A model generated the notes under the pieces. That model saw only the letters and a list, made by a program, of their open reading frames with translations, was not told the origin of the DNA and searched no databases. A stretch of 64,000 nucleotides of DNA from Candidatus Methylomirabilota bacterium (GTDB lineage: Bacteria > Methylomirabilota > Methylomirabilia > Rokubacteriales > CSP1-6), in NCBI GenBank assembly GCA_046726415.1, contig JBKPAK010000013.1, positions 8,330 through 72,329 of the forward strand, in the 5' to 3' direction. A program made the translations under genes and the position numbers. This document shows, piece by piece, positions 1-64,000 of this stretch; within the stretch, counting starts at the first letter, position 1, and each line of letters starts with the position of its first letter.

Positions 1-1
1 G

Positions 2-139
2 ATCCTGAAAGCACTCGAGGAGACCCAGTGGAACCGGCTGAGGGCTGCCAAGCTACTGAACATCAGCTACCGGTCGCTGCTCTACAAGATCAAGGAGGCC
101 GGGCTGGACGGCAAACGGAAGGCCGCTGACCTCTCATGA
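2..139 (+). CDS. C-terminal Fis-type HTH of a sigma54-dependent transcriptional activator (5' partial)
   Basis: Frame from base 2 reads ILKALEETQWNRLRAAKLLNISYRSLLYKIKEAGLDGKRKAADLS*, closely matching the C-terminus of the activator at 49900-51375; its stop overlaps the next ATG (ATGA at 136-139). Confidence 0.88.
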   Translation: MLKALEETQWNRLRAAKLLNISYRSLLYKIKEAGLDGKRKAADLS

Positions 140-1776
140 ATACCATGCCGGGGACACCAGAAATCGACAGCGAGAGAGATGTCCGGAAGAAGGGTGCGGA
201 GCTTGCGCGCATCCGTGCCGTCTGGAGCCGCCGGAAATGGCTCGCCATCCTGGTCTTCTTGGTTCCCTTCGCGGCCGGAACCAGTGTCACCCTTTCGCTG
301 CCGAATCTCTACCGGTCCACGGCAACAGTACTGGTGGAGCGCCAGCGCGTCCCCGAGGCCTTCGTGCGACCCACAGTGACCAGCGAACTCGAGACTCGCC
401 TTCAGACGATCAGCCAGGGAGTCCTGAGCCGCTCGCGGCTGGAGGAGCTGATCAATCGATTCAAGCTCTACGCGGACCTGCGCAAGCGCATGCCTAGCGA
501 CGAGGTCGTGGAGCGGATGCGCCGGGACATCCAGCTTGAGGTCAAGTCCGCGGAGGCCAAGGGGCGGCAATCGGCCACCGTCGCCTTCGCGCTCAGCTAC
601 AAGGGCTCCGACCCGCGAGCCGTGGCCCTCGTCACGAACACCCTGGCATCCTTCTATGTCGAGGAGAACCTCAAGGCCCGGGAGCGGGAGGCCAGTGGGA
701 CGAGCGAGTTCCTGAAGGCGGAGATCACCGAGACCAGGAAGCGGCTTGACGAGCAGGAGCGCCGGGTGAGCGAATTTCGGAGGCGCTATCTGGGAGAGCT
801 TCCCCAGCAGATGCAGGCTAACCTCGCCACCTTGGACACGCTCACCACGCAGCTCCGCATGAACAGCGACAACCAGGTCCGCGCGGCGCAGCGGCGGCAG
901 GACCTCGCCGCCCAGCTCACTGAGGCCGCATCACTCGGCCAGGCGCTTGTGCCGCCGGGGTCTCCTCCGGGCCCAGAGTCTCCCGCCGTTCACCTGGCCC
1001 GCCTCAAGCAAGAGCTCATTGCGGCGCGCGCCCGCTACACCGAGGCACATCCGACCATCGCCAGGCTCACGCACGAGATCGCCGCCGTCGAAGCCCAGCT
1101 GGCCCAGGCCAAGGCCGAGCCCGAAGACCAGGCCACGGCCGCGGGAGCGACCGCGCTCGGCCCTCACGGGCTACGGCTTCGGGAAGCGCTCCGCGCCGCC
1201 GAAGGGGAAGTGAAGATTCTAAAGGTAGAGGAGCAGCGACTCAAAGGTGCCATCGCGGTCTATCAATCACGAGTGGAGAGTACCCCTCGTCGGGAACACG
1301 AGTTCCAGGATCTCTCGCGGGACTACGAGGCCACCAAGGAACTGCACCAGTCGCTCTCCAAGCGCTACGAGGAGGCGCAGCTCGCCGAGAGCATGGAGCA
1401 GCGTCAGCAGGGAGAGCAGTTCCGGATCCTCGATCCGGCAGTCCCCCGTGCGTCCCCCTCGGCGCCGAACCGTCCCAAGTTGCTCCTGATGCTCTTGGTG
1501 CTCTCGCTTGGCGCGGCGGCGGGCGCGGCCGTGTTGGCCGAGATGGTCGACACCTCGTTTCGATCGGCGGAGGAGCTGCGGGTCTTCACCGGAATGCCGA
1601 TCCTCGCTCGCATTCCCCCGATCGTCACGGAGGCCGACCAAAGGTGGTGGCGACTGCGGTTCCGTATCGCCACCACCGCGGCCGTCCTCGGTCTCGTCCT
1701 CATCATCGGCGCCTCCCACTTCATCGCGCACGGCAACGAGCAACTGGTCCGCGTGCTCGACCGGGAGCGCGCCTGA
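136..1776 (+). CDS. Polysaccharide co-polymerase / chain-length determinant (Wzc N-terminal, GumC-type; no kinase domain)
   Basis: N-terminal TM then LPNLYRSTATVLVE, long coiled coil, FRILDPA..P..PSAPNRPKLL followed by TM segments. Confidence 0.92.
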   Translation: MNTMPGTPEIDSERDVRKKGAELARIRAVWSRRKWLAILVFLVPFAAGTSVTLSLPNLYRSTATVLVERQRVPEAFVRPTVTSELETRLQTISQGVLSRSRLEELINRFKLYADLRKRMPSDEVVERMRRDIQLEVKSAEAKGRQSATVAFALSYKGSDPRAVALVTNTLASFYVEENLKAREREASGTSEFLKAEITETRKRLDEQERRVSEFRRRYLGELPQQMQANLATLDTLTTQLRMNSDNQVRAAQRRQDLAAQLTEAASLGQALVPPGSPPGPESPAVHLARLKQELIAARARYTEAHPTIARLTHEIAAVEAQLAQAKAEPEDQATAAGATALGPHGLRLREALRAAEGEVKILKVEEQRLKGAIAVYQSRVESTPRREHEFQDLSRDYEATKELHQSLSKRYEEAQLAESMEQRQQGEQFRILDPAVPRASPSAPNRPKLLLMLLVLSLGAAAGAAVLAEMVDTSFRSAEELRVFTGMPILARIPPIVTEADQRWWRLRFRIATTAAVLGLVLIIGASHFIAHGNEQLVRVLDRERA

Positions 1777-1783
1777 GGCGGCG

Positions 1784-2269
1784 ATGACCATAGAGGGGTG
1801 CGCGTGCGGCCTCGCCCTGGAGGGTCGGCGAGGCCAGGCCTACAACGAGGAGGCTTTCCGGTACTTCCTGGCGGTCGAGCGAAAGCGCTCCAAACGGTTG
1901 GGCCGTTGCTTCCTCCTGCTGCTGGTAGATCTGAAAGGCCAACCGGGAGTGAGCGTGCCCATCGACTCCAGGCTCGCCCGCCAGGTCTTCTCGGGTTTGT
2001 GGCTTTGCCTTCGCGAATCCGATTTCGTCGGCTGGTACCGCGAGGGTCGCGTTGCCGGAGCGGTGTTGACGGAGTTGCGAGATCGGCCCCGAACGGACGT
2101 GTCCCGCCTGCTCAGTGAGCGGGTCAGTGAAGTGCTTCCCGCGCGCCTCCCCTCGGATGTCGCCCGCCGCCTCCGCGTGCGCGTCTATCAGAACCCCGAG
2201 GCAGAGAATAGTGAGCCGACGGCCTCCGAGTACGAGGGCGCCGCCGGCTCCAGGAGAACCCGATGCTGA
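1784..2269 (+). CDS. Stand-alone degenerate GGDEF-like domain protein with intact RxxD I-site
   Basis: YNEEAFRYFLAVERKRSKRLGRCFLLLLVDL...LRESDFVGWYREGRVAGAVL follows the GGDEF fold pattern; RESD is retained and GGDEF is replaced by REGRV. ATG at 1784 lies within track ORF 1508-2269. Confidence 0.72.
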   Translation: MTIEGCACGLALEGRRGQAYNEEAFRYFLAVERKRSKRLGRCFLLLLVDLKGQPGVSVPIDSRLARQVFSGLWLCLRESDFVGWYREGRVAGAVLTELRDRPRTDVSRLLSERVSEVLPARLPSDVARRLRVRVYQNPEAENSEPTASEYEGAAGSRRTRC

Positions 2270-3330
2270 GGCTTGGCGTGATTGGCTATGGCTACTGGGG
2301 CCCGAACGTGGTCCGTAACTTCTCCATCCAGCCGGACTGCCAAGTGGTAGCCATCTGCGACAAGAGCCCTAAGGCGATGGCTCAAGTGTTGAGCCGCCAC
2401 CCGTCGGCCCGCGTCACCGCCGATCCGGCGGAGCTGATGGAATCGCCGGACATCGACGCGATCGCCATCGTCACCCCGGTGTCCACGCACTACGACTTGG
2501 CCAAGAAGGCGCTGGTGAACGGAAAGCACGTCTTCGTCGAGAAGCCATTCACGACCACGTCAGTCCAGGCCGAGGAGCTGATCGAGCTGGCCGACCGCAG
2601 GAACCTCCAGATCATGGTGGACCACACGTTTCTCTTCACCGGGGCGGTGTCGAAGATCAAGGAGCTCATCGCGGGGGAGGTGCTGGGACCTCTCTACTAT
2701 TACGATTCGACCCGGGTCAACCTGGGGCTCTTCCAGCACGACGTGAACGTCATCTGGGACCTGGGTCCCCACGATGTGTCCATCGTGGACCATTTGATCG
2801 GGCTCGACCCGGACATGGTGGTGGCTACCGGGGGCGCGCACCTGAACGGTCTGGCGGACATGGCGTACATCACACTCTACTTTCCCGACAACATTGTCGC
2901 TCACATCAACATCAACTGGCTCTCCCCCGTCAAGGTGCGCACGACGTTGATCGGCGGGCAGCGGAAGATGCTGGTGTGGAACGATCTCGAGCCGACCGAA
3001 AAGATCAAGGTCTACGACAAGGGAGTCGAGGCGCGCACGGAGGAAGGGCGCTACCGGCTCCTGGTGAGCTACCGGAGCGGAGACATGTGGGCACCGCGGG
3101 TGGAGGAGGCCGAGGCCTTGCAGCGCGAGGCCCGCTACTTCGTGGACTGCATAGCTTCGGGAGAGAAGCCTTTCAACGACGGACGCGCCGGCCTGCGCGT
3201 GGTGAGAATCCTGGAGGCGGCCGACGAGTCGCTCAAGCGGCGGCGGGAGATCGTCTTCGGAGCGTCACGTCGGCCGGAGGTCGGGCGGGGGGCCCTCCGG
3301 GTCCGTCCCGTTTGCGCCCTGAGCGGATGA
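2263..3330 (+). CDS. Gfo/Idh/MocA family oxidoreductase (WbpB/WlbA-like nucleotide-sugar 3-dehydrogenase)
   Basis: LGVIGYGYWG Rossmann motif, HVFVEKP, WDLGPHD. Confidence 0.92.
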   Translation: MLRLGVIGYGYWGPNVVRNFSIQPDCQVVAICDKSPKAMAQVLSRHPSARVTADPAELMESPDIDAIAIVTPVSTHYDLAKKALVNGKHVFVEKPFTTTSVQAEELIELADRRNLQIMVDHTFLFTGAVSKIKELIAGEVLGPLYYYDSTRVNLGLFQHDVNVIWDLGPHDVSIVDHLIGLDPDMVVATGGAHLNGLADMAYITLYFPDNIVAHININWLSPVKVRTTLIGGQRKMLVWNDLEPTEKIKVYDKGVEARTEEGRYRLLVSYRSGDMWAPRVEEAEALQREARYFVDCIASGEKPFNDGRAGLRVVRILEAADESLKRRREIVFGASRRPEVGRGALRVRPVCALSG

Positions 3331-4484
3331 TCACGAGGGCTCAGCGGGAGCAGACGAGAGGGCCGGCGGGTGACACCGAGGACGGGACAGTCTGTCCACG
3401 GGTCGTTCGGCACGTCCTCAACGAGGAGCTGTTCAGAGGGGCGTTGACCAGGGAGCGAAAGCGCTCGGATCGCTCCAATGAGCCTTTCGTTCTCCTGCTC
3501 CTGGGCTTCAACCCGGGCCTGGGCGCCGATTCCTCGTCGATCTGGGACGGTGCGATTGACGCCGTGGCGGCGGCCACGGGTGACGCAGACGTCGCCGGGT
3601 GGGTCGCGCGGCGGTCGCTGATCGGTGTCATCGTGCCTGAGATCCGTGCGTCGGATCTGCTGAATGCGCGGGCAGGTATCGAGGCGCGACTCCGTCGCGA
3701 GATCGCCAAGCGCCTGGATACGGCAACGGTGGAAAGGCTGTCGCTTCGGTTCCACATCTATCCCGAGCCGAGGCGTGCGGAAGAGAAAGGACCAGGGCCG
3801 GTCGATCCGGTTTTCTACCCGGAGCACCGCTCGCGCCGGGTGCAGGGGATGAGCTACGATACGATCAAGCGGGGGCTGGACGTCATCGGCAGCCTCACGC
3901 TCTTGTTAGGACTGTCGCCCCTTTTCGTGCTCATCGCCGGCCTGGTGAAGCTGGGGTCTCATGGGCCGGTCGTGTTCAGACAGGTGCGAATCGGGCAGAT
4001 GATGAAGCCCTTCACGATGCTCAAGTTCAGAACGATGTATTCGGACGCCGATCACAAGGTCCATCAGGAGTTTGTCAGCTCCTTCATCAGGGCCAGCGGC
4101 CAGGCTGACCAGCCCAGCCGGAACGGATTCTTCAAGCTCACCAACGATTCACGCGTGACGCCCGTCGGACGCATTCTTCGGAAGACGAGCCTGGACGAGT
4201 TGCCTCAGCTGTGGAACGTGCTCCGGGGCGACATGTCGCTCGTCGGGCCCCGACCCCCGCTCCGGTACGAGCTCGAGCAGTACGAGCCGTGGCATCGCGA
4301 TCGGCTCGTGGAGGCCAAGCCGGGGATCACAGGACCCTGGCAAGTGGCCGGACGCAGCCGGACGACCTTCGACGAGATGGTGCGCCTGGACCTCCGCTAC
4401 GCCAGAACGCGCTCCCTCTGGACCGACGTCAAGATTCTTCTCGCCACCCCAGCGGCGGTCCTGTCGGGGAAGGGAGCGTGTTGA
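3327..4484 (+). CDS. Priming (undecaprenyl-phosphate) sugar transferase with N-terminal degenerate GGDEF-like domain
   Basis: Bac_transf motifs KRGLDV, FRQVRIG, KFRTM, DSRVTPVGRILRKTSLDELPQLWNVLRGDMSLVGPRP, KPGITG; the N-terminus NEELFRGALTRERKRSDRSNEPFVLLLL resembles the 1784-2269 protein. ATG at 3327 (ATGA overlap). Confidence 0.92.
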   Translation: MITRAQREQTRGPAGDTEDGTVCPRVVRHVLNEELFRGALTRERKRSDRSNEPFVLLLLGFNPGLGADSSSIWDGAIDAVAAATGDADVAGWVARRSLIGVIVPEIRASDLLNARAGIEARLRREIAKRLDTATVERLSLRFHIYPEPRRAEEKGPGPVDPVFYPEHRSRRVQGMSYDTIKRGLDVIGSLTLLLGLSPLFVLIAGLVKLGSHGPVVFRQVRIGQMMKPFTMLKFRTMYSDADHKVHQEFVSSFIRASGQADQPSRNGFFKLTNDSRVTPVGRILRKTSLDELPQLWNVLRGDMSLVGPRPPLRYELEQYEPWHRDRLVEAKPGITGPWQVAGRSRTTFDEMVRLDLRYARTRSLWTDVKILLATPAAVLSGKGAC

Positions 4485-4489
4485 CTGGC

Positions 4490-6334
4490 ATGAACATCCT
4501 GGGTATCTCCGCCTTCTATCACGACAGCGCGGCCTGCATCGTCCGCGACGGGGAAATCGTCGCGGCCGCCCAGGAAGAGCGCTTCACGCGGAAGAAGCAC
4601 GACGCCGGGTTCCCGAAGCAGGCCCTGGACTACTGCCTCCGGGAGTCGGCGATCCGCCCCGAAGAGCTGGACTACGTGGCCTTCTACGACAAGCCGCTCC
4701 TGAAGTTCGAGCGCCTGCTGGAGACCTATGTCGCCTACGCGCCGGCGGGGTTCCGATCGTTCATAAACGCGATGCCCGTGTGGATCCGTCAGAAGCTCCA
4801 CCTGCCGCGCGAGCTCGACTGCGGACTCGGCGGCCGATACAAGGGCGGCTACATCTTCACGGAGCATCACGAGTCCCATGCGGCAAGCGCCTTCTTCCCG
4901 TCCCCCTTTGAGGAGGCGGCGATCCTTACGCTCGACGGCGTGGGGGAGTGGGCGACCGGGAGCTACGGGGTCGGGCGGGGCAATCGGATCCAGCTGACGC
5001 ATGAGCTGCGGTTTCCCCACTCACTCGGCCTCCTCTACTCTGCCTTCACGTATTTCACCGGCTTCAAAGTGAATTCCGGGGAATACAAGCTCATGGGCCT
5101 CGCCCCGTACGGAGAGCCGCGATTCGCCGACGCCATCCTGCGCCATCTCGTCGATCTAAAGGCCGATGGATCGTTTCGTATGGACATGTCGTACTTCAAC
5201 TACTGCCAAGGCTTGACCATGACCAGTCGCAAGTTCGACGCGCTGTTCGAGGGGCCCCCGCGGCGACCGGAGTCGCAGCTGACCCAGCGCGAGATGGACA
5301 TCGCGGCGTCCATCCAGACGGTGACTGAGGAAATCATGCTCCGGTGCGGGCGGCACATTGCGCGAGAGACAGGCATGCGCAATCTCGTGATGGCGGGGGG
5401 GGTGGCGCTCAACTGCGTGGGCAACGGCCGGATCCTCCGGGAGGGTGACTTCGACCAGATCTTCATCCAGCCCGGCGCCGGCGATGCTGGCGGCGCCATC
5501 GGCGCGGCCCTCTTCGTATGGCACCAGCTGCTCGGGAAGCCCCGGCGGGCTGACGGCGTGCGCGACTTCCAGCGCGGTTCGCTCCTGGGACCCCGCTACA
5601 GCAACGAGGAGATCCGCGCCTACCTCGACAGCATCGGGGCGCGCTACCACTACCACGCGGACGAGGCGACTCTTCTCGAGGTCGTCGCGGACGATATCGC
5701 CGCCGAGAAGGTCGTCGGCCACTTTCACGGGCGGATGGAGTTCGGGCCTCGCGCCCTGGGCGCGCGCTCGATCATCGGCGACGCGCGCTCGTCGAAGATG
5801 CAGTCCCTCATGAATTTAAAGATCAAGTTCCGCGAGTCCTTCCGCCCCTTTGCGCCCTGCGTCCTCCGCGAGGACGTGCACGAGTGGTTCGAGATGGAGC
5901 CGAACGCGGACAGTCCGTACATGCTTCTTGTCGCCGATGTCCAGCCGGACAAGCGGGTGCCGGTCGGCGAGCACGAGCTGGGCGAGATGACCGGCGTTGA
6001 CCGGCTCCTCAAGGTCGTCCGGTCGAAGGTGCCGGCGGTGACGCACGTCGACTACTCGGCGCGCGTTCAGACGGTCGATGCCGAGCGGCACGGGCGGTTC
6101 TATCGATTGATGAAGAAGTTCAAGGAAAAGACCGGCTGCCCTGTGATCATCAATACTAGCTTCAACGTGCGGAGCGAGCCCATCGTGTGCTCCCCAGAGC
6201 ACGCGTACCGGTGCTTCATGGCGTGCAACATGGATGTGCTCGTGCTGGAGGACTTCGTGCTCGACAAGGAAGAGCAGCCCAAAGCCAAGCAGCACGAGAT
6301 CGACGAATACCTCGCTCAGTTCGACCTGGACTAA
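4490..6334 (+). CDS. O-carbamoyltransferase, NodU/CmcH/SxtI family
   Basis: MNILGISAFYHDSAA, QEERFTRKKH, EHHESHAASAF, GEYKLMGLAPYG, AGGVALNC, EFGPRALGARS, KFRESFRPFAP, INTSFNVR. Confidence 0.96.
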   Translation: MNILGISAFYHDSAACIVRDGEIVAAAQEERFTRKKHDAGFPKQALDYCLRESAIRPEELDYVAFYDKPLLKFERLLETYVAYAPAGFRSFINAMPVWIRQKLHLPRELDCGLGGRYKGGYIFTEHHESHAASAFFPSPFEEAAILTLDGVGEWATGSYGVGRGNRIQLTHELRFPHSLGLLYSAFTYFTGFKVNSGEYKLMGLAPYGEPRFADAILRHLVDLKADGSFRMDMSYFNYCQGLTMTSRKFDALFEGPPRRPESQLTQREMDIAASIQTVTEEIMLRCGRHIARETGMRNLVMAGGVALNCVGNGRILREGDFDQIFIQPGAGDAGGAIGAALFVWHQLLGKPRRADGVRDFQRGSLLGPRYSNEEIRAYLDSIGARYHYHADEATLLEVVADDIAAEKVVGHFHGRMEFGPRALGARSIIGDARSSKMQSLMNLKIKFRESFRPFAPCVLREDVHEWFEMEPNADSPYMLLVADVQPDKRVPVGEHELGEMTGVDRLLKVVRSKVPAVTHVDYSARVQTVDAERHGRFYRLMKKFKEKTGCPVIINTSFNVRSEPIVCSPEHAYRCFMACNMDVLVLEDFVLDKEEQPKAKQHEIDEYLAQFDLD

Positions 6335-6343
6335 GTGCGCACT

Positions 6344-6790
6344 ATGGCCTTCATCAGCGTCGACTGGAGACCGAGCGAGCGCCATCTGCAGGGGTTTGGC
6401 ACGGCGTGTGTCGTGGCGTTCGGAGCGCTGGGGGCCTGGGCGCTGTGGCGCCACAGCCTGTTCGGTGTGAGCCTCGAGTCCGGGAGCGCCGGGCGCGCGG
6501 CCGTGATCCTGTGGGGGCTCGCCGTCGTGTGTGGAGTGCTGCGCGCAGTCGCCCCGCGGTGGCTGCGGCCCCTGTACGTCGGGCTGACGGCGGTGAGCCT
6601 GCCCATCGGCTTCGTGATGTCCCACGCCGTGATCGGCCTCGTGTTCTTCGGGGTCGTGACCCCCATCGCCCTAGTGTTTCGGCTGATGGGGCGGGACCCC
6701 CTGCGGCGCGCGTTCGATCGCGAGGCAGCGACGTACTGGACGCGGCGAAGTCCGGTCGTTGACCTGGCGAGATACTACCGCCAGTTCTAG
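6344..6790 (+). CDS. SxtJ family membrane protein
   Basis: Several TM segments, FFGVVTPIALVFRLMGRDPL..YW..YYRQF C-terminus; directly follows the carbamoyltransferase. Alternative GTG start at 6335. Confidence 0.85.
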   Translation: MAFISVDWRPSERHLQGFGTACVVAFGALGAWALWRHSLFGVSLESGSAGRAAVILWGLAVVCGVLRAVAPRWLRPLYVGLTAVSLPIGFVMSHAVIGLVFFGVVTPIALVFRLMGRDPLRRAFDREAATYWTRRSPVVDLARYYRQF

Positions 6791-6799
6791 GAGGGTAAC

Positions 6800-7003
6800 G
6801 TGGCCCAGAGCGGTGGGAGACAACAAGAATTCGAGCGGATCGCCAACACGGGGCGGCCGAGCGTGGTGATGGAGTTCCTGGTCTACCTGCGGGAGAACAA
6901 GAAGTGGTGGATGCTACCCATCCTAATCATGATCTTCGGTATGGGGGCGCTGGTTCTGCTTGCCGGTACGCCGGTCGCGCCGTTCATCTACACCCTTTTC
7001 TAG
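6800..7003 (+). CDS. DUF5989/SxtK-like small membrane protein ending in PFIYTLF
   Basis: EFLVYLRENKKWWMLPI, then one TM, then APFIYTLF*; RBS GGAGG before the GTG at 6800. Confidence 0.88.
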   Translation: MAQSGGRQQEFERIANTGRPSVVMEFLVYLRENKKWWMLPILIMIFGMGALVLLAGTPVAPFIYTLF

Positions 7004-7039
7004 GTGGAGCACGCTCGAGGGGCGGCTGGCCGTCGAGCC

Positions 7040-7330
7040 AGCAGGCGACGGCGTGACTGTTATGCGGCCGGCCCGCCAGCCTCATCCTTCGAAGTGATCG
7101 GGCCCCCACTCGTCCTTCAGCTCTTGGACCGCTCGGACCGCATCGTCGCCCGCCAGTCGTCGCGGTGTGCGGGTCGCACCCGGATCGAGAGGCGCGACCG
7201 CATCGCGCCCCGGGTGCCTTGGCGCCACGTCGCGGTCCGCCGCGACCGGGCGGGCAGTGGCTGGACCAGGGGCCGCACGCTGAGGTGGCGATGGCGCCTG
7301 ATTCGCTTGCGGACATTGGCGTCGTCGACC
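7040..7330 (-). mobile_element. Degraded IS701-family transposase remnant
   Basis: Minus strand encodes LPARSRRTATWRQGTRGAMRSR..RVRPAHRDDWR and, in another frame, ELKDEWGPDHFEG*GW, matching IS701 motifs (WRTVTWREGT..RVRPAHRD; ELKxELGLDHFEGRGW). Boundaries approximate. Confidence 0.75.
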
Positions 7331-7388
7331 CGGGGCGTGACCTCGCGCAGCGAGGCAAAGTGTGTCACGTCAGACTCTTCCTGTCGCG

Positions 7389-8186
7389 CTACTCGCCATG
7401 TGGAACGCGAGTGATGCCTTGGCGCGGCAAATCTCGGCCGCCCGTACCTGCCCCTGGGCCTAGTAGGACCCAGAATCGATAGAACTGCAGCTTAACAAGC
7501 TGCTCGATGACGGTCTGGATGCCATGCCACGTGGTCGTCCAGTTCTCAGGGGTGTGGTTACCGAATACCGGCAGACAGTGGACCTGAATGCCGGCCGGCC
7601 TCAGCACCGCCTGGTAAACGAGGGACGAGCGCCGACTCCGGAGAGCGGGCACAACAACGACGACCGAGCCCAGATGCTCCTTGGTGAGAAAGGTCCGGAG
7701 CTGGTAGGCGGCATTGAGGCTGTAGGGTTCGACTTCCCGTATGGCAATGATCTCTGGGTTCTGCACTCGGGCGAGTCGGCCCATCAATTCCGCGATGCCC
7801 CTGGATACAGGGTTGGTCAGCTCAGCATCACGGTCCGACACCTGAGCGGGGACGAGGACCCTGGCCGCGAGCCCCGTCTGCTGCAGGGCGGCTGCGCGTT
7901 CGAACAGGAGATAGCTTGGATCGAAGTTCTCCACGAAGATGGCGTCGCTTGGAGCAGTCTCCTCGTCACACACGAGGCTCCATCCTATCGAGGGGATCCA
8001 GAAGTTGCGAGTCAAGAACGCGGTGAGCAGAAGGACGAAGCATGCCACTAGGCGCCATGCCCTCGCCTTGGTGATCTTCGGCTCTGTCACCGCCTCGACC
8101 CGAGGGTGAGCGTAGTGAAGAAGGTCTCGTGCGGCTCCCTTTCGAAGAGAGTCGTGGCGCGCGCCTTGAAGGGCGAATGCCTCCAT
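7389..8186 (-). CDS. YdcF/DUF218 (ElyC/SanA-like) envelope protein, divergent
   Basis: N-terminal TM, APSDAIFV, ERAAAL, SLNAAYQLRTFL, VVVVPALRSRRS (family has TSxxHxxRA); true start may be downstream. Confidence 0.65.
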   Translation of the reverse strand: MEAFALQGARHDSLRKGAARDLLHYAHPRVEAVTEPKITKARAWRLVACFVLLLTAFLTRNFWIPSIGWSLVCDEETAPSDAIFVENFDPSYLLFERAAALQQTGLAARVLVPAQVSDRDAELTNPVSRGIAELMGRLARVQNPEIIAIREVEPYSLNAAYQLRTFLTKEHLGSVVVVVPALRSRRSSLVYQAVLRPAGIQVHCLPVFGNHTPENWTTTWHGIQTVIEQLVKLQFYRFWVLLGPGAGTGGRDLPRQGITRVPHGE

Positions 8187-8549
8187 GTTGGCGAGAAACC
8201 GGCCGATAACGCTTCGTGAGGAGATAGCGCTCTCGTGGGGGTTGGGGTTGCCATCGTGTGTCGATTGTCTGACAGACTGACACTCGGGCGTGTCAGAGGC
8301 CAGGCAAGGGCTTGTTCTAACACGCTGTTTTTAAAGGCTATGATGAAGCCCACTTTTTGTGGTCAGCCTGGCATTACTTATGCTGTGGGGCTCGGGCTCC
8401 GCAATGGTTTGCCGAAAAGACGCAACCCCAAATTGGAGGTACACCGGTGCTTCACAACAAGCCCTCTGCTCTGCCGGATGGCTGGCTACGCGACTGATAC
8501 AGTCGTGACCTTGACGGCGGTGCCGGACGAAAGCAAGCGTTGCGTGGGT

Positions 8550-8565
8550 TGGCGCGGCACCTGCA
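8550..8565 (+). promoter_or_regulatory. Putative sigma54 (-24/-12) promoter for the beta-helix gene
   Basis: TGGCGC-GGCAC-CTGCA with correct GG-N10-GC spacing, about 265 bp upstream of ATG 8831. Confidence 0.5.
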
Positions 8566-8830
8566 CGCTGGCCCTCGGACCAACGCGTCCATGTATGCTA
8601 TTTCACGTTCTGGTAGACAGCCAAGCGCACCGGGGTGGTGCCGGACTAAGCCGCTCCTTCGGCGAGGGACCACGAAACTCGATCCCGGACTACAGGGAGA
8701 ACGCGGTTATCCGGTACTCAGGACTGCAGCGCTTATCTCACCTCTAGTAGGGTGCTTAGAAGGAGTACGATGAAGCCGTTGGATAGGTAGATGCGAACCA
8801 TCCCGCGACACAGGCTTGAGAGGTGAAGGC

Positions 8831-10057
8831 ATGTCCAGGAGAGCGAGGATCCTTCAATTGTGCCTTGGCGTTGTGATGCTGTGTATCATGTCGAATCCCG
8901 CTGTTGCAGCCTCTGTTACCGCCACCAGTTGCTCGTCGTCGGCCGTGCAAGCCGCCATTGATTCCGCTAGCGCCGGGGATACAGTTCAGGTGCCGGCCGG
9001 AGCCTGCACTTGGAGCACTGCCGTCACGATTCCGGCCACTAAGAAGATCACATTGGCCGGCGCCGGAATGAACTCGACTGTGATCACGCGCTCTCCGGCC
9101 GGGGTCGCTATCAACATGACCACATCGGGGTCTCGGGTGACGGCTATGGGGTTTGTTGAGGGCGGTATGCAGGTGGATGGAGACGATTGGCGCGTCGATA
9201 ATACGAAGGTGACCAGCTCGTCCGCGTTCTTCGATGGCGTGCATGCCAGAGGAGATCGACGGGGCACGCATCCAAGAGGGGTCGTCGATCATAACGTGTT
9301 CGTGAATGCGAAGGTCTTGGTAATTGGCGACGCGGTCCTCGCAGCCCATGCTCTGTGGTCCCAGCCCTCGCCGTTGCTTGGCTCGCCGCAACGGGTGTTC
9401 ATCGAGGACAACACGTTCACAGGAACTAGGTGGACTAGTGCTGTAGATACCAATTACGGCGGGAGCTTTGTGTTTCGACACAACACCTTGACGAACATGT
9501 ATATCGAAGTACACTCGCTCCAGCAGGGTCGTGCCTCGAGAAGCTGGGAAATCTATAACAATACCCAGGACGCGCCGACAGCGGGCATCATGTGGACGCC
9601 GATGTTCATTCGCGGTGGGACTGGTGTGATCTACAACAACACTGTCACGGGGGCCTGGACGCAGCCTAAGATCACCCTGGACAACATTCGGAGCTTCTTG
9701 ACCGGTTATGACTACGGTGTCTGCGATGGCAGGTCGGCGGCAGACGGTAACCAGCTCGCGAACGGCTGGCCGTGTCGAGACCAGATCGGACGAGGGAAAG
9801 ATAGCGCCCTTTGGACGACTTCAAATCCGTATCCGCCGCAAGCGTCGGAGCCGGCCTACTTCTGGAACAATACCATCCAGGGGGGCGGGGCTCTGGGCGT
9901 GTCCATTCACAACAACTGTGATGCCTGGATCGTGTCAGGTCGTGACTACTTCAATGATACTGCACGGCCGGACTATACGCCGTATCCGTATCCCCATCCA
10001 TTGGTGTCCGGGGGAGGCGGGCCACCTCGCGCGCCGACGGGTCTGACCGTCCGGTAG
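8831..10057 (+). CDS. Secreted right-handed parallel beta-helix (pectate-lyase-like) protein
   Basis: Signal peptide ending AVA-A, VQAAIDSASAGDTVQVPAG cap motif, repeated N-ladder strands (VFIEDNTF, VFRHNTL, EIYNNT, VIYNNT), C-terminal YTPYPYPHPL. Confidence 0.82.
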   Translation: MSRRARILQLCLGVVMLCIMSNPAVAASVTATSCSSSAVQAAIDSASAGDTVQVPAGACTWSTAVTIPATKKITLAGAGMNSTVITRSPAGVAINMTTSGSRVTAMGFVEGGMQVDGDDWRVDNTKVTSSSAFFDGVHARGDRRGTHPRGVVDHNVFVNAKVLVIGDAVLAAHALWSQPSPLLGSPQRVFIEDNTFTGTRWTSAVDTNYGGSFVFRHNTLTNMYIEVHSLQQGRASRSWEIYNNTQDAPTAGIMWTPMFIRGGTGVIYNNTVTGAWTQPKITLDNIRSFLTGYDYGVCDGRSAADGNQLANGWPCRDQIGRGKDSALWTTSNPYPPQASEPAYFWNNTIQGGGALGVSIHNNCDAWIVSGRDYFNDTARPDYTPYPYPHPLVSGGGGPPRAPTGLTVR

Positions 10058-10147
10058 GGATCGCGGTCGCGAAGCGGCGCGCGGTACTCCAGCTGGGGCC
10101 CCTGGGCGAGCCGGCGCGGCAGCTCGGAGCACGCGCTTCTAGGTCCT

Positions 10148-11323
10148 TCACCTAAAGCCTGTCTGAGACGGGCTTGCCGAGACGTTGAATTGGTGCCCGA
10201 GGAAGGCTGCCACAGTTTCGCCTATCACCCTGTAACCGTTCGTGGCGGGGTGCATATCGCGGTCGCTCTTGGTGTAAATCTGATCTGCGCTCTTACTCCT
10301 CAAGGCGGGGAGCGTGTCCACGTATGGAATCTTGGCCTGGTCGAGGAATTCCAGCAAGCGTTGTCTGGCTTCTCGCTCGTTGTTCACGAGGTCGGCGACC
10401 ACCTCTTTTAAAGGGAGGTAGGGATCGCGCAAGAGATGGTCCGTAAAGACCGTCTCTTTTGTGGGAATCAGGACCACCACCAGCTGGCAGCCATTCTCGT
10501 GGCATGCGTGGTTCATCAGCGCCAGCAGCTCAAACGTGATGCGCATACCCTCACGCACGGCGGCATTGCTCTGATCCAATCTGGCCCGGATTCCTATCGG
10601 ACGAAACGCCTCGTGAATCCTTGGGTTCTCAAGGATTAGAGACGTTACTGCCCCATCAGCCTGTGCGGCTCGACGAATCTGCAGGGCGCCCTTGAGGGGA
10701 CCCAGCACGGGGCCGTGAACAATAAGCTGATAGATGACGCTATTGCGGGAAAGCCACGTCCGGAATCTCTGAGACCCGCCGGGACTCTCGGTCGTAGAGG
10801 GCCAAATATTCGCGTCAACGCGATCCCAACTGCCCTTTCTCAGAAAAGACCAGTAGTCCTTTCCATACGTCATTAGGAAGGCGTTCTCGAAGTCGTCGCC
10901 CATATAGAGGCCACAGAGGACCCAACGCGGCTTCAGCTTGAGCGCGGAGGTCTTAAGCAGATGGTAATACTGATTCGGCCCGTAACCGCCGAGGCTGAGG
11001 CTGTAAACGCGTTCCCCCGTCAGACGCGCCAGCACAGAGGGCCAAGAGGCGGACATCGTCGCGTTATTCCCGTAGGTGTGGGAGTCGCCGATGGCCACGA
11101 TGTCGGCGGTCGAGGGCACGCCGAGGTTTCTGAATCCCCACTCATCGAAACCTACCGTCCCAGGGGCGACTCTGATTCCCAGTATGTCGTCCGGCGCGGT
11201 CGTGACCGACAGATAGTCCGCTGGGTTCAGGAGCATGTGGGCGCCCGCCTCACTCAGGAGAAGACCCATGGTGAGGGAGATGAGCATGACCCCGGCATTG
11301 GTGATAATCCGCTTGATTCGCAT
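10148..11323 (-). CDS. Membrane-anchored SGNH/GDSL protein (AlgJ/AlgX/DltD-like acyl-transfer fold)
   Basis: N-terminal TM, AIGDSHTYG (Ser block), SLSLGGYGPNQY, DRDMHPATNGY (DxH block). ATG at 11323. Confidence 0.85.
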   Translation of the reverse strand: MRIKRIITNAGVMLISLTMGLLLSEAGAHMLLNPADYLSVTTAPDDILGIRVAPGTVGFDEWGFRNLGVPSTADIVAIGDSHTYGNNATMSASWPSVLARLTGERVYSLSLGGYGPNQYYHLLKTSALKLKPRWVLCGLYMGDDFENAFLMTYGKDYWSFLRKGSWDRVDANIWPSTTESPGGSQRFRTWLSRNSVIYQLIVHGPVLGPLKGALQIRRAAQADGAVTSLILENPRIHEAFRPIGIRARLDQSNAAVREGMRITFELLALMNHACHENGCQLVVVLIPTKETVFTDHLLRDPYLPLKEVVADLVNNEREARQRLLEFLDQAKIPYVDTLPALRSKSADQIYTKSDRDMHPATNGYRVIGETVAAFLGHQFNVSASPSQTGFR

Positions 11324-11339
11324 GGCGGGAGGGTGCTCC

Positions 11340-11770
11340 TGGTTACGGTGCAGCGTGGTGTGAAGAGGCGGCGCCAAGTGAGCGATGCGTTCGGCAGAAT
11401 GACAAGAGCCGTTCGCGCTGCCTGACGACCGCAGTCGCTCAAGGCGCCGGTGGCCATGTGAAACTGCCCCAGAAGCTGGACATCCTGTCCATGCGTCCCG
11501 CCAAGACGGCGCTTGAAATGGTACGTGCCGGGAGTGGCAGCAGGGACCGGTCGAGATCATAATTCACGAAGCCTTGCTCTTTCAGCCAGCGGACGAAAGT
11601 CCACTGAATGAGGTACGACGCGTTGGTCGTCAGGCCGCCGTCAGTCGTGGCTCTGCAGATGTAGACGCGCCAATAGCAAAGAAGATCGCGCCCGGCGCAG
11701 AGCGTACCGTTGAGGCAGCAGAGAATCACTCTCAGCTTGCGCGCTGCCGGGAAACCGCGCTTGAACGAGC
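11340..11770 (-). pseudogene. Frameshifted 3' remnant of a FemAB/GNAT-family gene
   Basis: KLRVILCCLNGTLCAG..ATTDGGLTTNASYLIQWTFVRWLKEQGFVNYDLD then, in a shifted frame, TPGTYHFKRRLGG parallels the intact 16160-17254 protein (KMKVILGLSNGQPSAG..ATADTGLRNKAAYAVQWRVIEWLK..YDL..NPGVYSFKVGLSG); cut at the IS21 left end. Confidence 0.75.
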
Positions 11771-11881
11771 TGCCCTCGGTGGACAGGCAAAACCCGCCAG
11801 TCGTGGACACCTGAAACCGGCCAGTGAGGTAGCAGCCCCAGGACGTTGACGCGGCGGAAGCCGATGTGGTTCCCCGCCGGG

Positions 11882-13355
11882 ATGGCCAACATCTCGGGAG
11901 ACGGTGAGAGGCAACAGATTCTCGCTCTGGGACGGCTCGGCTGGCCGCTCCGCCGCATCGAACAGGCGACCGGGGATCCGGCGGCGAGATGGCGAGTGCC
12001 TACCGCAAGGCCGCTGGGATCGCGATCCGGGTCCCCCGCCAGCGCCAGCCGCCGCCAAATCCGGCCAGTCAGGTGTCCACCGAGCTGGCAAACCCGGCCA
12101 GTGAGATCCTATGAAGGCAAGGAAGAGCGGGCCGCTGCTGGTAAGCTCCTTCAACCTTGTTCGCCCAAACGAGGGAGAGAGGAGCCAAGACGATGACCAG
12201 AGCGACCCGCCGCGCCGAGTATACCGGACCCACCGCGCCGTGCCTGTACCTGGCGTTCGAGTTAGGGATCGCCGAATGGAAGCTCGGGTTCGCGACCGAC
12301 CCGGGTGCGAAACCACAGGTGCGGGCGATGCCGGGGCGCGATCTCGAGCGGCTGACGAGGGAGATCGTGGAAGCCAAGAAATGGTTTGGCTTGCCGTCGG
12401 GCACCCCGGTGCGGAGTTGCTACGAGGCGGGGCGCGACGGCTTCTGGCTACACCGGTACTTGACCTCAGTCGGAATTGAAAACGCCGTGGTGGACTCGTC
12501 GAGTATCGAGGTGAATCGACGGCTGCGGCGAGCGAAGTCGGACCGGCTAGACGTCCGCAAGTTAGTCGGAATGCTGCTGCGCCACCACGCGGGCGAGCGC
12601 AATGTCTGGAGCGTCGTGCGAGTGCCGACCGAGGAGGAGGAGGATCGGCGCCAGCTGCATCGCGAGCTCCGGACGTTGAAGAAGGAACGCACTCGGGTGA
12701 CGAACCGGGTGAAGGGCCTGCTGGCGAGCCACGGCGTCCGGCTGCCGAAGGGCCTGGCCGTCCGATCCGCGCTGGAGACGGTGCGCCTGTGGGACGGCTC
12801 GCCCTTGCCGGCGGCGCTGCGGGCACGGTTGGAGCGGGAACGGGAGCACCGCCGGCGCCTACTACGCGCCCCCACCGGGCTGGCTGGGGCGCGCGGTCGC
12901 CGTCCAGTGGGATGAGCATCACGTCCGCTTGCTCGATCACACGACCGGCACGCTCCTCCGCGAACACCCGCGCCAGCCTCGCGGGCGCCACGCGATCCAT
13001 CCCGCCGATCGGCCCTGCGCACGCCGCCGACCACGCTGGCCCTGCTGGCCCGGGCCGCGCGGGCCGGCGCCGCCATCGGCACCTCTGTGAGGCCATCCAC
13101 CGCCGTGATGGCGAGCCCGGCGTGCGCCGCATCCTCGGCGTCCTCGCCCTCGTGCGCAAGCACGGCGCCGTCGTGGTCACGGAGGCCGGCGCCGCCTTGG
13201 AGTTCGGGGTCGCCGACTACCGCTTCGTCCGCCGCTATCTCGAGCGGCACCCGGCGGGGCCCCTCACCCTGCGGCAGGTCGATCTGCTCATCCGGGAGCT
13301 CACCCACTACCGCGACGTCATCGCGCGGAAAACCCAGGAGGTCCCCATGCCATGA
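11882..13355 (+). pseudogene. istA: IstA transposase, interrupted and lacking its DDE core
   Basis: N-terminus MANISGDGERQQILALGRLGWPLRRIEQATG; C-terminal part resumes near 12851 as AGAYYAPPPGWLGRAVAVQWDEHHVRLLDHTTGTLLREH and, after a frameshift, LCEAIHRRDGEPGVRRILGVLAL..LRQVDLLIRELTHYRDVI. Confidence 0.82.
12102..12850 (+). mobile_element. Truncated IS110-family element (non-coding left end plus N-terminal RuvC/DEDD part of recombinase, ATG 12193)
   Basis: LYLAFELG..WKLGF..SCYEAGRDGFWLHRYL..VVDSSSIEVNRRLRRAKSDRLD..RQLHRE; the C-terminal Tnp_20 domain is missing. Confidence 0.9.
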
Positions 13356-14101
13356 ACCTCGTCGAACGACAACGCGCCCTGCGGCAGCTCCGCTGCTCTG
13401 GCATGGCCGGCGGTCTCGAGGCCTGTCTGCTCGAAGCCCAGGCCGAGAAACTGGCCCCCATCGATTTCCTTGCCCGCCTCGTCCTGGACGAACTCCTCCG
13501 CCACCAGAATCGCCTTCTCGAGCGCCGCGTGAAGCAGGCGGGCTTCCGCGACGCGGACAAGCGCCTCGACACGTTCGACTTCGAGTTCAACAAGAAGATG
13601 AACCGCGCCCTCGTCTTCGAGCTGACCACCGCGCGCTGGATCACCCAGCGCCAGGACGCCTTGTTCCTCGGGGCGCCGGGCGTGGCGAAATCCCGCCTGG
13701 CCATCGGCCTCGGCCTCAAAGCCATTGAGCACGGCCATCGCGTGTTGTTCGCCACCGCCACCGACCTCATCACCGCCCTCACGCGCGCCGCCAGCCACGG
13801 CCGCCTGGACGAGCACCGTCCCCCGACTGCTCATCATCGATGAGATCGGCTATCTCACCGATCGACCGCGCCGGAGCCAACTTGTTCTTCCAGCTCATTA
13901 GCCGTCGGCCCCATGATCCTCACCAGCAACCAGAGCTTTGCGAGCTGGGGCGAGGTCTTCGGGGACCGGATCATCGCGACCGCAATCCTCGATCGGGTCT
14001 TCCATCACGCCATCACGGTGAACATCCGCGGCAATTGCTACCGGCGGAAGGACAAGCTCAAAGCCGGTCTTGTCAAGCCGAGCGAGGCCACCACTACTTG
14101 A
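13352..14101 (+). pseudogene. istB: IstB ATPase helper, frameshifted
   Basis: LDTFDFEFN, degenerate Walker A GAPGVAKS, LLIIDEIGY, MILTSNQSFASWGEVFGDRIIATAILDRVFHH spread across three frames. Confidence 0.9.
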
Positions 14102-14304
14102 CCCGGGAGGTGGGAAAAACGATCCTGTCCGCGCTCATTTCTGCACCGGAAAATAGCTAAGCTAGGCCCAAACCACTTGGTAGAGCCTGTCGAGGAGCGG
14201 CGCGTGCCCTCGTGCCCGTCGAGTTACTTCGACGGCGAGCAGGTGAGCATCAACGCTCCACCCAGGGTCAGGACGGAGGTGTTGGCCTCGAAGGACGAGT
14301 GCCT

Positions 14305-15687
14305 TCAAGACCGCGTGGTTCCTGCAGGGTACGACCGGGGCCCCGCCACGAGCGTGGTAACCGGGGTCCGCGGAAGGGCGCGATAGTCCATGAGGGCGAA
14401 GACGGTGGCGAGCCAGAGGATGCTCAGCTTGTTGAATGACGCCTCGCTGAAGTTGTGAATGATGGCCAGGATGATCAGCACGAACCGGAGGGCGCCGTCG
14501 GGTGCGCGGCGCACCGATGCCCCTCTGGCCTGACGGTAGCCGGCGATCAGCAAGAGTGCCAGGAGACCAACGCCAACCAGACCGCCGTTCAGGTACGTCT
14601 CGAGATAGCCATTGTGGGCCTGAATGATTCCGCCCACGCTGTCGTGCAACTGCACCAGCCGCTGCCCAGCCCAAAAACTGTTGAAACCCGCGCCCACTAG
14701 CGGATTGTCCTGGTACCTGAGCAGAATGGGCCAGATCTCGGTGCGAGTGGTCAGAGTCATATCCCGCCCCAGGCTCCGGACAAAGGCTTCCTTGATGGCG
14801 AAGAAGGAGTCGAATATCCATAAGGCGAGAATCGCTCCCAGGCCATAGGCTTCGACTCGCCAGAGGCTCTGTCGCGCTGAGGGTCGAGCAAGTGCAAGGA
14901 GGAGTACGGTTCCAAGGATAGCGCACACCAGGGACGTGGCACTGTCGGCTATGATCAGAAGATACCACGACATCAGCAGCACGGAGGCGCGTCCGACCCA
15001 TAGGGTCTTGGCCGCGACGCCTCGCGGCAAGCCGCTTGCCTGCCAAAGGTCCCAGAGTAGGAACAGGCTGGCCACGAGGGCGAGCATGCCCAGGCTGTTT
15101 TTTTGCGTGGTCACGCCAACGTACATTAATTCGTTGAGGTTATAGCCCACGTAGACACGGCCCAAGTCCGGAAAATAACGAATGAGGACCACTGAAGTGG
15201 GGACACAGATGTAGGCAGCCCTCACGAAGGCCGCCTTAACAGCTTCGGCCGGATCGCGACCGGTCAAAAGCACCAGCGTCATAACAACATTGCCGAGATC
15301 CTTGACTATTCGTTTGACGGTGATCAAGGGATAGTCTGACCAGAGAACGCTCATGAGCCAGAAAAGGTAGAATATTGCCAACCATCGATTGTCATCCAGG
15401 ACTGCCGACGGATGAATATGCCGTCTGATGAGGACAATCAGCCCTATCACAATCAGAGACATATAGATGATCGCCTCAACCGCATGGCCCTCGTCGTAGG
15501 ATTGAAGTGAGTCACTGACTTGGCCTGGGTCGGCGAACCAACTCGTGACCGAACGTGAGGCATAGATCACCGCCCACGTCACGACGACCCACGTGGTCGG
15601 GGACACGGAGGGGCGCGCCCGGGCGTCAGCATACAGAAGCCAGGCAATGCCAAGGCTCGCTGCGAGGAGGGCGAAGTTTCCAGTCAT
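14305..15687 (-). CDS. wzy: O-antigen ligase/polymerase family membrane protein (likely Wzy)
   Basis: About 10-12 TMs, GVTTQKNSLG, ADSATS, LTTRTEIW, PLVGAGFNSFW, AHNGYLE. Confidence 0.85.
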   Translation of the reverse strand: MTGNFALLAASLGIAWLLYADARARPSVSPTTWVVVTWAVIYASRSVTSWFADPGQVSDSLQSYDEGHAVEAIIYMSLIVIGLIVLIRRHIHPSAVLDDNRWLAIFYLFWLMSVLWSDYPLITVKRIVKDLGNVVMTLVLLTGRDPAEAVKAAFVRAAYICVPTSVVLIRYFPDLGRVYVGYNLNELMYVGVTTQKNSLGMLALVASLFLLWDLWQASGLPRGVAAKTLWVGRASVLLMSWYLLIIADSATSLVCAILGTVLLLALARPSARQSLWRVEAYGLGAILALWIFDSFFAIKEAFVRSLGRDMTLTTRTEIWPILLRYQDNPLVGAGFNSFWAGQRLVQLHDSVGGIIQAHNGYLETYLNGGLVGVGLLALLLIAGYRQARGASVRRAPDGALRFVLIILAIIHNFSEASFNKLSILWLATVFALMDYRALPRTPVTTLVAGPRSYPAGTTRS

Positions 15688-15827
15688 AGTACTCTGGTGC
15701 CCCGCGACCAAGACGGCGGTCGCCCGAGGGCCATCGCGAGGAGCGGCGCTAGTCGTAGAGGTATGTTGCTGCTACCAGGTTGAGCTTCATGGTGGCCAGG
15801 ATCTTCCTGGCGTGATAGCAGAGTCTC

Positions 15828-16163
15828 CTAGTGTCATCTCTCTGAGATAAGTTTGCTATTAGACGAGACCGCGGTGCCCATGGTGAAGACGTGGCCCCAG
15901 GGAGCATCCGCGCTTTCACTTTTACTTCACCCCAACTGGCCACGCCTGGCTGAGTCTCGCCGGGCGCTTCGTCACCGAGATTCCGCGCAAACGCCTTCGA
16001 CGCGGCACCTTCCGGAGCGCGCCGGCGCTGATCGCCGCCATTCGCAGCTACGTCTGCTAACATAAACGGAGATCCCCGGCCCTTCAGCCTGAAGGCCTCG
16101 GGCCTCATCGATCTTGTACGAGATCAAACGGTATGAAGAAGCTTATTAGAGAGAGGACACTAG
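15828..16163 (+). mobile_element. Internally deleted IS630-family element (MITE-like, 336 bp)
   Basis: Terminal inverted repeats CTAGTGTCATCTCTCT / CTAGTGTCCTCTCTCT (15 of 16 identical); interior encodes the IS630 C-terminus HPRFHFYFTPTGHAWLSLAGRFVTEIPRKRLRRGTFRS. Confidence 0.88.
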
Positions 16164-17254
16164 CTAGCTAGGGGGGTGCATATCTGCCCGAGAATGCTTT
16201 TCATGCGATCGCGCTGCGCCTTGACGACATCGGCGAGTTGCAAGAGGAGCTTGCCCCGGAGGCCGCGATAGGCATCAAAGTCGCCGGGAGACTCGACTTC
16301 CTCCCCGTTCTTACCGGACAGACCGACCTTGAAGGAATACACGCCAGGATTTACTTTGCTGTTGACCCCGTGCAGATCATACTCGGTGCAGCTGATGGAT
16401 TTGAGCCACTCTATGACACGCCATTGGACGGCATACGCGGCCTTATTGCGAAGGCCGGTGTCGGCGGTCGCGCCGAAAAGATACACGCCGCGGCGTCCGA
16501 TGGCGCTGCAGATCGCGCCGGCAGATGGCTGACCATTCGAGAGCCCTAGGATAACTTTCATCTTGTGGCCGGCGGGGAGCATGCCCTGAATGGCCAGGAA
16601 AGCCCGGATGTTGCCGGGCTCGGCGAGGCGTTTCCTGGCTAACATCTGCCTGTACATCGGCAGGAAGAGATCGAACATTGCGTCATCGGAACCATCCACT
16701 AGGGTAAGGTCGTTCTTCTCAGCCCGGTTTAGGCAATTACGCCACTTCTGATCTAGGCCTTTGCGCAACTCGTCGAGCGATCGGTCTAGGCGAATGAGGA
16801 TGGTGCGAGGGCGCGGCTTGGACGGCGCATGCGCGTAGCCCTCGGCGAGGAAGTGTGGGACGTAGTCCGGGCCGGCGCCATCGGCGAACTGGGGACTGAT
16901 CCTCAACGCGATGCCCCGGTTGACGGCGTACTCCTGCCGGAGGAGTCTGATGGCCTCCCGCAGAACGTTGAGGTCGTGGTCGCCGTTCTGGCGTTGCCAA
17001 AGCGGTGCGCGGGGAACATAGGCGATGCAGCTGCCGAGGAGCGGCACGCGGATGAGGCGGATTTGCGCCGCCGCGACGACCTCGGACCCTCGGCGGAGAA
17101 GGAAGTGCTCGAGGCTTGACGATGGGGACATGGCGGTGAAGAAAGGAATTGTCTGAAAGATGCTGGCGTCGTGGAAGCCATCGAGAACGCGGTGCCAGTG
17201 CTCCTGGTCCAGCGTCTGGATAGTATGTGAGAGCGTACAGTATTGGGCGCGCAT
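16160..17254 (-). CDS. FemAB/FemX-like tandem GNAT acyl/aminoacyl transferase
   Basis: ASIFQT, AYVPRAPLW, TILIRLDRSLDELRKGLDQKWRNCLNRAEK, YLFGAT, YAVQWRVIEW, GVYSFK. Confidence 0.88.
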   Translation of the reverse strand: MRAQYCTLSHTIQTLDQEHWHRVLDGFHDASIFQTIPFFTAMSPSSSLEHFLLRRGSEVVAAAQIRLIRVPLLGSCIAYVPRAPLWQRQNGDHDLNVLREAIRLLRQEYAVNRGIALRISPQFADGAGPDYVPHFLAEGYAHAPSKPRPRTILIRLDRSLDELRKGLDQKWRNCLNRAEKNDLTLVDGSDDAMFDLFLPMYRQMLARKRLAEPGNIRAFLAIQGMLPAGHKMKVILGLSNGQPSAGAICSAIGRRGVYLFGATADTGLRNKAAYAVQWRVIEWLKSISCTEYDLHGVNSKVNPGVYSFKVGLSGKNGEEVESPGDFDAYRGLRGKLLLQLADVVKAQRDRMKSILGQICTPLAS

Positions 17255-17269
17255 GGGATCGCCTAGGAG

Positions 17270-18034
17270 CTAGCCGTCGGTACTAGCCAGAACGATGGTG
17301 TGCGACTGAGAGAACGAGGGGAGGGCTCGTGAGCACCTCTCAAGGGCGACGAAGGTGGATAGCGGCAGCCGGGTGAACGCGCGGGCGGCTAAGGTGTTCC
17401 AGCGGCCGCGCGACAGGCTGAGGGCCAGTTGGTCGGAGCGGCGCGCAACGGCCTCCAGGGTGCTCACGATCCGAAGGTGCAAGACCTGGAAGGCAATGAT
17501 GCGAAACTCTGTGCGGACGAGGTCCAACAACTGGTCCGGCGAGAAGTATGGGGCATGGGAGATGAGGGAAGAGAACACCGCATATCCCCCCTTCCGGAGG
17601 AGCCCGCGTATTGAAGCGAGAGCACGCGCACGTTCTTCACTCTCCAAGTAGTACAGGACCTCGAGACAAACGGCGAGGTCGAACGGAGCCTGATGCCATG
17701 CCCCCAGGGAAAGGATGGAATCTCGAGCGAAGGTGATATGAGGGAATCGGCGGCGGGCCCTCTCGACAGCGGTCTGGACGAAGTCGACACCCAACAATAC
17801 GCTGAGACTGGGCATGCTCCTGGAGAGTAAGGCGGTGAAGTCACCAGTGGCGCAGCCGATGTCGATGGCGCGAACCAGCGGTTGGGGCACACGTTCGAGG
17901 AGCTTGAGGACGCCACGATAGCGAAGTGCCTGCGAAGGACGCCAAGTGAGGCCCCAGGGGTCATCGGTCGCGTTATGATATTGAGTGGTAAACCATTCCA
18001 GACTACCGTAGCTGGTGGGCGTCGGAGATGTCAC
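17270..18034 (-). CDS. Class I SAM-dependent methyltransferase, NodS-like
   Basis: DDPWG, AIDIGCATG, GVDFV, FDLAVCLEVLYYL. Confidence 0.85.
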   Translation of the reverse strand: MTSPTPTSYGSLEWFTTQYHNATDDPWGLTWRPSQALRYRGVLKLLERVPQPLVRAIDIGCATGDFTALLSRSMPSLSVLLGVDFVQTAVERARRRFPHITFARDSILSLGAWHQAPFDLAVCLEVLYYLESEERARALASIRGLLRKGGYAVFSSLISHAPYFSPDQLLDLVRTEFRIIAFQVLHLRIVSTLEAVARRSDQLALSLSRGRWNTLAARAFTRLPLSTFVALERCSRALPSFSQSHTIVLASTDG

Positions 18035-19044
18035 GGGGCGCCTCGTGGGGGCACGTCGCCGGTGGGGGAAGAGTGCCGTCGAAGATCGAGAGACGACGGC
18101 GCGTGGCCGGGAATTAGGAATGTGGAGGTCACGGGAGTCTGGTCGCTAAGATATCTCGTGCCGAGTGGCTGCAGACCGATGGCCGCGAGTAGCTTGCCGG
18201 CATGATCCAGGAGACGGATTAGATAACGGAGGAAGAGGTGCTGGCCCAGCGGAAGCAGGAAGGGGAGGAGGAGCGCATAGAGGGGAACGGCAGCGATAGA
18301 TCGCGAAATGCTTCTGGCATTGAGGAGGAGTCGCTCGTTCTGGCCGCGGAGAAGGGCTCTCCTTAGCAGGTAGCTACGTCTCCAGCGCTCAGGAGGCACA
18401 ACTTCATACACTACGGCTTCGTTGCACCAGACGAAGCGATGCCCCGCGTGAATCATCCGGCGAAAGAAATCCTGGTCTTCGCCCCCGTTACCAAACTCGC
18501 GCCGAAATGGAGGCTGGGTCCGATCCAAAAGCTTCTTCTTTACGAGGGCGTTGCCGGTGCGAGTCTGCTTCCAGTGCAATCGCTGGCCCGTGCGATGCTC
18601 CGGTCGCTCGCAGAACCTGCCCCGTATGAGCCAATTTGGGGGGGGCTGGTCAAAGAATGGTCTGACGGGGCCGAGCACACCGTCGGCGTCATGGGCCTCG
18701 CAGGCGCTGAGCAGCGTCGCCAGCCAGTCGCGCGCGGGGAACTCGTCGTCGTCGATAAACGCAACGTAATCACCTTTGGCGATGGCGATAGCCTTGTTGC
18801 GCGCCAAGGCTATGTTTTGCTCCGGCTCGACGCAGTAAGAGGTCGGGATAGAAGAAGCGGCGCTGAACGTGGTAACCACGGGTTTCGCGGACTGGAGACG
18901 GTCGTTGTCAGAGACGACTATGGAGTACGTGAATCGCCCGAAGGTGGCTTGGGCCTCGAGCTGCTCGAGAGTTCGCCGTAGGAGGTGTGGCCGCTTGTGC
19001 GTGCAAATGCACACGGCGATGGTGCTGATGGAGACCGCTGTCAT
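18031..19044 (-). CDS. Glycosyltransferase family 2 (ExoM-like)
   Basis: VCICTHKRP, VSDND, NIALARN, AFIDDDE, GGEDQDFF. ATG at 19044. Confidence 0.92.
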   Translation of the reverse strand: MTAVSISTIAVCICTHKRPHLLRRTLEQLEAQATFGRFTYSIVVSDNDRLQSAKPVVTTFSAASSIPTSYCVEPEQNIALARNKAIAIAKGDYVAFIDDDEFPARDWLATLLSACEAHDADGVLGPVRPFFDQPPPNWLIRGRFCERPEHRTGQRLHWKQTRTGNALVKKKLLDRTQPPFRREFGNGGEDQDFFRRMIHAGHRFVWCNEAVVYEVVPPERWRRSYLLRRALLRGQNERLLLNARSISRSIAAVPLYALLLPFLLPLGQHLFLRYLIRLLDHAGKLLAAIGLQPLGTRYLSDQTPVTSTFLIPGHAPSSLDLRRHSSPTGDVPPRGAP

Positions 19045-19373
19045 GCGCGGAGCCTGCTGGGAGCGCGCAGGATGCGCAAGCAGGCCGATCCGCGGCGGCG
19101 CGCGTCGCAAGGGCCACCGGCAGGGTGATCGAAGGGCTCGGGGTCGAGGCGTACCATGCCATCGACAAACAGGCGGCAGTTGCCGTTGAGGCGCGGTGAG
19201 GACAGTTCGCACGTCGGGTAACACGTTGGCCAGGCACACTCCGTACAGTGCTCGCCCCACGGCAGGATCGTTCGCCAGGCAATCCGGGATCGCAGCTCGG
19301 AGAACCTCGCCACGACCGTCGAGGGCAGGGTAGTACTTGATTCGAAGCCGCTGTCGACTTCAGGCTCATACAT
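19041..19373 (-). pseudogene. Cys-rich fragment, probably the N-terminus of a HAD-IIIC/FkbH-like protein
   Basis: MYEPE...LPWGEHCTECAWPTCYPTCEL..RLNGNCRLFVDGM, then low-complexity sequence; family recalled from memory only. Confidence 0.4.
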
Positions 19374-19492
19374 ATTGAGCGCCAGTGCTAGGGACGTGAC
19401 TTTTGGCGCCGCGTTCCAGCCCCGGCAGCATAGTCCCGAGATGAACCACAGTGATTGACAGACGGCGCAGGTCGTTGGCATGGAGGGGCGCG

Positions 19493-21316
19493 TCATGCCG
19501 GGTCAGCGAAGAGACGATGAACGAGCTCCAGGGTCAAGAGCCGGTGTAGCTCGGTTGTGTAGTTACGGTCGCCCTTGAGATGACCCCGCACCATTGTCTC
19601 GACGGATTTCCGGTCTAGATACGGCCGCGCCAGGGCCCGCGGATCCAGGAGGATGTCCTGAACGTAGCCGGAGAGGGCATCCCGGTACCACATGCGGAAG
19701 TGGCAGAACTTGTGCCGGCCGAGGAAGAGCCGTTCGAGACGAAACGAGCGAAGAAGGTGGTCGGCGCGTGCCAGGGACAGCGGCATCCCATAGTCATAGG
19801 CGTACTCGGCCTTTCGTGAAAGCTCGGAGAGACCGCGAGAGATCTTGGCCCGCAGGGGCCCGCGGTCGCCGCCAAGGCCGCGATCGGTCGGAATTCGCGC
19901 GAGGGCAGGGTCTCCATCCGCGATGAGGCGGAGGCAAAGATCGTCCCTCGTGATGGTGGACGCTGGCGCACGAAAGACGAGTCGGACGAGTTCGTTGTCG
20001 AGATAGGGGGATCGAAGGGATAGCTGACTCTGCTCCAGCGCGAGGAGGCCATAGTGGTGCCAGGGGGCCTGGCGAAAGACGGCAAAGGACAACGGGTGCC
20101 CTTGCACGAGGGAGCGAAACGTGTCCCCGGCTTGCTGGGTGTAGCGGACAAGCTCGGGATGAAAGAGCCCAGGCAGAGGCTCGTGTGGCTTGAACGCGAC
20201 AACCTGGCGGAGCACCTCACTTCCATAGTTTCCCGTCATTCGCACAGGAGCAATCTCCCGCGCCCGCTCGTTGGCATAGAGGTCGGGGCAGTGACTGACG
20301 TCGACGCATCCATCGGTAAGATAGACCGTGCGCTCGGCGTAGCGGGGAAAGCGGGAGAGAAAATCCTGGCCGATCGAGATCACCTCGTGGGACTGCGCGC
20401 TTGCCTCCGCCACCTGCCGCGCAACGCGAACATCGTGGCACTCGCGGAACATCCCACCGAAGGTGTAACAGGGGAGGGATCGCGGAGGGGGCTTGTACCA
20501 GGCCATGATCATCCGGGTATCCAGTCCTCCGGTCAGGGACATTCCGACCGGTTCCCGTCCTTCGAAGTACCGAGGGAGATTCCGCGCGAAGATCTCCCGC
20601 AGTTCCCGGTAGAATGCTTCCTCGTCGAGGGGGGGCTGATCCTCCCACGCCGAGCGTCGGAAGTACATGCCCATCTGCTCGAGCGCGCCCCTCCGGAAGA
20701 CCCACGCGGCGGCCCCGGGCAGCACGTAGATCCCTTCGAACAGGGTCCGATCCTCCATGACGCAGCCACAGGCCACGAACTCCCCCAGGCCCCGGGGATC
20801 CACGCGGCGGAGCTCGGGGCGTACGGCCAGAATTGCCTTGGCCTCGGCCCCGAAGTAGAAGGCCTCCTTCGATTCGTGGTAGTACAGCCGATGCATCCCG
20901 TAGCGGTCGTTGAAGAGCGTCGCTGTTCCGCGGATCCGATCCACGAGGAGACCGTGGAATCGGCCGTTCAGTCCCGCCAGAAACGAGGCGTCCTCCTCGT
21001 AGAGGTGGGCGGAGTACGAGATGCCTTTCGGGTCGAAATGGTTCCCACGGCTTGTGAGATCGTGTACCATCCCCGACTGAGAGAACTCCTCACCAGAGAA
21101 GGCAAGAACGACGTCTTCCCGCCCATTGCGGAGGGGCACGTCATCAGACCAGGAGTCCCTTCTCGCAGCCCAGCCCACGTACACGCCGAGCGACTCATCG
21201 ATCCAAGTGCCGGTCCGGTAGAAGGGCTCATGCCGAAGCGCTTCGACCATCTTCAGCAGCTTAGGCTCCGCCAGTGTGCGCGGCATCCTGGTAAGAAGAC
21301 CGACGATTCCCGGCAT
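19493..21316 (-). CDS. Asparagine-synthetase-like amidotransferase with Cys1 replaced by Pro
   Basis: MPGIVG N-terminus, LNGRFHG, NDRYGMHRLYY, FGAEAKAIL, SLTGGLDTR, MTGNYGSE, RSPYLD. ATG at 21316. Confidence 0.85.
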   Translation of the reverse strand: MPGIVGLLTRMPRTLAEPKLLKMVEALRHEPFYRTGTWIDESLGVYVGWAARRDSWSDDVPLRNGREDVVLAFSGEEFSQSGMVHDLTSRGNHFDPKGISYSAHLYEEDASFLAGLNGRFHGLLVDRIRGTATLFNDRYGMHRLYYHESKEAFYFGAEAKAILAVRPELRRVDPRGLGEFVACGCVMEDRTLFEGIYVLPGAAAWVFRRGALEQMGMYFRRSAWEDQPPLDEEAFYRELREIFARNLPRYFEGREPVGMSLTGGLDTRMIMAWYKPPPRSLPCYTFGGMFRECHDVRVARQVAEASAQSHEVISIGQDFLSRFPRYAERTVYLTDGCVDVSHCPDLYANERAREIAPVRMTGNYGSEVLRQVVAFKPHEPLPGLFHPELVRYTQQAGDTFRSLVQGHPLSFAVFRQAPWHHYGLLALEQSQLSLRSPYLDNELVRLVFRAPASTITRDDLCLRLIADGDPALARIPTDRGLGGDRGPLRAKISRGLSELSRKAEYAYDYGMPLSLARADHLLRSFRLERLFLGRHKFCHFRMWYRDALSGYVQDILLDPRALARPYLDRKSVETMVRGHLKGDRNYTTELHRLLTLELVHRLFADPA

Positions 21317-21329
21317 CCGTCCGGCTCGG

Positions 21330-22226
21330 TTAGAGCGTTTCCTTCGCGGTTTGCAGCCGTCGGAAGTGCCACAGACTCCGCAATCTACGGAGTCGCGCGA
21401 GGAGCGAGTCAGGGAGGCGCTCGACGAGCCCGTGATGGAGACGCAGCTCGAGGGCCACACGGCCCGCCATGGTTAGTGGAACGTAGTAGCGAGGTAAGTC
21501 GACTTTCCGAAACCCATTGTATTCTTTGAAGTCACTGAGACTATCGCGTTGCTTCCTACCGTAAGCAAACTGCGAGTACACGAGAAAAGGAATTCGACGC
21601 TCCGCACAGGACCGAACGGCTTGGGCGATCAAGGCATTAGTTGGAGCTTTGTCTCGGTGTTGGATCATCGAGAGAATCTGCATGAGGCCGGCTTGGGTCT
21701 GGGTGTCGTCGCTGACTAGCTTGGCAAAACCGATAATCGTGTCTCCGAGAAACGCCCCTAGATAGACCGAGCGCTCGAGAAAGGTCGAGTTCTCTCTGCG
21801 CACGGTCTCGAGGTCGTCCCCGTAGTGCCGGAAGCGCCTCCCTTGACGTACTGGCGACTCATTGTAAATCGCCGAGATTCCCCGAACGAAGGCATTGTCG
21901 AAGGGCACCTCGCGCACCGTGACGCCTCTCTTCTCAGCGAGCCTAACTTTGTTCCTCACTTTGAAATTGATCTGTTGCCCCCACCAGTGGTCGAATGTCG
22001 ACACCGGCAGAGTAGCGGCGTTGTCCCACTCCATCGGATAGTCGTATTTCGGAGAAGTGTCGGGCAGCCTCTGCATGAATGTGAAGAGATCGATCCGAAC
22101 GGCGGCCGAACGAAGACTGGCGATCGCCGCTTGCGGCTCTTCCAGGAACTCGTAGCCGTCGGCCTCCAGGCGAGCGATACGGACTAAACATCCCTCGATT
22201 CTGATCTCCTTATCGCAGACCCTCAC
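21330..22226 (-). CDS. GNAT-like hypothetical protein of EPS clusters
   Basis: KVRNKVRLAEKRGVTVREV, YLGAFLGDTIIGFAKL, LSDFKEYNGF resemble the FemAB-type GNAT C-domain. Confidence 0.65.
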   Translation of the reverse strand: MRVCDKEIRIEGCLVRIARLEADGYEFLEEPQAAIASLRSAAVRIDLFTFMQRLPDTSPKYDYPMEWDNAATLPVSTFDHWWGQQINFKVRNKVRLAEKRGVTVREVPFDNAFVRGISAIYNESPVRQGRRFRHYGDDLETVRRENSTFLERSVYLGAFLGDTIIGFAKLVSDDTQTQAGLMQILSMIQHRDKAPTNALIAQAVRSCAERRIPFLVYSQFAYGRKQRDSLSDFKEYNGFRKVDLPRYYVPLTMAGRVALELRLHHGLVERLPDSLLARLRRLRSLWHFRRLQTAKETL

Positions 22227-23048
22227 TTAGACGCCTCCTCTACCCAGGCGTCGGCACCGAGGCAAGGCTGACGGGGGTGCGATCCTGACGCCCAGGCTGC
22301 ACCACGGACTGCGCCCACCCGCGAGGAAGTGATATTCGTCATGATTGACGGGATGAGCCTCCACTTCGACGGCGAATCGGCGAGCCAGCGAGGCAATCCG
22401 CTGCAGCCGGTCAAGAGGGTGAACTGGCGCTAAAGAAAAGAAGAAGTCAACGAGGCGGTGGCGTCGCTTGAGTACCCCGTCCATGCAGCGACGATAGAGG
22501 CGGTTCCCGAGACTCTTCTCGCCCGGCTGAAAGGAGAAGTTTCGCCGTACGAGCGTCCCCGCGGGGAGCAACCGCCCGAGCAGGACGTTGGCGCAGAGGT
22601 GCATGTGATGGTGGCCATCGATGCGGTCGGGGACGGCTCCGTACAGACGCTGGAACTCATCGAGTTGGGCGGCCGCGACGGACTCGAAGGCTCGGGCGAG
22701 GCCGGGATGAAAAACGACCTGGCTCAGCCGATGGCGTCCGAGGTAGCGGGCGAGCTGCTCCTGGCGTTGGCGGAGCGGCGCCGGGCACGTCGGAGCGGAA
22801 AAGGCCGTGGTGAGGTTCAGATGAAGGCCGGCCTCGATGCCTTGTTCAAGGGCGATGGTCGCGGCGCGCTCGGAATCCTCCATGAAGACCATGGCGCTCA
22901 CCGAGGAAACCGCTCCGCGCCGGGCGCAGTCGAGCGTCCGGTCCGTCGTCAGGAGGTCGCGCCCCCAGTCGTCGGCGTTGACGATGAGGAGGCCGGGTGT
23001 CGATGGGACGCGAGGCAGGTTCAAGAAGGGGGCGACAGCGCGGTTCAT
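22227..23048 (-). CDS. ChbG/HpnK (YdjC) family carbohydrate deacetylase
   Basis: LIVNADDWG, SSVSAM, GLHLNLT, IDGHHHMH, AHP. Confidence 0.92.
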   Translation of the reverse strand: MNRAVAPFLNLPRVPSTPGLLIVNADDWGRDLLTTDRTLDCARRGAVSSVSAMVFMEDSERAATIALEQGIEAGLHLNLTTAFSAPTCPAPLRQRQEQLARYLGRHRLSQVVFHPGLARAFESVAAAQLDEFQRLYGAVPDRIDGHHHMHLCANVLLGRLLPAGTLVRRNFSFQPGEKSLGNRLYRRCMDGVLKRRHRLVDFFFSLAPVHPLDRLQRIASLARRFAVEVEAHPVNHDEYHFLAGGRSPWCSLGVRIAPPSALPRCRRLGRGGV

Positions 23049-23983
23049 GGCCGTACCCTGGAAAGAGCGAGGCGCAGTCGCTGCATCTGCTCGCGTCGGT
23101 GGAACTTGACGAGTTCTGAAGAGACTGGTCTCTCGACCCTGCCCACAAGCGCTCGCAAGTAGCCGACCAGGAGAACCAGGCCGCCCACGACATAGGGCTT
23201 CCGCGTGGCCTGGAAGGCCGCCCGGCAGAACTCCCAGAGGGGATGGCCCCCGAGAAAGTAGTCCTGCCGCCCGAGCTTGTACAAGGCCTGGAACGGGCCC
23301 GCGGCGGCCGTGCCCATCGGGCGATGGTGGTGGCAGACGCGCTCGAGGAACGTTCTCGTCTTCCAGCCCCTCATTCGGGCCGTCGTCACGGCGATCCAGT
23401 CGATACCGCCTCCCGCGACCGGCACGTATCCGCCAATCTCCTCAAAGCATGCCTGCCGGAAGAGCTGACAGGCGCCCGAGACATGTTCCACGTTGGTGAA
23501 GCGGTAGTCGTAGGACACGTCTCCTTCGACGAAGGGGGTTCCGGCCACGCCAAGCCGGGCATCTTCAGCGAACTTGCCGAGGAGAAACTCGAAGTAGTCT
23601 TTCTCGAAGGTGATGTCCGCGTCGAGGTTCCCGATGATGTCATAGGTTTCCCCGGCCAGCGCCTCGTACCCGGAATTGAAGCATCGCACCTTGGCCGCAA
23701 AGTGCCGCTCCGCGTGCTCGGGCCGGCGAATGAACCTGATCCACGGATGCTGAATCGCCTGGGTCCTGACGATGTCATCGGTGCGGTCCGTCGAGCCGTC
23801 GCTGACAATGATCCATTTCCGCGGCAGCACGGTCTGGGCGGCGACGGACTCGATGGTGGCCCGGATGAACGTCTCCTCGTTTCGCGCCGGCGTGATCAAG
23901 ACGTAGGTGAGGAGTTGCCGTCGCGACATGGTCTGGGTTCCCACCCGGGCATCAGATTCGAACCCAGGTGTCAAGGCTCTCAT
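23045..23983 (-). CDS. Glycosyltransferase family 2
   Basis: YVLITPARNEE, VSDGSTDRT, GNLDAD, SGACQLFR. Confidence 0.92.
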   Translation of the reverse strand: MRALTPGFESDARVGTQTMSRRQLLTYVLITPARNEETFIRATIESVAAQTVLPRKWIIVSDGSTDRTDDIVRTQAIQHPWIRFIRRPEHAERHFAAKVRCFNSGYEALAGETYDIIGNLDADITFEKDYFEFLLGKFAEDARLGVAGTPFVEGDVSYDYRFTNVEHVSGACQLFRQACFEEIGGYVPVAGGGIDWIAVTTARMRGWKTRTFLERVCHHHRPMGTAAAGPFQALYKLGRQDYFLGGHPLWEFCRAAFQATRKPYVVGGLVLLVGYLRALVGRVERPVSSELVKFHRREQMQRLRLALSRVRP

Positions 23984-25613
23984 TCAGACCAATGTCGGCG
24001 TAGCCGGTCGGAGCGGCTGCGCCGAGCTCGAACCCGTCGCGGTCTGTCCGCACCTTGTGGACACGCAAGCGCAAGCCGGGAAGACTCTTGCCCTCGCCAA
24101 GCGAGACGCGGGCGCGCACCGCGGTGGAGTCCCATACGACGGACTGAAAGACCGCGGAGCGGCGCTTCCGGAACCACGCGACCGCCTGGGACGCGGTGGG
24201 GAACCACGCGTCCGCAGCCTTCAGATCGTCGACCACGTCCTTGTACACGCGTCCCCACAGCCGCTCGGGCGCGATACTCCGGTCGTGCCAGTTCACCGTC
24301 ACGATGCCCCCAAACCGACAGGCGTTATCGATGATTCTCCGCACGGTGTCCCGGGCTTCCCGGGGAGCCAGATTGAGATGGCCAGGATAAAAGAGGGCGG
24401 TGTCCATCACGTGCAGGGGCAACTCGAGCAGCCGGGTCGCGTCAAGGGGCTTGAACACCTGCGTGGTGCCCGCCCGGTACCCGACCGTCTCGTTGTAGCC
24501 GCTCGTCGAGTCGTAAGCGAACCCCGCTTTCTCGAGGACGGCCGGAGAGCCATGGGCCCGATAGAGCCAGTGCATTCGGATGCCCATGTCCGGCGCCTCA
24601 GTGATCCGCGCAATTTCCGTCCGTTCCTCGTGGCCCCTGGCACTGTCGAGCCAGGCATCGATGCCGTGAACCCCGATCTCGGACCCGGCTGACATCAGGC
24701 GGCGCAGCCCATCGGCGATATCGCGGGCCCCGTACCGTGCGGCGCGGAGTCCGGGGGCCGACCCGTGGGCAGTTCGTCCGGGACAGTTCTTGAAGGGGAT
24801 GACGAAGAAGGTCGAACCAGCGCCGGGGTCGATGTCGCGGTAGCCGGCCAGATCATCCCAGAAATCCTTGGCCACGCCCAGATGGATGAACGGAAGCCGC
24901 AAGGCCGCTGTCCAGTTGGTGAACAGGTCACCCACGGATGCCCGCCCACGGCACACGTTCAGGGCAGACCCCACGCACGCCCGGTACAGGAAGCCGAACG
25001 AGGTGCGGTCCCACTTGTGGCGTCGAATCGAGGGATGATCCACGTCGTGCGTCAAGCAGGCGATGAGGCGATGGCCGTCCGGCACGGGTGGGATCTCGAC
25101 CAGAGGCGTGGCCGACCAGGTCATCAACTCGCGAAGAAGGGCGATGTGGAGCTCCAGCGCAGCGATGGCCGCGTTCTCGAGGGGCTGACCCTCCGTGAGC
25201 AACTCGCGGACCTCCCGAAACAGGTCATAGCCGATGCGCACCACCACCCGGCCACCGGAGCGAACCCGGTAGGCCGCGGTCTGCTGGGGATGACCCTCGG
25301 TGGCCAGCCCGATTCCTGCCTCCCGGAACGTGACGTTCCGCCCGTAGATCGGTAGCCGCGCGCCGGCGTAGGAGAGGATGATCCCCGTGCCCTGTGCCGC
25401 GACGGGTATCCGCGCTTCCTCGTCGGCAGGCGTCCGCGCCCCGGAGTAGATCAGGACGAGCTTCGCGGGGGCTCCGCACGTGCGACCCCCCTCCGTGGAC
25501 AGCAACACCTCGTACGTCCGGCCGGATCGACAGAGTTCCCACGGGGTCTTGAAGAGTTCGAAAAACTCTCGGACCACGTCGTGTTCTCCTGGATCCGCAA
25601 GGACTCCGATCAC
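23952..25613 (-). CDS. NodB-type polysaccharide deacetylase-like protein
   Basis: CLTHDVD, STFFVIP, EIGVHG, GIRMHWL, YDSTSG..VGYRAGT, ELPLHVMDT, VNWH. GTG at 25613 overlaps the upstream stop. Confidence 0.8.
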   Translation of the reverse strand: MIGVLADPGEHDVVREFFELFKTPWELCRSGRTYEVLLSTEGGRTCGAPAKLVLIYSGARTPADEEARIPVAAQGTGIILSYAGARLPIYGRNVTFREAGIGLATEGHPQQTAAYRVRSGGRVVVRIGYDLFREVRELLTEGQPLENAAIAALELHIALLRELMTWSATPLVEIPPVPDGHRLIACLTHDVDHPSIRRHKWDRTSFGFLYRACVGSALNVCRGRASVGDLFTNWTAALRLPFIHLGVAKDFWDDLAGYRDIDPGAGSTFFVIPFKNCPGRTAHGSAPGLRAARYGARDIADGLRRLMSAGSEIGVHGIDAWLDSARGHEERTEIARITEAPDMGIRMHWLYRAHGSPAVLEKAGFAYDSTSGYNETVGYRAGTTQVFKPLDATRLLELPLHVMDTALFYPGHLNLAPREARDTVRRIIDNACRFGGIVTVNWHDRSIAPERLWGRVYKDVVDDLKAADAWFPTASQAVAWFRKRRSAVFQSVVWDSTAVRARVSLGEGKSLPGLRLRVHKVRTDRDGFELGAAAPTGYADIGLNESLDTWVRI

Positions 25614-26848
25614 TGTGCCGGCTCCTCCGAGGCCATCCGCCAGGCCAGATGAGCGAGGGCCTTGAACATCGTGGCTTGCCCCCAATGGAGCATGGGGGTG
25701 GCGGCCTTCAGCAGGGGATAACGCCGATAATGGAAGTAGCCCCGCGGGTCCTGCATGTTCCCGATCGTCCACGCCGCCACCCGCTTCGCGAGGTCCAGAC
25801 ACTCAGGATCTGAGTCGGCGAACAGAGCGAGCGTGTCGACCGCCTGGGCCGCGCACTGGATATCCACCGGGTACGTTCGGGTGTGGTAGTACCTGGGGCG
25901 CCCGCTATCCTCGACGAAGTGCGCCTTGAAGAAGGCCAGGCCCCGCGCGAGATGGGGCCGAAACTCCTCGTCCCCGCTGGCGTCGATGTAGTAGCGAAGG
26001 CTGTCGAGGTTGTAGCCGGTGTGGAAGTTGTCGATCCAGTGATACTTTGGCTCCTCCGCATACCACCAGGATCCGTCCGGGAGTTGCCGCGAGCAGCTGT
26101 AGTCCATGGCGGCGCGCGCCACCCGTCCGCACGCCTTGCTCCCGGTGTGGTTGGCCGCCCGGGCGAGAAGACTCGCTCCCAACATGTTGGCGTTGTGAAC
26201 CGAAATCTGCCGGTCGGCAAGATAACTGAGACACTCGCCCCGCGTGGTGGTCTCGCGGGGCAGCTCGAGGATCCATCGGCACGCGCTGTCGGCAATGTTG
26301 AGGAACCAATCGTGCCCCGTCAGCTCGAACGCGTCCAGGTAGGCATGGCCGTTCAGGCTCGTCCACACGATGATCGGGGCTTCCTTCGTGTACAGGCCTC
26401 CGCGCCCGACGAAGTCATAGTGATTGCTCCAGCTGTGATGCCGGAAGCGCGGAGCTTTATGGGCAGCCAGCCATTCCAGGCAGCGCGTCGCCTTGTCGAG
26501 ATGCTCTGCCTGGCGCGTGGCTCGATAGAGCGTCAGATATCCCCACGCCATGTAGCCGCGGCCCTTCGTGGAGTCTTTGGGGCTGACTCCGAGCAGCGGC
26601 CGCAGATTCCAGGGGCATTGACGGATGACTTGCTGCAGGATGCGCTCAGCGAGCTGGTTGCCACACGCGAGCGGGCGCGCCCAGGATGACAGTCCATCAA
26701 ACGGCTCGTAGCCGCGGTACTCTCGTTGCTCCACCCACGCGGCTACTCGCTCGAGCGTCCGCATGACATCGCGGCGGGCGATCGCGGGTTGACCACGCGC
26801 GATGGTGATTGCGCCGCCGAGCTCAGGCGCTGTCCCTCGATGACGCAT
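25610..26848 (-). CDS. Six-hairpin (alpha/alpha) barrel protein of EPS clusters (glycosidase/epimerase-like)
   Basis: GYEPFDGL, VHNANMLGA, QLPDGSWWY, WIDNFHTGY, YPVDIQ, MQDPRGYF..HWGQA. ATG at 26848 (TGATG overlap). Confidence 0.7.
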   Translation of the reverse strand: MRHRGTAPELGGAITIARGQPAIARRDVMRTLERVAAWVEQREYRGYEPFDGLSSWARPLACGNQLAERILQQVIRQCPWNLRPLLGVSPKDSTKGRGYMAWGYLTLYRATRQAEHLDKATRCLEWLAAHKAPRFRHHSWSNHYDFVGRGGLYTKEAPIIVWTSLNGHAYLDAFELTGHDWFLNIADSACRWILELPRETTTRGECLSYLADRQISVHNANMLGASLLARAANHTGSKACGRVARAAMDYSCSRQLPDGSWWYAEEPKYHWIDNFHTGYNLDSLRYYIDASGDEEFRPHLARGLAFFKAHFVEDSGRPRYYHTRTYPVDIQCAAQAVDTLALFADSDPECLDLAKRVAAWTIGNMQDPRGYFHYRRYPLLKAATPMLHWGQATMFKALAHLAWRMASEEPAQ

Positions 26849-28125
26849 CACCGGACACCGCCTCCCCTGCCCACCAGCTCCTCTACGAGCCCCAGCAGGA
26901 CCTCGCGCTCCTGACGCCAGGCGTGCTCCCAATACATCTTCTGGCCCCGTCTGACCACTTCCGCCGCCCCGCCAGGGTCGGAGCGCACGGCCTCGATCTT
27001 CCGTGCCAGGTCGTCCGCGTCGCCGATCTCGAAGAAAATGAGGGCGTCTTCGCTGAAGTAGTCCAGAATACCGCCGGCCCGCGGAGCGATCACGGGCCTC
27101 CCGACCGCCAGGTACTCGAAGATCCGCGTCGGTGTGTTGAGCTCCGTGAAGACGCTCCGGTGATTGGGAATGATCCCCACGTCACATTCTTCGATGGCCG
27201 CGACGATCTCCTCGAGTCGCCTGGGCCCGAGGTACCGAACGGCCTCGGCCAGACCCCGGGCATGGACCGACTCCATCACGCGGGTCAGAAACTGGTTCTC
27301 GTGACCGTAGATCCTCAGCTCCACGCGGGCGCCGGACGCTCGGAGGCGCGCCACGGCCTCGACGGCCAGCGCGAGACCGTTTCGCTCGACCAGAGAGCCG
27401 TGATACATGATCACGAACGGACGGCTGACATCCTGGCGCACCGCGCTCTCCGAGCCTAACCGCCGCGATCCGAAGATCTCCTCATCGGGGGAATTCATCA
27501 CGACCTGGATCTTCTCCGGCCGGCAGCTCCGCGACTCGAACAGCCTCTTGCAGGCGAGATTGACGGTGAGGGCGAGGTCGGCCTGTCGGATGCTCCACTT
27601 CTCCAGGCGCTTCAGCGTGCGAACCCACACGCTCTCCTGGTCGAGGTTGAAAATGGTCATCATCAACTCGGGCATCGGGTCGTGCAGATCGAGAATCACC
27701 TTCGCCCCAAGGGCCTTCGGGACCAAGGCGCTCAGGACCAGGATGTCCGGCATGTTGTGGACATAGACGAGGTCGTAGCGCCGGGTCAGCGACCGCGCGG
27801 TCAGGGTGGTCACGGACGCGAGCACGAATGCCGCGTACTGGAACATGTAGCCGGCGGCTCCCCCGCGGCGCCGCTCGAGGGGAAGGCGGAGGATGTCGAC
27901 ACCGTTCACGGTCTCACGCCTCGCATCCCCTCCGGCCGCCCTCAGACAGATGAGGTCGACACTCATGCCTTCCTTGACGAGGGCCTCCGCCGCGCGCCGC
28001 GGCCGTGGATCCGCCGGATAGTAGGAGAAGACGACCATGGCCGCGCGCTTGCCTCGGAGGGACCGCCCTGGGGGCAGGCGCGCCGAGGACCCGGGCCGGG
28101 CGAGAACCGGGGTGGTAAATGCCAT
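26848..28125 (-). CDS. Glycosyltransferase family 4
   Basis: YPADPRPRRAA, VYVHNMPD, LDLHDPMPE, YHGSLVERNG, PTRIFEYLAVGRPVI. ATG at 28125. Confidence 0.93.
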   Translation of the reverse strand: MAFTTPVLARPGSSARLPPGRSLRGKRAAMVVFSYYPADPRPRRAAEALVKEGMSVDLICLRAAGGDARRETVNGVDILRLPLERRRGGAAGYMFQYAAFVLASVTTLTARSLTRRYDLVYVHNMPDILVLSALVPKALGAKVILDLHDPMPELMMTIFNLDQESVWVRTLKRLEKWSIRQADLALTVNLACKRLFESRSCRPEKIQVVMNSPDEEIFGSRRLGSESAVRQDVSRPFVIMYHGSLVERNGLALAVEAVARLRASGARVELRIYGHENQFLTRVMESVHARGLAEAVRYLGPRRLEEIVAAIEECDVGIIPNHRSVFTELNTPTRIFEYLAVGRPVIAPRAGGILDYFSEDALIFFEIGDADDLARKIEAVRSDPGGAAEVVRRGQKMYWEHAWRQEREVLLGLVEELVGRGGGVR

Positions 28126-28919
28126 CACGATTTCGCGCCCACTGGGGCCACCGTGGCTCGGCGCGCTTCCCGCTCGGCCTTCTTGCGGTTGGACGCCAGG
28201 ATGGCCTGGAGAATCTCCGAGTGATCGACCAGGCTCAGGATCTCGATGTTGGGAAGGACACAATGACCGCCGATGATTCCTGGGAAGTATTTGATGGGGG
28301 GGAAAAACCGGACTTCCTCGTAGAACGAAACGATCTCGTCATAGTCCTGTCCCAGTTCGTCACAATACCGCTCCACCTCCTGGGCCCAGGCGATCATGAG
28401 GCCGAAATAGGTCGTCTCGGTGAGCTTGGCCAATTCGGTGGCCTCCGGTGAGGCCAGGACGCGGGTTCGCATGCCGATCGACGCGAAATGCTCGGCCGCA
28501 TACTTACCGGCCGCCCGATCGAGGGCGCCCACGAACTTCGTATAGTGGAGGAGTTCCTCGCGCATACGGGCGTGCTTGCCGCGGATTGGGCTGTGCACCA
28601 CGGCGGCGCCCGTTCGCTCGGCGATAGCGCGCGTGGTGCCGACCGCCGCTGTGCTGTTGACGATCGTCAGGGTGGGACGGAAGCGCTCGATATAGCCCGC
28701 GGTCTCGCCGACGAAGTCCTTGATCTCGAACGGGTAACAGACGTGCATCACGTCGACGTGCCGGACCTGTTCGGCGGGAGGCGAGATGTCCACGCCGACC
28801 GCCTGGTGGCGCGTGGCGACCAGCTCGAGGAGGGGTTTCCCCACTTCGCCGAGGCCGACGACCACGACCGTCTGCGGACCATTCATCGCCGGTCCCCGTG
28901 GGCCGGGTCCTGAACTCAT
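28125..28919 (-). CDS. Short UDP-glucose/GDP-mannose dehydrogenase family protein (no C-terminal UDP-binding domain)
   Basis: VVVVGLGEVG, NSTAAVGTT, HSPIR, ELAKLTETTY, PGIIGGHCV; second in-frame ATG at 28886. Confidence 0.75.
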   Translation of the reverse strand: MSSGPGPRGPAMNGPQTVVVVGLGEVGKPLLELVATRHQAVGVDISPPAEQVRHVDVMHVCYPFEIKDFVGETAGYIERFRPTLTIVNSTAAVGTTRAIAERTGAAVVHSPIRGKHARMREELLHYTKFVGALDRAAGKYAAEHFASIGMRTRVLASPEATELAKLTETTYFGLMIAWAQEVERYCDELGQDYDEIVSFYEEVRFFPPIKYFPGIIGGHCVLPNIEILSLVDHSEILQAILASNRKKAEREARRATVAPVGAKS

Positions 28920-28948
28920 CGCCGGTCCCCGTGGGCGGGGTCCTGAAC
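28883..28948. repeat. 33-bp tandem duplication of a gene junction
   Basis: tcatcgccggtccccgtgggccgggtcctgaac (28883-28915) and tcatcgccggtccccgtgggcggggtcctgaac (28916-28948), one mismatch. Confidence 0.95.
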
Positions 28949-30154
28949 GTCAACGGCCTGGCCCGTGGCCCTCGTGGAAGCTCGGACGCAGGCAGCCACT
29001 CGAGCCTGCTGCTCCGCAGAGAGCCCGGGGAACATCGGCAGGGAGAGCACCTGGGAGGCGACCCGCTCCGCGATCGGGAAGTCACCGGGCCGGAAGGCGA
29101 GGGCGTCGTATGCCTTCAGGAGGTGAAGCGGGATCGGGTAGTGGATGCCGGTGCCGATGCCGGCCGCCGCGAGGTCTTTCTGGAGCCGCTCGCGGTCCGC
29201 GACCCGCACCGCGTAGAGGTGGTAGACCGGCCGCGACCAGGACGGCACGTGGGGAACGACGACCGTTCCTGTGGCGTCGGCGAGGAGCTGATCGTATCCC
29301 AAGGCGAGCTCCCGCCGCTGCTCGTTCCACTTTGCCAGGTGGCGAAGCTTCACGCGCAAGAACCCCGCCTGGATGGCGTCGAGCCGGCCGTTGTAGCCCT
29401 CGATATCGTGGAGATACTTCGCCGACTGCCCGTGGTCGCGCAGCATCTGGCAACGCCCCGCCACCGCCTGGTCATCAGTGGTGACCGCCCCCGCCTCGCC
29501 GCAGGCCCCCAGATTCTTTCCCGGATAGAAGCTGAATGCCGCGGCACGGCCCAGGGAGCCCGCCTTGCGCCACCGGCCCTCCTTCTTCGAGAAGTACTCC
29601 GCACCATGTGCCTGGCAGGCGTCCTCGAGGACGGAGAAGTTGTGCTGCGCGGCCAGCTCGGCGATGGGATCCATGTCGGCCATCTGGCCATACAAGTGAA
29701 CAGGGATGACGGCCGTCACGGGCCCCCCCGTCCGCTTGCTCACCCTGCGGCCCGTCCGCTGGTCCGGTGTGCACTCGGTTTCCAGAAAGGTCCGCAGCTT
29801 CTCCGGAGCCAGGGTGTACGTCTGCTCGTCGATGTCGACGAAATCCGGGCGCGCGCCAGCCTGGGAGATCGCCTCCGCCGTGGCGATGAAGGTGAGCGGC
29901 GCCGTCATCACGGTGTCCCCCGGCTGGACGCCGGCTGCCACCAGGGCGAGCCGCAGGGCGTCGGTCCCGCTGCCCATGCCAACGCAGAGCCGGGTCTCGC
30001 AAAACTCCGCAAAGTCGCGCTCGAACTCCTGGACCATGGGCCCGCCGATGAAGCCGGCGGTGTCGAAGGCGACCTCCACAACCGAGCGCAGCTCTTCCCG
30101 GAGTTCGCGGTGAACGGTGATGAGATCGAGAAAGGGAATCCCACTCCTGCTCAT
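28916..30154 (-). CDS. DegT/DnrJ/EryC1/StrS aminotransferase (WbpE-like)
   Basis: SGTDAL, PVHLYGQ, EDACQAHGA, FSFYPGKNLGACGEAG, NGRLDAIQA, LSLPMFP. Confidence 0.96.
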   Translation of the reverse strand: MSRSGIPFLDLITVHRELREELRSVVEVAFDTAGFIGGPMVQEFERDFAEFCETRLCVGMGSGTDALRLALVAAGVQPGDTVMTAPLTFIATAEAISQAGARPDFVDIDEQTYTLAPEKLRTFLETECTPDQRTGRRVSKRTGGPVTAVIPVHLYGQMADMDPIAELAAQHNFSVLEDACQAHGAEYFSKKEGRWRKAGSLGRAAAFSFYPGKNLGACGEAGAVTTDDQAVAGRCQMLRDHGQSAKYLHDIEGYNGRLDAIQAGFLRVKLRHLAKWNEQRRELALGYDQLLADATGTVVVPHVPSWSRPVYHLYAVRVADRERLQKDLAAAGIGTGIHYPIPLHLLKAYDALAFRPGDFPIAERVASQVLSLPMFPGLSAEQQARVAACVRASTRATGQAVDVQDPAHGDRR

Positions 30155-33100
30155 GCGCAGCTCTCCCTGGCAATGTGGTGCACGCCCGCGTGATTCAGAT
30201 TCGGAAGTTCGTCAGCGAGATTGGGGCGATCGACGTATTCGCGCCAGCTCTTGACCTGCAGATCCGCGGCGCCCTTCCGGGCCAGCGCTTCGACGAAGCG
30301 CTGCGCCAACTGGATGTTGGTGATCAGCGGGATCCCGAAGTCGACGGTTCGCCGGCGGATGATGTAATCGTTCGTCAGTTCTTCCTCCTGGGAGTTCTTC
30401 GGGATGTTGATGACGAGATCGATCCGCTTTTCGCCGAGGTAGTCCAGCACATTGGGTCGGCGCTGATGCTCCAGCGGCCAGTGCAGCACCGTCGCGTGGA
30501 TCCCGTGCGCGCGCAGGAACTGCGCCGTCCCCTTGGTGGCGTACAGCTTCAGGCGGAGCGCCCGCAACTGTTGGCTCGCCTCCAAAAATGCCGCCTTCGC
30601 TTCGACCGGCCCGGTGGACAGGAGGACGCTGTGGATCGGGACCCGATAGCCCACGGCCAGGAGCGCCTTGAGGAAGGCCTCCTCGAAGTCGTCGCCCAGG
30701 CAAGCCACCTCTCCCGTCGAGGCCATCTCCACCCCCAGGGTGGGGTCGGCGCCGTCCAGCCGGGTGAACGAGAACTGCGGGGCTTTGACGCCCACGTAGT
30801 TCAGGTCGAACATGGAGCCGTTCATGGGCCCGGTGGCCGTGGGGCTCCGTCCCATCATCACTTCCGTGGCCAGAGCCACCAAGTTGGTGCCGACGATCTT
30901 CGAGACAAACGGGAAGCTTCGCGACGCCCGCACGTTGCACTCGATGACCTTCACCGCGTTGCCCTTGGCGATGAACTGGATATTGAACGGCCCTTGAAGG
31001 TCGAGGGCCCGCGCGATTCGCTCCGCGATCGTCTTGATGCGTCGAATGGTCTCCAGATAGGTTCGCTGGGGGGGCAGCACCAAGGTCGCGTCGCCCGAGT
31101 GCACGCCCGCGTTCTCCACATGCTCGGTGATGGCGGAGGCGCACACCTCGCCTCGACAGGCGACCACATCGATCTCGAGCTCCTTGGCGTTTTCGATGAA
31201 CTTGCTCACCACCACGGGACGATCAGCTGAGATCCGCGTCGCTTTGTCGAGGAGGGCCGAGAGTTCGCGCGCGTCGGACGCGACCCCCATCGCGGCACCG
31301 CTGAGCACGTAGGAGGGCCGCACGAGGACGGGATACGCGACGCGCTCCGCGAATGCCTGGGCGGACTCGACGCTGACTAGTTCCTTCCACTCCGGCTGCT
31401 CGATGCCCAAGGTGTCCAGGAGGCGAGAGAACGCGTGACGGTCCTCGGCCGTGTCGATGCTGTGCGCCGAGGTGCCCAGGATCTTGACGCCCGCGCGATG
31501 GAGCGGAATCGCGAGACGGTTGGGGATCTGACCCCCCATGGACACCACCACGCCCAAGGGTCGCTCGCGCTCGTAGATGGCCAGGACGGACTCCAGGCTC
31601 AGCTCGTCAAAGTAGAGCCGATCACACTCGTTGTAGTCCGTGCTGACGGTCTCTGGGTTGTAGTTGATGATGATCGTCCGATGGCCCATCCGACCAAGCG
31701 TCCGCACGGTATTGACGGCGCACCAGTCGAACTCCACGGAGCTGCCGATGCAGTACGCGCCCGACCCAAGCACGATGACGGACTCCTCGTGGGCGCGTTC
31801 CACATCGTCTTCGTCGGCGCGGTAGGTGAGGTAGAGATAGTTGGTCCGCGCGGGATACTCGGCGGCCAGGGTGTCGATCTGCCTCACCCGCGGGCGGATT
31901 CCGTAGGCCTCGCGTTGCGCCCGTACTTCCGCCTCGCCGTGGCCCGTGATCTCAGTGATCTGCCGATCGGCGAATCCCGTCCACTTCGCCTCCCGCATCA
32001 GTGGCCGCGGGATGGCCGCCCCCTCGCCACATGCGCGGAGCCGTTCCCCCACCTCCACGATGCGCTGGACCTTGAGCAGGAACCAGCGGTCGATGCCGGA
32101 GAGCTGGTGGATGCGATCGAGCGACATGCCCCGCTGAATCGCCGCGGCGATCGCGAAGATGCGCCCCGGCGTGGGCTCGGCCAATTCAGCCTCCAGGGCC
32201 CCCTGCCGCGGCGCGTTCCTCCCGACGAGTCCCGTCGCCCCGACGTCCAGCATGCGAAGGGCCTTTTGCAGCGCCTCTTCGAACGTCACCCCGATGGCCA
32301 TGACCTCACCCACGGACTTCATCCCCGAGCCGATGCGGCGCGAGACCTGTGGGAACTTCTGGAGGTCCCACCGGGGGACTTTGACCACGACGTAGTCGAG
32401 GGCGGGTTCGAAGCACGCGGTGGTCGCTCCGGTGATGGAATTCCGGAGCTCGGGTAGGCTGCCGCCCAGGGCGAGCTTGGCCGCCACCAAGGCCAAGGGG
32501 TAGCCGGTGGCCTTCGAGGCCAGCGCGGAGCTACGGGACAGCCGGGCGTTGACTTCGATGACCCGGTAGTCCGCCGAGTGCGGATCGAGGGCAAACTGGA
32601 TATTGCACTCGCCCACGATGCCGAGATGCCGGACCACCCGGATGGCGATCTGGCGAAGGAGGTGGTACTCCTGATTCGTCAGCGTTTGGCTGGGCGTAAC
32701 CACGATGCTTTCGCCCGTGTGGATGCCCAGGGGGTCGAGGTTCTCCATGTTGCAGACGGTGATGCAGTTGTCGAACTGGTCGCGGACGACCTCGTACTCG
32801 ACCTCCTTCCATCCGGCGAGGCAGTCTTCGATCAGAACCTGACCGCTGTGGGCCAGCGCCAGGCCGGCGCGCTCGCGCACCTCGCCCGCGTTCGCGCACA
32901 CGCCGGACCCGAGGCCTCCCAGCGCATAGCCGGCCCGGAGCATCACCGGGAAGCCGAGCTGGTCGGCGACCTTCACGGCGCCGTCCACTGAGGTCGCCGG
33001 GGCGCTCCGGGGCACCTTCACCCCGATATCGGTCAGCCGGCGGGCGAAGAGATCCCGGTCCTCGGTCGCGCGAATCGCCTCGATCGGCGTGCCCAGCACG

Positions 33101-33435
33101 CGAACCCCGTGATGGCGGAGCACGCCGTGCTCGTCGAGTTCCAGACCGCAGTTGAGGGCCGTTTGCCCTCCGAATCCCAAGAGGATCCCGTCCGGCCGCT
33201 CCCGCTCGATCACGCCCTCCACGAACTGCCGCGTGACCGGCAGGAAATAGACCTGGTTCGCCAGGTACTCGGAGGTCTGGATCGTGGCAATGTTAGGATT
33301 GACCAGAACCGTGGTGATCCCCTCCTCGCGAAGAGCCTTGATGGCTTGGCTTCCGGAGTAATCAAACTCGCCGGCCTCGCCGATCTTCAGCGCGCCACTC
33401 CCCAGGACGAGGACCTTCTCGGGCTTACCGCCCAT
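30151..33435 (-). CDS. carB: Carbamoyl-phosphate synthase large subunit
   Basis: GSGALKIGEAGEFDYSGSQA, GIHTGES, EVNARLSRSSALASKATGYP, IGSSVEFDW, PSYVLSG, AGVHSGDA, C-terminal MGS domain; 1094 aa. Confidence 0.98.
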   Translation of the reverse strand: MGGKPEKVLVLGSGALKIGEAGEFDYSGSQAIKALREEGITTVLVNPNIATIQTSEYLANQVYFLPVTRQFVEGVIERERPDGILLGFGGQTALNCGLELDEHGVLRHHGVRVLGTPIEAIRATEDRDLFARRLTDIGVKVPRSAPATSVDGAVKVADQLGFPVMLRAGYALGGLGSGVCANAGEVRERAGLALAHSGQVLIEDCLAGWKEVEYEVVRDQFDNCITVCNMENLDPLGIHTGESIVVTPSQTLTNQEYHLLRQIAIRVVRHLGIVGECNIQFALDPHSADYRVIEVNARLSRSSALASKATGYPLALVAAKLALGGSLPELRNSITGATTACFEPALDYVVVKVPRWDLQKFPQVSRRIGSGMKSVGEVMAIGVTFEEALQKALRMLDVGATGLVGRNAPRQGALEAELAEPTPGRIFAIAAAIQRGMSLDRIHQLSGIDRWFLLKVQRIVEVGERLRACGEGAAIPRPLMREAKWTGFADRQITEITGHGEAEVRAQREAYGIRPRVRQIDTLAAEYPARTNYLYLTYRADEDDVERAHEESVIVLGSGAYCIGSSVEFDWCAVNTVRTLGRMGHRTIIINYNPETVSTDYNECDRLYFDELSLESVLAIYERERPLGVVVSMGGQIPNRLAIPLHRAGVKILGTSAHSIDTAEDRHAFSRLLDTLGIEQPEWKELVSVESAQAFAERVAYPVLVRPSYVLSGAAMGVASDARELSALLDKATRISADRPVVVSKFIENAKELEIDVVACRGEVCASAITEHVENAGVHSGDATLVLPPQRTYLETIRRIKTIAERIARALDLQGPFNIQFIAKGNAVKVIECNVRASRSFPFVSKIVGTNLVALATEVMMGRSPTATGPMNGSMFDLNYVGVKAPQFSFTRLDGADPTLGVEMASTGEVACLGDDFEEAFLKALLAVGYRVPIHSVLLSTGPVEAKAAFLEASQQLRALRLKLYATKGTAQFLRAHGIHATVLHWPLEHQRRPNVLDYLGEKRIDLVINIPKNSQEEELTNDYIIRRRTVDFGIPLITNIQLAQRFVEALARKGAADLQVKSWREYVDRPNLADELPNLNHAGVHHIARESCA

Positions 33436-34549
33436 GAAGCATTCCGACGAACTCGTCGAAGAGAAACGCCGTATCGACTGGACCCGGCGTGGCCTCGGGA
33501 TGAAATTGCACGCTCATGAATGGCCGGGACCGGTGGCGGATCCCTTCATTGCTGTCGTCGTTGGCGTTCCGGAACCAGACGGCCCAGTCGTCGGGGAGGG
33601 TGCGATCGTCCACCGCGTACCCGTGGTTCTGGGCGGTCACATAGCAGTGGCTGGTGCCCACCCACCCACACGGCTGATTCTGGCCGCGATGGCCAAACTT
33701 CAGCTTGTAGGTGTCCGCCCCCGCGGCAAGCGCCAAGATCTGGTGGCCCAGGCAGATGCCGAAGACGGGGTACTCCGCCTCCATGGCCCGCCGTACGTGA
33801 GCGATGGTCGGAACACACGTCTTGGGATCGCCCGGCCCGTTGGACACCAGGACGCCGTCGAAGTCCTCTTGGAAGAAGTCGTAGTCCCACGGCACCCGGA
33901 TGACGGTCAGCCCCCGGCTGGTCAGGCTGCGGATAATGCTGTTCTTGCTCCCGCAATCCACCAGCACGACCCGCTTGTCACCTGAGCCGTAGATCACCGG
34001 CTCCTTGACACTGACCAGCGACACCAGGTTGTCTTGGTTGGGATCGCGCAACTCGACGTCCTCGTCGGCGGCCACGATCTTGCCCAGCATCACCCCACGC
34101 TCGCGCAAGCGCTTGGTCAGGGCCCGGGTGTCGACTTCCCCCAGGCCCGGCACTCCTTGCTCGGCCAGCCACTGCCCCAAGCTCTTGGCGGCGCTCCAGT
34201 GGCTGTAGTGGACCGAGGCTTCGGCGACGACAAGGCCGGTGATCTGGATTTCCCCGGATTCGAAGGTCAGGTCCAGTCCGTCCGCCATGCGGCGTTCAGG
34301 CACCCCGTAGTTGCCGACCAGGGGATACGTGAGCACGAGGATCTGGCCCTTGTACGAGGGATCGGTCAACGCTTCGGGGTATCCAACCATTCCGGTATTG
34401 AAGACGACCTCGCCGCTCACCGCGGCCGGGAAGCCGAAGGGAAGACCGGGGAACACGGACCCGTCCTCGAGAACGAGCCATGCACGCCGCGTTTCCTCGT
34501 CGGCCGCCAGCGCGTACGTCTTCTCAGAGTCGCCGCCCACGCATCTCAC
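33425..34549 (-). CDS. carA: Carbamoyl-phosphate synthase small (glutaminase) subunit
   Basis: GEVVFNTGMVGYPEALTDPSY, SNGPGDP, FGICLGHQ, KFGHRGQN, VQFHPE. Confidence 0.98.
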   Translation of the reverse strand: MRCVGGDSEKTYALAADEETRRAWLVLEDGSVFPGLPFGFPAAVSGEVVFNTGMVGYPEALTDPSYKGQILVLTYPLVGNYGVPERRMADGLDLTFESGEIQITGLVVAEASVHYSHWSAAKSLGQWLAEQGVPGLGEVDTRALTKRLRERGVMLGKIVAADEDVELRDPNQDNLVSLVSVKEPVIYGSGDKRVVLVDCGSKNSIIRSLTSRGLTVIRVPWDYDFFQEDFDGVLVSNGPGDPKTCVPTIAHVRRAMEAEYPVFGICLGHQILALAAGADTYKLKFGHRGQNQPCGWVGTSHCYVTAQNHGYAVDDRTLPDDWAVWFRNANDDSNEGIRHRSRPFMSVQFHPEATPGPVDTAFLFDEFVGMLHGR

Positions 34550-34585
34550 CAGGTCTCTCTTCTGCGAACTTGGTGTTGCAAATGA

Positions 34586-35002
34586 TTATTTCTTGCCGAA
34601 GCCCAATTTGGTCACCACGCGGTCCAGTGAGATTCCCGGAAAGACATCGGGGTTCTTCTTCGTCACTTCCTCATTACCCTTGAACCAACGGGGGTGGCCG
34701 ATCACCAACAGCTTCATCCTTCCTGAGTATGAATACTCGACCTTCGGCGGGACTTCGATAAGCACACCCGGTTCCACGTCGTACTTCTCGCCTACGATGG
34801 TGAAATAGCCGTAACCGGCCAGCACATAATAGACCCTGGTAATCTCCTTACTTCGCAGGAACGTATCATGTCCCTTTGTGACATCGACCAGATAGATGTC
34901 AAGCGCCGTGTTGCTGAGGAGTTCGAATTGGAAGCCCTGGAGCCCCTTGCCGACGAAGGTTGGGGACGAAGGGACCCGCATCACATAACGCATAGATGGC
35001 AT
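34586..35002 (-). CDS. Cupin-domain protein
   Basis: GHDTF..YYVLAGYGYFTI..VEPGVLIEVPPKV; RBS AAGGAGG before ATG 35002. Confidence 0.7.
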   Translation of the reverse strand: MPSMRYVMRVPSSPTFVGKGLQGFQFELLSNTALDIYLVDVTKGHDTFLRSKEITRVYYVLAGYGYFTIVGEKYDVEPGVLIEVPPKVEYSYSGRMKLLVIGHPRWFKGNEEVTKKNPDVFPGISLDRVVTKLGFGKK

Positions 35003-35175
35003 TCCCTCCTTGGTGGGGTTGCCCGCCCATATCATGCGCGGAGCCGGGTCTGACCCCCGCGGAAATCGTGCCGCGTGTAATGGCGCGACAGTCGACATCT
35101 AAAGTCGGCCTCGTCACCGCGCTGACCCTGCCGCCCGCTGGGCGCCACGGCCGCGAGCAGCGCAGCGCCGGTATC

Positions 35176-36381
35176 TCACCCCTTGGATGGGACAAGGCCC
35201 ACGGCGGGTGTATCGCCGTGCGTTAGGCGTGCGGGTGGTCCCGCGGTAGGTTCTAGGCAACAATGCTCCTTAACCAGGTGTTGGAGCCTTTGCTTTCTCG
35301 CGAGGAGACCGGGCATGGGGTCGAGGCCGGCGGTTTTAAGCACGGTTTCCCAGCGATGCGCCCAGTCATGGCGCAGTAAGGCGTGCGCGACATTATTGCG
35401 ACGGATGCGCGCCTGTCGGTCGGGCTGTCCATCGATCTCGTCAATGATGAGATCAATGGTCGGAGAATCATGAGGGAGATGAATCACTGCGTCGGGCCAG
35501 TCGAAGAGCTCAGCAAAGGCGTCGTTCTTGGGCTGTTCCCCGATCATGATGGCCCCGGCGCCAGCTCCTTCAAAGTACCGGTAGCCGAGTTCGAGCTGAT
35601 TCCCCCGGCGATCGGGAAGATCAATCAGCCCTGGGGCGACGATGAAGTAACGGCTCCTCTTGGCGGTGTTGGCGAAGAGTGCGCGATGCTCTTGGAAATT
35701 GCGGGCCTGATTTCCAGCGATGCTATCATAAAGATAGAACAAGCCAGCATTCTTCGCCATTCCGAGAAGAGTCTGATGTGTTACTTCTGATCGTCGGCCG
35801 ATGCTGTACACGTCCACGACCCTCTTAGGCGGGTCAGGGTACGGGCAGAAGCGAAGGGCGTCGATCCCTGGTGGTAGGAAGAGACATTTGCGGCCTATGG
35901 CCTCACTGACGGCCTTCACACTCTGACTGTAATATAGCATCACGAGGTCAAACCGAGCGAGAATCCTTAAGAGATAGCGGCAGGGGCGAAGGTCGCCGAG
36001 CCAGAACTCGTCCAGCAGACACACGGAAGTCTTGGCGAAGCTTCGCCAATCCCCCACCGTATTAACGGTGAGTAAATCCATCGGGGACCCGCAAACCGCC
36101 ATGAAGAGGTCGTAGTCAGCCTTGACCGTCACCGCGCTTTTGGGTATCCCGGGGTTCAAGGCGATGGGGGAATGCCAGGCCAGCCGTTTAGCGAGTCTGT
36201 AGCCTGAGGGAAACCACGTTGTGGGGTGAGGCGCCAGGATGTCGGTGGAGTCAATCTGACAGATTATGTCCTCGAATTCATATTGGGGACACCGATAGAG
36301 CACGTTGGGGAAGATGTGGCGTTGGGAAAATAGTAGGATTCGTGAGCGACCGGAACTCGGGCCTGTGGACACCGGCATCAT
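35176..36381 (-). CDS. Glycosyltransferase (Glyco_trans_1_2/CgeB-like GT-B)
   Basis: LPPGIDALRF, DVYSIGRR, GYRYFEGAGAGAIMIG, LRHDWAHRW. Confidence 0.8.
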   Translation of the reverse strand: MMPVSTGPSSGRSRILLFSQRHIFPNVLYRCPQYEFEDIICQIDSTDILAPHPTTWFPSGYRLAKRLAWHSPIALNPGIPKSAVTVKADYDLFMAVCGSPMDLLTVNTVGDWRSFAKTSVCLLDEFWLGDLRPCRYLLRILARFDLVMLYYSQSVKAVSEAIGRKCLFLPPGIDALRFCPYPDPPKRVVDVYSIGRRSEVTHQTLLGMAKNAGLFYLYDSIAGNQARNFQEHRALFANTAKRSRYFIVAPGLIDLPDRRGNQLELGYRYFEGAGAGAIMIGEQPKNDAFAELFDWPDAVIHLPHDSPTIDLIIDEIDGQPDRQARIRRNNVAHALLRHDWAHRWETVLKTAGLDPMPGLLARKQRLQHLVKEHCCLEPTAGPPARLTHGDTPAVGLVPSKG

Positions 36382-36495
36382 ATTGGATTCCTCGCTATGC
36401 GTTGACTGATGGTGATGAGTCGGACCTCCAAGCAGAGAGCCGCTTTGGGGCCCGGGACGAGTAGATCAAGCGCGCAGAGGGCGTTAAGCTGGTCC

Positions 36496-37512
36496 TTAAA
36501 ACGCCAGGAGGGTGAGGCCAGAGTCCAGCAGATCGGCGACGCGGTCGTAGTGTTTGGCTAATTTAGGCAACAAGAGACCGGAAATGAGCCAATGGACCCG
36601 GAGCCGGAAGGCTGACGCATAACGGACCTGCCAATCCGACCTTGCCTTGTCCAGCGGCTCGAGGCCCCAGTACCCCAAGGGCCAGCTATTTCGGAGGGAG
36701 GAATCGCCATCATGGATGTCTTCCAGCAGCTCAAGGACGGGTTGCCACCCGAGATCGTGCGCGACCTTGGCTCTGACATCTAGATCGATTCCCGAGACAA
36801 AGAGATACCCACGCGGGCTCACCAACCTCGCGATGTTTCGCAAACATCGTTCGGCCGCTGGTGGCTCCATATGGCAGAGGAAACGATTTGCCACCACGAT
36901 GTCCTGAGGTCCCAACAGATTGATGAGCGCTGGATCGGCGGCATCCCGCTCATGCCAAGTGATCCCTTCCTTGAGCCATGGTTGGATGCTTACATGCTCA
37001 CCATACGGGTTAAACAGCGAGCATATCTCGGCCGGGGCCATGCGCTCGTAGAGAGCCTTCGCGGGGAGGTCAGGAGCTGAGAGAGAATAGACCCCCTCCC
37101 GACAAATGCGCAAAGCTTCGCGAGAAATATCCACGGCATGCAGGATGAATTTCAAGTCCGGCCGTGCCGATCGGAGGGTCCATATGATGGAGTAGAGCTC
37201 GGCCCCGATGCTACACGCCAGGACGGAAATGTTTACCGTGGCTGCTCTAGGCTGTTGATCTACCAGACGACGCATTAAAAGAAGCTCGGCGCGGTTCCTA
37301 AAGAAGTAGGTACTCCCGTTCTGCCGGCGGGTCGCCGAGAAGCGAGCGAGCCCATGCAAGAGACGAGCGTAGGGACGGAGCGTTCGCGAGGTTCGGAGGG
37401 AAGCGGGAAGATAATCCCAAAGCCGCTCATGCAGGCGCAAATAGAGGGCTACCGGAGATAGTCGGCCAAGACCGAAGGTTGCCACGCCACCACAAGTCGA
37501 GCGCCCCAGCAA
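36496..37512 (-). CDS. CheR-fold SAM-dependent methyltransferase (stand-alone), copy 1
   Basis: TYFFRN, VLACSIGAELYSI, AVDIS..CREGVY, QDIVVANRFLCHM, LVSPRGYLFV. Confidence 0.85.
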   Translation of the reverse strand: MLGRSTCGGVATFGLGRLSPVALYLRLHERLWDYLPASLRTSRTLRPYARLLHGLARFSATRRQNGSTYFFRNRAELLLMRRLVDQQPRAATVNISVLACSIGAELYSIIWTLRSARPDLKFILHAVDISREALRICREGVYSLSAPDLPAKALYERMAPAEICSLFNPYGEHVSIQPWLKEGITWHERDAADPALINLLGPQDIVVANRFLCHMEPPAAERCLRNIARLVSPRGYLFVSGIDLDVRAKVAHDLGWQPVLELLEDIHDGDSSLRNSWPLGYWGLEPLDKARSDWQVRYASAFRLRVHWLISGLLLPKLAKHYDRVADLLDSGLTLLAF

Positions 37513-37536
37513 GTGTCTCTCCTTCCATTGGCGAGG

Positions 37537-38805
37537 CTACGCTCCGTGGCCATTGTGAGGCCGACCGTGAGCGAAGATTCGCGCGTATTGCTCCTCTAAC
37601 GCCTGGCGATACTCTTCCACCTTTTGTTTAATGTGGGGCCGAATCTGCTCGGCCCTGTTCTCGAGCTCCACGATCTGTGCGGTGAGCCGATCAACATCCA
37701 AGTGATCGATATCGTGGCAATAGTCCGCCAAGCCGACCCCGGCCACCAAAGAGGCGAACTTCTCATGGTAGGAAAGGGAAACCACCGGCTTATGGAGCAT
37801 GAGGGCCAACAGCACATTGTGAAAGCGAGCGGAGACGACGATATCGGTGGCCGCCAGCTGGGCGAGCACGTCCTCGCCAGACGAGATTGGTTCATTGATG
37901 ATCTGCCCATCTGCGGGTGTCGGGCCAAGCTTGGCCAGGGACTCCAGCAGGTCGTCTTTGACCCGGTTGTCGTACAGAGTGTCACCGATGAGGAGGCGGA
38001 CCGTGTACTTATGCTCGAGCAGCCACGCCACGAAGGTTGAAAGTTTGATGAGGAAATCCCGGTACTTCGGTTCGCCGCCTCGCTCGGGGAGACCGAGGAG
38101 ACCGTAGTAATCTTTCACGCCAACCCCGATGACCGGCCGCCGGCTAGCGAAGTTGTTGCGCGTGCCGTCGGGAAAGAGGGCGCGGGGCAGGCTAAACGCC
38201 AAATCAGGATACAGCGGGTCGTTCTCGGTCCTGAAGCCAATATTCTCCAAGAACTGCTTGGAGTACCTGTCGCGGTAGGACCGGTAGGCGGCAAGGGAGA
38301 GGGCCGCCTTGATGAACCACCGGGTCAGGGGGTGGTACATGGGGGCCGCCCCGACGCTGAGAAAGAGGATTTTGCACCGGCGCAATCTGGCGATGAGAGA
38401 CCATTTGAACAGTTGATAGGGGATACCCAGCGAGTTGGAGCTGAAGTCGGTGAGCAACCCGGTGCCGGGCACAATGAGCAGCTCAAAGCCTCGCAAGGAC
38501 GTGAAGGCGTGGACCCAGTCCAGGAGCTCCCGCGGTATCCCCAGGAGGACTTTGCGAAAGAGTCTGACGAACGGATGGTGTCGTCGCCGCGACTCGGGAG
38601 GGTAGCCGTGAGCATGACGACGCGAAAGGGGAAATGCCGGGATATGGTGGCGCCGGAGCGTGTCAGGAGGACCCGTACAGAAGCACCTGAGTTCTGCATC
38701 CGGCAAGTACCGGCGGACATTGAAGAGTATGGCTTGGAGGGTGCATTCATTGCCCCAGTTTTGCTGACCAAAAAGCCCATAGAAGGCGATCTTCCGCGGC
38801 GTCAT
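37537..38805 (-). CDS. Polysaccharide pyruvyltransferase family protein
   Basis: YGLFGQQNWGNE, VPGTGLL, LSVGA, SYRD, PDLAF, SARFHNVLLA, LSYHEK. ATG at 38805. Confidence 0.92.
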   Translation of the reverse strand: MTPRKIAFYGLFGQQNWGNECTLQAILFNVRRYLPDAELRCFCTGPPDTLRRHHIPAFPLSRRHAHGYPPESRRRHHPFVRLFRKVLLGIPRELLDWVHAFTSLRGFELLIVPGTGLLTDFSSNSLGIPYQLFKWSLIARLRRCKILFLSVGAAPMYHPLTRWFIKAALSLAAYRSYRDRYSKQFLENIGFRTENDPLYPDLAFSLPRALFPDGTRNNFASRRPVIGVGVKDYYGLLGLPERGGEPKYRDFLIKLSTFVAWLLEHKYTVRLLIGDTLYDNRVKDDLLESLAKLGPTPADGQIINEPISSGEDVLAQLAATDIVVSARFHNVLLALMLHKPVVSLSYHEKFASLVAGVGLADYCHDIDHLDVDRLTAQIVELENRAEQIRPHIKQKVEEYRQALEEQYARIFAHGRPHNGHGA

Positions 38806-39764
38806 TGTGGTGCCTCGCCGAGCTGAAAGACCGAAGCGTAGCGAACCAAGGAAGCACGCCGCTGGGCCCCAAAGGGTTCCAGCCCCCAGTATTCCAGGGG
38901 CCAACCGCGCCTCAAGGAGGGGTCGCCGTCGTGGACTTCGCTGAGCAGCTCCGTGACTGGCCGCCACCCGCGCTCCTGCGCGACCTTAGTCCGCACATCC
39001 AAGTCGACCCCCGACACGAAGAGGTAGCCGCCGGGGGTGACCAAGCGGGCGATGTTACGCAAGCATCGTTCGGCAGCAAGGGGCTCCATATGGCACAGAA
39101 ATCTGTTTGCCACGACCATATCCTGGGGGCCGAGGAGGTCGGCCAGATCCGGGTCCCCGGCATCGGCACGGTGCCAGAAGATTCCCTCTCTGAGCCACGG
39201 CTTGACGCTGACCTGGTCGGCGTCGCGATCGAACATCCCCTGCATTTCCGGGTCGGTCATCCGCTCGAAAATCGATGCATTCTGGTCTCGGCAAGTATTC
39301 CAGGTCACATCCTGTGCTCCCACTACCGCCGGTGAATGCGCCCCGTTGGTGACGTCGTCACTCCTCAGTGAGTAGACCCCCCCCTCCGCGAACGCCAGAA
39401 TGTCTGATGAAATGTCGACCGCGTGTAGGCTCAGCTTCAGGTCTGGACGTACGGAGCGGATTGTCCACGCAATCGAGTAGACCTCAGCGCCCTTGCTACA
39501 GGCCAGCACGGAGACTCCCCAGCTGGAACCGTGATGTGCCCGGGCGACCAGTCGGCCGATCAGTTCCAGCTCCGGGCGGTTTCTAAAGAAAAAGGTGCCA
39601 AAGTATTGTCGCCGGCCGACGTGACGGCGAACTGCGGCATGCAAATGCATGCCGTACGAACGCACCGGAGAGAGAGAGCGTAAGGAAGGCGGGATGTGCT
39701 TCCAAAGCTGGCCGGCGACAAACAAGCGTGGCCGGGCCAGGCCCCCTCGAAGGAGATCCCTCAT
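38802..39764 (-). CDS. CheR-fold SAM-dependent methyltransferase (stand-alone), copy 2
   Basis: TFFFRNRPEL, VLACSKGAEVYSI, AVDIS, QDMVVANRFLCHMEP; paralogous to 36496-37512. Confidence 0.85.
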   Translation of the reverse strand: MRDLLRGGLARPRLFVAGQLWKHIPPSLRSLSPVRSYGMHLHAAVRRHVGRRQYFGTFFFRNRPELELIGRLVARAHHGSSWGVSVLACSKGAEVYSIAWTIRSVRPDLKLSLHAVDISSDILAFAEGGVYSLRSDDVTNGAHSPAVVGAQDVTWNTCRDQNASIFERMTDPEMQGMFDRDADQVSVKPWLREGIFWHRADAGDPDLADLLGPQDMVVANRFLCHMEPLAAERCLRNIARLVTPGGYLFVSGVDLDVRTKVAQERGWRPVTELLSEVHDGDPSLRRGWPLEYWGLEPFGAQRRASLVRYASVFQLGEAPQ

Positions 39765-39803
39765 GGTGCACCGCTCGAGATGAGGTCCGGCCAGGGGTTG
39801 GGG

Positions 39804-41387
39804 CTACGCAGGTCGCTCACCTGCCCGCCAGCGGCCAGCCGGCCAGAGGCCGGTTGCCCTGAGTAATCCCATGTACACCGACTTCTGCTCCATGATGAAG
39901 AGGAGGCTGAACAGATAGACGCCGAAGAAGATAGTCGATTCCGCGACCAGACGGACAAAGGCTGGGTCCACGCGATCGAGCGTGGGTCGGACGACCAGCG
40001 TTGCGGCCACGCCGATGGCAATGGAAATCGAGGTGGGCCGTGCCGCGGCGAGGATGTCCGACAGGGTGATCAGCGTCCCCTGCTTGGCCCACAGCAGCAC
40101 GGGCACGACAGAAATGATCATGATGATGGAGAGGCCGGCCGCGACACCTTCTGGGCCACGCTGCAGACCAAGGGCGTAGCTGAGAATCAGCAGGGGGGTC
40201 ACGATCAGCGCAATCTTGGCGCAGCGGCCGGCCAGACCGCGGGCCAGCATGAGCCAGGCAAAGGGATTGACGAAGGCCCAAACCAAGATCGTCGGCGCGA
40301 GAAGGCGGAAGATGCCCGCCGCGTCACGCCATCTGGGCCCGAGCAGCACCAAGATGATGTCGTCCGCGAAGAGGGCGCAGCCGATGGTAATTGGGACGAC
40401 GAGCGACAGAAAGAGGCGGTAACCCTTCAAGAAATAGGCCGCCAGCCGGGGGGGATCATCTTGCACACGTGACAGCGCCGGGAACGCCACCATCCCGATG
40501 GTCGCGTAGAGATTGTCATTTGGTAAGTTGATGAGCTGGTAGGCTCGGCCGTAGAGGCCCAACGCCTCGGCACCGCAGAAACGGCCGACCAACACCTTGT
40601 CGACGTTGTAGGCCAGGTACACGGTGAGGTTGTTGAAGCTGACCGCGCCACCATACGCGAGCAGCGACCGGAGTCTTGACCGGCGCTGGGGAAGGCCAGG
40701 AATCCATCCGGTAGCCAGCCACAGGCCGACAACGCTCACCGCTGGCTGGCTGAGCATCATGGCCACTAGCGCCCAATAGCTGTAGCCGGCGAAGGCCATA
40801 CCGATGCCGATGGCAACGCTGAAAAGAAGGGAGACGAGGTCGACCATCGCCAGCACCGCGAAACGCATGTTCCGCTGCAGCATGGCGCGATGCTGCGCGC
40901 CAGCACCATTGAAAATCAGGATGGCACTCAAGGCGACGGCGACCCAATAGAGCCGCGGCTCACCATAGAAGGCGACCAGCAGAGGGGCGGTGATGGCCGT
41001 CAGAAAGGCAAGCAAACCGCCCATGGCGAGATTGATCCAAAAGAGGGTCGAGGTCTGCGCCGTCGTCACGGAAACACATTGGACCGTGGCCATCGACAGA
41101 CTGTCCCTGAGCAAACCAAGGAACCCTGTGAAGGCGGTCACCATGTTCACTAGGCCGAAGTCTTCCTTCAATAAGAGACGGGCGAGAACGATGAACGATC
41201 CCGCGCGAAGGAGGAACGTGCCAGCCTGGGCCGCGGTGGAAAAAAAGGCCCCCCGGGCCGTTTGCCGCTTTAGATCCTTTGCCTCGACATCGCGGGCACC
41301 CTCCTCGCCGTTCTCATCCGTCTCGGCGAGGCGAGTCGTCCGGGAGACCAGTTCTGTGGTGGGTGTGCGGGGTGGCGGGATGTTCAT
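39804..41387 (-). CDS. wzx: Polysaccharide flippase (Wzx/PST family)
   Basis: LARLLLKEDFG, STLFWIN, GYSYWALV, NVDKVLVGR..LGLYGRAY, FPALSR; multi-TM. Confidence 0.93.
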   Translation of the reverse strand: MNIPPPRTPTTELVSRTTRLAETDENGEEGARDVEAKDLKRQTARGAFFSTAAQAGTFLLRAGSFIVLARLLLKEDFGLVNMVTAFTGFLGLLRDSLSMATVQCVSVTTAQTSTLFWINLAMGGLLAFLTAITAPLLVAFYGEPRLYWVAVALSAILIFNGAGAQHRAMLQRNMRFAVLAMVDLVSLLFSVAIGIGMAFAGYSYWALVAMMLSQPAVSVVGLWLATGWIPGLPQRRSRLRSLLAYGGAVSFNNLTVYLAYNVDKVLVGRFCGAEALGLYGRAYQLINLPNDNLYATIGMVAFPALSRVQDDPPRLAAYFLKGYRLFLSLVVPITIGCALFADDIILVLLGPRWRDAAGIFRLLAPTILVWAFVNPFAWLMLARGLAGRCAKIALIVTPLLILSYALGLQRGPEGVAAGLSIIMIISVVPVLLWAKQGTLITLSDILAAARPTSISIAIGVAATLVVRPTLDRVDPAFVRLVAESTIFFGVYLFSLLFIMEQKSVYMGLLRATGLWPAGRWRAGERPA

Positions 41388-41439
41388 GTGATAGGGGCGC
41401 CAGACAACGGCGGTGTTCTCCAGACCGACCAGACGGCGG

Positions 41440-42834
41440 TTAGCGAGTCCTGCGGTCTAAAACCTTCTGGGCCGCCTGCTCGCCGCTCTTGAATGATTCA
41501 TCAGTCCAGAGGTAGCCCCAGTCCCCATAGCGGCCACAGTAGGCGATTCCCAGGTCATCGAGATAGCCATGGACCACCTTCAGGGCCGCCGCCCGCTCGA
41601 GATCGAAGATGATGTTGGCGTATCGCAGCAGCATCGCGGAGCGGAACAGGATGCGGTCGTCCTCACGCAAGAGACCGCAGCGGCGGAGGTCCGAGATGAC
41701 CGGCTCGATCCAGTCCTCGGGCGATCCGGTCAGGGGCTTGTACTTGGCAGAAAAGTAGACCTCGGCCTGGATGCTCCCCGTGCCGGGTCTCGCGTTGCGG
41801 GCAGAGAGCATATGCGGAAAGCCGAGCCGGGTGAAGCAAATGTCCTCGTCATAGAAATAGGTCATGTGGGCATCCGAGAGGTCTTTGCGATCCACGCCGA
41901 TGTTGACGAGGACGCACGTCGAGCAGGCCAGGCGGCGCGACGCGTCGAGGACGTCTTGGGGCGCGCCACGTATCATGCCAAGGAGATCTGGTAGTGGCAC
42001 CGAAGAGATCAGGGCATCGTAGGGGGCCACCACGCCGTTTGCGAAGCTGAGCTGTCGCGCTCCGGGATCGACCGATACTAGCTCGTGGTTGAGGCGGAGA
42101 CTGGCCAGGGGGACGAACTTCCTCAGATAGGATTCGAACCCACCTTCGCTTGGATAGCGAAAGTGTGTGATGTAGTGGATATCGGGAGCCGATGACGAGA
42201 GGGCGCCCCGCAGCATCTCCTCGAGGCTGGGCCGGTAGATGCGTGGGCCCAGCCAATCGGTGCTCATGTTGTCGGCGGTGGTGAGGTGGTACTTCCGCGT
42301 GTACTGCATGGGAAACAGTTCGGCGAACGCGCGACCGAAACTGGAGAGCAGCCAGTCGGCGTAGTTCACGACCGGTCGGTCGGGCCCCTGGCGCTCCTGC
42401 ACGAAGTCGGTAATGACCTTCACAATAACGTCTTCAGGCAGGCCGTGCAGGTGAAGCTGCACAGGGTGGCGGGGCCAGTAGCCGCGCCAGTAGTTATTCA
42501 GATTGATCTGAACCGTTTCGTACTCCTGGTCGACACTGTCGGCGAACAGGCCCTGCATGCGGGGATCCTTGGTGAAGGAAACGTGCGGGCCCACGTCGAA
42601 CAGGAAGCCGCTGTCGTGGCGGAACGATGCCGTGTGCCCGCCGTGGTAGGCGTTCCTGTCATACATGACCGGTGTGATGCCCTCGGCGTGGAGCCGGTAA
42701 GCCGCACCGAAGCCCGCCATGCCGCTGCCGAGAATGATGATGTCAGGCACTGAAAGAGTTCCTCCCCGGTCTTCCCTCGGCGCTGGGATCAACACCCCCG
42801 CGGGCGCAGGAAGGGGCCGCGGCGAGGCTGCCAT
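41440..42834 (-). CDS. FAD-dependent oxidoreductase/mutase-like protein (HemY/Glf-like fold)
   Basis: IILGSGMAG, GGH..S, FDVGPH, FRYPSEGG, GRYGDWGY; GTG at 42750 is an alternative start. Confidence 0.82.
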   Translation of the reverse strand: MAASPRPLPAPAGVLIPAPREDRGGTLSVPDIIILGSGMAGFGAAYRLHAEGITPVMYDRNAYHGGHTASFRHDSGFLFDVGPHVSFTKDPRMQGLFADSVDQEYETVQINLNNYWRGYWPRHPVQLHLHGLPEDVIVKVITDFVQERQGPDRPVVNYADWLLSSFGRAFAELFPMQYTRKYHLTTADNMSTDWLGPRIYRPSLEEMLRGALSSSAPDIHYITHFRYPSEGGFESYLRKFVPLASLRLNHELVSVDPGARQLSFANGVVAPYDALISSVPLPDLLGMIRGAPQDVLDASRRLACSTCVLVNIGVDRKDLSDAHMTYFYDEDICFTRLGFPHMLSARNARPGTGSIQAEVYFSAKYKPLTGSPEDWIEPVISDLRRCGLLREDDRILFRSAMLLRYANIIFDLERAAALKVVHGYLDDLGIAYCGRYGDWGYLWTDESFKSGEQAAQKVLDRRTR

Positions 42835-42863
42835 GTGGCCAGGGTTGGGGTGGCGGTGGGGCG

Positions 42864-43955
42864 TCAGTTGGCTGAGAGGGCTTCATACCGTTCGATTTGC
42901 TTTCGGGTGAGATGGCGAAGATCGTTCCCGACCTGGAGGGCGCGGTACCACTCGACGATCCAGTCGAGGGCTTGCGTCAAGGGAAGCACGGGATGCCACT
43001 CCAGACACGCCCTCGCCATGGATGAGTCCAACCTGAGAGAGTGGGACTCGGCCGGGTGCGGTCCGGAGTCTTTGCTCCACGAGGCGCGGTGACCCCACGA
43101 CCGAGCTAATTCATCGGCAATCCAAGACACCGGCTTGGCGTCCACTTCGGCGGGACCGAAGTTCCAGGCCGCGGCAAACCGGCCGGCGTCCTCCGCCAGT
43201 CTCTCAGCAAGCACGAGGTATCCGCGCAACGGCTCCAGGACGAACTGCCAGGGTCGGATGGCGGAGGGGCTTCGGATCAGGCAGGGTTGGCTTGCCAGGA
43301 AAGCCCTCATAAGATCGGGAATCAGCTGGTCACGAGTCCAATCGCCGCCGCCAATCGCATTCCCGGCACGAGCGCTCGCGATGGCGACTCCGTGCTGCTC
43401 GAGCGACGCCGGCGCGAAGAACGACTCGCGGTAGGCGGTGGTCACGAGCTCGGCACAACCCTTCGAGTTGGAGTAGGGATCGCGACCACCGATGGGCTCG
43501 TTCTCGCGATAGCCCCAAACCCACTCGCGGTTCGCGTAGCACTTGTCGCTCGTGACGTTGACCACCACGCACGGCTGTCCGAGCTGCCGGAGCGCATCCA
43601 GGAGATAAACGGTCCCCATGACGTTGGTAGCGTAGGTTTCGATGGGATCCTCGTAGCCGCGCCGCACCACGGACTGTGCCGCCATATGAATGACCACATC
43701 GGGACGGCACTCGGCGAGCGCAGACTTGAGCCGCGGGAAATCGCGAATGTCCCCGCGAATGGAGCGGACGGCGGCGGCCACGTCCGCCTGGTCGAACAGG
43801 CTCGGCTGGGTCGGCGGGTCGAGCGCGTATCCTGTCACGTTGGCGCCGAGCGCCTCCAGCCACAGCGAAAGCCAGCTTCCCTTGAAGCCGGTATGGCCGG
43901 TGAGGAACACGTCGCGGCCCTTCCAAAATGACCGCTTAGGCAACACCACCTTCAT
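42864..43955 (-). CDS. rfbG: CDP-glucose 4,6-dehydratase
   Basis: FLTGHTGFKGSWL, TSDKCY, DPYSNSK, RAGNAIGGGDW, RPWQ. Confidence 0.96.
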   Translation of the reverse strand: MKVVLPKRSFWKGRDVFLTGHTGFKGSWLSLWLEALGANVTGYALDPPTQPSLFDQADVAAAVRSIRGDIRDFPRLKSALAECRPDVVIHMAAQSVVRRGYEDPIETYATNVMGTVYLLDALRQLGQPCVVVNVTSDKCYANREWVWGYRENEPIGGRDPYSNSKGCAELVTTAYRESFFAPASLEQHGVAIASARAGNAIGGGDWTRDQLIPDLMRAFLASQPCLIRSPSAIRPWQFVLEPLRGYLVLAERLAEDAGRFAAAWNFGPAEVDAKPVSWIADELARSWGHRASWSKDSGPHPAESHSLRLDSSMARACLEWHPVLPLTQALDWIVEWYRALQVGNDLRHLTRKQIERYEALSAN

Positions 43956-45292
43956 CCGATGACTTCGACCGGGGCTTGCGGCATTGACCGTGCCTGTGGC
44001 CCTCGCGTCACGAGTGGCCAGCGGGCGCTCTGTTCCTGCCAGAGTGACTCGACGAGCCGGTCACGGGGAGGCTCCTCCACATCATCCAGCGATAGCATGT
44101 CGTCCTTCGAGACATCGCGACGCAAGACGCACCCTTCCGAGAGGGCGATTGGCAGGGCGGTCGTGGCGCGAGCCGTCGTGGTGTTGTCGATGAGTCCATA
44201 TGCGCAGAACCCACCGACGCCGTCGAGACGCTCGCCAGCTTTCAGATCGCGCTTGGCAATCGCGACGACTTCGCAGACAGGGCCTGCGATGGGAGCGACG
44301 GTTGGATCACGGTGGATGACCGCTCGACCGATAGTGGAGACGATCTGGATATGAGGCAAATGGTACGGTGTGTAGAAGACGTAGAAGGGGCCATCGCCGA
44401 GTTTGTAGTAGGCCAGCTGAACCTTCTTGAGTGGCGATTCTTCGTGAACGATCACGAAGGCGCCAGTGTGCGGGGCGGCGCCGACGGCATAGTCGACGAG
44501 GCCGGTGCTGAGCATCTGGTCGGCGGGCAGCCGGTGCGCCAGCTCGCGGACGTACCCGCAGGCCGGGCCGTACATGCCACGGCGGCCCGCGTGGAATCCC
44601 GTCGCATTGGCGAGCACCGTCGTCTCCATGGACAGTTTGGTGGCGTCGGCAAACGACGTGACCTTTCTGGCGTCCTGGTCATGCTTCTCAGCAAATGCCC
44701 GCTGGGTCTCGGGGGTTCGATAGTAATCGACCATGCCCTTGATGTTGCCGGCGGCCACCGGATGGAGTCCCAGCGATCGGAGATAGCGAAAGAGGCTCAT
44801 CGCCACCCCCGGTTCATCTCCGTCCGTGTGAGTGACCACCACCCCGGCCCGGTCTGCCTTCACCTTCAGTATCGGCCCGAGCAGCGAATCAAGTTCGGCA
44901 TTCACCAAAACTACGTGCTTGCCGTGGTCAAACGCCTCCAGCACCACATGCGCGGCGGCCTCGACGGTCCCCGTCACTTCCACGAGGATGTCGATGGCGC
45001 CGCAAGCGGTCAGCACCGACGGGTCGTCAGTGAGCACCGGGAACCCGCGGGCGATTGCCGCTTCGGCCTCCCGCGCCGACCCCGCCCGACGCCACTCCCT
45101 GACGCCGGCCTCCCGGAATGCCCTTTCCCCGTGCGCCGGCGTGCGATTTGCGATCGCCGCCAGGCGAATCCCCGGTGCCGGTGTTCCGAGCTGCAGGGCG
45201 ATGGCGCGGCCCGTGGCACCGGCGCCCACCATGCCGACGCGGATTGGGTTACCATTGGTCTCACGCTCTCGAAGGGCCGTATCCACAATCAT
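43952..45292 (-). CDS. NAD(P)-dependent oxidoreductase with C-terminal SAF domain
   Basis: GMVGAG, NAELDS, DGDEPG, SFADATK, YTPYHL, AKRDLKAGERLDGVGG. Confidence 0.9.
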   Translation of the reverse strand: MIVDTALRERETNGNPIRVGMVGAGATGRAIALQLGTPAPGIRLAAIANRTPAHGERAFREAGVREWRRAGSAREAEAAIARGFPVLTDDPSVLTACGAIDILVEVTGTVEAAAHVVLEAFDHGKHVVLVNAELDSLLGPILKVKADRAGVVVTHTDGDEPGVAMSLFRYLRSLGLHPVAAGNIKGMVDYYRTPETQRAFAEKHDQDARKVTSFADATKLSMETTVLANATGFHAGRRGMYGPACGYVRELAHRLPADQMLSTGLVDYAVGAAPHTGAFVIVHEESPLKKVQLAYYKLGDGPFYVFYTPYHLPHIQIVSTIGRAVIHRDPTVAPIAGPVCEVVAIAKRDLKAGERLDGVGGFCAYGLIDNTTTARATTALPIALSEGCVLRRDVSKDDMLSLDDVEEPPRDRLVESLWQEQSARWPLVTRGPQARSMPQAPVEVIG

Positions 45293-45304
45293 GTTGTCGA
45301 CCTC

Positions 45305-45835
45305 CTACCGCTTTGCGAGCGGCCACGTGAGATCCTGTTCGGAGACCACCGTGGCCTCAAGGGGCCATTGTATGTTGTAGGCCGGATCATTGAAGCGCCG
45401 ACCACGCACGGCGCTGGGCGTGTAGAACCCCGAAGTCAAATAGTAGATCTCCGTATCATCCTCCAGGGTCTGGTATCCGTGCCCACACTGCTCGGGTACG
45501 TAGAGCATTCGACCATTGCCGGCGCTCAACTCTGCCCCGTACCATTTGCCATATGATGGGGACTCCGGTCTGAGGTCGAGGACTACGTCGAAAATTGCGC
45601 CTTTGGTGCAACGAACCAGCTTGGCCTCGACGGCGGGCGCTTCCTGGAAGTGCATACCTCGAACAGTCCCCTTGCGAACGCTGAACCCCATATTGGCCTG
45701 CACCGGAACGAAGTCGAGACCCTGCTCCGCGAATTGGCGAGCACACCACGCTCGCATGAACCGACCGCGATCGTCTTCGTGCGGACTCGGATCGATCAAG
45801 CGGGCGCCGACGAGGTCCGTCTCTGTAAAACGCAT
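45305..45835 (-). CDS. rfbC: dTDP-4-dehydrorhamnose 3,5-epimerase family protein
   Basis: DDRGRF, GTVRGMHFQ, KLVRC..GAIFDVVLDLR, GHGYQTL, FNDP. Confidence 0.93.
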   Translation of the reverse strand: MRFTETDLVGARLIDPSPHEDDRGRFMRAWCARQFAEQGLDFVPVQANMGFSVRKGTVRGMHFQEAPAVEAKLVRCTKGAIFDVVLDLRPESPSYGKWYGAELSAGNGRMLYVPEQCGHGYQTLEDDTEIYYLTSGFYTPSAVRGRRFNDPAYNIQWPLEATVVSEQDLTWPLAKR

Positions 45836-45930
45836 GCCCGTCACCAGCCTTCATTCCGAGAAGGGCGCCGGTTGCCTTCGCGCTCCTCCTCTTCTTCCCT
45901 TGGCGATGACTTGCTGGCCAACGCTCTGGC

Positions 45931-46587
45931 TTACTCGACGATGAGCTTTCTGCAGTAGAAAGCTTCGGCATAACTGCTGGGCGCGTTGCACTCCAGCCCG
46001 CGAAGCCGGAGGAGGGATCGGAAGAGGTCCTCCGAGAACCAGCGCTTGCCGCTCTGACTGGGAAAGCTCGTTAGGACCGCGTCGATCTTCTGTCGGCAGC
46101 GCGACTCGTCGAGGGGGACAAAGATGTTCGGTGACCCGAGGTCGCCGTCGTATTTTGGGATCTCATACTCGAGGATGAGGTGGTCCCGGAAGGTGTTCCA
46201 GGTGAGCTCAGAGATGAGCCGATGGTCCTGATGGAGGTCGCCGCGGTAGTGGGTCAGGACCAGGTCGGGCGAGATTAGTCCCTTGAGCTCTTCAAAGGTC
46301 TCCTTCACCTGGCTGCCCTCATAGGGCAAGAAGCCGTCGCGGAACTTCTTGATGATGACCTGTGAGCTCGAGGCCTTGGCCAACACCAGCCGGGCGCTCT
46401 GAAGCGCTTCGGCCTCGCGGGTCGAGTCAGAACTGAAGACCACCCACGTAAAAGCCGGCGGGGTTCGTCCTTCGGCGAGTTGGAGGACGGTGCCGCCGCA
46501 CCCGATCTCCAGGTCGTCGCAGTGCGCGCCAAGACAGAGCACATGACGGATCGGCGGGGTGAGGTGCTCGAAGCGGAGCGTAAGCAT
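45931..46587 (-). CDS. PIG-L/LmbE family deacetylase
   Basis: GAHCDDLEIGCGGT, DLHQDH, YEIPKYDGD. Confidence 0.93.
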   Translation of the reverse strand: MLTLRFEHLTPPIRHVLCLGAHCDDLEIGCGGTVLQLAEGRTPPAFTWVVFSSDSTREAEALQSARLVLAKASSSQVIIKKFRDGFLPYEGSQVKETFEELKGLISPDLVLTHYRGDLHQDHRLISELTWNTFRDHLILEYEIPKYDGDLGSPNIFVPLDESRCRQKIDAVLTSFPSQSGKRWFSEDLFRSLLRLRGLECNAPSSYAEAFYCRKLIVE

Positions 46588-46598
46588 TCCAAGCCCGG

Positions 46599-47447
46599 CT
46601 AGGTTTCCACGGGCGTTCCGAGCAGACTGAGCGAGGCGGCACGCGGTAAACGCAGATTGACGGGCTGGCCGTTGGTCTTCCAGACCTCCCAGGGGACCTG
46701 GCCGCGCGTGTACAGGTCTTCGAGCAACTGCTTGTCCTTGAAGGTGTCCATGCAGGCCCAGAAGCCATCGTAGGGATAGGCCAGCAGCTTCCCAGCGGCG
46801 GCAAGGCGCTGGAAGGGATCCTCCACGAGCTCTTCCCCGGGCTTCATCCAGTCGAATATCTGCTGCCGCATGACGAAGAAGCCGCCATTTATCCGCATCC
46901 CTACGTCCTTCAGGTGGCGAATGCTCCTGACGCGCCCTCCGGCGTCGACGCTGACGAGGTGGAAGCTCTGCGTGGGAGCGACTCCCGCGAAGCAGGCCAC
47001 CGCGTCGCCGCGCCGGAAGTGCTCGAGCATGTCGGGAAGCGGCAGATCGGAGACGCCATCGCTATAGTTGGCGAGGAACATCTCCTCCTCACCCAGGAAG
47101 GGCTGCACGGCCTTGAGGCGCATGCCAATGTTGGAGTTCAGGCCAGTTTCGACGAAGGCGATCTTCCAGTCATCGATATCGCTGGCGAGCAGATCGATCT
47201 TCTTTCCGCCTTCGCTCATGACGAAGTCGTTAGAAACGGTCTCATCGTATTCGAGGAAGTACTTCTTGATACTGTCCCCCTTGTAGCCAAGGCACAGGAT
47301 GAAGTCCTTGTGCCCGAAATGCGCGTAGTACCGCATCACGTGCCAAAGAATGGGTCGGTAGCCGATCGGGACCATCGGCTTGGGGATAGTTTCCGAGTAC
47401 TCCCGGAGTCTCATGCCCAAACCACCGCAGAAAATGACGACTTTCAC
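46599..47447 (-). CDS. rfbF: Glucose-1-phosphate cytidylyltransferase
   Basis: VVIFCGGLGMRL, PKPMV, CLGYKG, NYSDG, INGGFF, FWACMDT. Confidence 0.93.
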   Translation of the reverse strand: MKVVIFCGGLGMRLREYSETIPKPMVPIGYRPILWHVMRYYAHFGHKDFILCLGYKGDSIKKYFLEYDETVSNDFVMSEGGKKIDLLASDIDDWKIAFVETGLNSNIGMRLKAVQPFLGEEEMFLANYSDGVSDLPLPDMLEHFRRGDAVACFAGVAPTQSFHLVSVDAGGRVRSIRHLKDVGMRINGGFFVMRQQIFDWMKPGEELVEDPFQRLAAAGKLLAYPYDGFWACMDTFKDKQLLEDLYTRGQVPWEVWKTNGQPVNLRLPRAASLSLLGTPVET

Positions 47448-47555
47448 TCCGGTTCCTCCTGCGCAGGAATCTGGCTCTCCGTCACGGGCGCCACCATGAG
47501 ATGCGCCTCGCCCCCGACCGGGGGCGGAGAGTCCGCACCGTTCGCCCCGCGGCTT

Positions 47556-48098
47556 CTAACTCCGACGATCGGCCAGGCATCCGCCCTCGGCTTGGTGCCG
47601 CTGCCCGGTGGGGAGGTACCGCAGGAGTCTCGCGGGGTTTCCGACCACGATGGCATTCGCGGGCACATCGCGGGTGACGACGCTGCCGGCTCCGACGATG
47701 GCGCTCTCCCCAATGGTCACGTTGAACAGGATCGTCGCTCCGGAGCCGATCGATGCTCCCCTTCTGACTAACGTGGTCTCCACCTTCCAGTCCGTCTCGG
47801 TCTGGAGTTCCCCTGTGGGCGTCGTAGCCCTTGGGAGGGAGTCGTTAATGAAAGTGACGCCGTGGCCGATGAAGACGTGGTCCTCGACGGTGACCCCCTC
47901 GCAGATGAAGGTATGGCTTGAAATCTTGCACCGGCGGCCGATCCTGGCATTCTTCTGTATTTCGACGAATGTTCCGATCTTCGTCTCGTCGCCGATCGCG
48001 CAGCCGTACAGATTAATGAACTTCGCGAGCTTGACATCGCGACCCAACGTGACGTCGGGGGCAAGGCAGAGGTATTGATTCGCCGGCAGCCGTTTCAT
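47556..48098 (-). CDS. Hexapeptide-repeat N-acyltransferase (WbpD/WxcM-like)
   Basis: IGDETKIGTFVEIQ, ICEGVTVED, FINDSLPRA, GASIGSGATI, GAGSVVTRDVP..GNPAR. ATG at 48098. Confidence 0.92.
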   Translation of the reverse strand: MKRLPANQYLCLAPDVTLGRDVKLAKFINLYGCAIGDETKIGTFVEIQKNARIGRRCKISSHTFICEGVTVEDHVFIGHGVTFINDSLPRATTPTGELQTETDWKVETTLVRRGASIGSGATILFNVTIGESAIVGAGSVVTRDVPANAIVVGNPARLLRYLPTGQRHQAEGGCLADRRS

Positions 48099-48108
48099 GT
48101 CAGCGCGG

Positions 48109-48648
48109 CTAGGCCGCCGCCACGAGGGTGCAGTCCAGCTCCACCGCGACGCTCCGGCACAGCATATTGATCGAGAGGACAAGGAGGCCTTTGTTGGGGT
48201 TTCCCCGGACGAAGATCCCCTCGACGTCCGCTAGCGGCCCGCGCGCGATTCGGACCCACTGACCCTCGCGGAGATAGACATGGGGGAAGACGGGAAGGCG
48301 GGGGCGTAGCGCCCGCTGAATGGCGCCGATCTCCGAGTCGGGCACTGTCTCCAGTCGATCCCACCGGTCCCCTAAGATCGATACGAGGCCGGGCGACTTG
48401 CAGACTTCGATATACGTGGCTTTGTCCATCGGGTGACGCAGGAAGAGGTAGCCGCGGAACATTGGAACCTGCGCCAGGTACCGGTGCCGTCCGCGCCTCG
48501 ACCAGGCGTCGAGTTTGGGGAGAAACACCTCCAAGCCCTTCGCGGTCAACTGGTCATGCACGCGCTGCTCGCAGTTGCTGTGCGTCCATAGGACGTGCCA
48601 TCTCGCGCCGGCGCTCGGGGGTACGGGATTCGTCTCGGTTTCTGACAA
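48109..48648 (-). CDS. NusG-family (RfaH/UpxY/LoaP-like) operon-specific antiterminator
   Basis: WHVLWTHSNCE, FLP, PMFRGYLF NGN domain plus KOW (GQWVRIARGPLADVEG); first gene of the long minus-strand run. Confidence 0.93.
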   Translation of the reverse strand: MSETETNPVPPSAGARWHVLWTHSNCEQRVHDQLTAKGLEVFLPKLDAWSRRGRHRYLAQVPMFRGYLFLRHPMDKATYIEVCKSPGLVSILGDRWDRLETVPDSEIGAIQRALRPRLPVFPHVYLREGQWVRIARGPLADVEGIFVRGNPNKGLLVLSINMLCRSVAVELDCTLVAAA

Positions 48649-48845
48649 GGCTTCGCCCCCTTTGGTTCAGCCACGCTGCGAGGCCGAACCAACTGTGTCC
48701 TACCCTTCCAGGCAGATCGGACGCCTTCTGGCCGAGGGGTTGACCGGCGGCTGCCGGGATTCCACCCTCGCGAGGTGGCGCCGGAATCGTCCTCTGAATC
48801 TGTGCGACGTTGCCTACAGGGATTGCCTAAAACCGCGTAGGGATG

Positions 48846-48861
48846 AGCAGGGGCCGTGCCA
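48846..48861 (-). promoter_or_regulatory. Putative sigma54 (-24/-12) promoter of the long minus-strand operon
   Basis: Minus strand reads TGGCAC-GGCCC-CTGCT, about 200 bp upstream of the nusG-family start. Confidence 0.75.
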
Positions 48862-48913
48862 TCGTCGGGTCCGATGTAACCACGCGATTAGGCGCGCGTT
48901 ACCGGACTTGAAC

Positions 48914-48929
48914 GTGCAACATCTTGCAC
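48914..48929. promoter_or_regulatory. Palindromic candidate enhancer (activator-binding) site
   Basis: GTGCAA-CATC-TTGCAC perfect 6-bp dyad, 53-68 bp upstream of the -24 element. Confidence 0.45.
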
Positions 48930-49329
48930 ACCCTCAGCAAACGGGCCGCAGAACGCAATCAATCACGTGCGGTCGCTCAAATCAAAGATGGCGGCGGTGC
49001 CTGGCGCGCATTCCTCGACGTTGGCCAAGGCTTTCGTTCGTGGGGCCTTTCTCGACCCTGGGGCTGTCATTCCGGGCCATCTCAGCGTTTCGAGGAGCGC
49101 GGTCAGCGCCGGCCTCGGGCCTTCAAGTTCCGCCTCGAACGCCGCCAGGTGACATCCGTACCGACGGATTCCCAGCTCCCAGCCGTGGCTTCCAGGCCGG
49201 GAAGTTCGCGTCGCAACCGTCAGCCGAGTACCCGCGGCCCCCGGCGACCCGCCCACGTCGACCCGGCAAGGACTGCGCGATATACTCGTTTGGTCTCTGG
49301 CTCCGGATTGGTCCGGAGGCCGCGCCCAA

Positions 49330-49440
49330 GCCCCCAGGGCAGGCACGGCACTGTCGGAGCACGGCGTCCCTTCGTCCCTGCCGGGCGTAGAGGCGGATCA
49401 GGCTGCGGTGTGCCGCTTCGTGCGCTGGCTTCACGGCGAA
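49330..49440 (-). pseudogene. Fragment of a BTAD (SARP-family regulator) domain
   Basis: PAHEAAHRSLIRLYARQGRRDAVLRQCRAC resembles the BTAD consensus P..E..HR.LMRLY...GRR..ALRQY..C. Confidence 0.6.
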
Positions 49441-49795
49441 GAGTCGGAGCGTGACCTTTACCGCCGACTCGACCTGGCCCCAGCTAGGCCAGGAGACGAT
49501 CGAGCGCCTCCACAGTGAGCTGGCGGAGCCGGTCGCAGTCGCGCGTCAGCCACTCCTCGCAGACCGGGCTCGTCCACCCGGAAGACCACGAGGAGGTCGC
49601 TCCGGTAGGGTTCCATCGAGGCCGCAAGGTATCGAGGCTCCAGTCCCCACGAGCGTCTGGAACTCGAGCGCCCCAGATCACAAATGCCCAAAGATTGTCA
49701 TCGGTGTCCCAAAAGTGAGTGGGCATGATGCGCTTCGCAGCCGCACCTGGAGTTGAATCTGAGAAAAACCATCGTCTCGGACGACTTTCGAGTTC

Positions 49796-49811
49796 TGGCA
49801 CATCCCCTGCA
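49796..49811 (+). promoter_or_regulatory. Putative sigma54 (-24/-12) promoter of the activator-ATPase-kinase operon
   Basis: TGGCAC-ATCCC-CTGCA, about 90 bp upstream of ATG 49900. Confidence 0.75.
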
Positions 49812-49899
49812 GCCCGTACGGGCGTCGTGCAGACGAGCGGCGATAGTTCGCAGGCCTCATCACACAAGCTGAACGACCTAGTCAGAACCTGGGCAGAAG

Positions 49900-51375
49900 A
49901 TGGCGATCTCTAGGCAACCCACCAGCAGAGTTCCATCGTCGCTGAGGGGCGCGGAGACGAACGGCACCGACTCGACACCGGGACCTGTGCTCGTGGTGGA
50001 GCTCGATCCGCTCCTCCAGCGCCACCTGGTCGGGCTTCTTGCCGAAGTGGGATACGAGGCCATGATAGCGAATTCGGTGGATGAGGCCCTGAGCATCCTC
50101 GAGGACGGCCGATGCGCCTTCACCCTGCTCGGCGTGAACATCGGTGGGGACGAAGGAAGCGAGCTCCTGCGCCGTCTGAGAACGCATGGGGGAGATGCCG
50201 GACCTGTGATCACCTTAACGCGGGGAGAGGAAATGCCGGAGGCCACATCGCTGGGCGCGACCCATCTCATTGGAGAGCCCGTGACCCGGGAAGACCTGGC
50301 GCATGCCATCAAGCAGGCGTGCTCCAGCGCTCAGCGCATCGAGTCTGCCCTCCCGAGCAAGGATTCTCGGGTCAAACTGGAAGTGGAGCTCTCGCTCTGG
50401 TGCAGTCCCCGCATGCAGGAGGTGCGGCACACTATCAAGCTGATTGCCAATGCCGATGTCACCGTTCTCATCTGCGGCGAGACGGGAACCGGCAAGGACG
50501 TCGTCGCCCGCGCCGTTCACCAGCTCTCGGCGCGGCGGTCCCGCCCCTTCGTCAAGGTCAACTGCGCAGCGCTGCCCCTGGACCTCCTCGAGAGCGAGCT
50601 GTTCGGTCACGAGCGAGGGGCATTCACGGGCGCCCACGAGCTCAAGATCGGCAAGTTCGAGCTGGCTAATCACGGGACGATCTTCCTGGATGAGATCGGC
50701 GATCTGCACCCGGCGCTGCAAGGAAAGCTACTGCACGTCCTGCAGGATGGCCAGTTCTCTCGAGTCGGCGGCAAGTCGACCATCAAGGTTGACGTGCGCA
50801 TCCTGGCGGCCACCAACCAGGATCTGGAGCGCAATGTGGCCGCCGGGACCTTCCGGGAAGATCTCTTCTATCGCCTGAACGTCATCCACATCGTCGTCCC
50901 GCCGCTGCGCGAGCGGCTCGAGGAGGTTGTGCCGCTCGCCCAGTACTTCATCCGCCGCTATTCGGAGCTGTTCCAGCGCGAGCCAGTCACCCTCGCGCCG
51001 GAGACGCTCCGCCGGCTCATGCAGCACCGCTACGCCGGTAATGTGCGCGAGCTCGAGAACGTGATCAAGCGGATGATCGTGCTAAACGATCCGTACCTGC
51101 TCAAGAACGGGTTCGCCCCGTTAGCTCCGCCCAGCGCGGCCGAGGCTCCGGCCGGGCCGAAGAAGCAGCCCGTCCCGACCGTGTCCTTGAAGGAGGTCGG
51201 TCGGCGGGCAGCCCAGGACGCCGAGCGCGCCGCCATTCTCCAGATGCTGGAGCAGACGCGGTGGAATCGGCTTCGCGCCGCGAAGCTGCTCAACATCAGC
51301 TACCGAGCGCTGCTCTACAAGATGAAGGAAGCCGGCATCAGCCTCGGCCGTGAGGGCTCGAATGCCCATGAGTGA
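49900..51375 (+). CDS. Sigma54-dependent activator (NtrC family) with degenerate receiver domain
   Basis: GETGTGKD, ESELFGHERGAFTGA, FLDEIG, FREDLFYRLNV, GNVRELEN, Fis HTH; the REC domain lacks the phospho-Asp and Lys. Confidence 0.96.
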   Translation: MAISRQPTSRVPSSLRGAETNGTDSTPGPVLVVELDPLLQRHLVGLLAEVGYEAMIANSVDEALSILEDGRCAFTLLGVNIGGDEGSELLRRLRTHGGDAGPVITLTRGEEMPEATSLGATHLIGEPVTREDLAHAIKQACSSAQRIESALPSKDSRVKLEVELSLWCSPRMQEVRHTIKLIANADVTVLICGETGTGKDVVARAVHQLSARRSRPFVKVNCAALPLDLLESELFGHERGAFTGAHELKIGKFELANHGTIFLDEIGDLHPALQGKLLHVLQDGQFSRVGGKSTIKVDVRILAATNQDLERNVAAGTFREDLFYRLNVIHIVVPPLRERLEEVVPLAQYFIRRYSELFQREPVTLAPETLRRLMQHRYAGNVRELENVIKRMIVLNDPYLLKNGFAPLAPPSAAEAPAGPKKQPVPTVSLKEVGRRAAQDAERAAILQMLEQTRWNRLRAAKLLNISYRALLYKMKEAGISLGREGSNAHE

Positions 51376-51388
51376 CGCCTGAACCGCC

Positions 51389-52363
51389 ATGGCCATCAAC
51401 CTCGCCTTCTTCGGTCTCGCCCGGGAGCCATTCAACCCGGCGCCTGACCCCGCCTTTCTGTTCCTGAGTCCTGGTCACGAAGACGCCTTGGCCCTGCTCG
51501 TGTACGGGGTGACCGAGCGCAAGGCGTTCATGCTCCTCACTGGCGAGATCGGGACCGGGAAGACGACCCTGCTGCAGGCCCTGATGGCGCAGCTGGGTGA
51601 TCACACGGCCGTGGCCTTCGTAACCATCTCCACGCTGCCGTTCGAGGGTCTCGTCGAGTGCATCCTGGACGGTTTTGGAATAGCCAAGCCGGGTCAGTCC
51701 ACCGCCCGGCAGCTACTGGCGCTGCAAGCCTTTCTCATGGATCGCTATCACGCCGGTCAGAATGCCGTGGTCATCCTGGATGAGGCGCAAAATCTCACTC
51801 CCGAGACGCTGGAGCAGATCCGCCTGCTCTCGAACCTGGAGACGCCGGCCGCCAAGATTCTCCAGATCGTGCTAGTCGGGCAGCCTGAGCTGGTGGCCAA
51901 GGTGGAGCTACCCGAGCTGCGCCAACTCGATCAGCGGATCGCGCTGCGCTGCCGCACCGTACCGCTCAGCCCGTTTGAGACTCGTGACTATATTCAGACG
52001 CGGCTGCGCGTCGCGGGGGCGACCACTTTGGGCATTTTCACCGACGAGGCCGTGGAACGCATCGCCCGCGCGACACGCGGGATCCCGCGGCTGATCAACA
52101 ACATCTGCGACTACTGCCTCGTGATCGCTTACGCCGACCAGATCCGGCGGGTCGACCGAAAAATCGCCGACGAGGCCATCCGGTACTTCAGGAAACGTCC
52201 GGGCCGCCACCGGCGCACCGGAGGACTGGTGCCGCGCCGGGCCCTGGTGTGGGTCTCCGGGGCCGGGGTGGTCGCCGCCGCTGCCCTGGCCGGCCTACAC
52301 CTGGACGTGGCGCACGCCCTGATGGGTCTCGCGCGCAGCATGCGCGAGTTGGTGATGCGATGA
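51389..52363 (+). CDS. ExeA/GspA-like AAA ATPase (EPS/PEP-CTERM-locus type)
   Basis: FFGLAREPF..PDPAFLF, TGEIGTGKTT, LDEAQNL, LVGQPEL, GIPRLIN, C-terminal TM. Confidence 0.93.
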   Translation: MAINLAFFGLAREPFNPAPDPAFLFLSPGHEDALALLVYGVTERKAFMLLTGEIGTGKTTLLQALMAQLGDHTAVAFVTISTLPFEGLVECILDGFGIAKPGQSTARQLLALQAFLMDRYHAGQNAVVILDEAQNLTPETLEQIRLLSNLETPAAKILQIVLVGQPELVAKVELPELRQLDQRIALRCRTVPLSPFETRDYIQTRLRVAGATTLGIFTDEAVERIARATRGIPRLINNICDYCLVIAYADQIRRVDRKIADEAIRYFRKRPGRHRRTGGLVPRRALVWVSGAGVVAAAALAGLHLDVAHALMGLARSMRELVMR

Positions 52364-53253
52364 GCAAATTCGCTAAGGCTCTTCGACAGGCCGAGCAGGA
52401 CGCTGCCCTCGGCAAGAACGGCTCGGCTCCCGTCGAGCAGACGTCGTGCCCTGTGCTGGTGCCTGCCGAGTCGAACCTCTCTGTCGAGATCACGGATGAC
52501 CACCTGGTCAGCCTCATCAGCCCCGCCGCTTTCGAGGCCGAACAGTACCGGGCGCTCCGCCACGTCGTTGAGCAGATTCACAAGACGGCAAACGTGAAAG
52601 TCGTGGCCGTCTCCAGCCCGGCTGTCGGCGACGGCAAGACCACCACCGCAATCAACCTCGCGGGCGCCCTCGCCCAGTCGCCGGAAGCGAAGGTCCTGCT
52701 CGTCGACGGCGACGTGCGGCGCCCCTCGATCGGGACCCTGCTCCGTCACGTGGAAGCCAAGCCTGGCCTCGTCGACGCGATCCTGAACCCCGCCCGCACA
52801 CTAGACCAGGTGCTCGTGGACCGGCCGCAGTTCAACCTGTCCTTCATCCATGCCGGACGGAACCTATCTAGTAGCCCTTACGAGTTGCTGAAGTCCACGC
52901 GGCTCGGAGATTTGCTGGAAGAGGCGCGCCAACGGTTCGACTACGTGGTCGTCGACACCCCGCCCCTGGCAGCCGTCCAGGACTGTCGGCTCATCGCGCG
53001 ATGGGTGGACGGATTCCTTGTCGTGGTGGCCGCGCACCGCACCCCGCGGCGGCTCGTGGCGGAGGCCCTGGCCGTCATCGAGCCCACAAAGATCATTGGC
53101 CTCGTCTTCAACGGCGACAGCGACGGCCGGCACATCAGTTACTACGGGTACGCGGGCAACTATCTCGAAACGCGGCCCTCGCTCGGCCGCAGCGTCTCGT
53201 CACCCGCTAGGGGCCGCAAGTGGGTCTGGCGCCGCCGCGGGGAGCGGCGGTGA
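52360..53253 (+). CDS. CpsD/CapB family bacterial tyrosine kinase (stand-alone Wzc kinase half)
   Basis: AEQYRALR, SPAVGDGKTT, LVDGDVRRP, VVVDTPP, Tyr cluster SYYGYAGNY. ATG at 52360. Confidence 0.95.
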   Translation: MSKFAKALRQAEQDAALGKNGSAPVEQTSCPVLVPAESNLSVEITDDHLVSLISPAAFEAEQYRALRHVVEQIHKTANVKVVAVSSPAVGDGKTTTAINLAGALAQSPEAKVLLVDGDVRRPSIGTLLRHVEAKPGLVDAILNPARTLDQVLVDRPQFNLSFIHAGRNLSSSPYELLKSTRLGDLLEEARQRFDYVVVDTPPLAAVQDCRLIARWVDGFLVVVAAHRTPRRLVAEALAVIEPTKIIGLVFNGDSDGRHISYYGYAGNYLETRPSLGRSVSSPARGRKWVWRRRGERR

Positions 53254-54045
53254 TGTTCGCCGTCCTCGAAAGCCTGGTCGTCGGCAGGGTAGCCACCGCA
53301 CTCAAACGAGAGGAGCTCGACCTCAGAGAGTCCCGCACGATTCACTAGATTAGAATGGGCGGGGACACCCGTGTCATCGAACGCTACGCGTAGTGGCAGT
53401 ACGTGGATCCCACGACCACCGTCTCATAGACCTGGGACGAGATGCCAACTCCTTGCTGGGCAATCCGGACATAGGACTGAGCCGTGCCGCCTTGCCGCTC
53501 GACACGGACCCCCGGCGGTCCCACACGAATGACCTGTCCAGCTCGGCGTGAGTTGCGCTGGGCGGTGAGTGTGATTGTGACCGACACCCCCGGCGGTCCA
53601 TCTTCCCGACACGCTAGCTGACAGGATGTCGGTTCCGCTCCCGGCCGACGCTCCATCACACCGGGGCAAACTCCGCCGCTGAGATGGCCATCGTCGTCGA
53701 GGGGGTTGGGCGCGCTCGCCAGCCGCACCGGGTTGCGCCGTCCTCTTCGTCCACCACTCGCTCAAAGGCGCGGGGATCCCGGCGGTTCCCGGTCCCGACA
53801 CTATAGCGATGGGTGGGACTGAACGTCCGGCCCCGGTGAACGTCGCCCGACGGACCGCGCCGAGCGAACCAGGGGGCGGCCGCGGCCAGCTAAAGAGCGA
53901 AGATCAAAGCTCAGGGCTCCTGCACGGTGCATGATACTGTGGTGCCGGTGCGGGGCGCCTTCGTCGGTCCAGTGAGGTGGAGCTGCGGCGGGTACCGACG
54001 AGCACGGAGACCAAGCTGGCCGGGGGGTGCTGGGCCCCTTGGAGA

Positions 54046-55434
54046 ATGGTGGCGCGCGCTGGTTGCGGTAGAAGGCAACGCGTGAACCCGGTCGGTCGTC
54101 TTGCCTTCACGTTCTTGTTGGTGATCTGCGACATCGCGGCGTTCAGCGCCCCAGCGCGGGCCCAACAGCCGGTGCCCCCTGGGCAGGGGCAAACGATCCC
54201 GCCATTCCAGCAGTCTCCCGTCGAGCCGCCTTTCTCGCCACTGTTCGGCGCCTACACACCGCCGCCCACCGAGGCGCTGCCAGGGCAGCCGCCCCCGCCG
54301 CCTCCGTTCATGAAGAAAGGAGGGAGAGCGGCGGCGCCAGCAGCTCAGGAGGAGCGGTTCGTCCTTACCCCCTCGATCCTCATCGACGAGGCCTACACGG
54401 ACAACGTCTTCCTCGACAACGACTTCAAGCAGTCGGATTTCATCACGAGCTTCACGCCAGGCCTGCTGCTCGGTTTTCGGATGCCGGACTTCGGCGTCGG
54501 CGTGGGTTACGTCTTCACCTCCGAGATCTACGCGAAGGAGACCGAACTGAACGACGCTCTCGCGCGCTGGGGCGCCAGCGTGGCGGCGTTCTACGATCTC
54601 ACTCCGCGACTCCGGCTGAATTTCGAGGCCGCTTACTTCGAGGACAACAACACGACGGCATCAGGCATCGCCGGGATCTCGACCGGCCGGACAAACAGTC
54701 GCGGGGCGGCGGCCAGCCCCGCGTTGACGTGGCAGTTCGACCCGCTCACCAGGATCCACCTCAGCGCGGCCTGGTATACGCAGAGCTTTGACCAGGATCA
54801 GTTCACCAACGTTGCGCTAAACACCTACAATACATACACGTTCACGCCGACCGTCTCGAGGAAGATTACACCAAATCTCACGGGCACGTTCCGGTACCAG
54901 TATCTTTTCTCAGACGTCGGCAATGGCCAAAATGCCGAATACCACCTGATTCTTCCTGGTATTGACTACCAGATCAGGCCGGATCTATTTGCCACCCTCA
55001 GTGTGGGGCCGCAGATTACCACCGAGGGCCAGACCGGCACGACGCTAGCCGCACAGGTGGGTCTCACGAAAAACTTCACGTGGGGTTCGATCGGCCTGAA
55101 CGGCTCCCGGGCCGAAGTCCCGGCAGGCGGAATCGGAGGGTCGGCGGAGACCAACACCGTCGGGTTGTACGCAACGATCACCAATCTCTTCCTGCGAGGG
55201 CTGACGCTGGGTCTTAGTCCGTCTTACACGAACTCAAGCGGTGATGGCAGCCTGGGCACGACCGACTCGGTCAATCTCCAGGTCTTGGCCACCTACCCGA
55301 TCACGCGCTGGATGATCGGATTCCTGGCCTACAATTATTTTCGCCAACGGACGAATGGGACTGACCTCAACGACGTGGATGCCAACCGTGTGACCCTGGG
55401 CATCCAGCTCTTCGAGACCGTTCGCCCCCGGTAG
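54046..55434 (+). CDS. Outer-membrane beta-barrel of polysaccharide export (BBP2/EpsX-like)
   Basis: Signal peptide (ARA-QQ), Pro-rich linker, LTPSILIDEAYTDNV..SDFITSFTPG, alternating amphipathic strands, terminal NRVTLGIQLF; start uncertain (53977, 54046 or 54082). Confidence 0.82.
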   Translation: MVARAGCGRRQRVNPVGRLAFTFLLVICDIAAFSAPARAQQPVPPGQGQTIPPFQQSPVEPPFSPLFGAYTPPPTEALPGQPPPPPPFMKKGGRAAAPAAQEERFVLTPSILIDEAYTDNVFLDNDFKQSDFITSFTPGLLLGFRMPDFGVGVGYVFTSEIYAKETELNDALARWGASVAAFYDLTPRLRLNFEAAYFEDNNTTASGIAGISTGRTNSRGAAASPALTWQFDPLTRIHLSAAWYTQSFDQDQFTNVALNTYNTYTFTPTVSRKITPNLTGTFRYQYLFSDVGNGQNAEYHLILPGIDYQIRPDLFATLSVGPQITTEGQTGTTLAAQVGLTKNFTWGSIGLNGSRAEVPAGGIGGSAETNTVGLYATITNLFLRGLTLGLSPSYTNSSGDGSLGTTDSVNLQVLATYPITRWMIGFLAYNYFRQRTNGTDLNDVDANRVTLGIQLFETVRPR

Positions 55435-55552
55435 GAATCAAGCGCCGGCCGCGTGCGGCGCGGGGGGCGGGCAAGCGCACTCGGTCGCCCCCGTGGAACC
55501 GTGTAACCGGAGGAGCGCGAGGATCACATAGACGGCGACGTGAGCCGTGCGC

Positions 55553-56695
55553 TTAGAACAGCTTCGCGGGCACGACCAGCACGTCCCCCCCCTTCAGCTG
55601 GAGATCCTCATGACTTGCTGGATCGCTCATGATGTCCTTGATGTTGACGCGCTTCTCTACTTTCTTGGCGCCCTCCTGGCGTATCAAGGTCGTGCGGTTC
55701 GGCGCCGCGTAGTCGGTGAAGCCGCCGGCCAGGGCCATCAGCTTGAGTACGGTCAGAGCGTCCGCTCGCGGGTATGGACCCGGCCGCCTCACCTCGCCCA
55801 TTATGTAGACTGCGCCGCTATCGATGACCTGCGTGGTTTGTCCGCTCTGGATCTCGAACCCCCCGGGGATCGTCAGCGTATCGCCCGCCTTGAGCGTCAG
55901 GTTCTGTGACAGGTCTCCCTCCTGGATCAGGCGGTCGAGGTCCACCGGACTTCGCGTGGAGCCGCGCACCAGAAACGCCTTTCTGGGATCGGCCCCTGGG
56001 GCTATGCCGCCGGCGAGGAACAGGGCGTGCAGGACCGGCAGTTCCTGCTTGATGGGATAGATGCCCGGTTTCGCGAATTTTCCGAGCAGGTAGATCTGTG
56101 AGGCCCCGACCTCATTCGTTGCGGTTTCGATCTCGGGGACGACGATGGTGTCGTCAGTCTTCAACGCGATGTTCTGGCGGAGGTCGCCGCTCTGGATGAG
56201 CTTGCGCAGGTCGACGGAGATCTTCTCGTTGCCCCTGATCACATAGGCCGACGAGAGATCGGCGCCCGGTGCGACTCCGCCGGCGAGAGTGAGCCCCTGG
56301 AGGAGCGGCGTCCCGGCCTGCATGGGATGCACGCCTGGTTTTGCCACGCGCCCGACCAGGTAGACCCGGTAGCTCTTGACCTCCTTGACCATCACGGCCA
56401 CGCTGGGGTTCTTGACCGAGACAGATAGCTTTTCGGTGAGCGCGTCGGTGAGCTGGGGCACGGTGAGGCCTGCCGCCTTCAGCTCGCCCACGAGCGGGAA
56501 GGAAATCTTCCCGTCCGGTCGCACGGCCACCGCCTGATCGAGATCCTTGCTGCCCCACACGGTGATTTGCAACACGTCGTCGGTGCCGATGACGTAGTCC
56601 CCATCCGAGGCGGCCAAGCCACTCCCCGCCCCGAATAGCAGTAGCATCGCCACCAGACCGGAGGCCATTATCGAAGGTCGCATACGCTGTCTCAT
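55553..56695 (-). CDS. wza: Polysaccharide export OPX protein (Poly_export plus 3 SLBB), short periplasmic form
   Basis: YVIGTDDVLQITVW, VRPDGKISFPLVG, three SLBB repeats, ends LKGGDVLVVPAKLF; no lipobox Cys and no C-terminal OM helix. Confidence 0.92.
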   Translation of the reverse strand: MRQRMRPSIMASGLVAMLLLFGAGSGLAASDGDYVIGTDDVLQITVWGSKDLDQAVAVRPDGKISFPLVGELKAAGLTVPQLTDALTEKLSVSVKNPSVAVMVKEVKSYRVYLVGRVAKPGVHPMQAGTPLLQGLTLAGGVAPGADLSSAYVIRGNEKISVDLRKLIQSGDLRQNIALKTDDTIVVPEIETATNEVGASQIYLLGKFAKPGIYPIKQELPVLHALFLAGGIAPGADPRKAFLVRGSTRSPVDLDRLIQEGDLSQNLTLKAGDTLTIPGGFEIQSGQTTQVIDSGAVYIMGEVRRPGPYPRADALTVLKLMALAGGFTDYAAPNRTTLIRQEGAKKVEKRVNIKDIMSDPASHEDLQLKGGDVLVVPAKLF

Positions 56696-57059
56696 GATCT
56701 CTTCCTCTACGATGCGGTGCGGGCGAGGCGGTGCCGGCCAATTCCAAGGCGCCCGTCACGATCGCCCGTCGACGGAAATGCGGGACTACTACCACTTGTG
56801 TCGTGCCTGTCCCATTTAGGGCCAATGAGACCCCGAAAACGTGCCGCGCTGGGAGACGATCACCCTGACGCCACCGGGGTCGTTCTGTCAAGCGCGCAGA
56901 AACTCATCTTTCTTTCTCCAGGCGATCAGCCGGTCTTCCCGGCGTGCACAGGGACGAGCAAGAGCCCTGCCAAGGGAGACGACCACAGTGGCGGTGGTAG
57001 ACGGCGGCGCCGACCCGTGCCCGCGAGGCCGCCTAACCATCGAGGTGCCACTCACTCTC

Positions 57060-57295
57060 CCCGCGGCTCTGACCGGTCTGGCCAGCAGCCGATCGACGAC
57101 GGCCGGAGAGACGTGCTGGCCGAACAGATTGATCACGCGCTCGCGGGCCTCGGACTCGGCGACCACCCGGGCGAAGGTCCTGCGCAGACGGAGCGCCACC
57201 AGCCCGGCCACGATCCCCGCCGCAACCATGATGGTCGCCCTTCCGCCGTGGTAGATCAGTCGCAGGCTACAGGACCAGAGCCCGGGCGAACGACG
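57060..57295 (-). pseudogene. Fragment of a membrane-bound class III adenylate/guanylate cyclase (last TM plus helical linker)
   Basis: AGIVAGLVALRLRR..ERVINLFGQHVSPAVVDRLL is the typical pre-catalytic segment; no catalytic domain follows. Confidence 0.6.
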
Positions 57296-57301
57296 GCATG
57301 A

Positions 57302-58393
57302 CTACTCCTCGATCAGCACGCAGTGCTGGGGCTCGGCGGTGACGAACACCTCATCGCCTTCGGCCAGGGGATCGGTGGCGGCCGAGCGCACGATGAGCTG
57401 GCGGCCGTCCCAGTCGACGTGATACTGCGTGAAGTCGCCCTGGAACACGCGCTGCCGGATCCGGCCTGGCCACGCGTTGACTTGGGTGAGTGGCCGCGCG
57501 CGGTCGAGGCGGAGTCGGACGGTGCGGATGGCCATGAGCGCCTCGGCTTCGACCCGGCGGTCGAGGGGGGTGCCGAGGACGAGGGTCCCTCCGGCCGTCT
57601 GTATGACGATCAGTCCGTCGCGCTCCAGATCGGGCCGGCGGCGGCCTCGGATCAGATTGGCCGACCCCACGAAGTCGGCGACAAAGGTGTTGCGAGGCCG
57701 GTCGTAGATCTCGGCCGGTGTGCCCACCTGCTCCATGATGCCGTCGCGCATCACCACCACCCGGTCAGAGATGGCCAGCGCCTCCTCGAGGTCGTGCGTC
57801 ACATACACCGAAGTGATGTCGAGGCGGCCCTGGAGCTCCTTGAGCTCGACCCTCATCTCGGCGCGCAGCTTGGCGTCGAGGTTCGAGAGCGGCTCGTCGA
57901 AGAGGAGGACGGTCGGCGAGAAGGCGAACGCGCGGGCGAGCGCCACCCGCTGCTGCTGGCCCCCCGAGAGCTTGGATGCGCTGCGGGTGCCCAGATCACC
58001 GAGCTGGACCAGCTCGAGGGCCTCGCGCACACGTGAGGCCACCTCGGCCTCCGGCCGTCGCCGCACGCGGAGGCCGTAGGCCACGTTGTCGAGCACGGTC
58101 ATGTGGGGCCAGATCGCGTAGGACTGGAAGACCATCGAGAGGCCACGGCGCTCGGCCGGGACGTGCACGCGCCGCGAGGACGAGAACACCGGGATCCCGC
58201 CGATCCGGATCTCACCCGAGGTTGGCTGCTCCAGCCCGGCGATCGCCCGGAGCGTCGTCGTCTTGCCGCAGCCTGAGGGCCCGAGCAGGGTGAGATGCTC
58301 GCCGGCACCGACGGTGAAGGTCACTCCCCCCACGGCCACGACTGAGCCGTAGCGGACGACCAGATCACGGACCTCGATCGACGCCTGGCTCAT
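57302..58393 (-). CDS. ABC transporter ATP-binding subunit (FbpC/PotA class)
   Basis: [42 protein letters not shown] tail. Confidence 0.96.
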
Positions 58394-58394
58394 C

Positions 58395-59590
58395 TCATTC
58401 CCCCCCTTGCTGGACGGCGCGCCGGGCTACCGTGAACAGGAGGGCGAGCGCCGCCGCCACCGCCAGCGTCTGAAGCAGGGCCATGGCCGCAGTGAGCTCG
58501 CTGCTCGTCGAGAACCAGGACTCGACGATGGCGGGCGTGATGACCTTGGCCTTGGGTCCCATCAACAAGATCGACGCGCCCAGCTCGCGGACGCTGGCGA
58601 TGAACAGGAGGAGCCACGCTGCGACCAAGCCGGGCCGGAGGAGGGGCACGGTGACGGTACGCAGGCGATGGCCCCACGTCGCCCCACACATTTGGGCGCA
58701 TTCCTCGAGCGATCGGTCGATCTGGAGAATGACGCCCGAAATGGTCCGGAGCCCGAGGGGCAGGAACACCGTGAGGTACGCGATGAGGAGGAGCCACAAG
58801 GTACCGTAGATCGGAATTGGGAAGACCAGCCACGCCCATAGCATCCCGAACGCGAAGACGAGGCGGGGCACCGCCTGTGGAAACATGAGCAAGTACTCGA
58901 TGGCGCCGACGCCGGGCAGTCGCGACCGGTAGATCAGCCACGAGAGGAATCCCATCAGAAGAACGCCGATGCTCGCGGTGCCGAGGCCCAGGAGCAGGCT
59001 GTTCCAGAGCGCCGACCGCACCGCGTCCAGGGACAGAGCGGTGGCGTAGTTGGCCAGGGTGAAGTTGTCCGCGCGGGGAAACACGGTGGTACAGGCGCTG
59101 GAACGAGGCGTACACGATAGTGAGCACGGGCAGGATCACGGCCACGGCCAGTTAGGCCACGCAGGCGACGAGAAGCGTGAAGCGCAGGCGTCCGACGTCC
59201 ATGACCCGAGGCCGGAACGCCTTCCCCGTGATGGTGACGTAGCTGCCCGCCGTCACGATGCGGCGGTAGGCCCACACCATCGCGAACATCACCGCAAACA
59301 GGGACACGCCCATGGCCGCCGCGATCGGGAAGCGCGGCGGATACTGGGACACGAGCTGGTACATGGCTGTGGTCACGACGTAGAAGCGACTGGGGAGCCC
59401 GAGTACGAGCGCCGCCGAGAACGAGCCCAGCATCTCGGCGAAGACGAACACCGCCGCCCCGAGCACGCCGGGCAGAACCAGCGGCAAGGTGGCGATTCTC
59501 CTCGCCACCGTAGCATAAGGCAGGAGGCGGCACCGGGCCATGGTGGCCGGCTTGAACACCGAGGCTCTCGCGGCGAAGATGGCGTCTCAT
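58395..59590 (-). pseudogene. FbpB-type ABC permease, 5'-truncated with a nonsense codon and a frameshift
   Basis: RRIATLPLVLPG..ACVA* (stop at 59152), LAVAVILPVLTIVYASFQRL, then frameshift to VFPRADNFT..SLEECAQMCGA (EAA motif). Confidence 0.85.
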
Positions 59591-60665
59591 GACCGAGACC
59601 GGTGCGTCGCTGCCGTGCCCTGATGCGGACCGCTCCGTCCACCGCGACGGCCGACTGCCGCGGTTCGGGGTCTTCCTGCCCGCATACGTGCTGCCCGGCG
59701 CTCCGCCCCCCTCCGGCCACTCACTGACCGATTACGCGCGCCAGGCCGAGGCGGTGGGCTTCAGCAGCGTGTGGGTCTTCGACCATCTGTTCGACGCGCC
59801 GCCATCCTACCGGGCAGTGTTCCTCGAGCCCGTCACCACGCTGGCCTTGGTGATCTCGGTCACTCAGCGGGTGCGGCTGGGGACCGGAATCCTCGTTCTG
59901 CCATTGCGCGATCCAGTGGTCACCGCCAAGGCGTTCGCGAATCTCGATCTCATGTCCGACGGGAGGTTGGTGTTTGGGGTGGGCGTCGGCTGGGACGAGC
60001 GGGAATTCCGCGCCTGCCAGGTGCCAAAATCAGAGCGCGGCCGCCGCATGGACGAGGCCCTCGAGATCATCAAGGGGCTCTGGACGGAAGAGGTGTTCTC
60101 CTATCGCGGAGGGATCTTCACGGTGCCGGAGGTCCGGCTGGTGCCGAGGCCGGTTCAGCGTCCCCATCCACCGATCTGGCTCGCCGGGGGAACCGTGCCC
60201 GCTGGCACCAGTAGGCATATCACCTCGAGCCCGGGCTACACATACGAGGCCTCGATCCGGCGAGCCGGACGCCTGGGGAACGGCCTCATGACCGCCTACC
60301 GCTCGGCCCCGGGTACTGACACGACGGAGCTCGTCCGCACGCGCGGGTTGCTCGAGGCCGAGGCCCGGGCCGCTGGACGGGATCCCACCAGTCTCACGCT
60401 CGCCCACCACGATCACGTGCATATCGATCTCGATCCCACCACCGCGCGTCTGCGCGAGGTGCTCGGCCGATTCAGCTACAACCGCCTCGAGGACAGCGCA
60501 TCGATCTACCTCATGGGCCACCCTGAAGAGCTGATCCCGCAGTTCCAGGCGCGCATCGATGCTGGAATCGACGAGCTGACCTTCAACCTCATGACCCCCG
60601 ACCCCCGGCAGCTCGATCTCTTCGCGACGCGGATCCAGCCCCACCTCCGGCCGCGCTGCTCCTGA
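59589..60665 (+). CDS. LLM-class flavin-dependent oxidoreductase
   Basis: AEAVGFSSVWVFDH, RLGTGILVLPLRDP, GRLVFGVGVGW, PRPVQRPHPPIWLAG. Confidence 0.95.
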   Translation: MTETGASLPCPDADRSVHRDGRLPRFGVFLPAYVLPGAPPPSGHSLTDYARQAEAVGFSSVWVFDHLFDAPPSYRAVFLEPVTTLALVISVTQRVRLGTGILVLPLRDPVVTAKAFANLDLMSDGRLVFGVGVGWDEREFRACQVPKSERGRRMDEALEIIKGLWTEEVFSYRGGIFTVPEVRLVPRPVQRPHPPIWLAGGTVPAGTSRHITSSPGYTYEASIRRAGRLGNGLMTAYRSAPGTDTTELVRTRGLLEAEARAAGRDPTSLTLAHHDHVHIDLDPTTARLREVLGRFSYNRLEDSASIYLMGHPEELIPQFQARIDAGIDELTFNLMTPDPRQLDLFATRIQPHLRPRCS

Positions 60666-60771
60666 TGCCGTCGGGAGCCCGGGCGTCATATCGGGTGTGC
60701 CTGCTGGCCTTCACGCTGAAGACCGCGTGGTCGGGAGTCGAAGGAGCGAGCCTGGCAATGGCCTTGGCCAC

Positions 60772-62046
60772 GTGATGATTGGTGTGCGCGGCGCGCTGGT
60801 TTTCGGGTGTCTTGCGGCGCTCGTGGCCACGGCGGGTGTCATCCCTCCCGCTGGAGCCAGCGCCGATCGCGTCTCAGCGCTCGTGCCGGTCGACAGCGAG
60901 GCGCTGTCGCTCCTGGACGATGGCGATCCGCAGTCTCTGCGGGAGGCGATCCAGCAGACCTTGAGCTGGCTGACGCGGCAGCCGTCCAGCCAGCGGATCA
61001 TCTTTGGGCCTCGGACGGTGACCATTGCCGAGCAGATCCAGGCCTTCCGCCGCATGCTCGAGCTTCTCGCCGACGAGCCATCGGCCGAGGTGCTGGAGGA
61101 GCGCGTGTTGGCCGAGTTCGACCTTCTCAAGAGCGTCGGGCGCGACGACGGCGCGATGCTGGTCACGGCCTACCATGAGCCCATCATCGACGCCGCTGAC
61201 GCTCCAAGCGTCGAGTATCGCGTGCCCATCCTCGGGGTTCCCCGGGATTTGGCCGCGGCGAGCCGAAGATCGTACTGGACCCGAACTGAGATCGAGCAGG
61301 GACGCCTCGGCGATCTGGCCCGGCCGCTGGCCTGGGCGCGCGATCCGCTCGACGTGTTTTTCATGGAGATCGAGGGCAGCGGGACTCTGCGCCTTCCGAG
61401 TGGTCGCGAGCTCCGCGTGGGGTATGGCGCGACCAATGGCCGTCTATACCGGAGCATCGGTCGCCTGCTCATCGAGGAGGGCAAGATCACCCGCGAGTCG
61501 ATGACGATGAGAGTGCTCCGAAAGTGGCTCACCGCACACCCCGAGGAGCAAACGCGGGTTCTTCGGCACAACGAATCCTACGTCTTTTTCCGCCTGCTCC
61601 CCGGCACGCCCGTCGGTAGCCTCGGGGTGACGCTCACCCCCCGGCGCTCCATTGCCACCGACCCGCGAGTTTTCCCGAGGGGGGCGCTCGCATTCATCCG
61701 AACCATGCGCCCCGTGGAGATGCCGGAGGGGCTGATCGGCTGGAAACCGTTCCGGCGCTTCGTCATCAGCCAGGACGCCGGTGGGGCCATCCGAGGCTCC
61801 GGGCGCGTCGACATTTTCTGGGGAAGAGGCCCCGAGGCCGACCTCGCCGCCAGCGACATGAAAGAGGCCGGCGAGCTCTACTTGGTCGTGCCCAAAGTGA
61901 AGAGGGCCAGCGCGGGCTCGCCGCGGGGCCGCCGAGCCCGATGTTGCGAGAGGCCTCCGAGTCTCCCGCCTCCAGGACCTGCCGATCGCGATGCCGGGGC
62001 TCACATCCTGCCTGAGGAGCTCACCCTGGATCACCCAGGCCGCTGA
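60772..62046 (+). CDS. mltA: Murein lytic transglycosylase MltA (MltA plus 3D domains), with an atypical C-terminal extension
   Basis: TAYHEP, FFMEIEGSG, GYGATNG..YRSIG, NESYVFF, RSIATDP, QDAGGAIRG..RVDIFWG. Confidence 0.9.
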   Translation: MMIGVRGALVFGCLAALVATAGVIPPAGASADRVSALVPVDSEALSLLDDGDPQSLREAIQQTLSWLTRQPSSQRIIFGPRTVTIAEQIQAFRRMLELLADEPSAEVLEERVLAEFDLLKSVGRDDGAMLVTAYHEPIIDAADAPSVEYRVPILGVPRDLAAASRRSYWTRTEIEQGRLGDLARPLAWARDPLDVFFMEIEGSGTLRLPSGRELRVGYGATNGRLYRSIGRLLIEEGKITRESMTMRVLRKWLTAHPEEQTRVLRHNESYVFFRLLPGTPVGSLGVTLTPRRSIATDPRVFPRGALAFIRTMRPVEMPEGLIGWKPFRRFVISQDAGGAIRGSGRVDIFWGRGPEADLAASDMKEAGELYLVVPKVKRASAGSPRGRRARCCERPPSLPPPGPADRDAGAHILPEELTLDHPGR

Positions 62047-62066
62047 CTGAGAGGAGAATCCATGCG

Positions 62067-62190
62067 ATGACCAGGGACCTCGAGCTGCCGCTTCCCGATC
62101 TGGGCCTGAGCGCCGCCGAGGCGGACGAGCGCTTCGCACGGCTGCAGACGAGGCTGATTCCCCTCTGGAAATCGATCCAGGCATTCAACG
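62067..62190 (+). pseudogene. N-terminal fragment, possibly of a PGM1-related ATP-grasp peptide ligase
   Basis: Strong RBS then MTRDLELPLPDLGLSAAEADERFARLQTRLIPLWKSIQAFN, after which the similarity I recall stops; family call from memory. Confidence 0.35.
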
Positions 62191-62307
62191 TGCCGCACCT
62201 TTCCCCTGTGCGAGTCGCCATGAAACGCACGCAGGCCGGGTCGCGCACGGCCGTGGGGTCTGGGCGAGCATTCGGCGACCCGCGCGCCTAGCCGACTCCC
62301 AACCCGC

Positions 62308-63162
62308 ATGGAATTCTGGGTCGCGCAGCTCTTCAACGGAGTGTCCTACGGTGCCCTGCTGTTCCTGTTGGCCGGAGGCCTGACCCTCATCTTCGGGATG
62401 ATGCGGATCGTCAACATGACCCACGGCTCGCACTACCTGCTCGGCTGCTACGTCGCCGTGACGCTCTTGACCCGCACCGGAAACTATCCCTTGGCGCTCT
62501 TGGGCGCGGCGCTGGTCATCGCGATCCTCGGCGTGATCGAGTGGGATCGCTTCGTCAAGGTGCTGAGCGGGCAGGAGCTGGCCCAGGTGCTGACGACGAT
62601 GGGTCTGGCCTTGATCTTCCAGGATCTGGCCCTCCTGACCTGGGGGGGCGACCCCTACAACGTGAGAGTTCCGGCATGGCTGTCCGGGCGGTATCAGCTC
62701 GGCATCTTCGCCTTTCCGGTCTATCGGGTCTTCATCATTGCCGTGGCCGCGGCGGTGGCGGTGGTCCTGTGGGTGGTGGTCGAGCGGACGCGAGTCGGCG
62801 CCATGATGCGGGCGGCAGTCGACGACGCGGAGATGGCCCGAGGAGTCGGGATCAACGTCTCCAGCATCTCGGTGGGGATCTTCGCGCTTGGCGCCGCCTT
62901 GGCCGCGGTGGCCGGCGTCGTGGCGGGAGGCTTCCTGGGTGTGTATCCCGGCGCCGACTTCGAGATTCTGTCCTATGCGTTCGTGGTCATCATCGTGGGT
63001 GGCATGGGAAGCCTGAAGGGCGCAGTGGTTGGAAGCCTCCTGGTCGGACTCCTCGACAATTTCGGCAAGGCCCTCTTCCCGGAGCTGTCGTACTTCACGC
63101 TCTTTGCCCCGATGGCGGCCATTCTGGCCGTCCGCCCCACGGGGCTGTTCGGGCGGGCCTAG
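62308..63162 (+). CDS. livH: Branched-chain amino acid ABC transporter permease (LivH-like)
   Basis: NGVSYGALLFLLAGGLTLIFG..NMTHG, RTRVGAMMRA, AFVVIIVGGMGS, VRPTGLFG. Confidence 0.95.
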   Translation: MEFWVAQLFNGVSYGALLFLLAGGLTLIFGMMRIVNMTHGSHYLLGCYVAVTLLTRTGNYPLALLGAALVIAILGVIEWDRFVKVLSGQELAQVLTTMGLALIFQDLALLTWGGDPYNVRVPAWLSGRYQLGIFAFPVYRVFIIAVAAAVAVVLWVVVERTRVGAMMRAAVDDAEMARGVGINVSSISVGIFALGAALAAVAGVVAGGFLGVYPGADFEILSYAFVVIIVGGMGSLKGAVVGSLLVGLLDNFGKALFPELSYFTLFAPMAAILAVRPTGLFGRA

Positions 63163-63165
63163 CGC

Positions 63166-64000
63166 GTGGACGGCGCGGCCGCGGTCGGCTGGCGGCGCCT
63201 CGGATTCGCGATTCTCTTGCTGCTCCTCGCGGCCGCGCCGCCGTTCCTCCCGCCGTTTCTGCTCACCTTGCTGACGCAGACCCTCATTTATTCGATCCTC
63301 GCCATGAGCCTCGACCTCATCCTGGGCTACACGGGCCTGTCGTCCTTGGGACACGCCGCCTACCTCGGCCTCGGCGCCTACAGCGTCGGCATTCTCGCCA
63401 CGCGGCACGGGGCCAGCTTCGGCACCACGCTCGTCGTCGGTCTCCTGCTGGCCGCCGCGGTGGCTGCGATCTTCGGGCTGGTCGCTCTCCGCGCGACGGG
63501 CGTGTACTTTCTGATGATCACCCTGGCCCTCGGCATGGTGGTCTGGGGGCTCGCCAACCGATGGGTGTCGCTGACCCAGGGCGACAACGGCATCGCTTCG
63601 ATTCCGCGCCCCGATCTGGGTCTGCCCTGGTCGTTCGCCAGGGCGATTCCCTTCTACTATCTGGCCCTCGCGGGCTTCGTCGTGGCCTTTGCCGTGTTGC
63701 GCGTCATCGTCCGTTCGCCGTTCGGGCACACCCTGATCGGCATCCGGGAGAGCGAATCCCGCATGCGCACGCTCGGCTACCACGTGTGGCTCCACAAATA
63801 CATGGCATTCCTGATCTCGGGCATCGTCGGCGGCTTCGCCGGGGTGCTCTGGGCTTACTACAACGGCTTCGTATCGCCCTCGGACCTGGATTTGGCCGTG
63901 TCCATCGAGACGCTTCTGATGGTTGCCTTGGGCGGTCGCGGCACGCTGCTGGGCGCCACCCTGGGAGCCGCGGTGATCGTGCTCCTCAAGAACCTCGTGT
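63166..64000 (+). CDS. livM: Branched-chain amino acid ABC transporter permease (LivM-like), 3' partial
   Basis: ILAMSLDLILGYTGLSSLGHAAYLG, GVYFLMITLA, SPFGHTLIGIRESE; runs off the window end. Confidence 0.93.
   Translation, partial: MDGAAAVGWRRLGFAILLLLLAAAPPFLPPFLLTLLTQTLIYSILAMSLDLILGYTGLSSLGHAAYLGLGAYSVGILATRHGASFGTTLVVGLLLAAAVAAIFGLVALRATGVYFLMITLALGMVVWGLANRWVSLTQGDNGIASIPRPDLGLPWSFARAIPFYYLALAGFVVAFAVLRVIVRSPFGHTLIGIRESESRMRTLGYHVWLHKYMAFLISGIVGGFAGVLWAYYNGFVSPSDLDLAVSIETLLMVALGGRGTLLGATLGAAVIVLLKNLV

Follow-up and report, generated by a model that had tools for sequence, protein, structure and literature searches.

The carbamoyltransferase operon in the analysed DNA of a Candidatus Methylomirabilota bacterium ends with the gene of a microprotein which, judged by its profile score, is a member of the DUF5989 family, and the C-terminal APFIYTLF tail is the best-conserved part of that family. 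In form, this tail is identical to the tyrosine-bearing hexapeptide at the C-terminus of bacterial MBOAT proteins. We tentatively propose, with somewhat less than even confidence, that the microprotein provides the tyrosine for a carbamoyl relay which works without an MBOAT and serves an extracytoplasmic sugar polymer. The evidence is presented below together with the other readings of the module, the main rival being a non-covalent membrane adaptor.

Within the window, i.e. the whole stretch of 64,000 nucleotides analysed, the module forms a tight operon with the carbamoyltransferase gene first, followed by the SxtJ gene and, as the last member, the microprotein gene (Table 1). The carbamoyltransferase begins with MNILGISAFYHD at position 4490 and its stop codon abuts the start of SxtJ. 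A scan of positions 4000-7500 for promoters and terminators revealed none above the shuffled expectation. The module is surrounded by an exopolysaccharide cluster. Its genes include those of a chain-length protein of the Wzz/GNVR type (136-1776), an oxidoreductase of the Gfo/Idh/MocA type, a polyprenyl-phosphate sugar transferase ending at 4484 and, on the minus strand, a polymerase of the Wzy type (14305-15711). Two ORFs of this cluster, namely that of the sugar transferase in its N-terminal portion and the one preceding the oxidoreductase gene, have in common a similar stretch of the form ...F(R)..L..ERKRS.R......LLL.... (1508-2269 and 2976-3900, both plus strand), which was read from the translations, has no Pfam match and may represent a repeated domain, either regulatory or membrane-proximal. 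Immediately 3' of the module, the other strand carries an ORF of 265 residues (7389-8186) with neither a Pfam nor an NCBIfam match.

Table 1. Features of the carbamoyltransferase-SxtJ-microprotein module and of its SGNH partner in the window.
Feature	Position	Strand	Evidence or description
O-carbamoyltransferase, NodU/CmcH/TobZ type, 614 aa	4490..6334	+	Carbam_trans_N E 4.1e-104, Carbam_trans_C E 1.6e-69
SxtJ-family membrane protein, 151 aa	6335..6790	+	PF19588 E 2.9e-10
GGAGG ribosome-binding site	6790..6794	+	5 nt 5' of the microprotein GTG, overlaps the SxtJ stop codon; read directly
DUF5989 (SxtK-like) microprotein, 67 aa	6800..7003	+	GTG start read from the sequence; PF19451, conservation, charge asymmetry
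Microprotein, basic segment	residues 1-36		includes LRENKKWW; predicted cytoplasmic
Microprotein, TM helix	residues 37-57		single hydrophobic stretch of 21 residues
Microprotein, uncharged tail	residues 58-67		TPVAPFIYTLF; Tyr64 (codon 6989-6991) is fourth from the C-terminus
Membrane-anchored SGNH/GDSL enzyme, 391 aa	10148..11323	-	Lipase_GDSL_2 E 1.2e-8, ALGX E 1.5e-7, own HMM E 6.4e-55

The assignment of the microprotein to DUF5989 is based on the PF19451 profile, which matches with an E-value of 4.3e-18 and 65.5 bits, the gathering cut-off being 27, and is covered from position 2 to 49 of its 49 positions. The anatomy given in a preliminary description of this DNA, namely the basic segment LRENKKWW, one hydrophobic helix, a linker and a C-terminal FIYTLF, is completely recovered in the reading frame. 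The family itself is large, with 2,246 representative clusters at 50% identity distributed over many Gram-negative phyla. A search of the Protein Atlas for look-alikes of the microprotein outside PF19451 gave no usable match. Among viral contigs a single weak locus was found, whose microprotein shares 38% identity and is adjoined by neither a carbamoyltransferase nor SxtJ. Longer, fused forms of the microprotein were likewise sought and none scored, which is weak evidence.

In an alignment of 33 homologues with 40-78% identity, the residues Lys35, Pro40, Ala60, Pro61, Phe62, Ile63, Tyr64 and Thr65 are invariant, and Leu66 and Phe67 are conserved to at least 90%. A word-index-free phmmer search against 1.84 billion representatives provided 2,246 matches at E<=1e-3, and the tails were tabulated for the best 150 of them. 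The preliminary description had made its case depend on the position of the tyrosine and on its spacing to the C-terminus; both are near-fixed, as among these best 150 of 2,246 the tyrosine is present in all 150 and stands fourth from the end in 144, while the exact C-terminal pattern F.Y..F is found in 128. The 144 tails are also uniform at the neighbouring positions, with Pro at -7 in 142, Phe at -6 in 136, Ile at -5 in 133 and Phe at -1 in 136 (again among the best 150 of 2,246). Since both the phmmer ranking and the locus search seeded with the microprotein draw on the tail, loci were also retrieved via SxtJ alone; a query consisting of residues 1-58, intended as tail-free sampling, had returned two matches and was replaced by this SxtJ-anchored genome search. 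SxtJ was detected in 56 of 251 genomes of the phylum, which are kin and not independent samples, and 29 loci were kept. In 28 of these 29 loci a complete downstream microprotein ends with xPFIY[TA][LIVM]F, the 29th being cut by the end of the locus; one of the 29 (L099) stems from an unpublished genome, and its removal leaves 27 of 28. Chance occurrences of the motif are rare, as deduced from the 90,770 frames of at least 45 residues in the window's own genome, only two of which end with F.Y..F, both of them DUF5989 genes.

The orientation of the microprotein in the membrane can be predicted from its charges. In the alignment of 33 sequences, on average 6.4 Lys/Arg residues per sequence precede the TM helix, 2.9 of them within the last ten residues before it, and the twelve residues behind the helix contain neither Lys/Arg nor Asp/Glu. 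According to the positive-inside rule this asymmetry strongly favours a topology with the N-terminus inside and the C-terminus outside, and the tail motif is therefore predicted to be extracytoplasmic. The charge counts (6.4 versus 0 Lys/Arg) thus agree, at the level of a prediction, with the placement of the motif outside by the preliminary description. A metagenomic representative of 182 residues (P0098) consists of an SxtJ C-terminus (...SYYRQS), a linker of 10 residues and a complete DUF5989 sequence. It is the sole fusion of SxtJ and microprotein among the best 150 of 2,246 matches and is either genuine or due to the loss of a stop codon; the fusion of the SxtJ C-tail to the microprotein N-terminus implies that both ends lie on one side of the membrane.

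Acyl shuttling by a tyrosine was discovered recently and has so far been linked with enzymes of the MBOAT and AT3 types and with groups attached as esters. In every tyrosine shuttle known to us, the passage of the acyl group across the membrane onto the tyrosine is the task of an MBOAT or AT3 domain. The prototype DltX possesses an invariant tyrosine in the FXYXXF 'acyl shuttle', which is located close to the C-terminus on the extracellular side; the MBOAT DltB loads D-Ala onto this tyrosine and the SGNH enzyme DltD removes it (PMC12148441). PatA and other bacterial MBOATs have this hexapeptide as a fused extension of their own C-terminus, where the tyrosine is auto-acylated, and the acyl-tyrosine intermediate is proven for the FXYXXF shuttle, which the text of the same source presents for acyl esters only (PMC12148441). 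The comparison of C-termini called for in the preliminary description was performed with 24 MBOAT frames from 151 genomes of the same phylum, used in place of DltX sequences, and 23 of the 24 share the end F-[LIV]-Y-x-x-F with DUF5989. Within these 23 tails, position -5 is occupied by Leu (13), Ile (8) or Val (2), position -3 by Phe in 18, position -2 by Gln in 17 and position -7 by Pro in 8, as for example in NPFIYFRF. The PFIYTLF end of the microprotein agrees with the MBOAT tails at positions -7, -6, -5, -4 and -1 and in its free C-terminus, and differs at -3/-2, where it has Thr-Leu in place of an aromatic residue followed by Gln or Arg.

The DltX-like architecture claimed at the outset stands as far as the basic N-terminal flank, the single TM helix and the uncharged FIYxxF-COOH tail are concerned, but it is accompanied neither by sequence homology nor by an MBOAT. 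The DltX profile (PF12459) does not match the microprotein at E<=10 in Pfam, and in the window's own genome, which is 98% complete, neither DltX nor an MBOAT (PF03062) was found; the control genomes of B. subtilis and L. lactis do match DltX. By these profile searches the microprotein falls outside the DltX family. Further similarities to the DltX/DltB/DltD system are the predicted outside location of the C-terminus, the presence of a cytoplasmic activating enzyme and of a membrane-anchored SGNH enzyme predicted to lie outside, and the linkage of the genes in an operon (features of the Dlt system after the description in PMC12148441). In contrast to the Dlt system, the membrane partner is here the unrelated three-helix protein SxtJ, activation is due to a carbamoyltransferase instead of an adenylating enzyme plus carrier protein, and the transferred group would be a carbamate and not an ester. 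Systems of the PatA/PatB type share the (P)F[ILV]YxxF-COOH tail and an SGNH-type acceptor enzyme with the module; however, the motif is here placed on a free-standing microprotein, the donor chemistry differs and an MBOAT is found near the module in only 2 of the 78 neighbourhoods examined. In two loci (L078:12238-15819 and L076:997-1680) the module directly adjoins an MBOAT ending with FIYFDF or FLYNQF, and in the former it additionally adjoins two or three SGNH genes, so that two putative shuttle systems lie side by side.

The gene context was analysed in a set of 81 loci, 80 of them public plus the window, where C, J and K denote carbamoyltransferase, SxtJ and microprotein, respectively. 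The order CJK prevails (55 loci), followed by JKC (9), CK (5), KCJ (2) and KC (1); the remaining loci show JK (6 loci, three at a contig end) or K alone (3). Cultivable carriers among the loci retrieved with the microprotein include Singulisphaera sp. GP187, Aquisphaera insulae and Magnetospirillum sp. UT-4. Accordingly, a carbamoyltransferase is located beside the microprotein in 72 of the 81 loci. Beyond the module the neighbourhoods are highly variable, with 528 ORFs falling into 434 clusters, 387 of them singletons; the annotation covered the representatives of the other 47. As in the window, Bac_transf, Wzy and Wzz genes of polyprenyl-phosphate-dependent polysaccharide clusters occur in other neighbourhoods. 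The genome contains a second DUF5989 gene, which encodes 60 residues ending with APFIYTLF and resides at a contig end (C82:22421-22600, minus strand). This end shares a 39-bp tandem repeat, with 96.7% identity over 180 bp and in the same orientation, with the start of another contig, which begins with a second carbamoyltransferase and a second SxtJ (C156:199-2233, minus strand; loci L083 and L081). The view of the second gene as an orphan was rejected because of this shared repeat. As read from the contig ends, the second module is composed of SxtJ, carbamoyltransferase, an array of at least nine copies of the 39-bp repeat and the microprotein, the repeat having broken the assembly, and both DUF5989 genes of the genome hence belong to carbamoyltransferase/SxtJ modules.

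A related arrangement is known from saxitoxin clusters, where sxtI (carbamoyltransferase), sxtJ, sxtK (165 bp) and sxtL (GDSL lipase) are tabulated with consecutive accessions (PMC2679770, PMC2684587, PMC2885083). In these published tables SxtJ and SxtK are listed as 'unknown' and SxtL as a suggested decarbamoylase (PMC2679770, PMC2684587, PMC2885083); SxtJ and SxtK are considered to act 'in conjunction with' SxtI (PMC2679770). The window and the sxt clusters thus correspond in the sequence of carbamoyltransferase, SxtJ, an ORF of ca. 54 residues in the sxt case and a GDSL lipase, and the second gene of the window module matches the Pfam family SxtJ itself. A putative equivalence of SxtK with DUF5989 and of SxtL with the SGNH subfamily described below is suggested by position and size in the published tables. 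With its three-gene operon and an SGNH gene nearby (3.1 kb here), the window holds a module of the SxtI/SxtJ/SxtK(/SxtL) type. It differs from the sxt clusters in being embedded in an exopolysaccharide cluster instead of a toxin cluster and in the distance of the SGNH gene.

The AF2 model of SxtJ (pLDDT 92.8) contains three helices predicted at residues 15-39, 49-72 and 74-117, and a Foldseek search with the model against the PDB gave nothing at E<=0.001, that is, neither a PDB analogue nor an MBOAT-like fold. The charges of SxtJ favour a location of both ends inside, which would require an even number of spans, at odds with the three helices of the model. In an alignment of 53 sequences the conserved residues are concentrated in the basic C-tail (Arg116, Asp121, Trp135, Tyr147, Gln150 and the terminal Phe), which carries 8.7 Lys/Arg per sequence; the hydrophobic part is marked by the conserved helix-breakers Pro74, Pro90/Gly92 and Pro110, and the membrane part of these 53 sequences contains neither a conserved His nor any other residue with an obvious catalytic role. 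The aromatic end of SxtJ pointed out in the preliminary description is present in the window as YYRQF, and Tyr147 and Gln150 are conserved to at least 90% in the 53 homologues, but the tyrosine is exchanged for Met in the JKC loci inspected. Tyr147 as a first relay station was rejected for this reason, and a tyrosine-to-tyrosine relay via SxtJ appears unlikely. A complex prediction for SxtJ, the SGNH enzyme and the microprotein resulted in an ipSAE of 0.01, which counts neither for nor against binding.

These properties of SxtJ bear directly on the main rival explanation, according to which SxtJ and the microprotein would build a small membrane scaffold to which the soluble carbamoyltransferase is drawn on the cytoplasmic side, so that the lipid-linked repeat unit is carbamoylated prior to flipping. 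The tail would then pack or dock, for example onto the short outer hairpin of SxtJ or at the lipid interface, and the tyrosine would never be modified. Such a non-covalent adaptor is a serious possibility, even if we rather doubt it. It would fit the tight coupling of the module with its adjacent carbamoyltransferase, the concentration of SxtJ conservation in a basic tail that is probably cytoplasmic and would lend itself to the binding of a soluble enzyme, the lack of a catalytic-looking membrane residue in SxtJ, the 46 of 81 loci in which the SGNH partner is not seen nearby, and the wording 'in conjunction with' SxtI in the published account of SxtJ and SxtK (PMC2679770). However, it leaves unexplained why the last eight residues, which are uncharged and predicted to face outwards, are the most invariant part of the microprotein, why the shuttle hexapeptide of MBOATs and DltX is found at the exact C-terminus, and why the operon so often incorporates an SGNH enzyme that is predicted to face outwards.

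In another scenario the carbamoyltransferase would load a lipid carrier, e.g. polyprenyl phosphate, while SxtJ and the microprotein, presumably comparable to ArnE/ArnF or GtrA, would act as a small flippase or escort, and the SGNH enzyme or the tyrosine tail would receive the group outside. This would supply the membrane route that the carbamoyl relay lacks, and both the small, multi-helix build of SxtJ with its conserved helix-breakers and the occurrence of the module in polyprenyl-phosphate-dependent polysaccharide clusters are compatible with it. Nevertheless, SxtJ showed no similarity to a known flippase fold in the Foldseek comparison with the PDB, and we know of no lipid-linked carbamoyl donor. 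We consider this scenario improbable.

The neighbourhoods suggest a candidate for the acceptor enzyme of the proposed shuttle. A GDSL/SGNH protein forms the largest recurrent neighbour cluster (12 ORFs in 11 loci). An HMM was seeded from this cluster together with the SGNH protein of the window and applied to flanks of up to 10 kb per side; it detected the subfamily in 35 of the 81 loci, in 27 of them inside the module or no more than 300 bp from it and in 8 farther away, and did not detect it in the available flanks of the other 46. In the 27 close cases the gene follows K, precedes C or is inserted at the J-K or C-J junction. Among the 29 SxtJ-anchored loci, a gene of this subfamily lies within 1.5 kb in eight. 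Most of 40 N-termini of the subfamily show basic residues ahead of a hydrophobic anchor, as does that of the window protein, which starts with MRIKRIITNAG, and the catalytic domain is consequently predicted to be outside. In the alignment Gly79, Ser81 (the GDS serine) and His358 of block V are invariant, and Asp144 of block III is conserved to at least 90%. The AF2 model of the window protein (pLDDT 80.7) displays an SGNH fold, with DltD among the Foldseek matches (E 4.7e-4). Judged by these sequence features, the enzyme is a candidate for the final transferase. In the window its gene is 3.1 kb away from the module and on the other strand, which makes the link weaker here than in loci with an adjacent SGNH gene. 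Between the SGNH and Wzy genes (ca. 11730-14160), the translations reveal IS-like ORFs, among them a transposase-like one (12157-12915) and an IstB-like ATPase (13352-13843), and an insertion may have split the SGNH gene off from the rest of the cluster. Elsewhere in the genome, five or six additional genes of this subfamily stand in unrelated surroundings.

The closest structural match of the SGNH model is CgnD (PDB 8a2n; Z 20.1, rmsd 2.7, 228 residues aligned). CgnD is an SGNH-type hydrolase of the crocagin pathway that was assigned the role of a leader peptidase for a ribosomal peptide, with very slow activity; the crocagin cluster also encodes the carbamoyltransferase CgnI, its product is carbamoylated, and it is described as the only cluster of its kind with a carbamoyltransferase (PMC10070186). 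The similarity to an enzyme from a carbamoyltransferase-containing cluster is a lead and not evidence, and on this analogy SGNH enzymes of the CgnD type may have a carbamoyl-related role. CgnD differs in that it was purified as a soluble protein and is described with no microprotein partner (PMC10070186).

The SGNH enzyme also gives rise to the reading that the tyrosine tail shuttles another acyl group, e.g. acetyl, to the SGNH protein, the carbamoyltransferase being a separate neighbour acting on the same polymer. The subfamily indeed carries the Pfam ALGX/GDSL signatures typical of polysaccharide O-acetylation, and the FXYXXF motif is presented for acyl esters only in the published text (PMC12148441). 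The module, however, contains no membrane enzyme that uses acyl-CoA, the genome search, which covered the MBOAT family, found no MBOAT, and the microprotein tracks the carbamoyltransferase (72 of 81 loci) far more than the SGNH enzyme (35 of 81). We regard this reading as highly improbable.

Returning to the carbamoyl relay, we envisage the following sequence of events. The cytoplasmic carbamoyltransferase would activate carbamoyl phosphate and would be tethered to the membrane by the basic C-tail of SxtJ, which might sit beside the TM helix of the microprotein. The PFIYTLF tail on the outer side would accept the carbamoyl group on Tyr64 in the form of an aryl carbamate and present it to the catalytic serine of the outward-facing, membrane-anchored SGNH enzyme. 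Finally, the SGNH enzyme would pass the carbamoyl group on to the polysaccharide of the surrounding Wzx/Wzy-type cluster. We infer every chemical step of this scheme, the contacts of SxtJ and the crossing of the membrane by the carbamoyl group; the orientations of the microprotein and of the SGNH enzyme are predictions. What the analysis demonstrates is the structure of the genes, the family assignments, the conservation of the tail, its identity in motif with MBOAT tails and the association with the SGNH subfamily. Taken together, the carbamoyl-carrier interpretation offered in the preliminary description is partly supported, and the recurrent SGNH neighbour, which would be the counterpart of DltD and PatB, adds to this support.

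The critical point of the scheme is the membrane. The carbamoyltransferase needs ATP and carbamoyl phosphate and must therefore be cytoplasmic, and the tyrosine is predicted to be outside, with no crossing route evident. Since the genome contains no MBOAT, the protein that loads the tyrosine in every known case is absent, and as SxtJ shows neither a conserved catalytic residue nor an MBOAT-like fold, the passage of the carbamoyl group across the membrane is unexplained. SxtJ is the only candidate for a replacement of the MBOAT. Moreover, carbamoyl-serine enzyme intermediates usually turn over slowly. The most far-reaching version of the proposal is that carbamoyltransferase, SxtJ, the DUF5989 tyrosine arm and the SGNH enzyme constitute an undescribed transmembrane relay for the carbamoylation of molecules outside the cytoplasm, in which the PF[ILV]YxxF-COOH shuttle of MBOAT systems has evolved without an MBOAT; we consider it unlikely on balance. 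In the literature searched, DUF5989 is not mentioned, carbamoyltransferases are never linked with SGNH, MBOAT and tyrosine, and FxYxxF is absent outside the work on PatA and DltX.

If this relay exists, SxtJ would represent a novel type of acyl conduit through the membrane, perhaps operating via a lipid-linked carbamoyl donor, and the shuttle principle would extend to carbamates. The same machine would explain sxtJ, sxtK and sxtL of the saxitoxin clusters, and surface polysaccharides would be carbamoylated after export. The finding that underlies these considerations is a shuttle hexapeptide on a widespread microprotein, with a carbamoyltransferase beside it in most loci and an SGNH enzyme, predicted to face outwards, often nearby as well. 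The gap in the annotation of SxtJ and SxtK, which has been open since the saxitoxin clusters were first described, thereby becomes a testable hypothesis.
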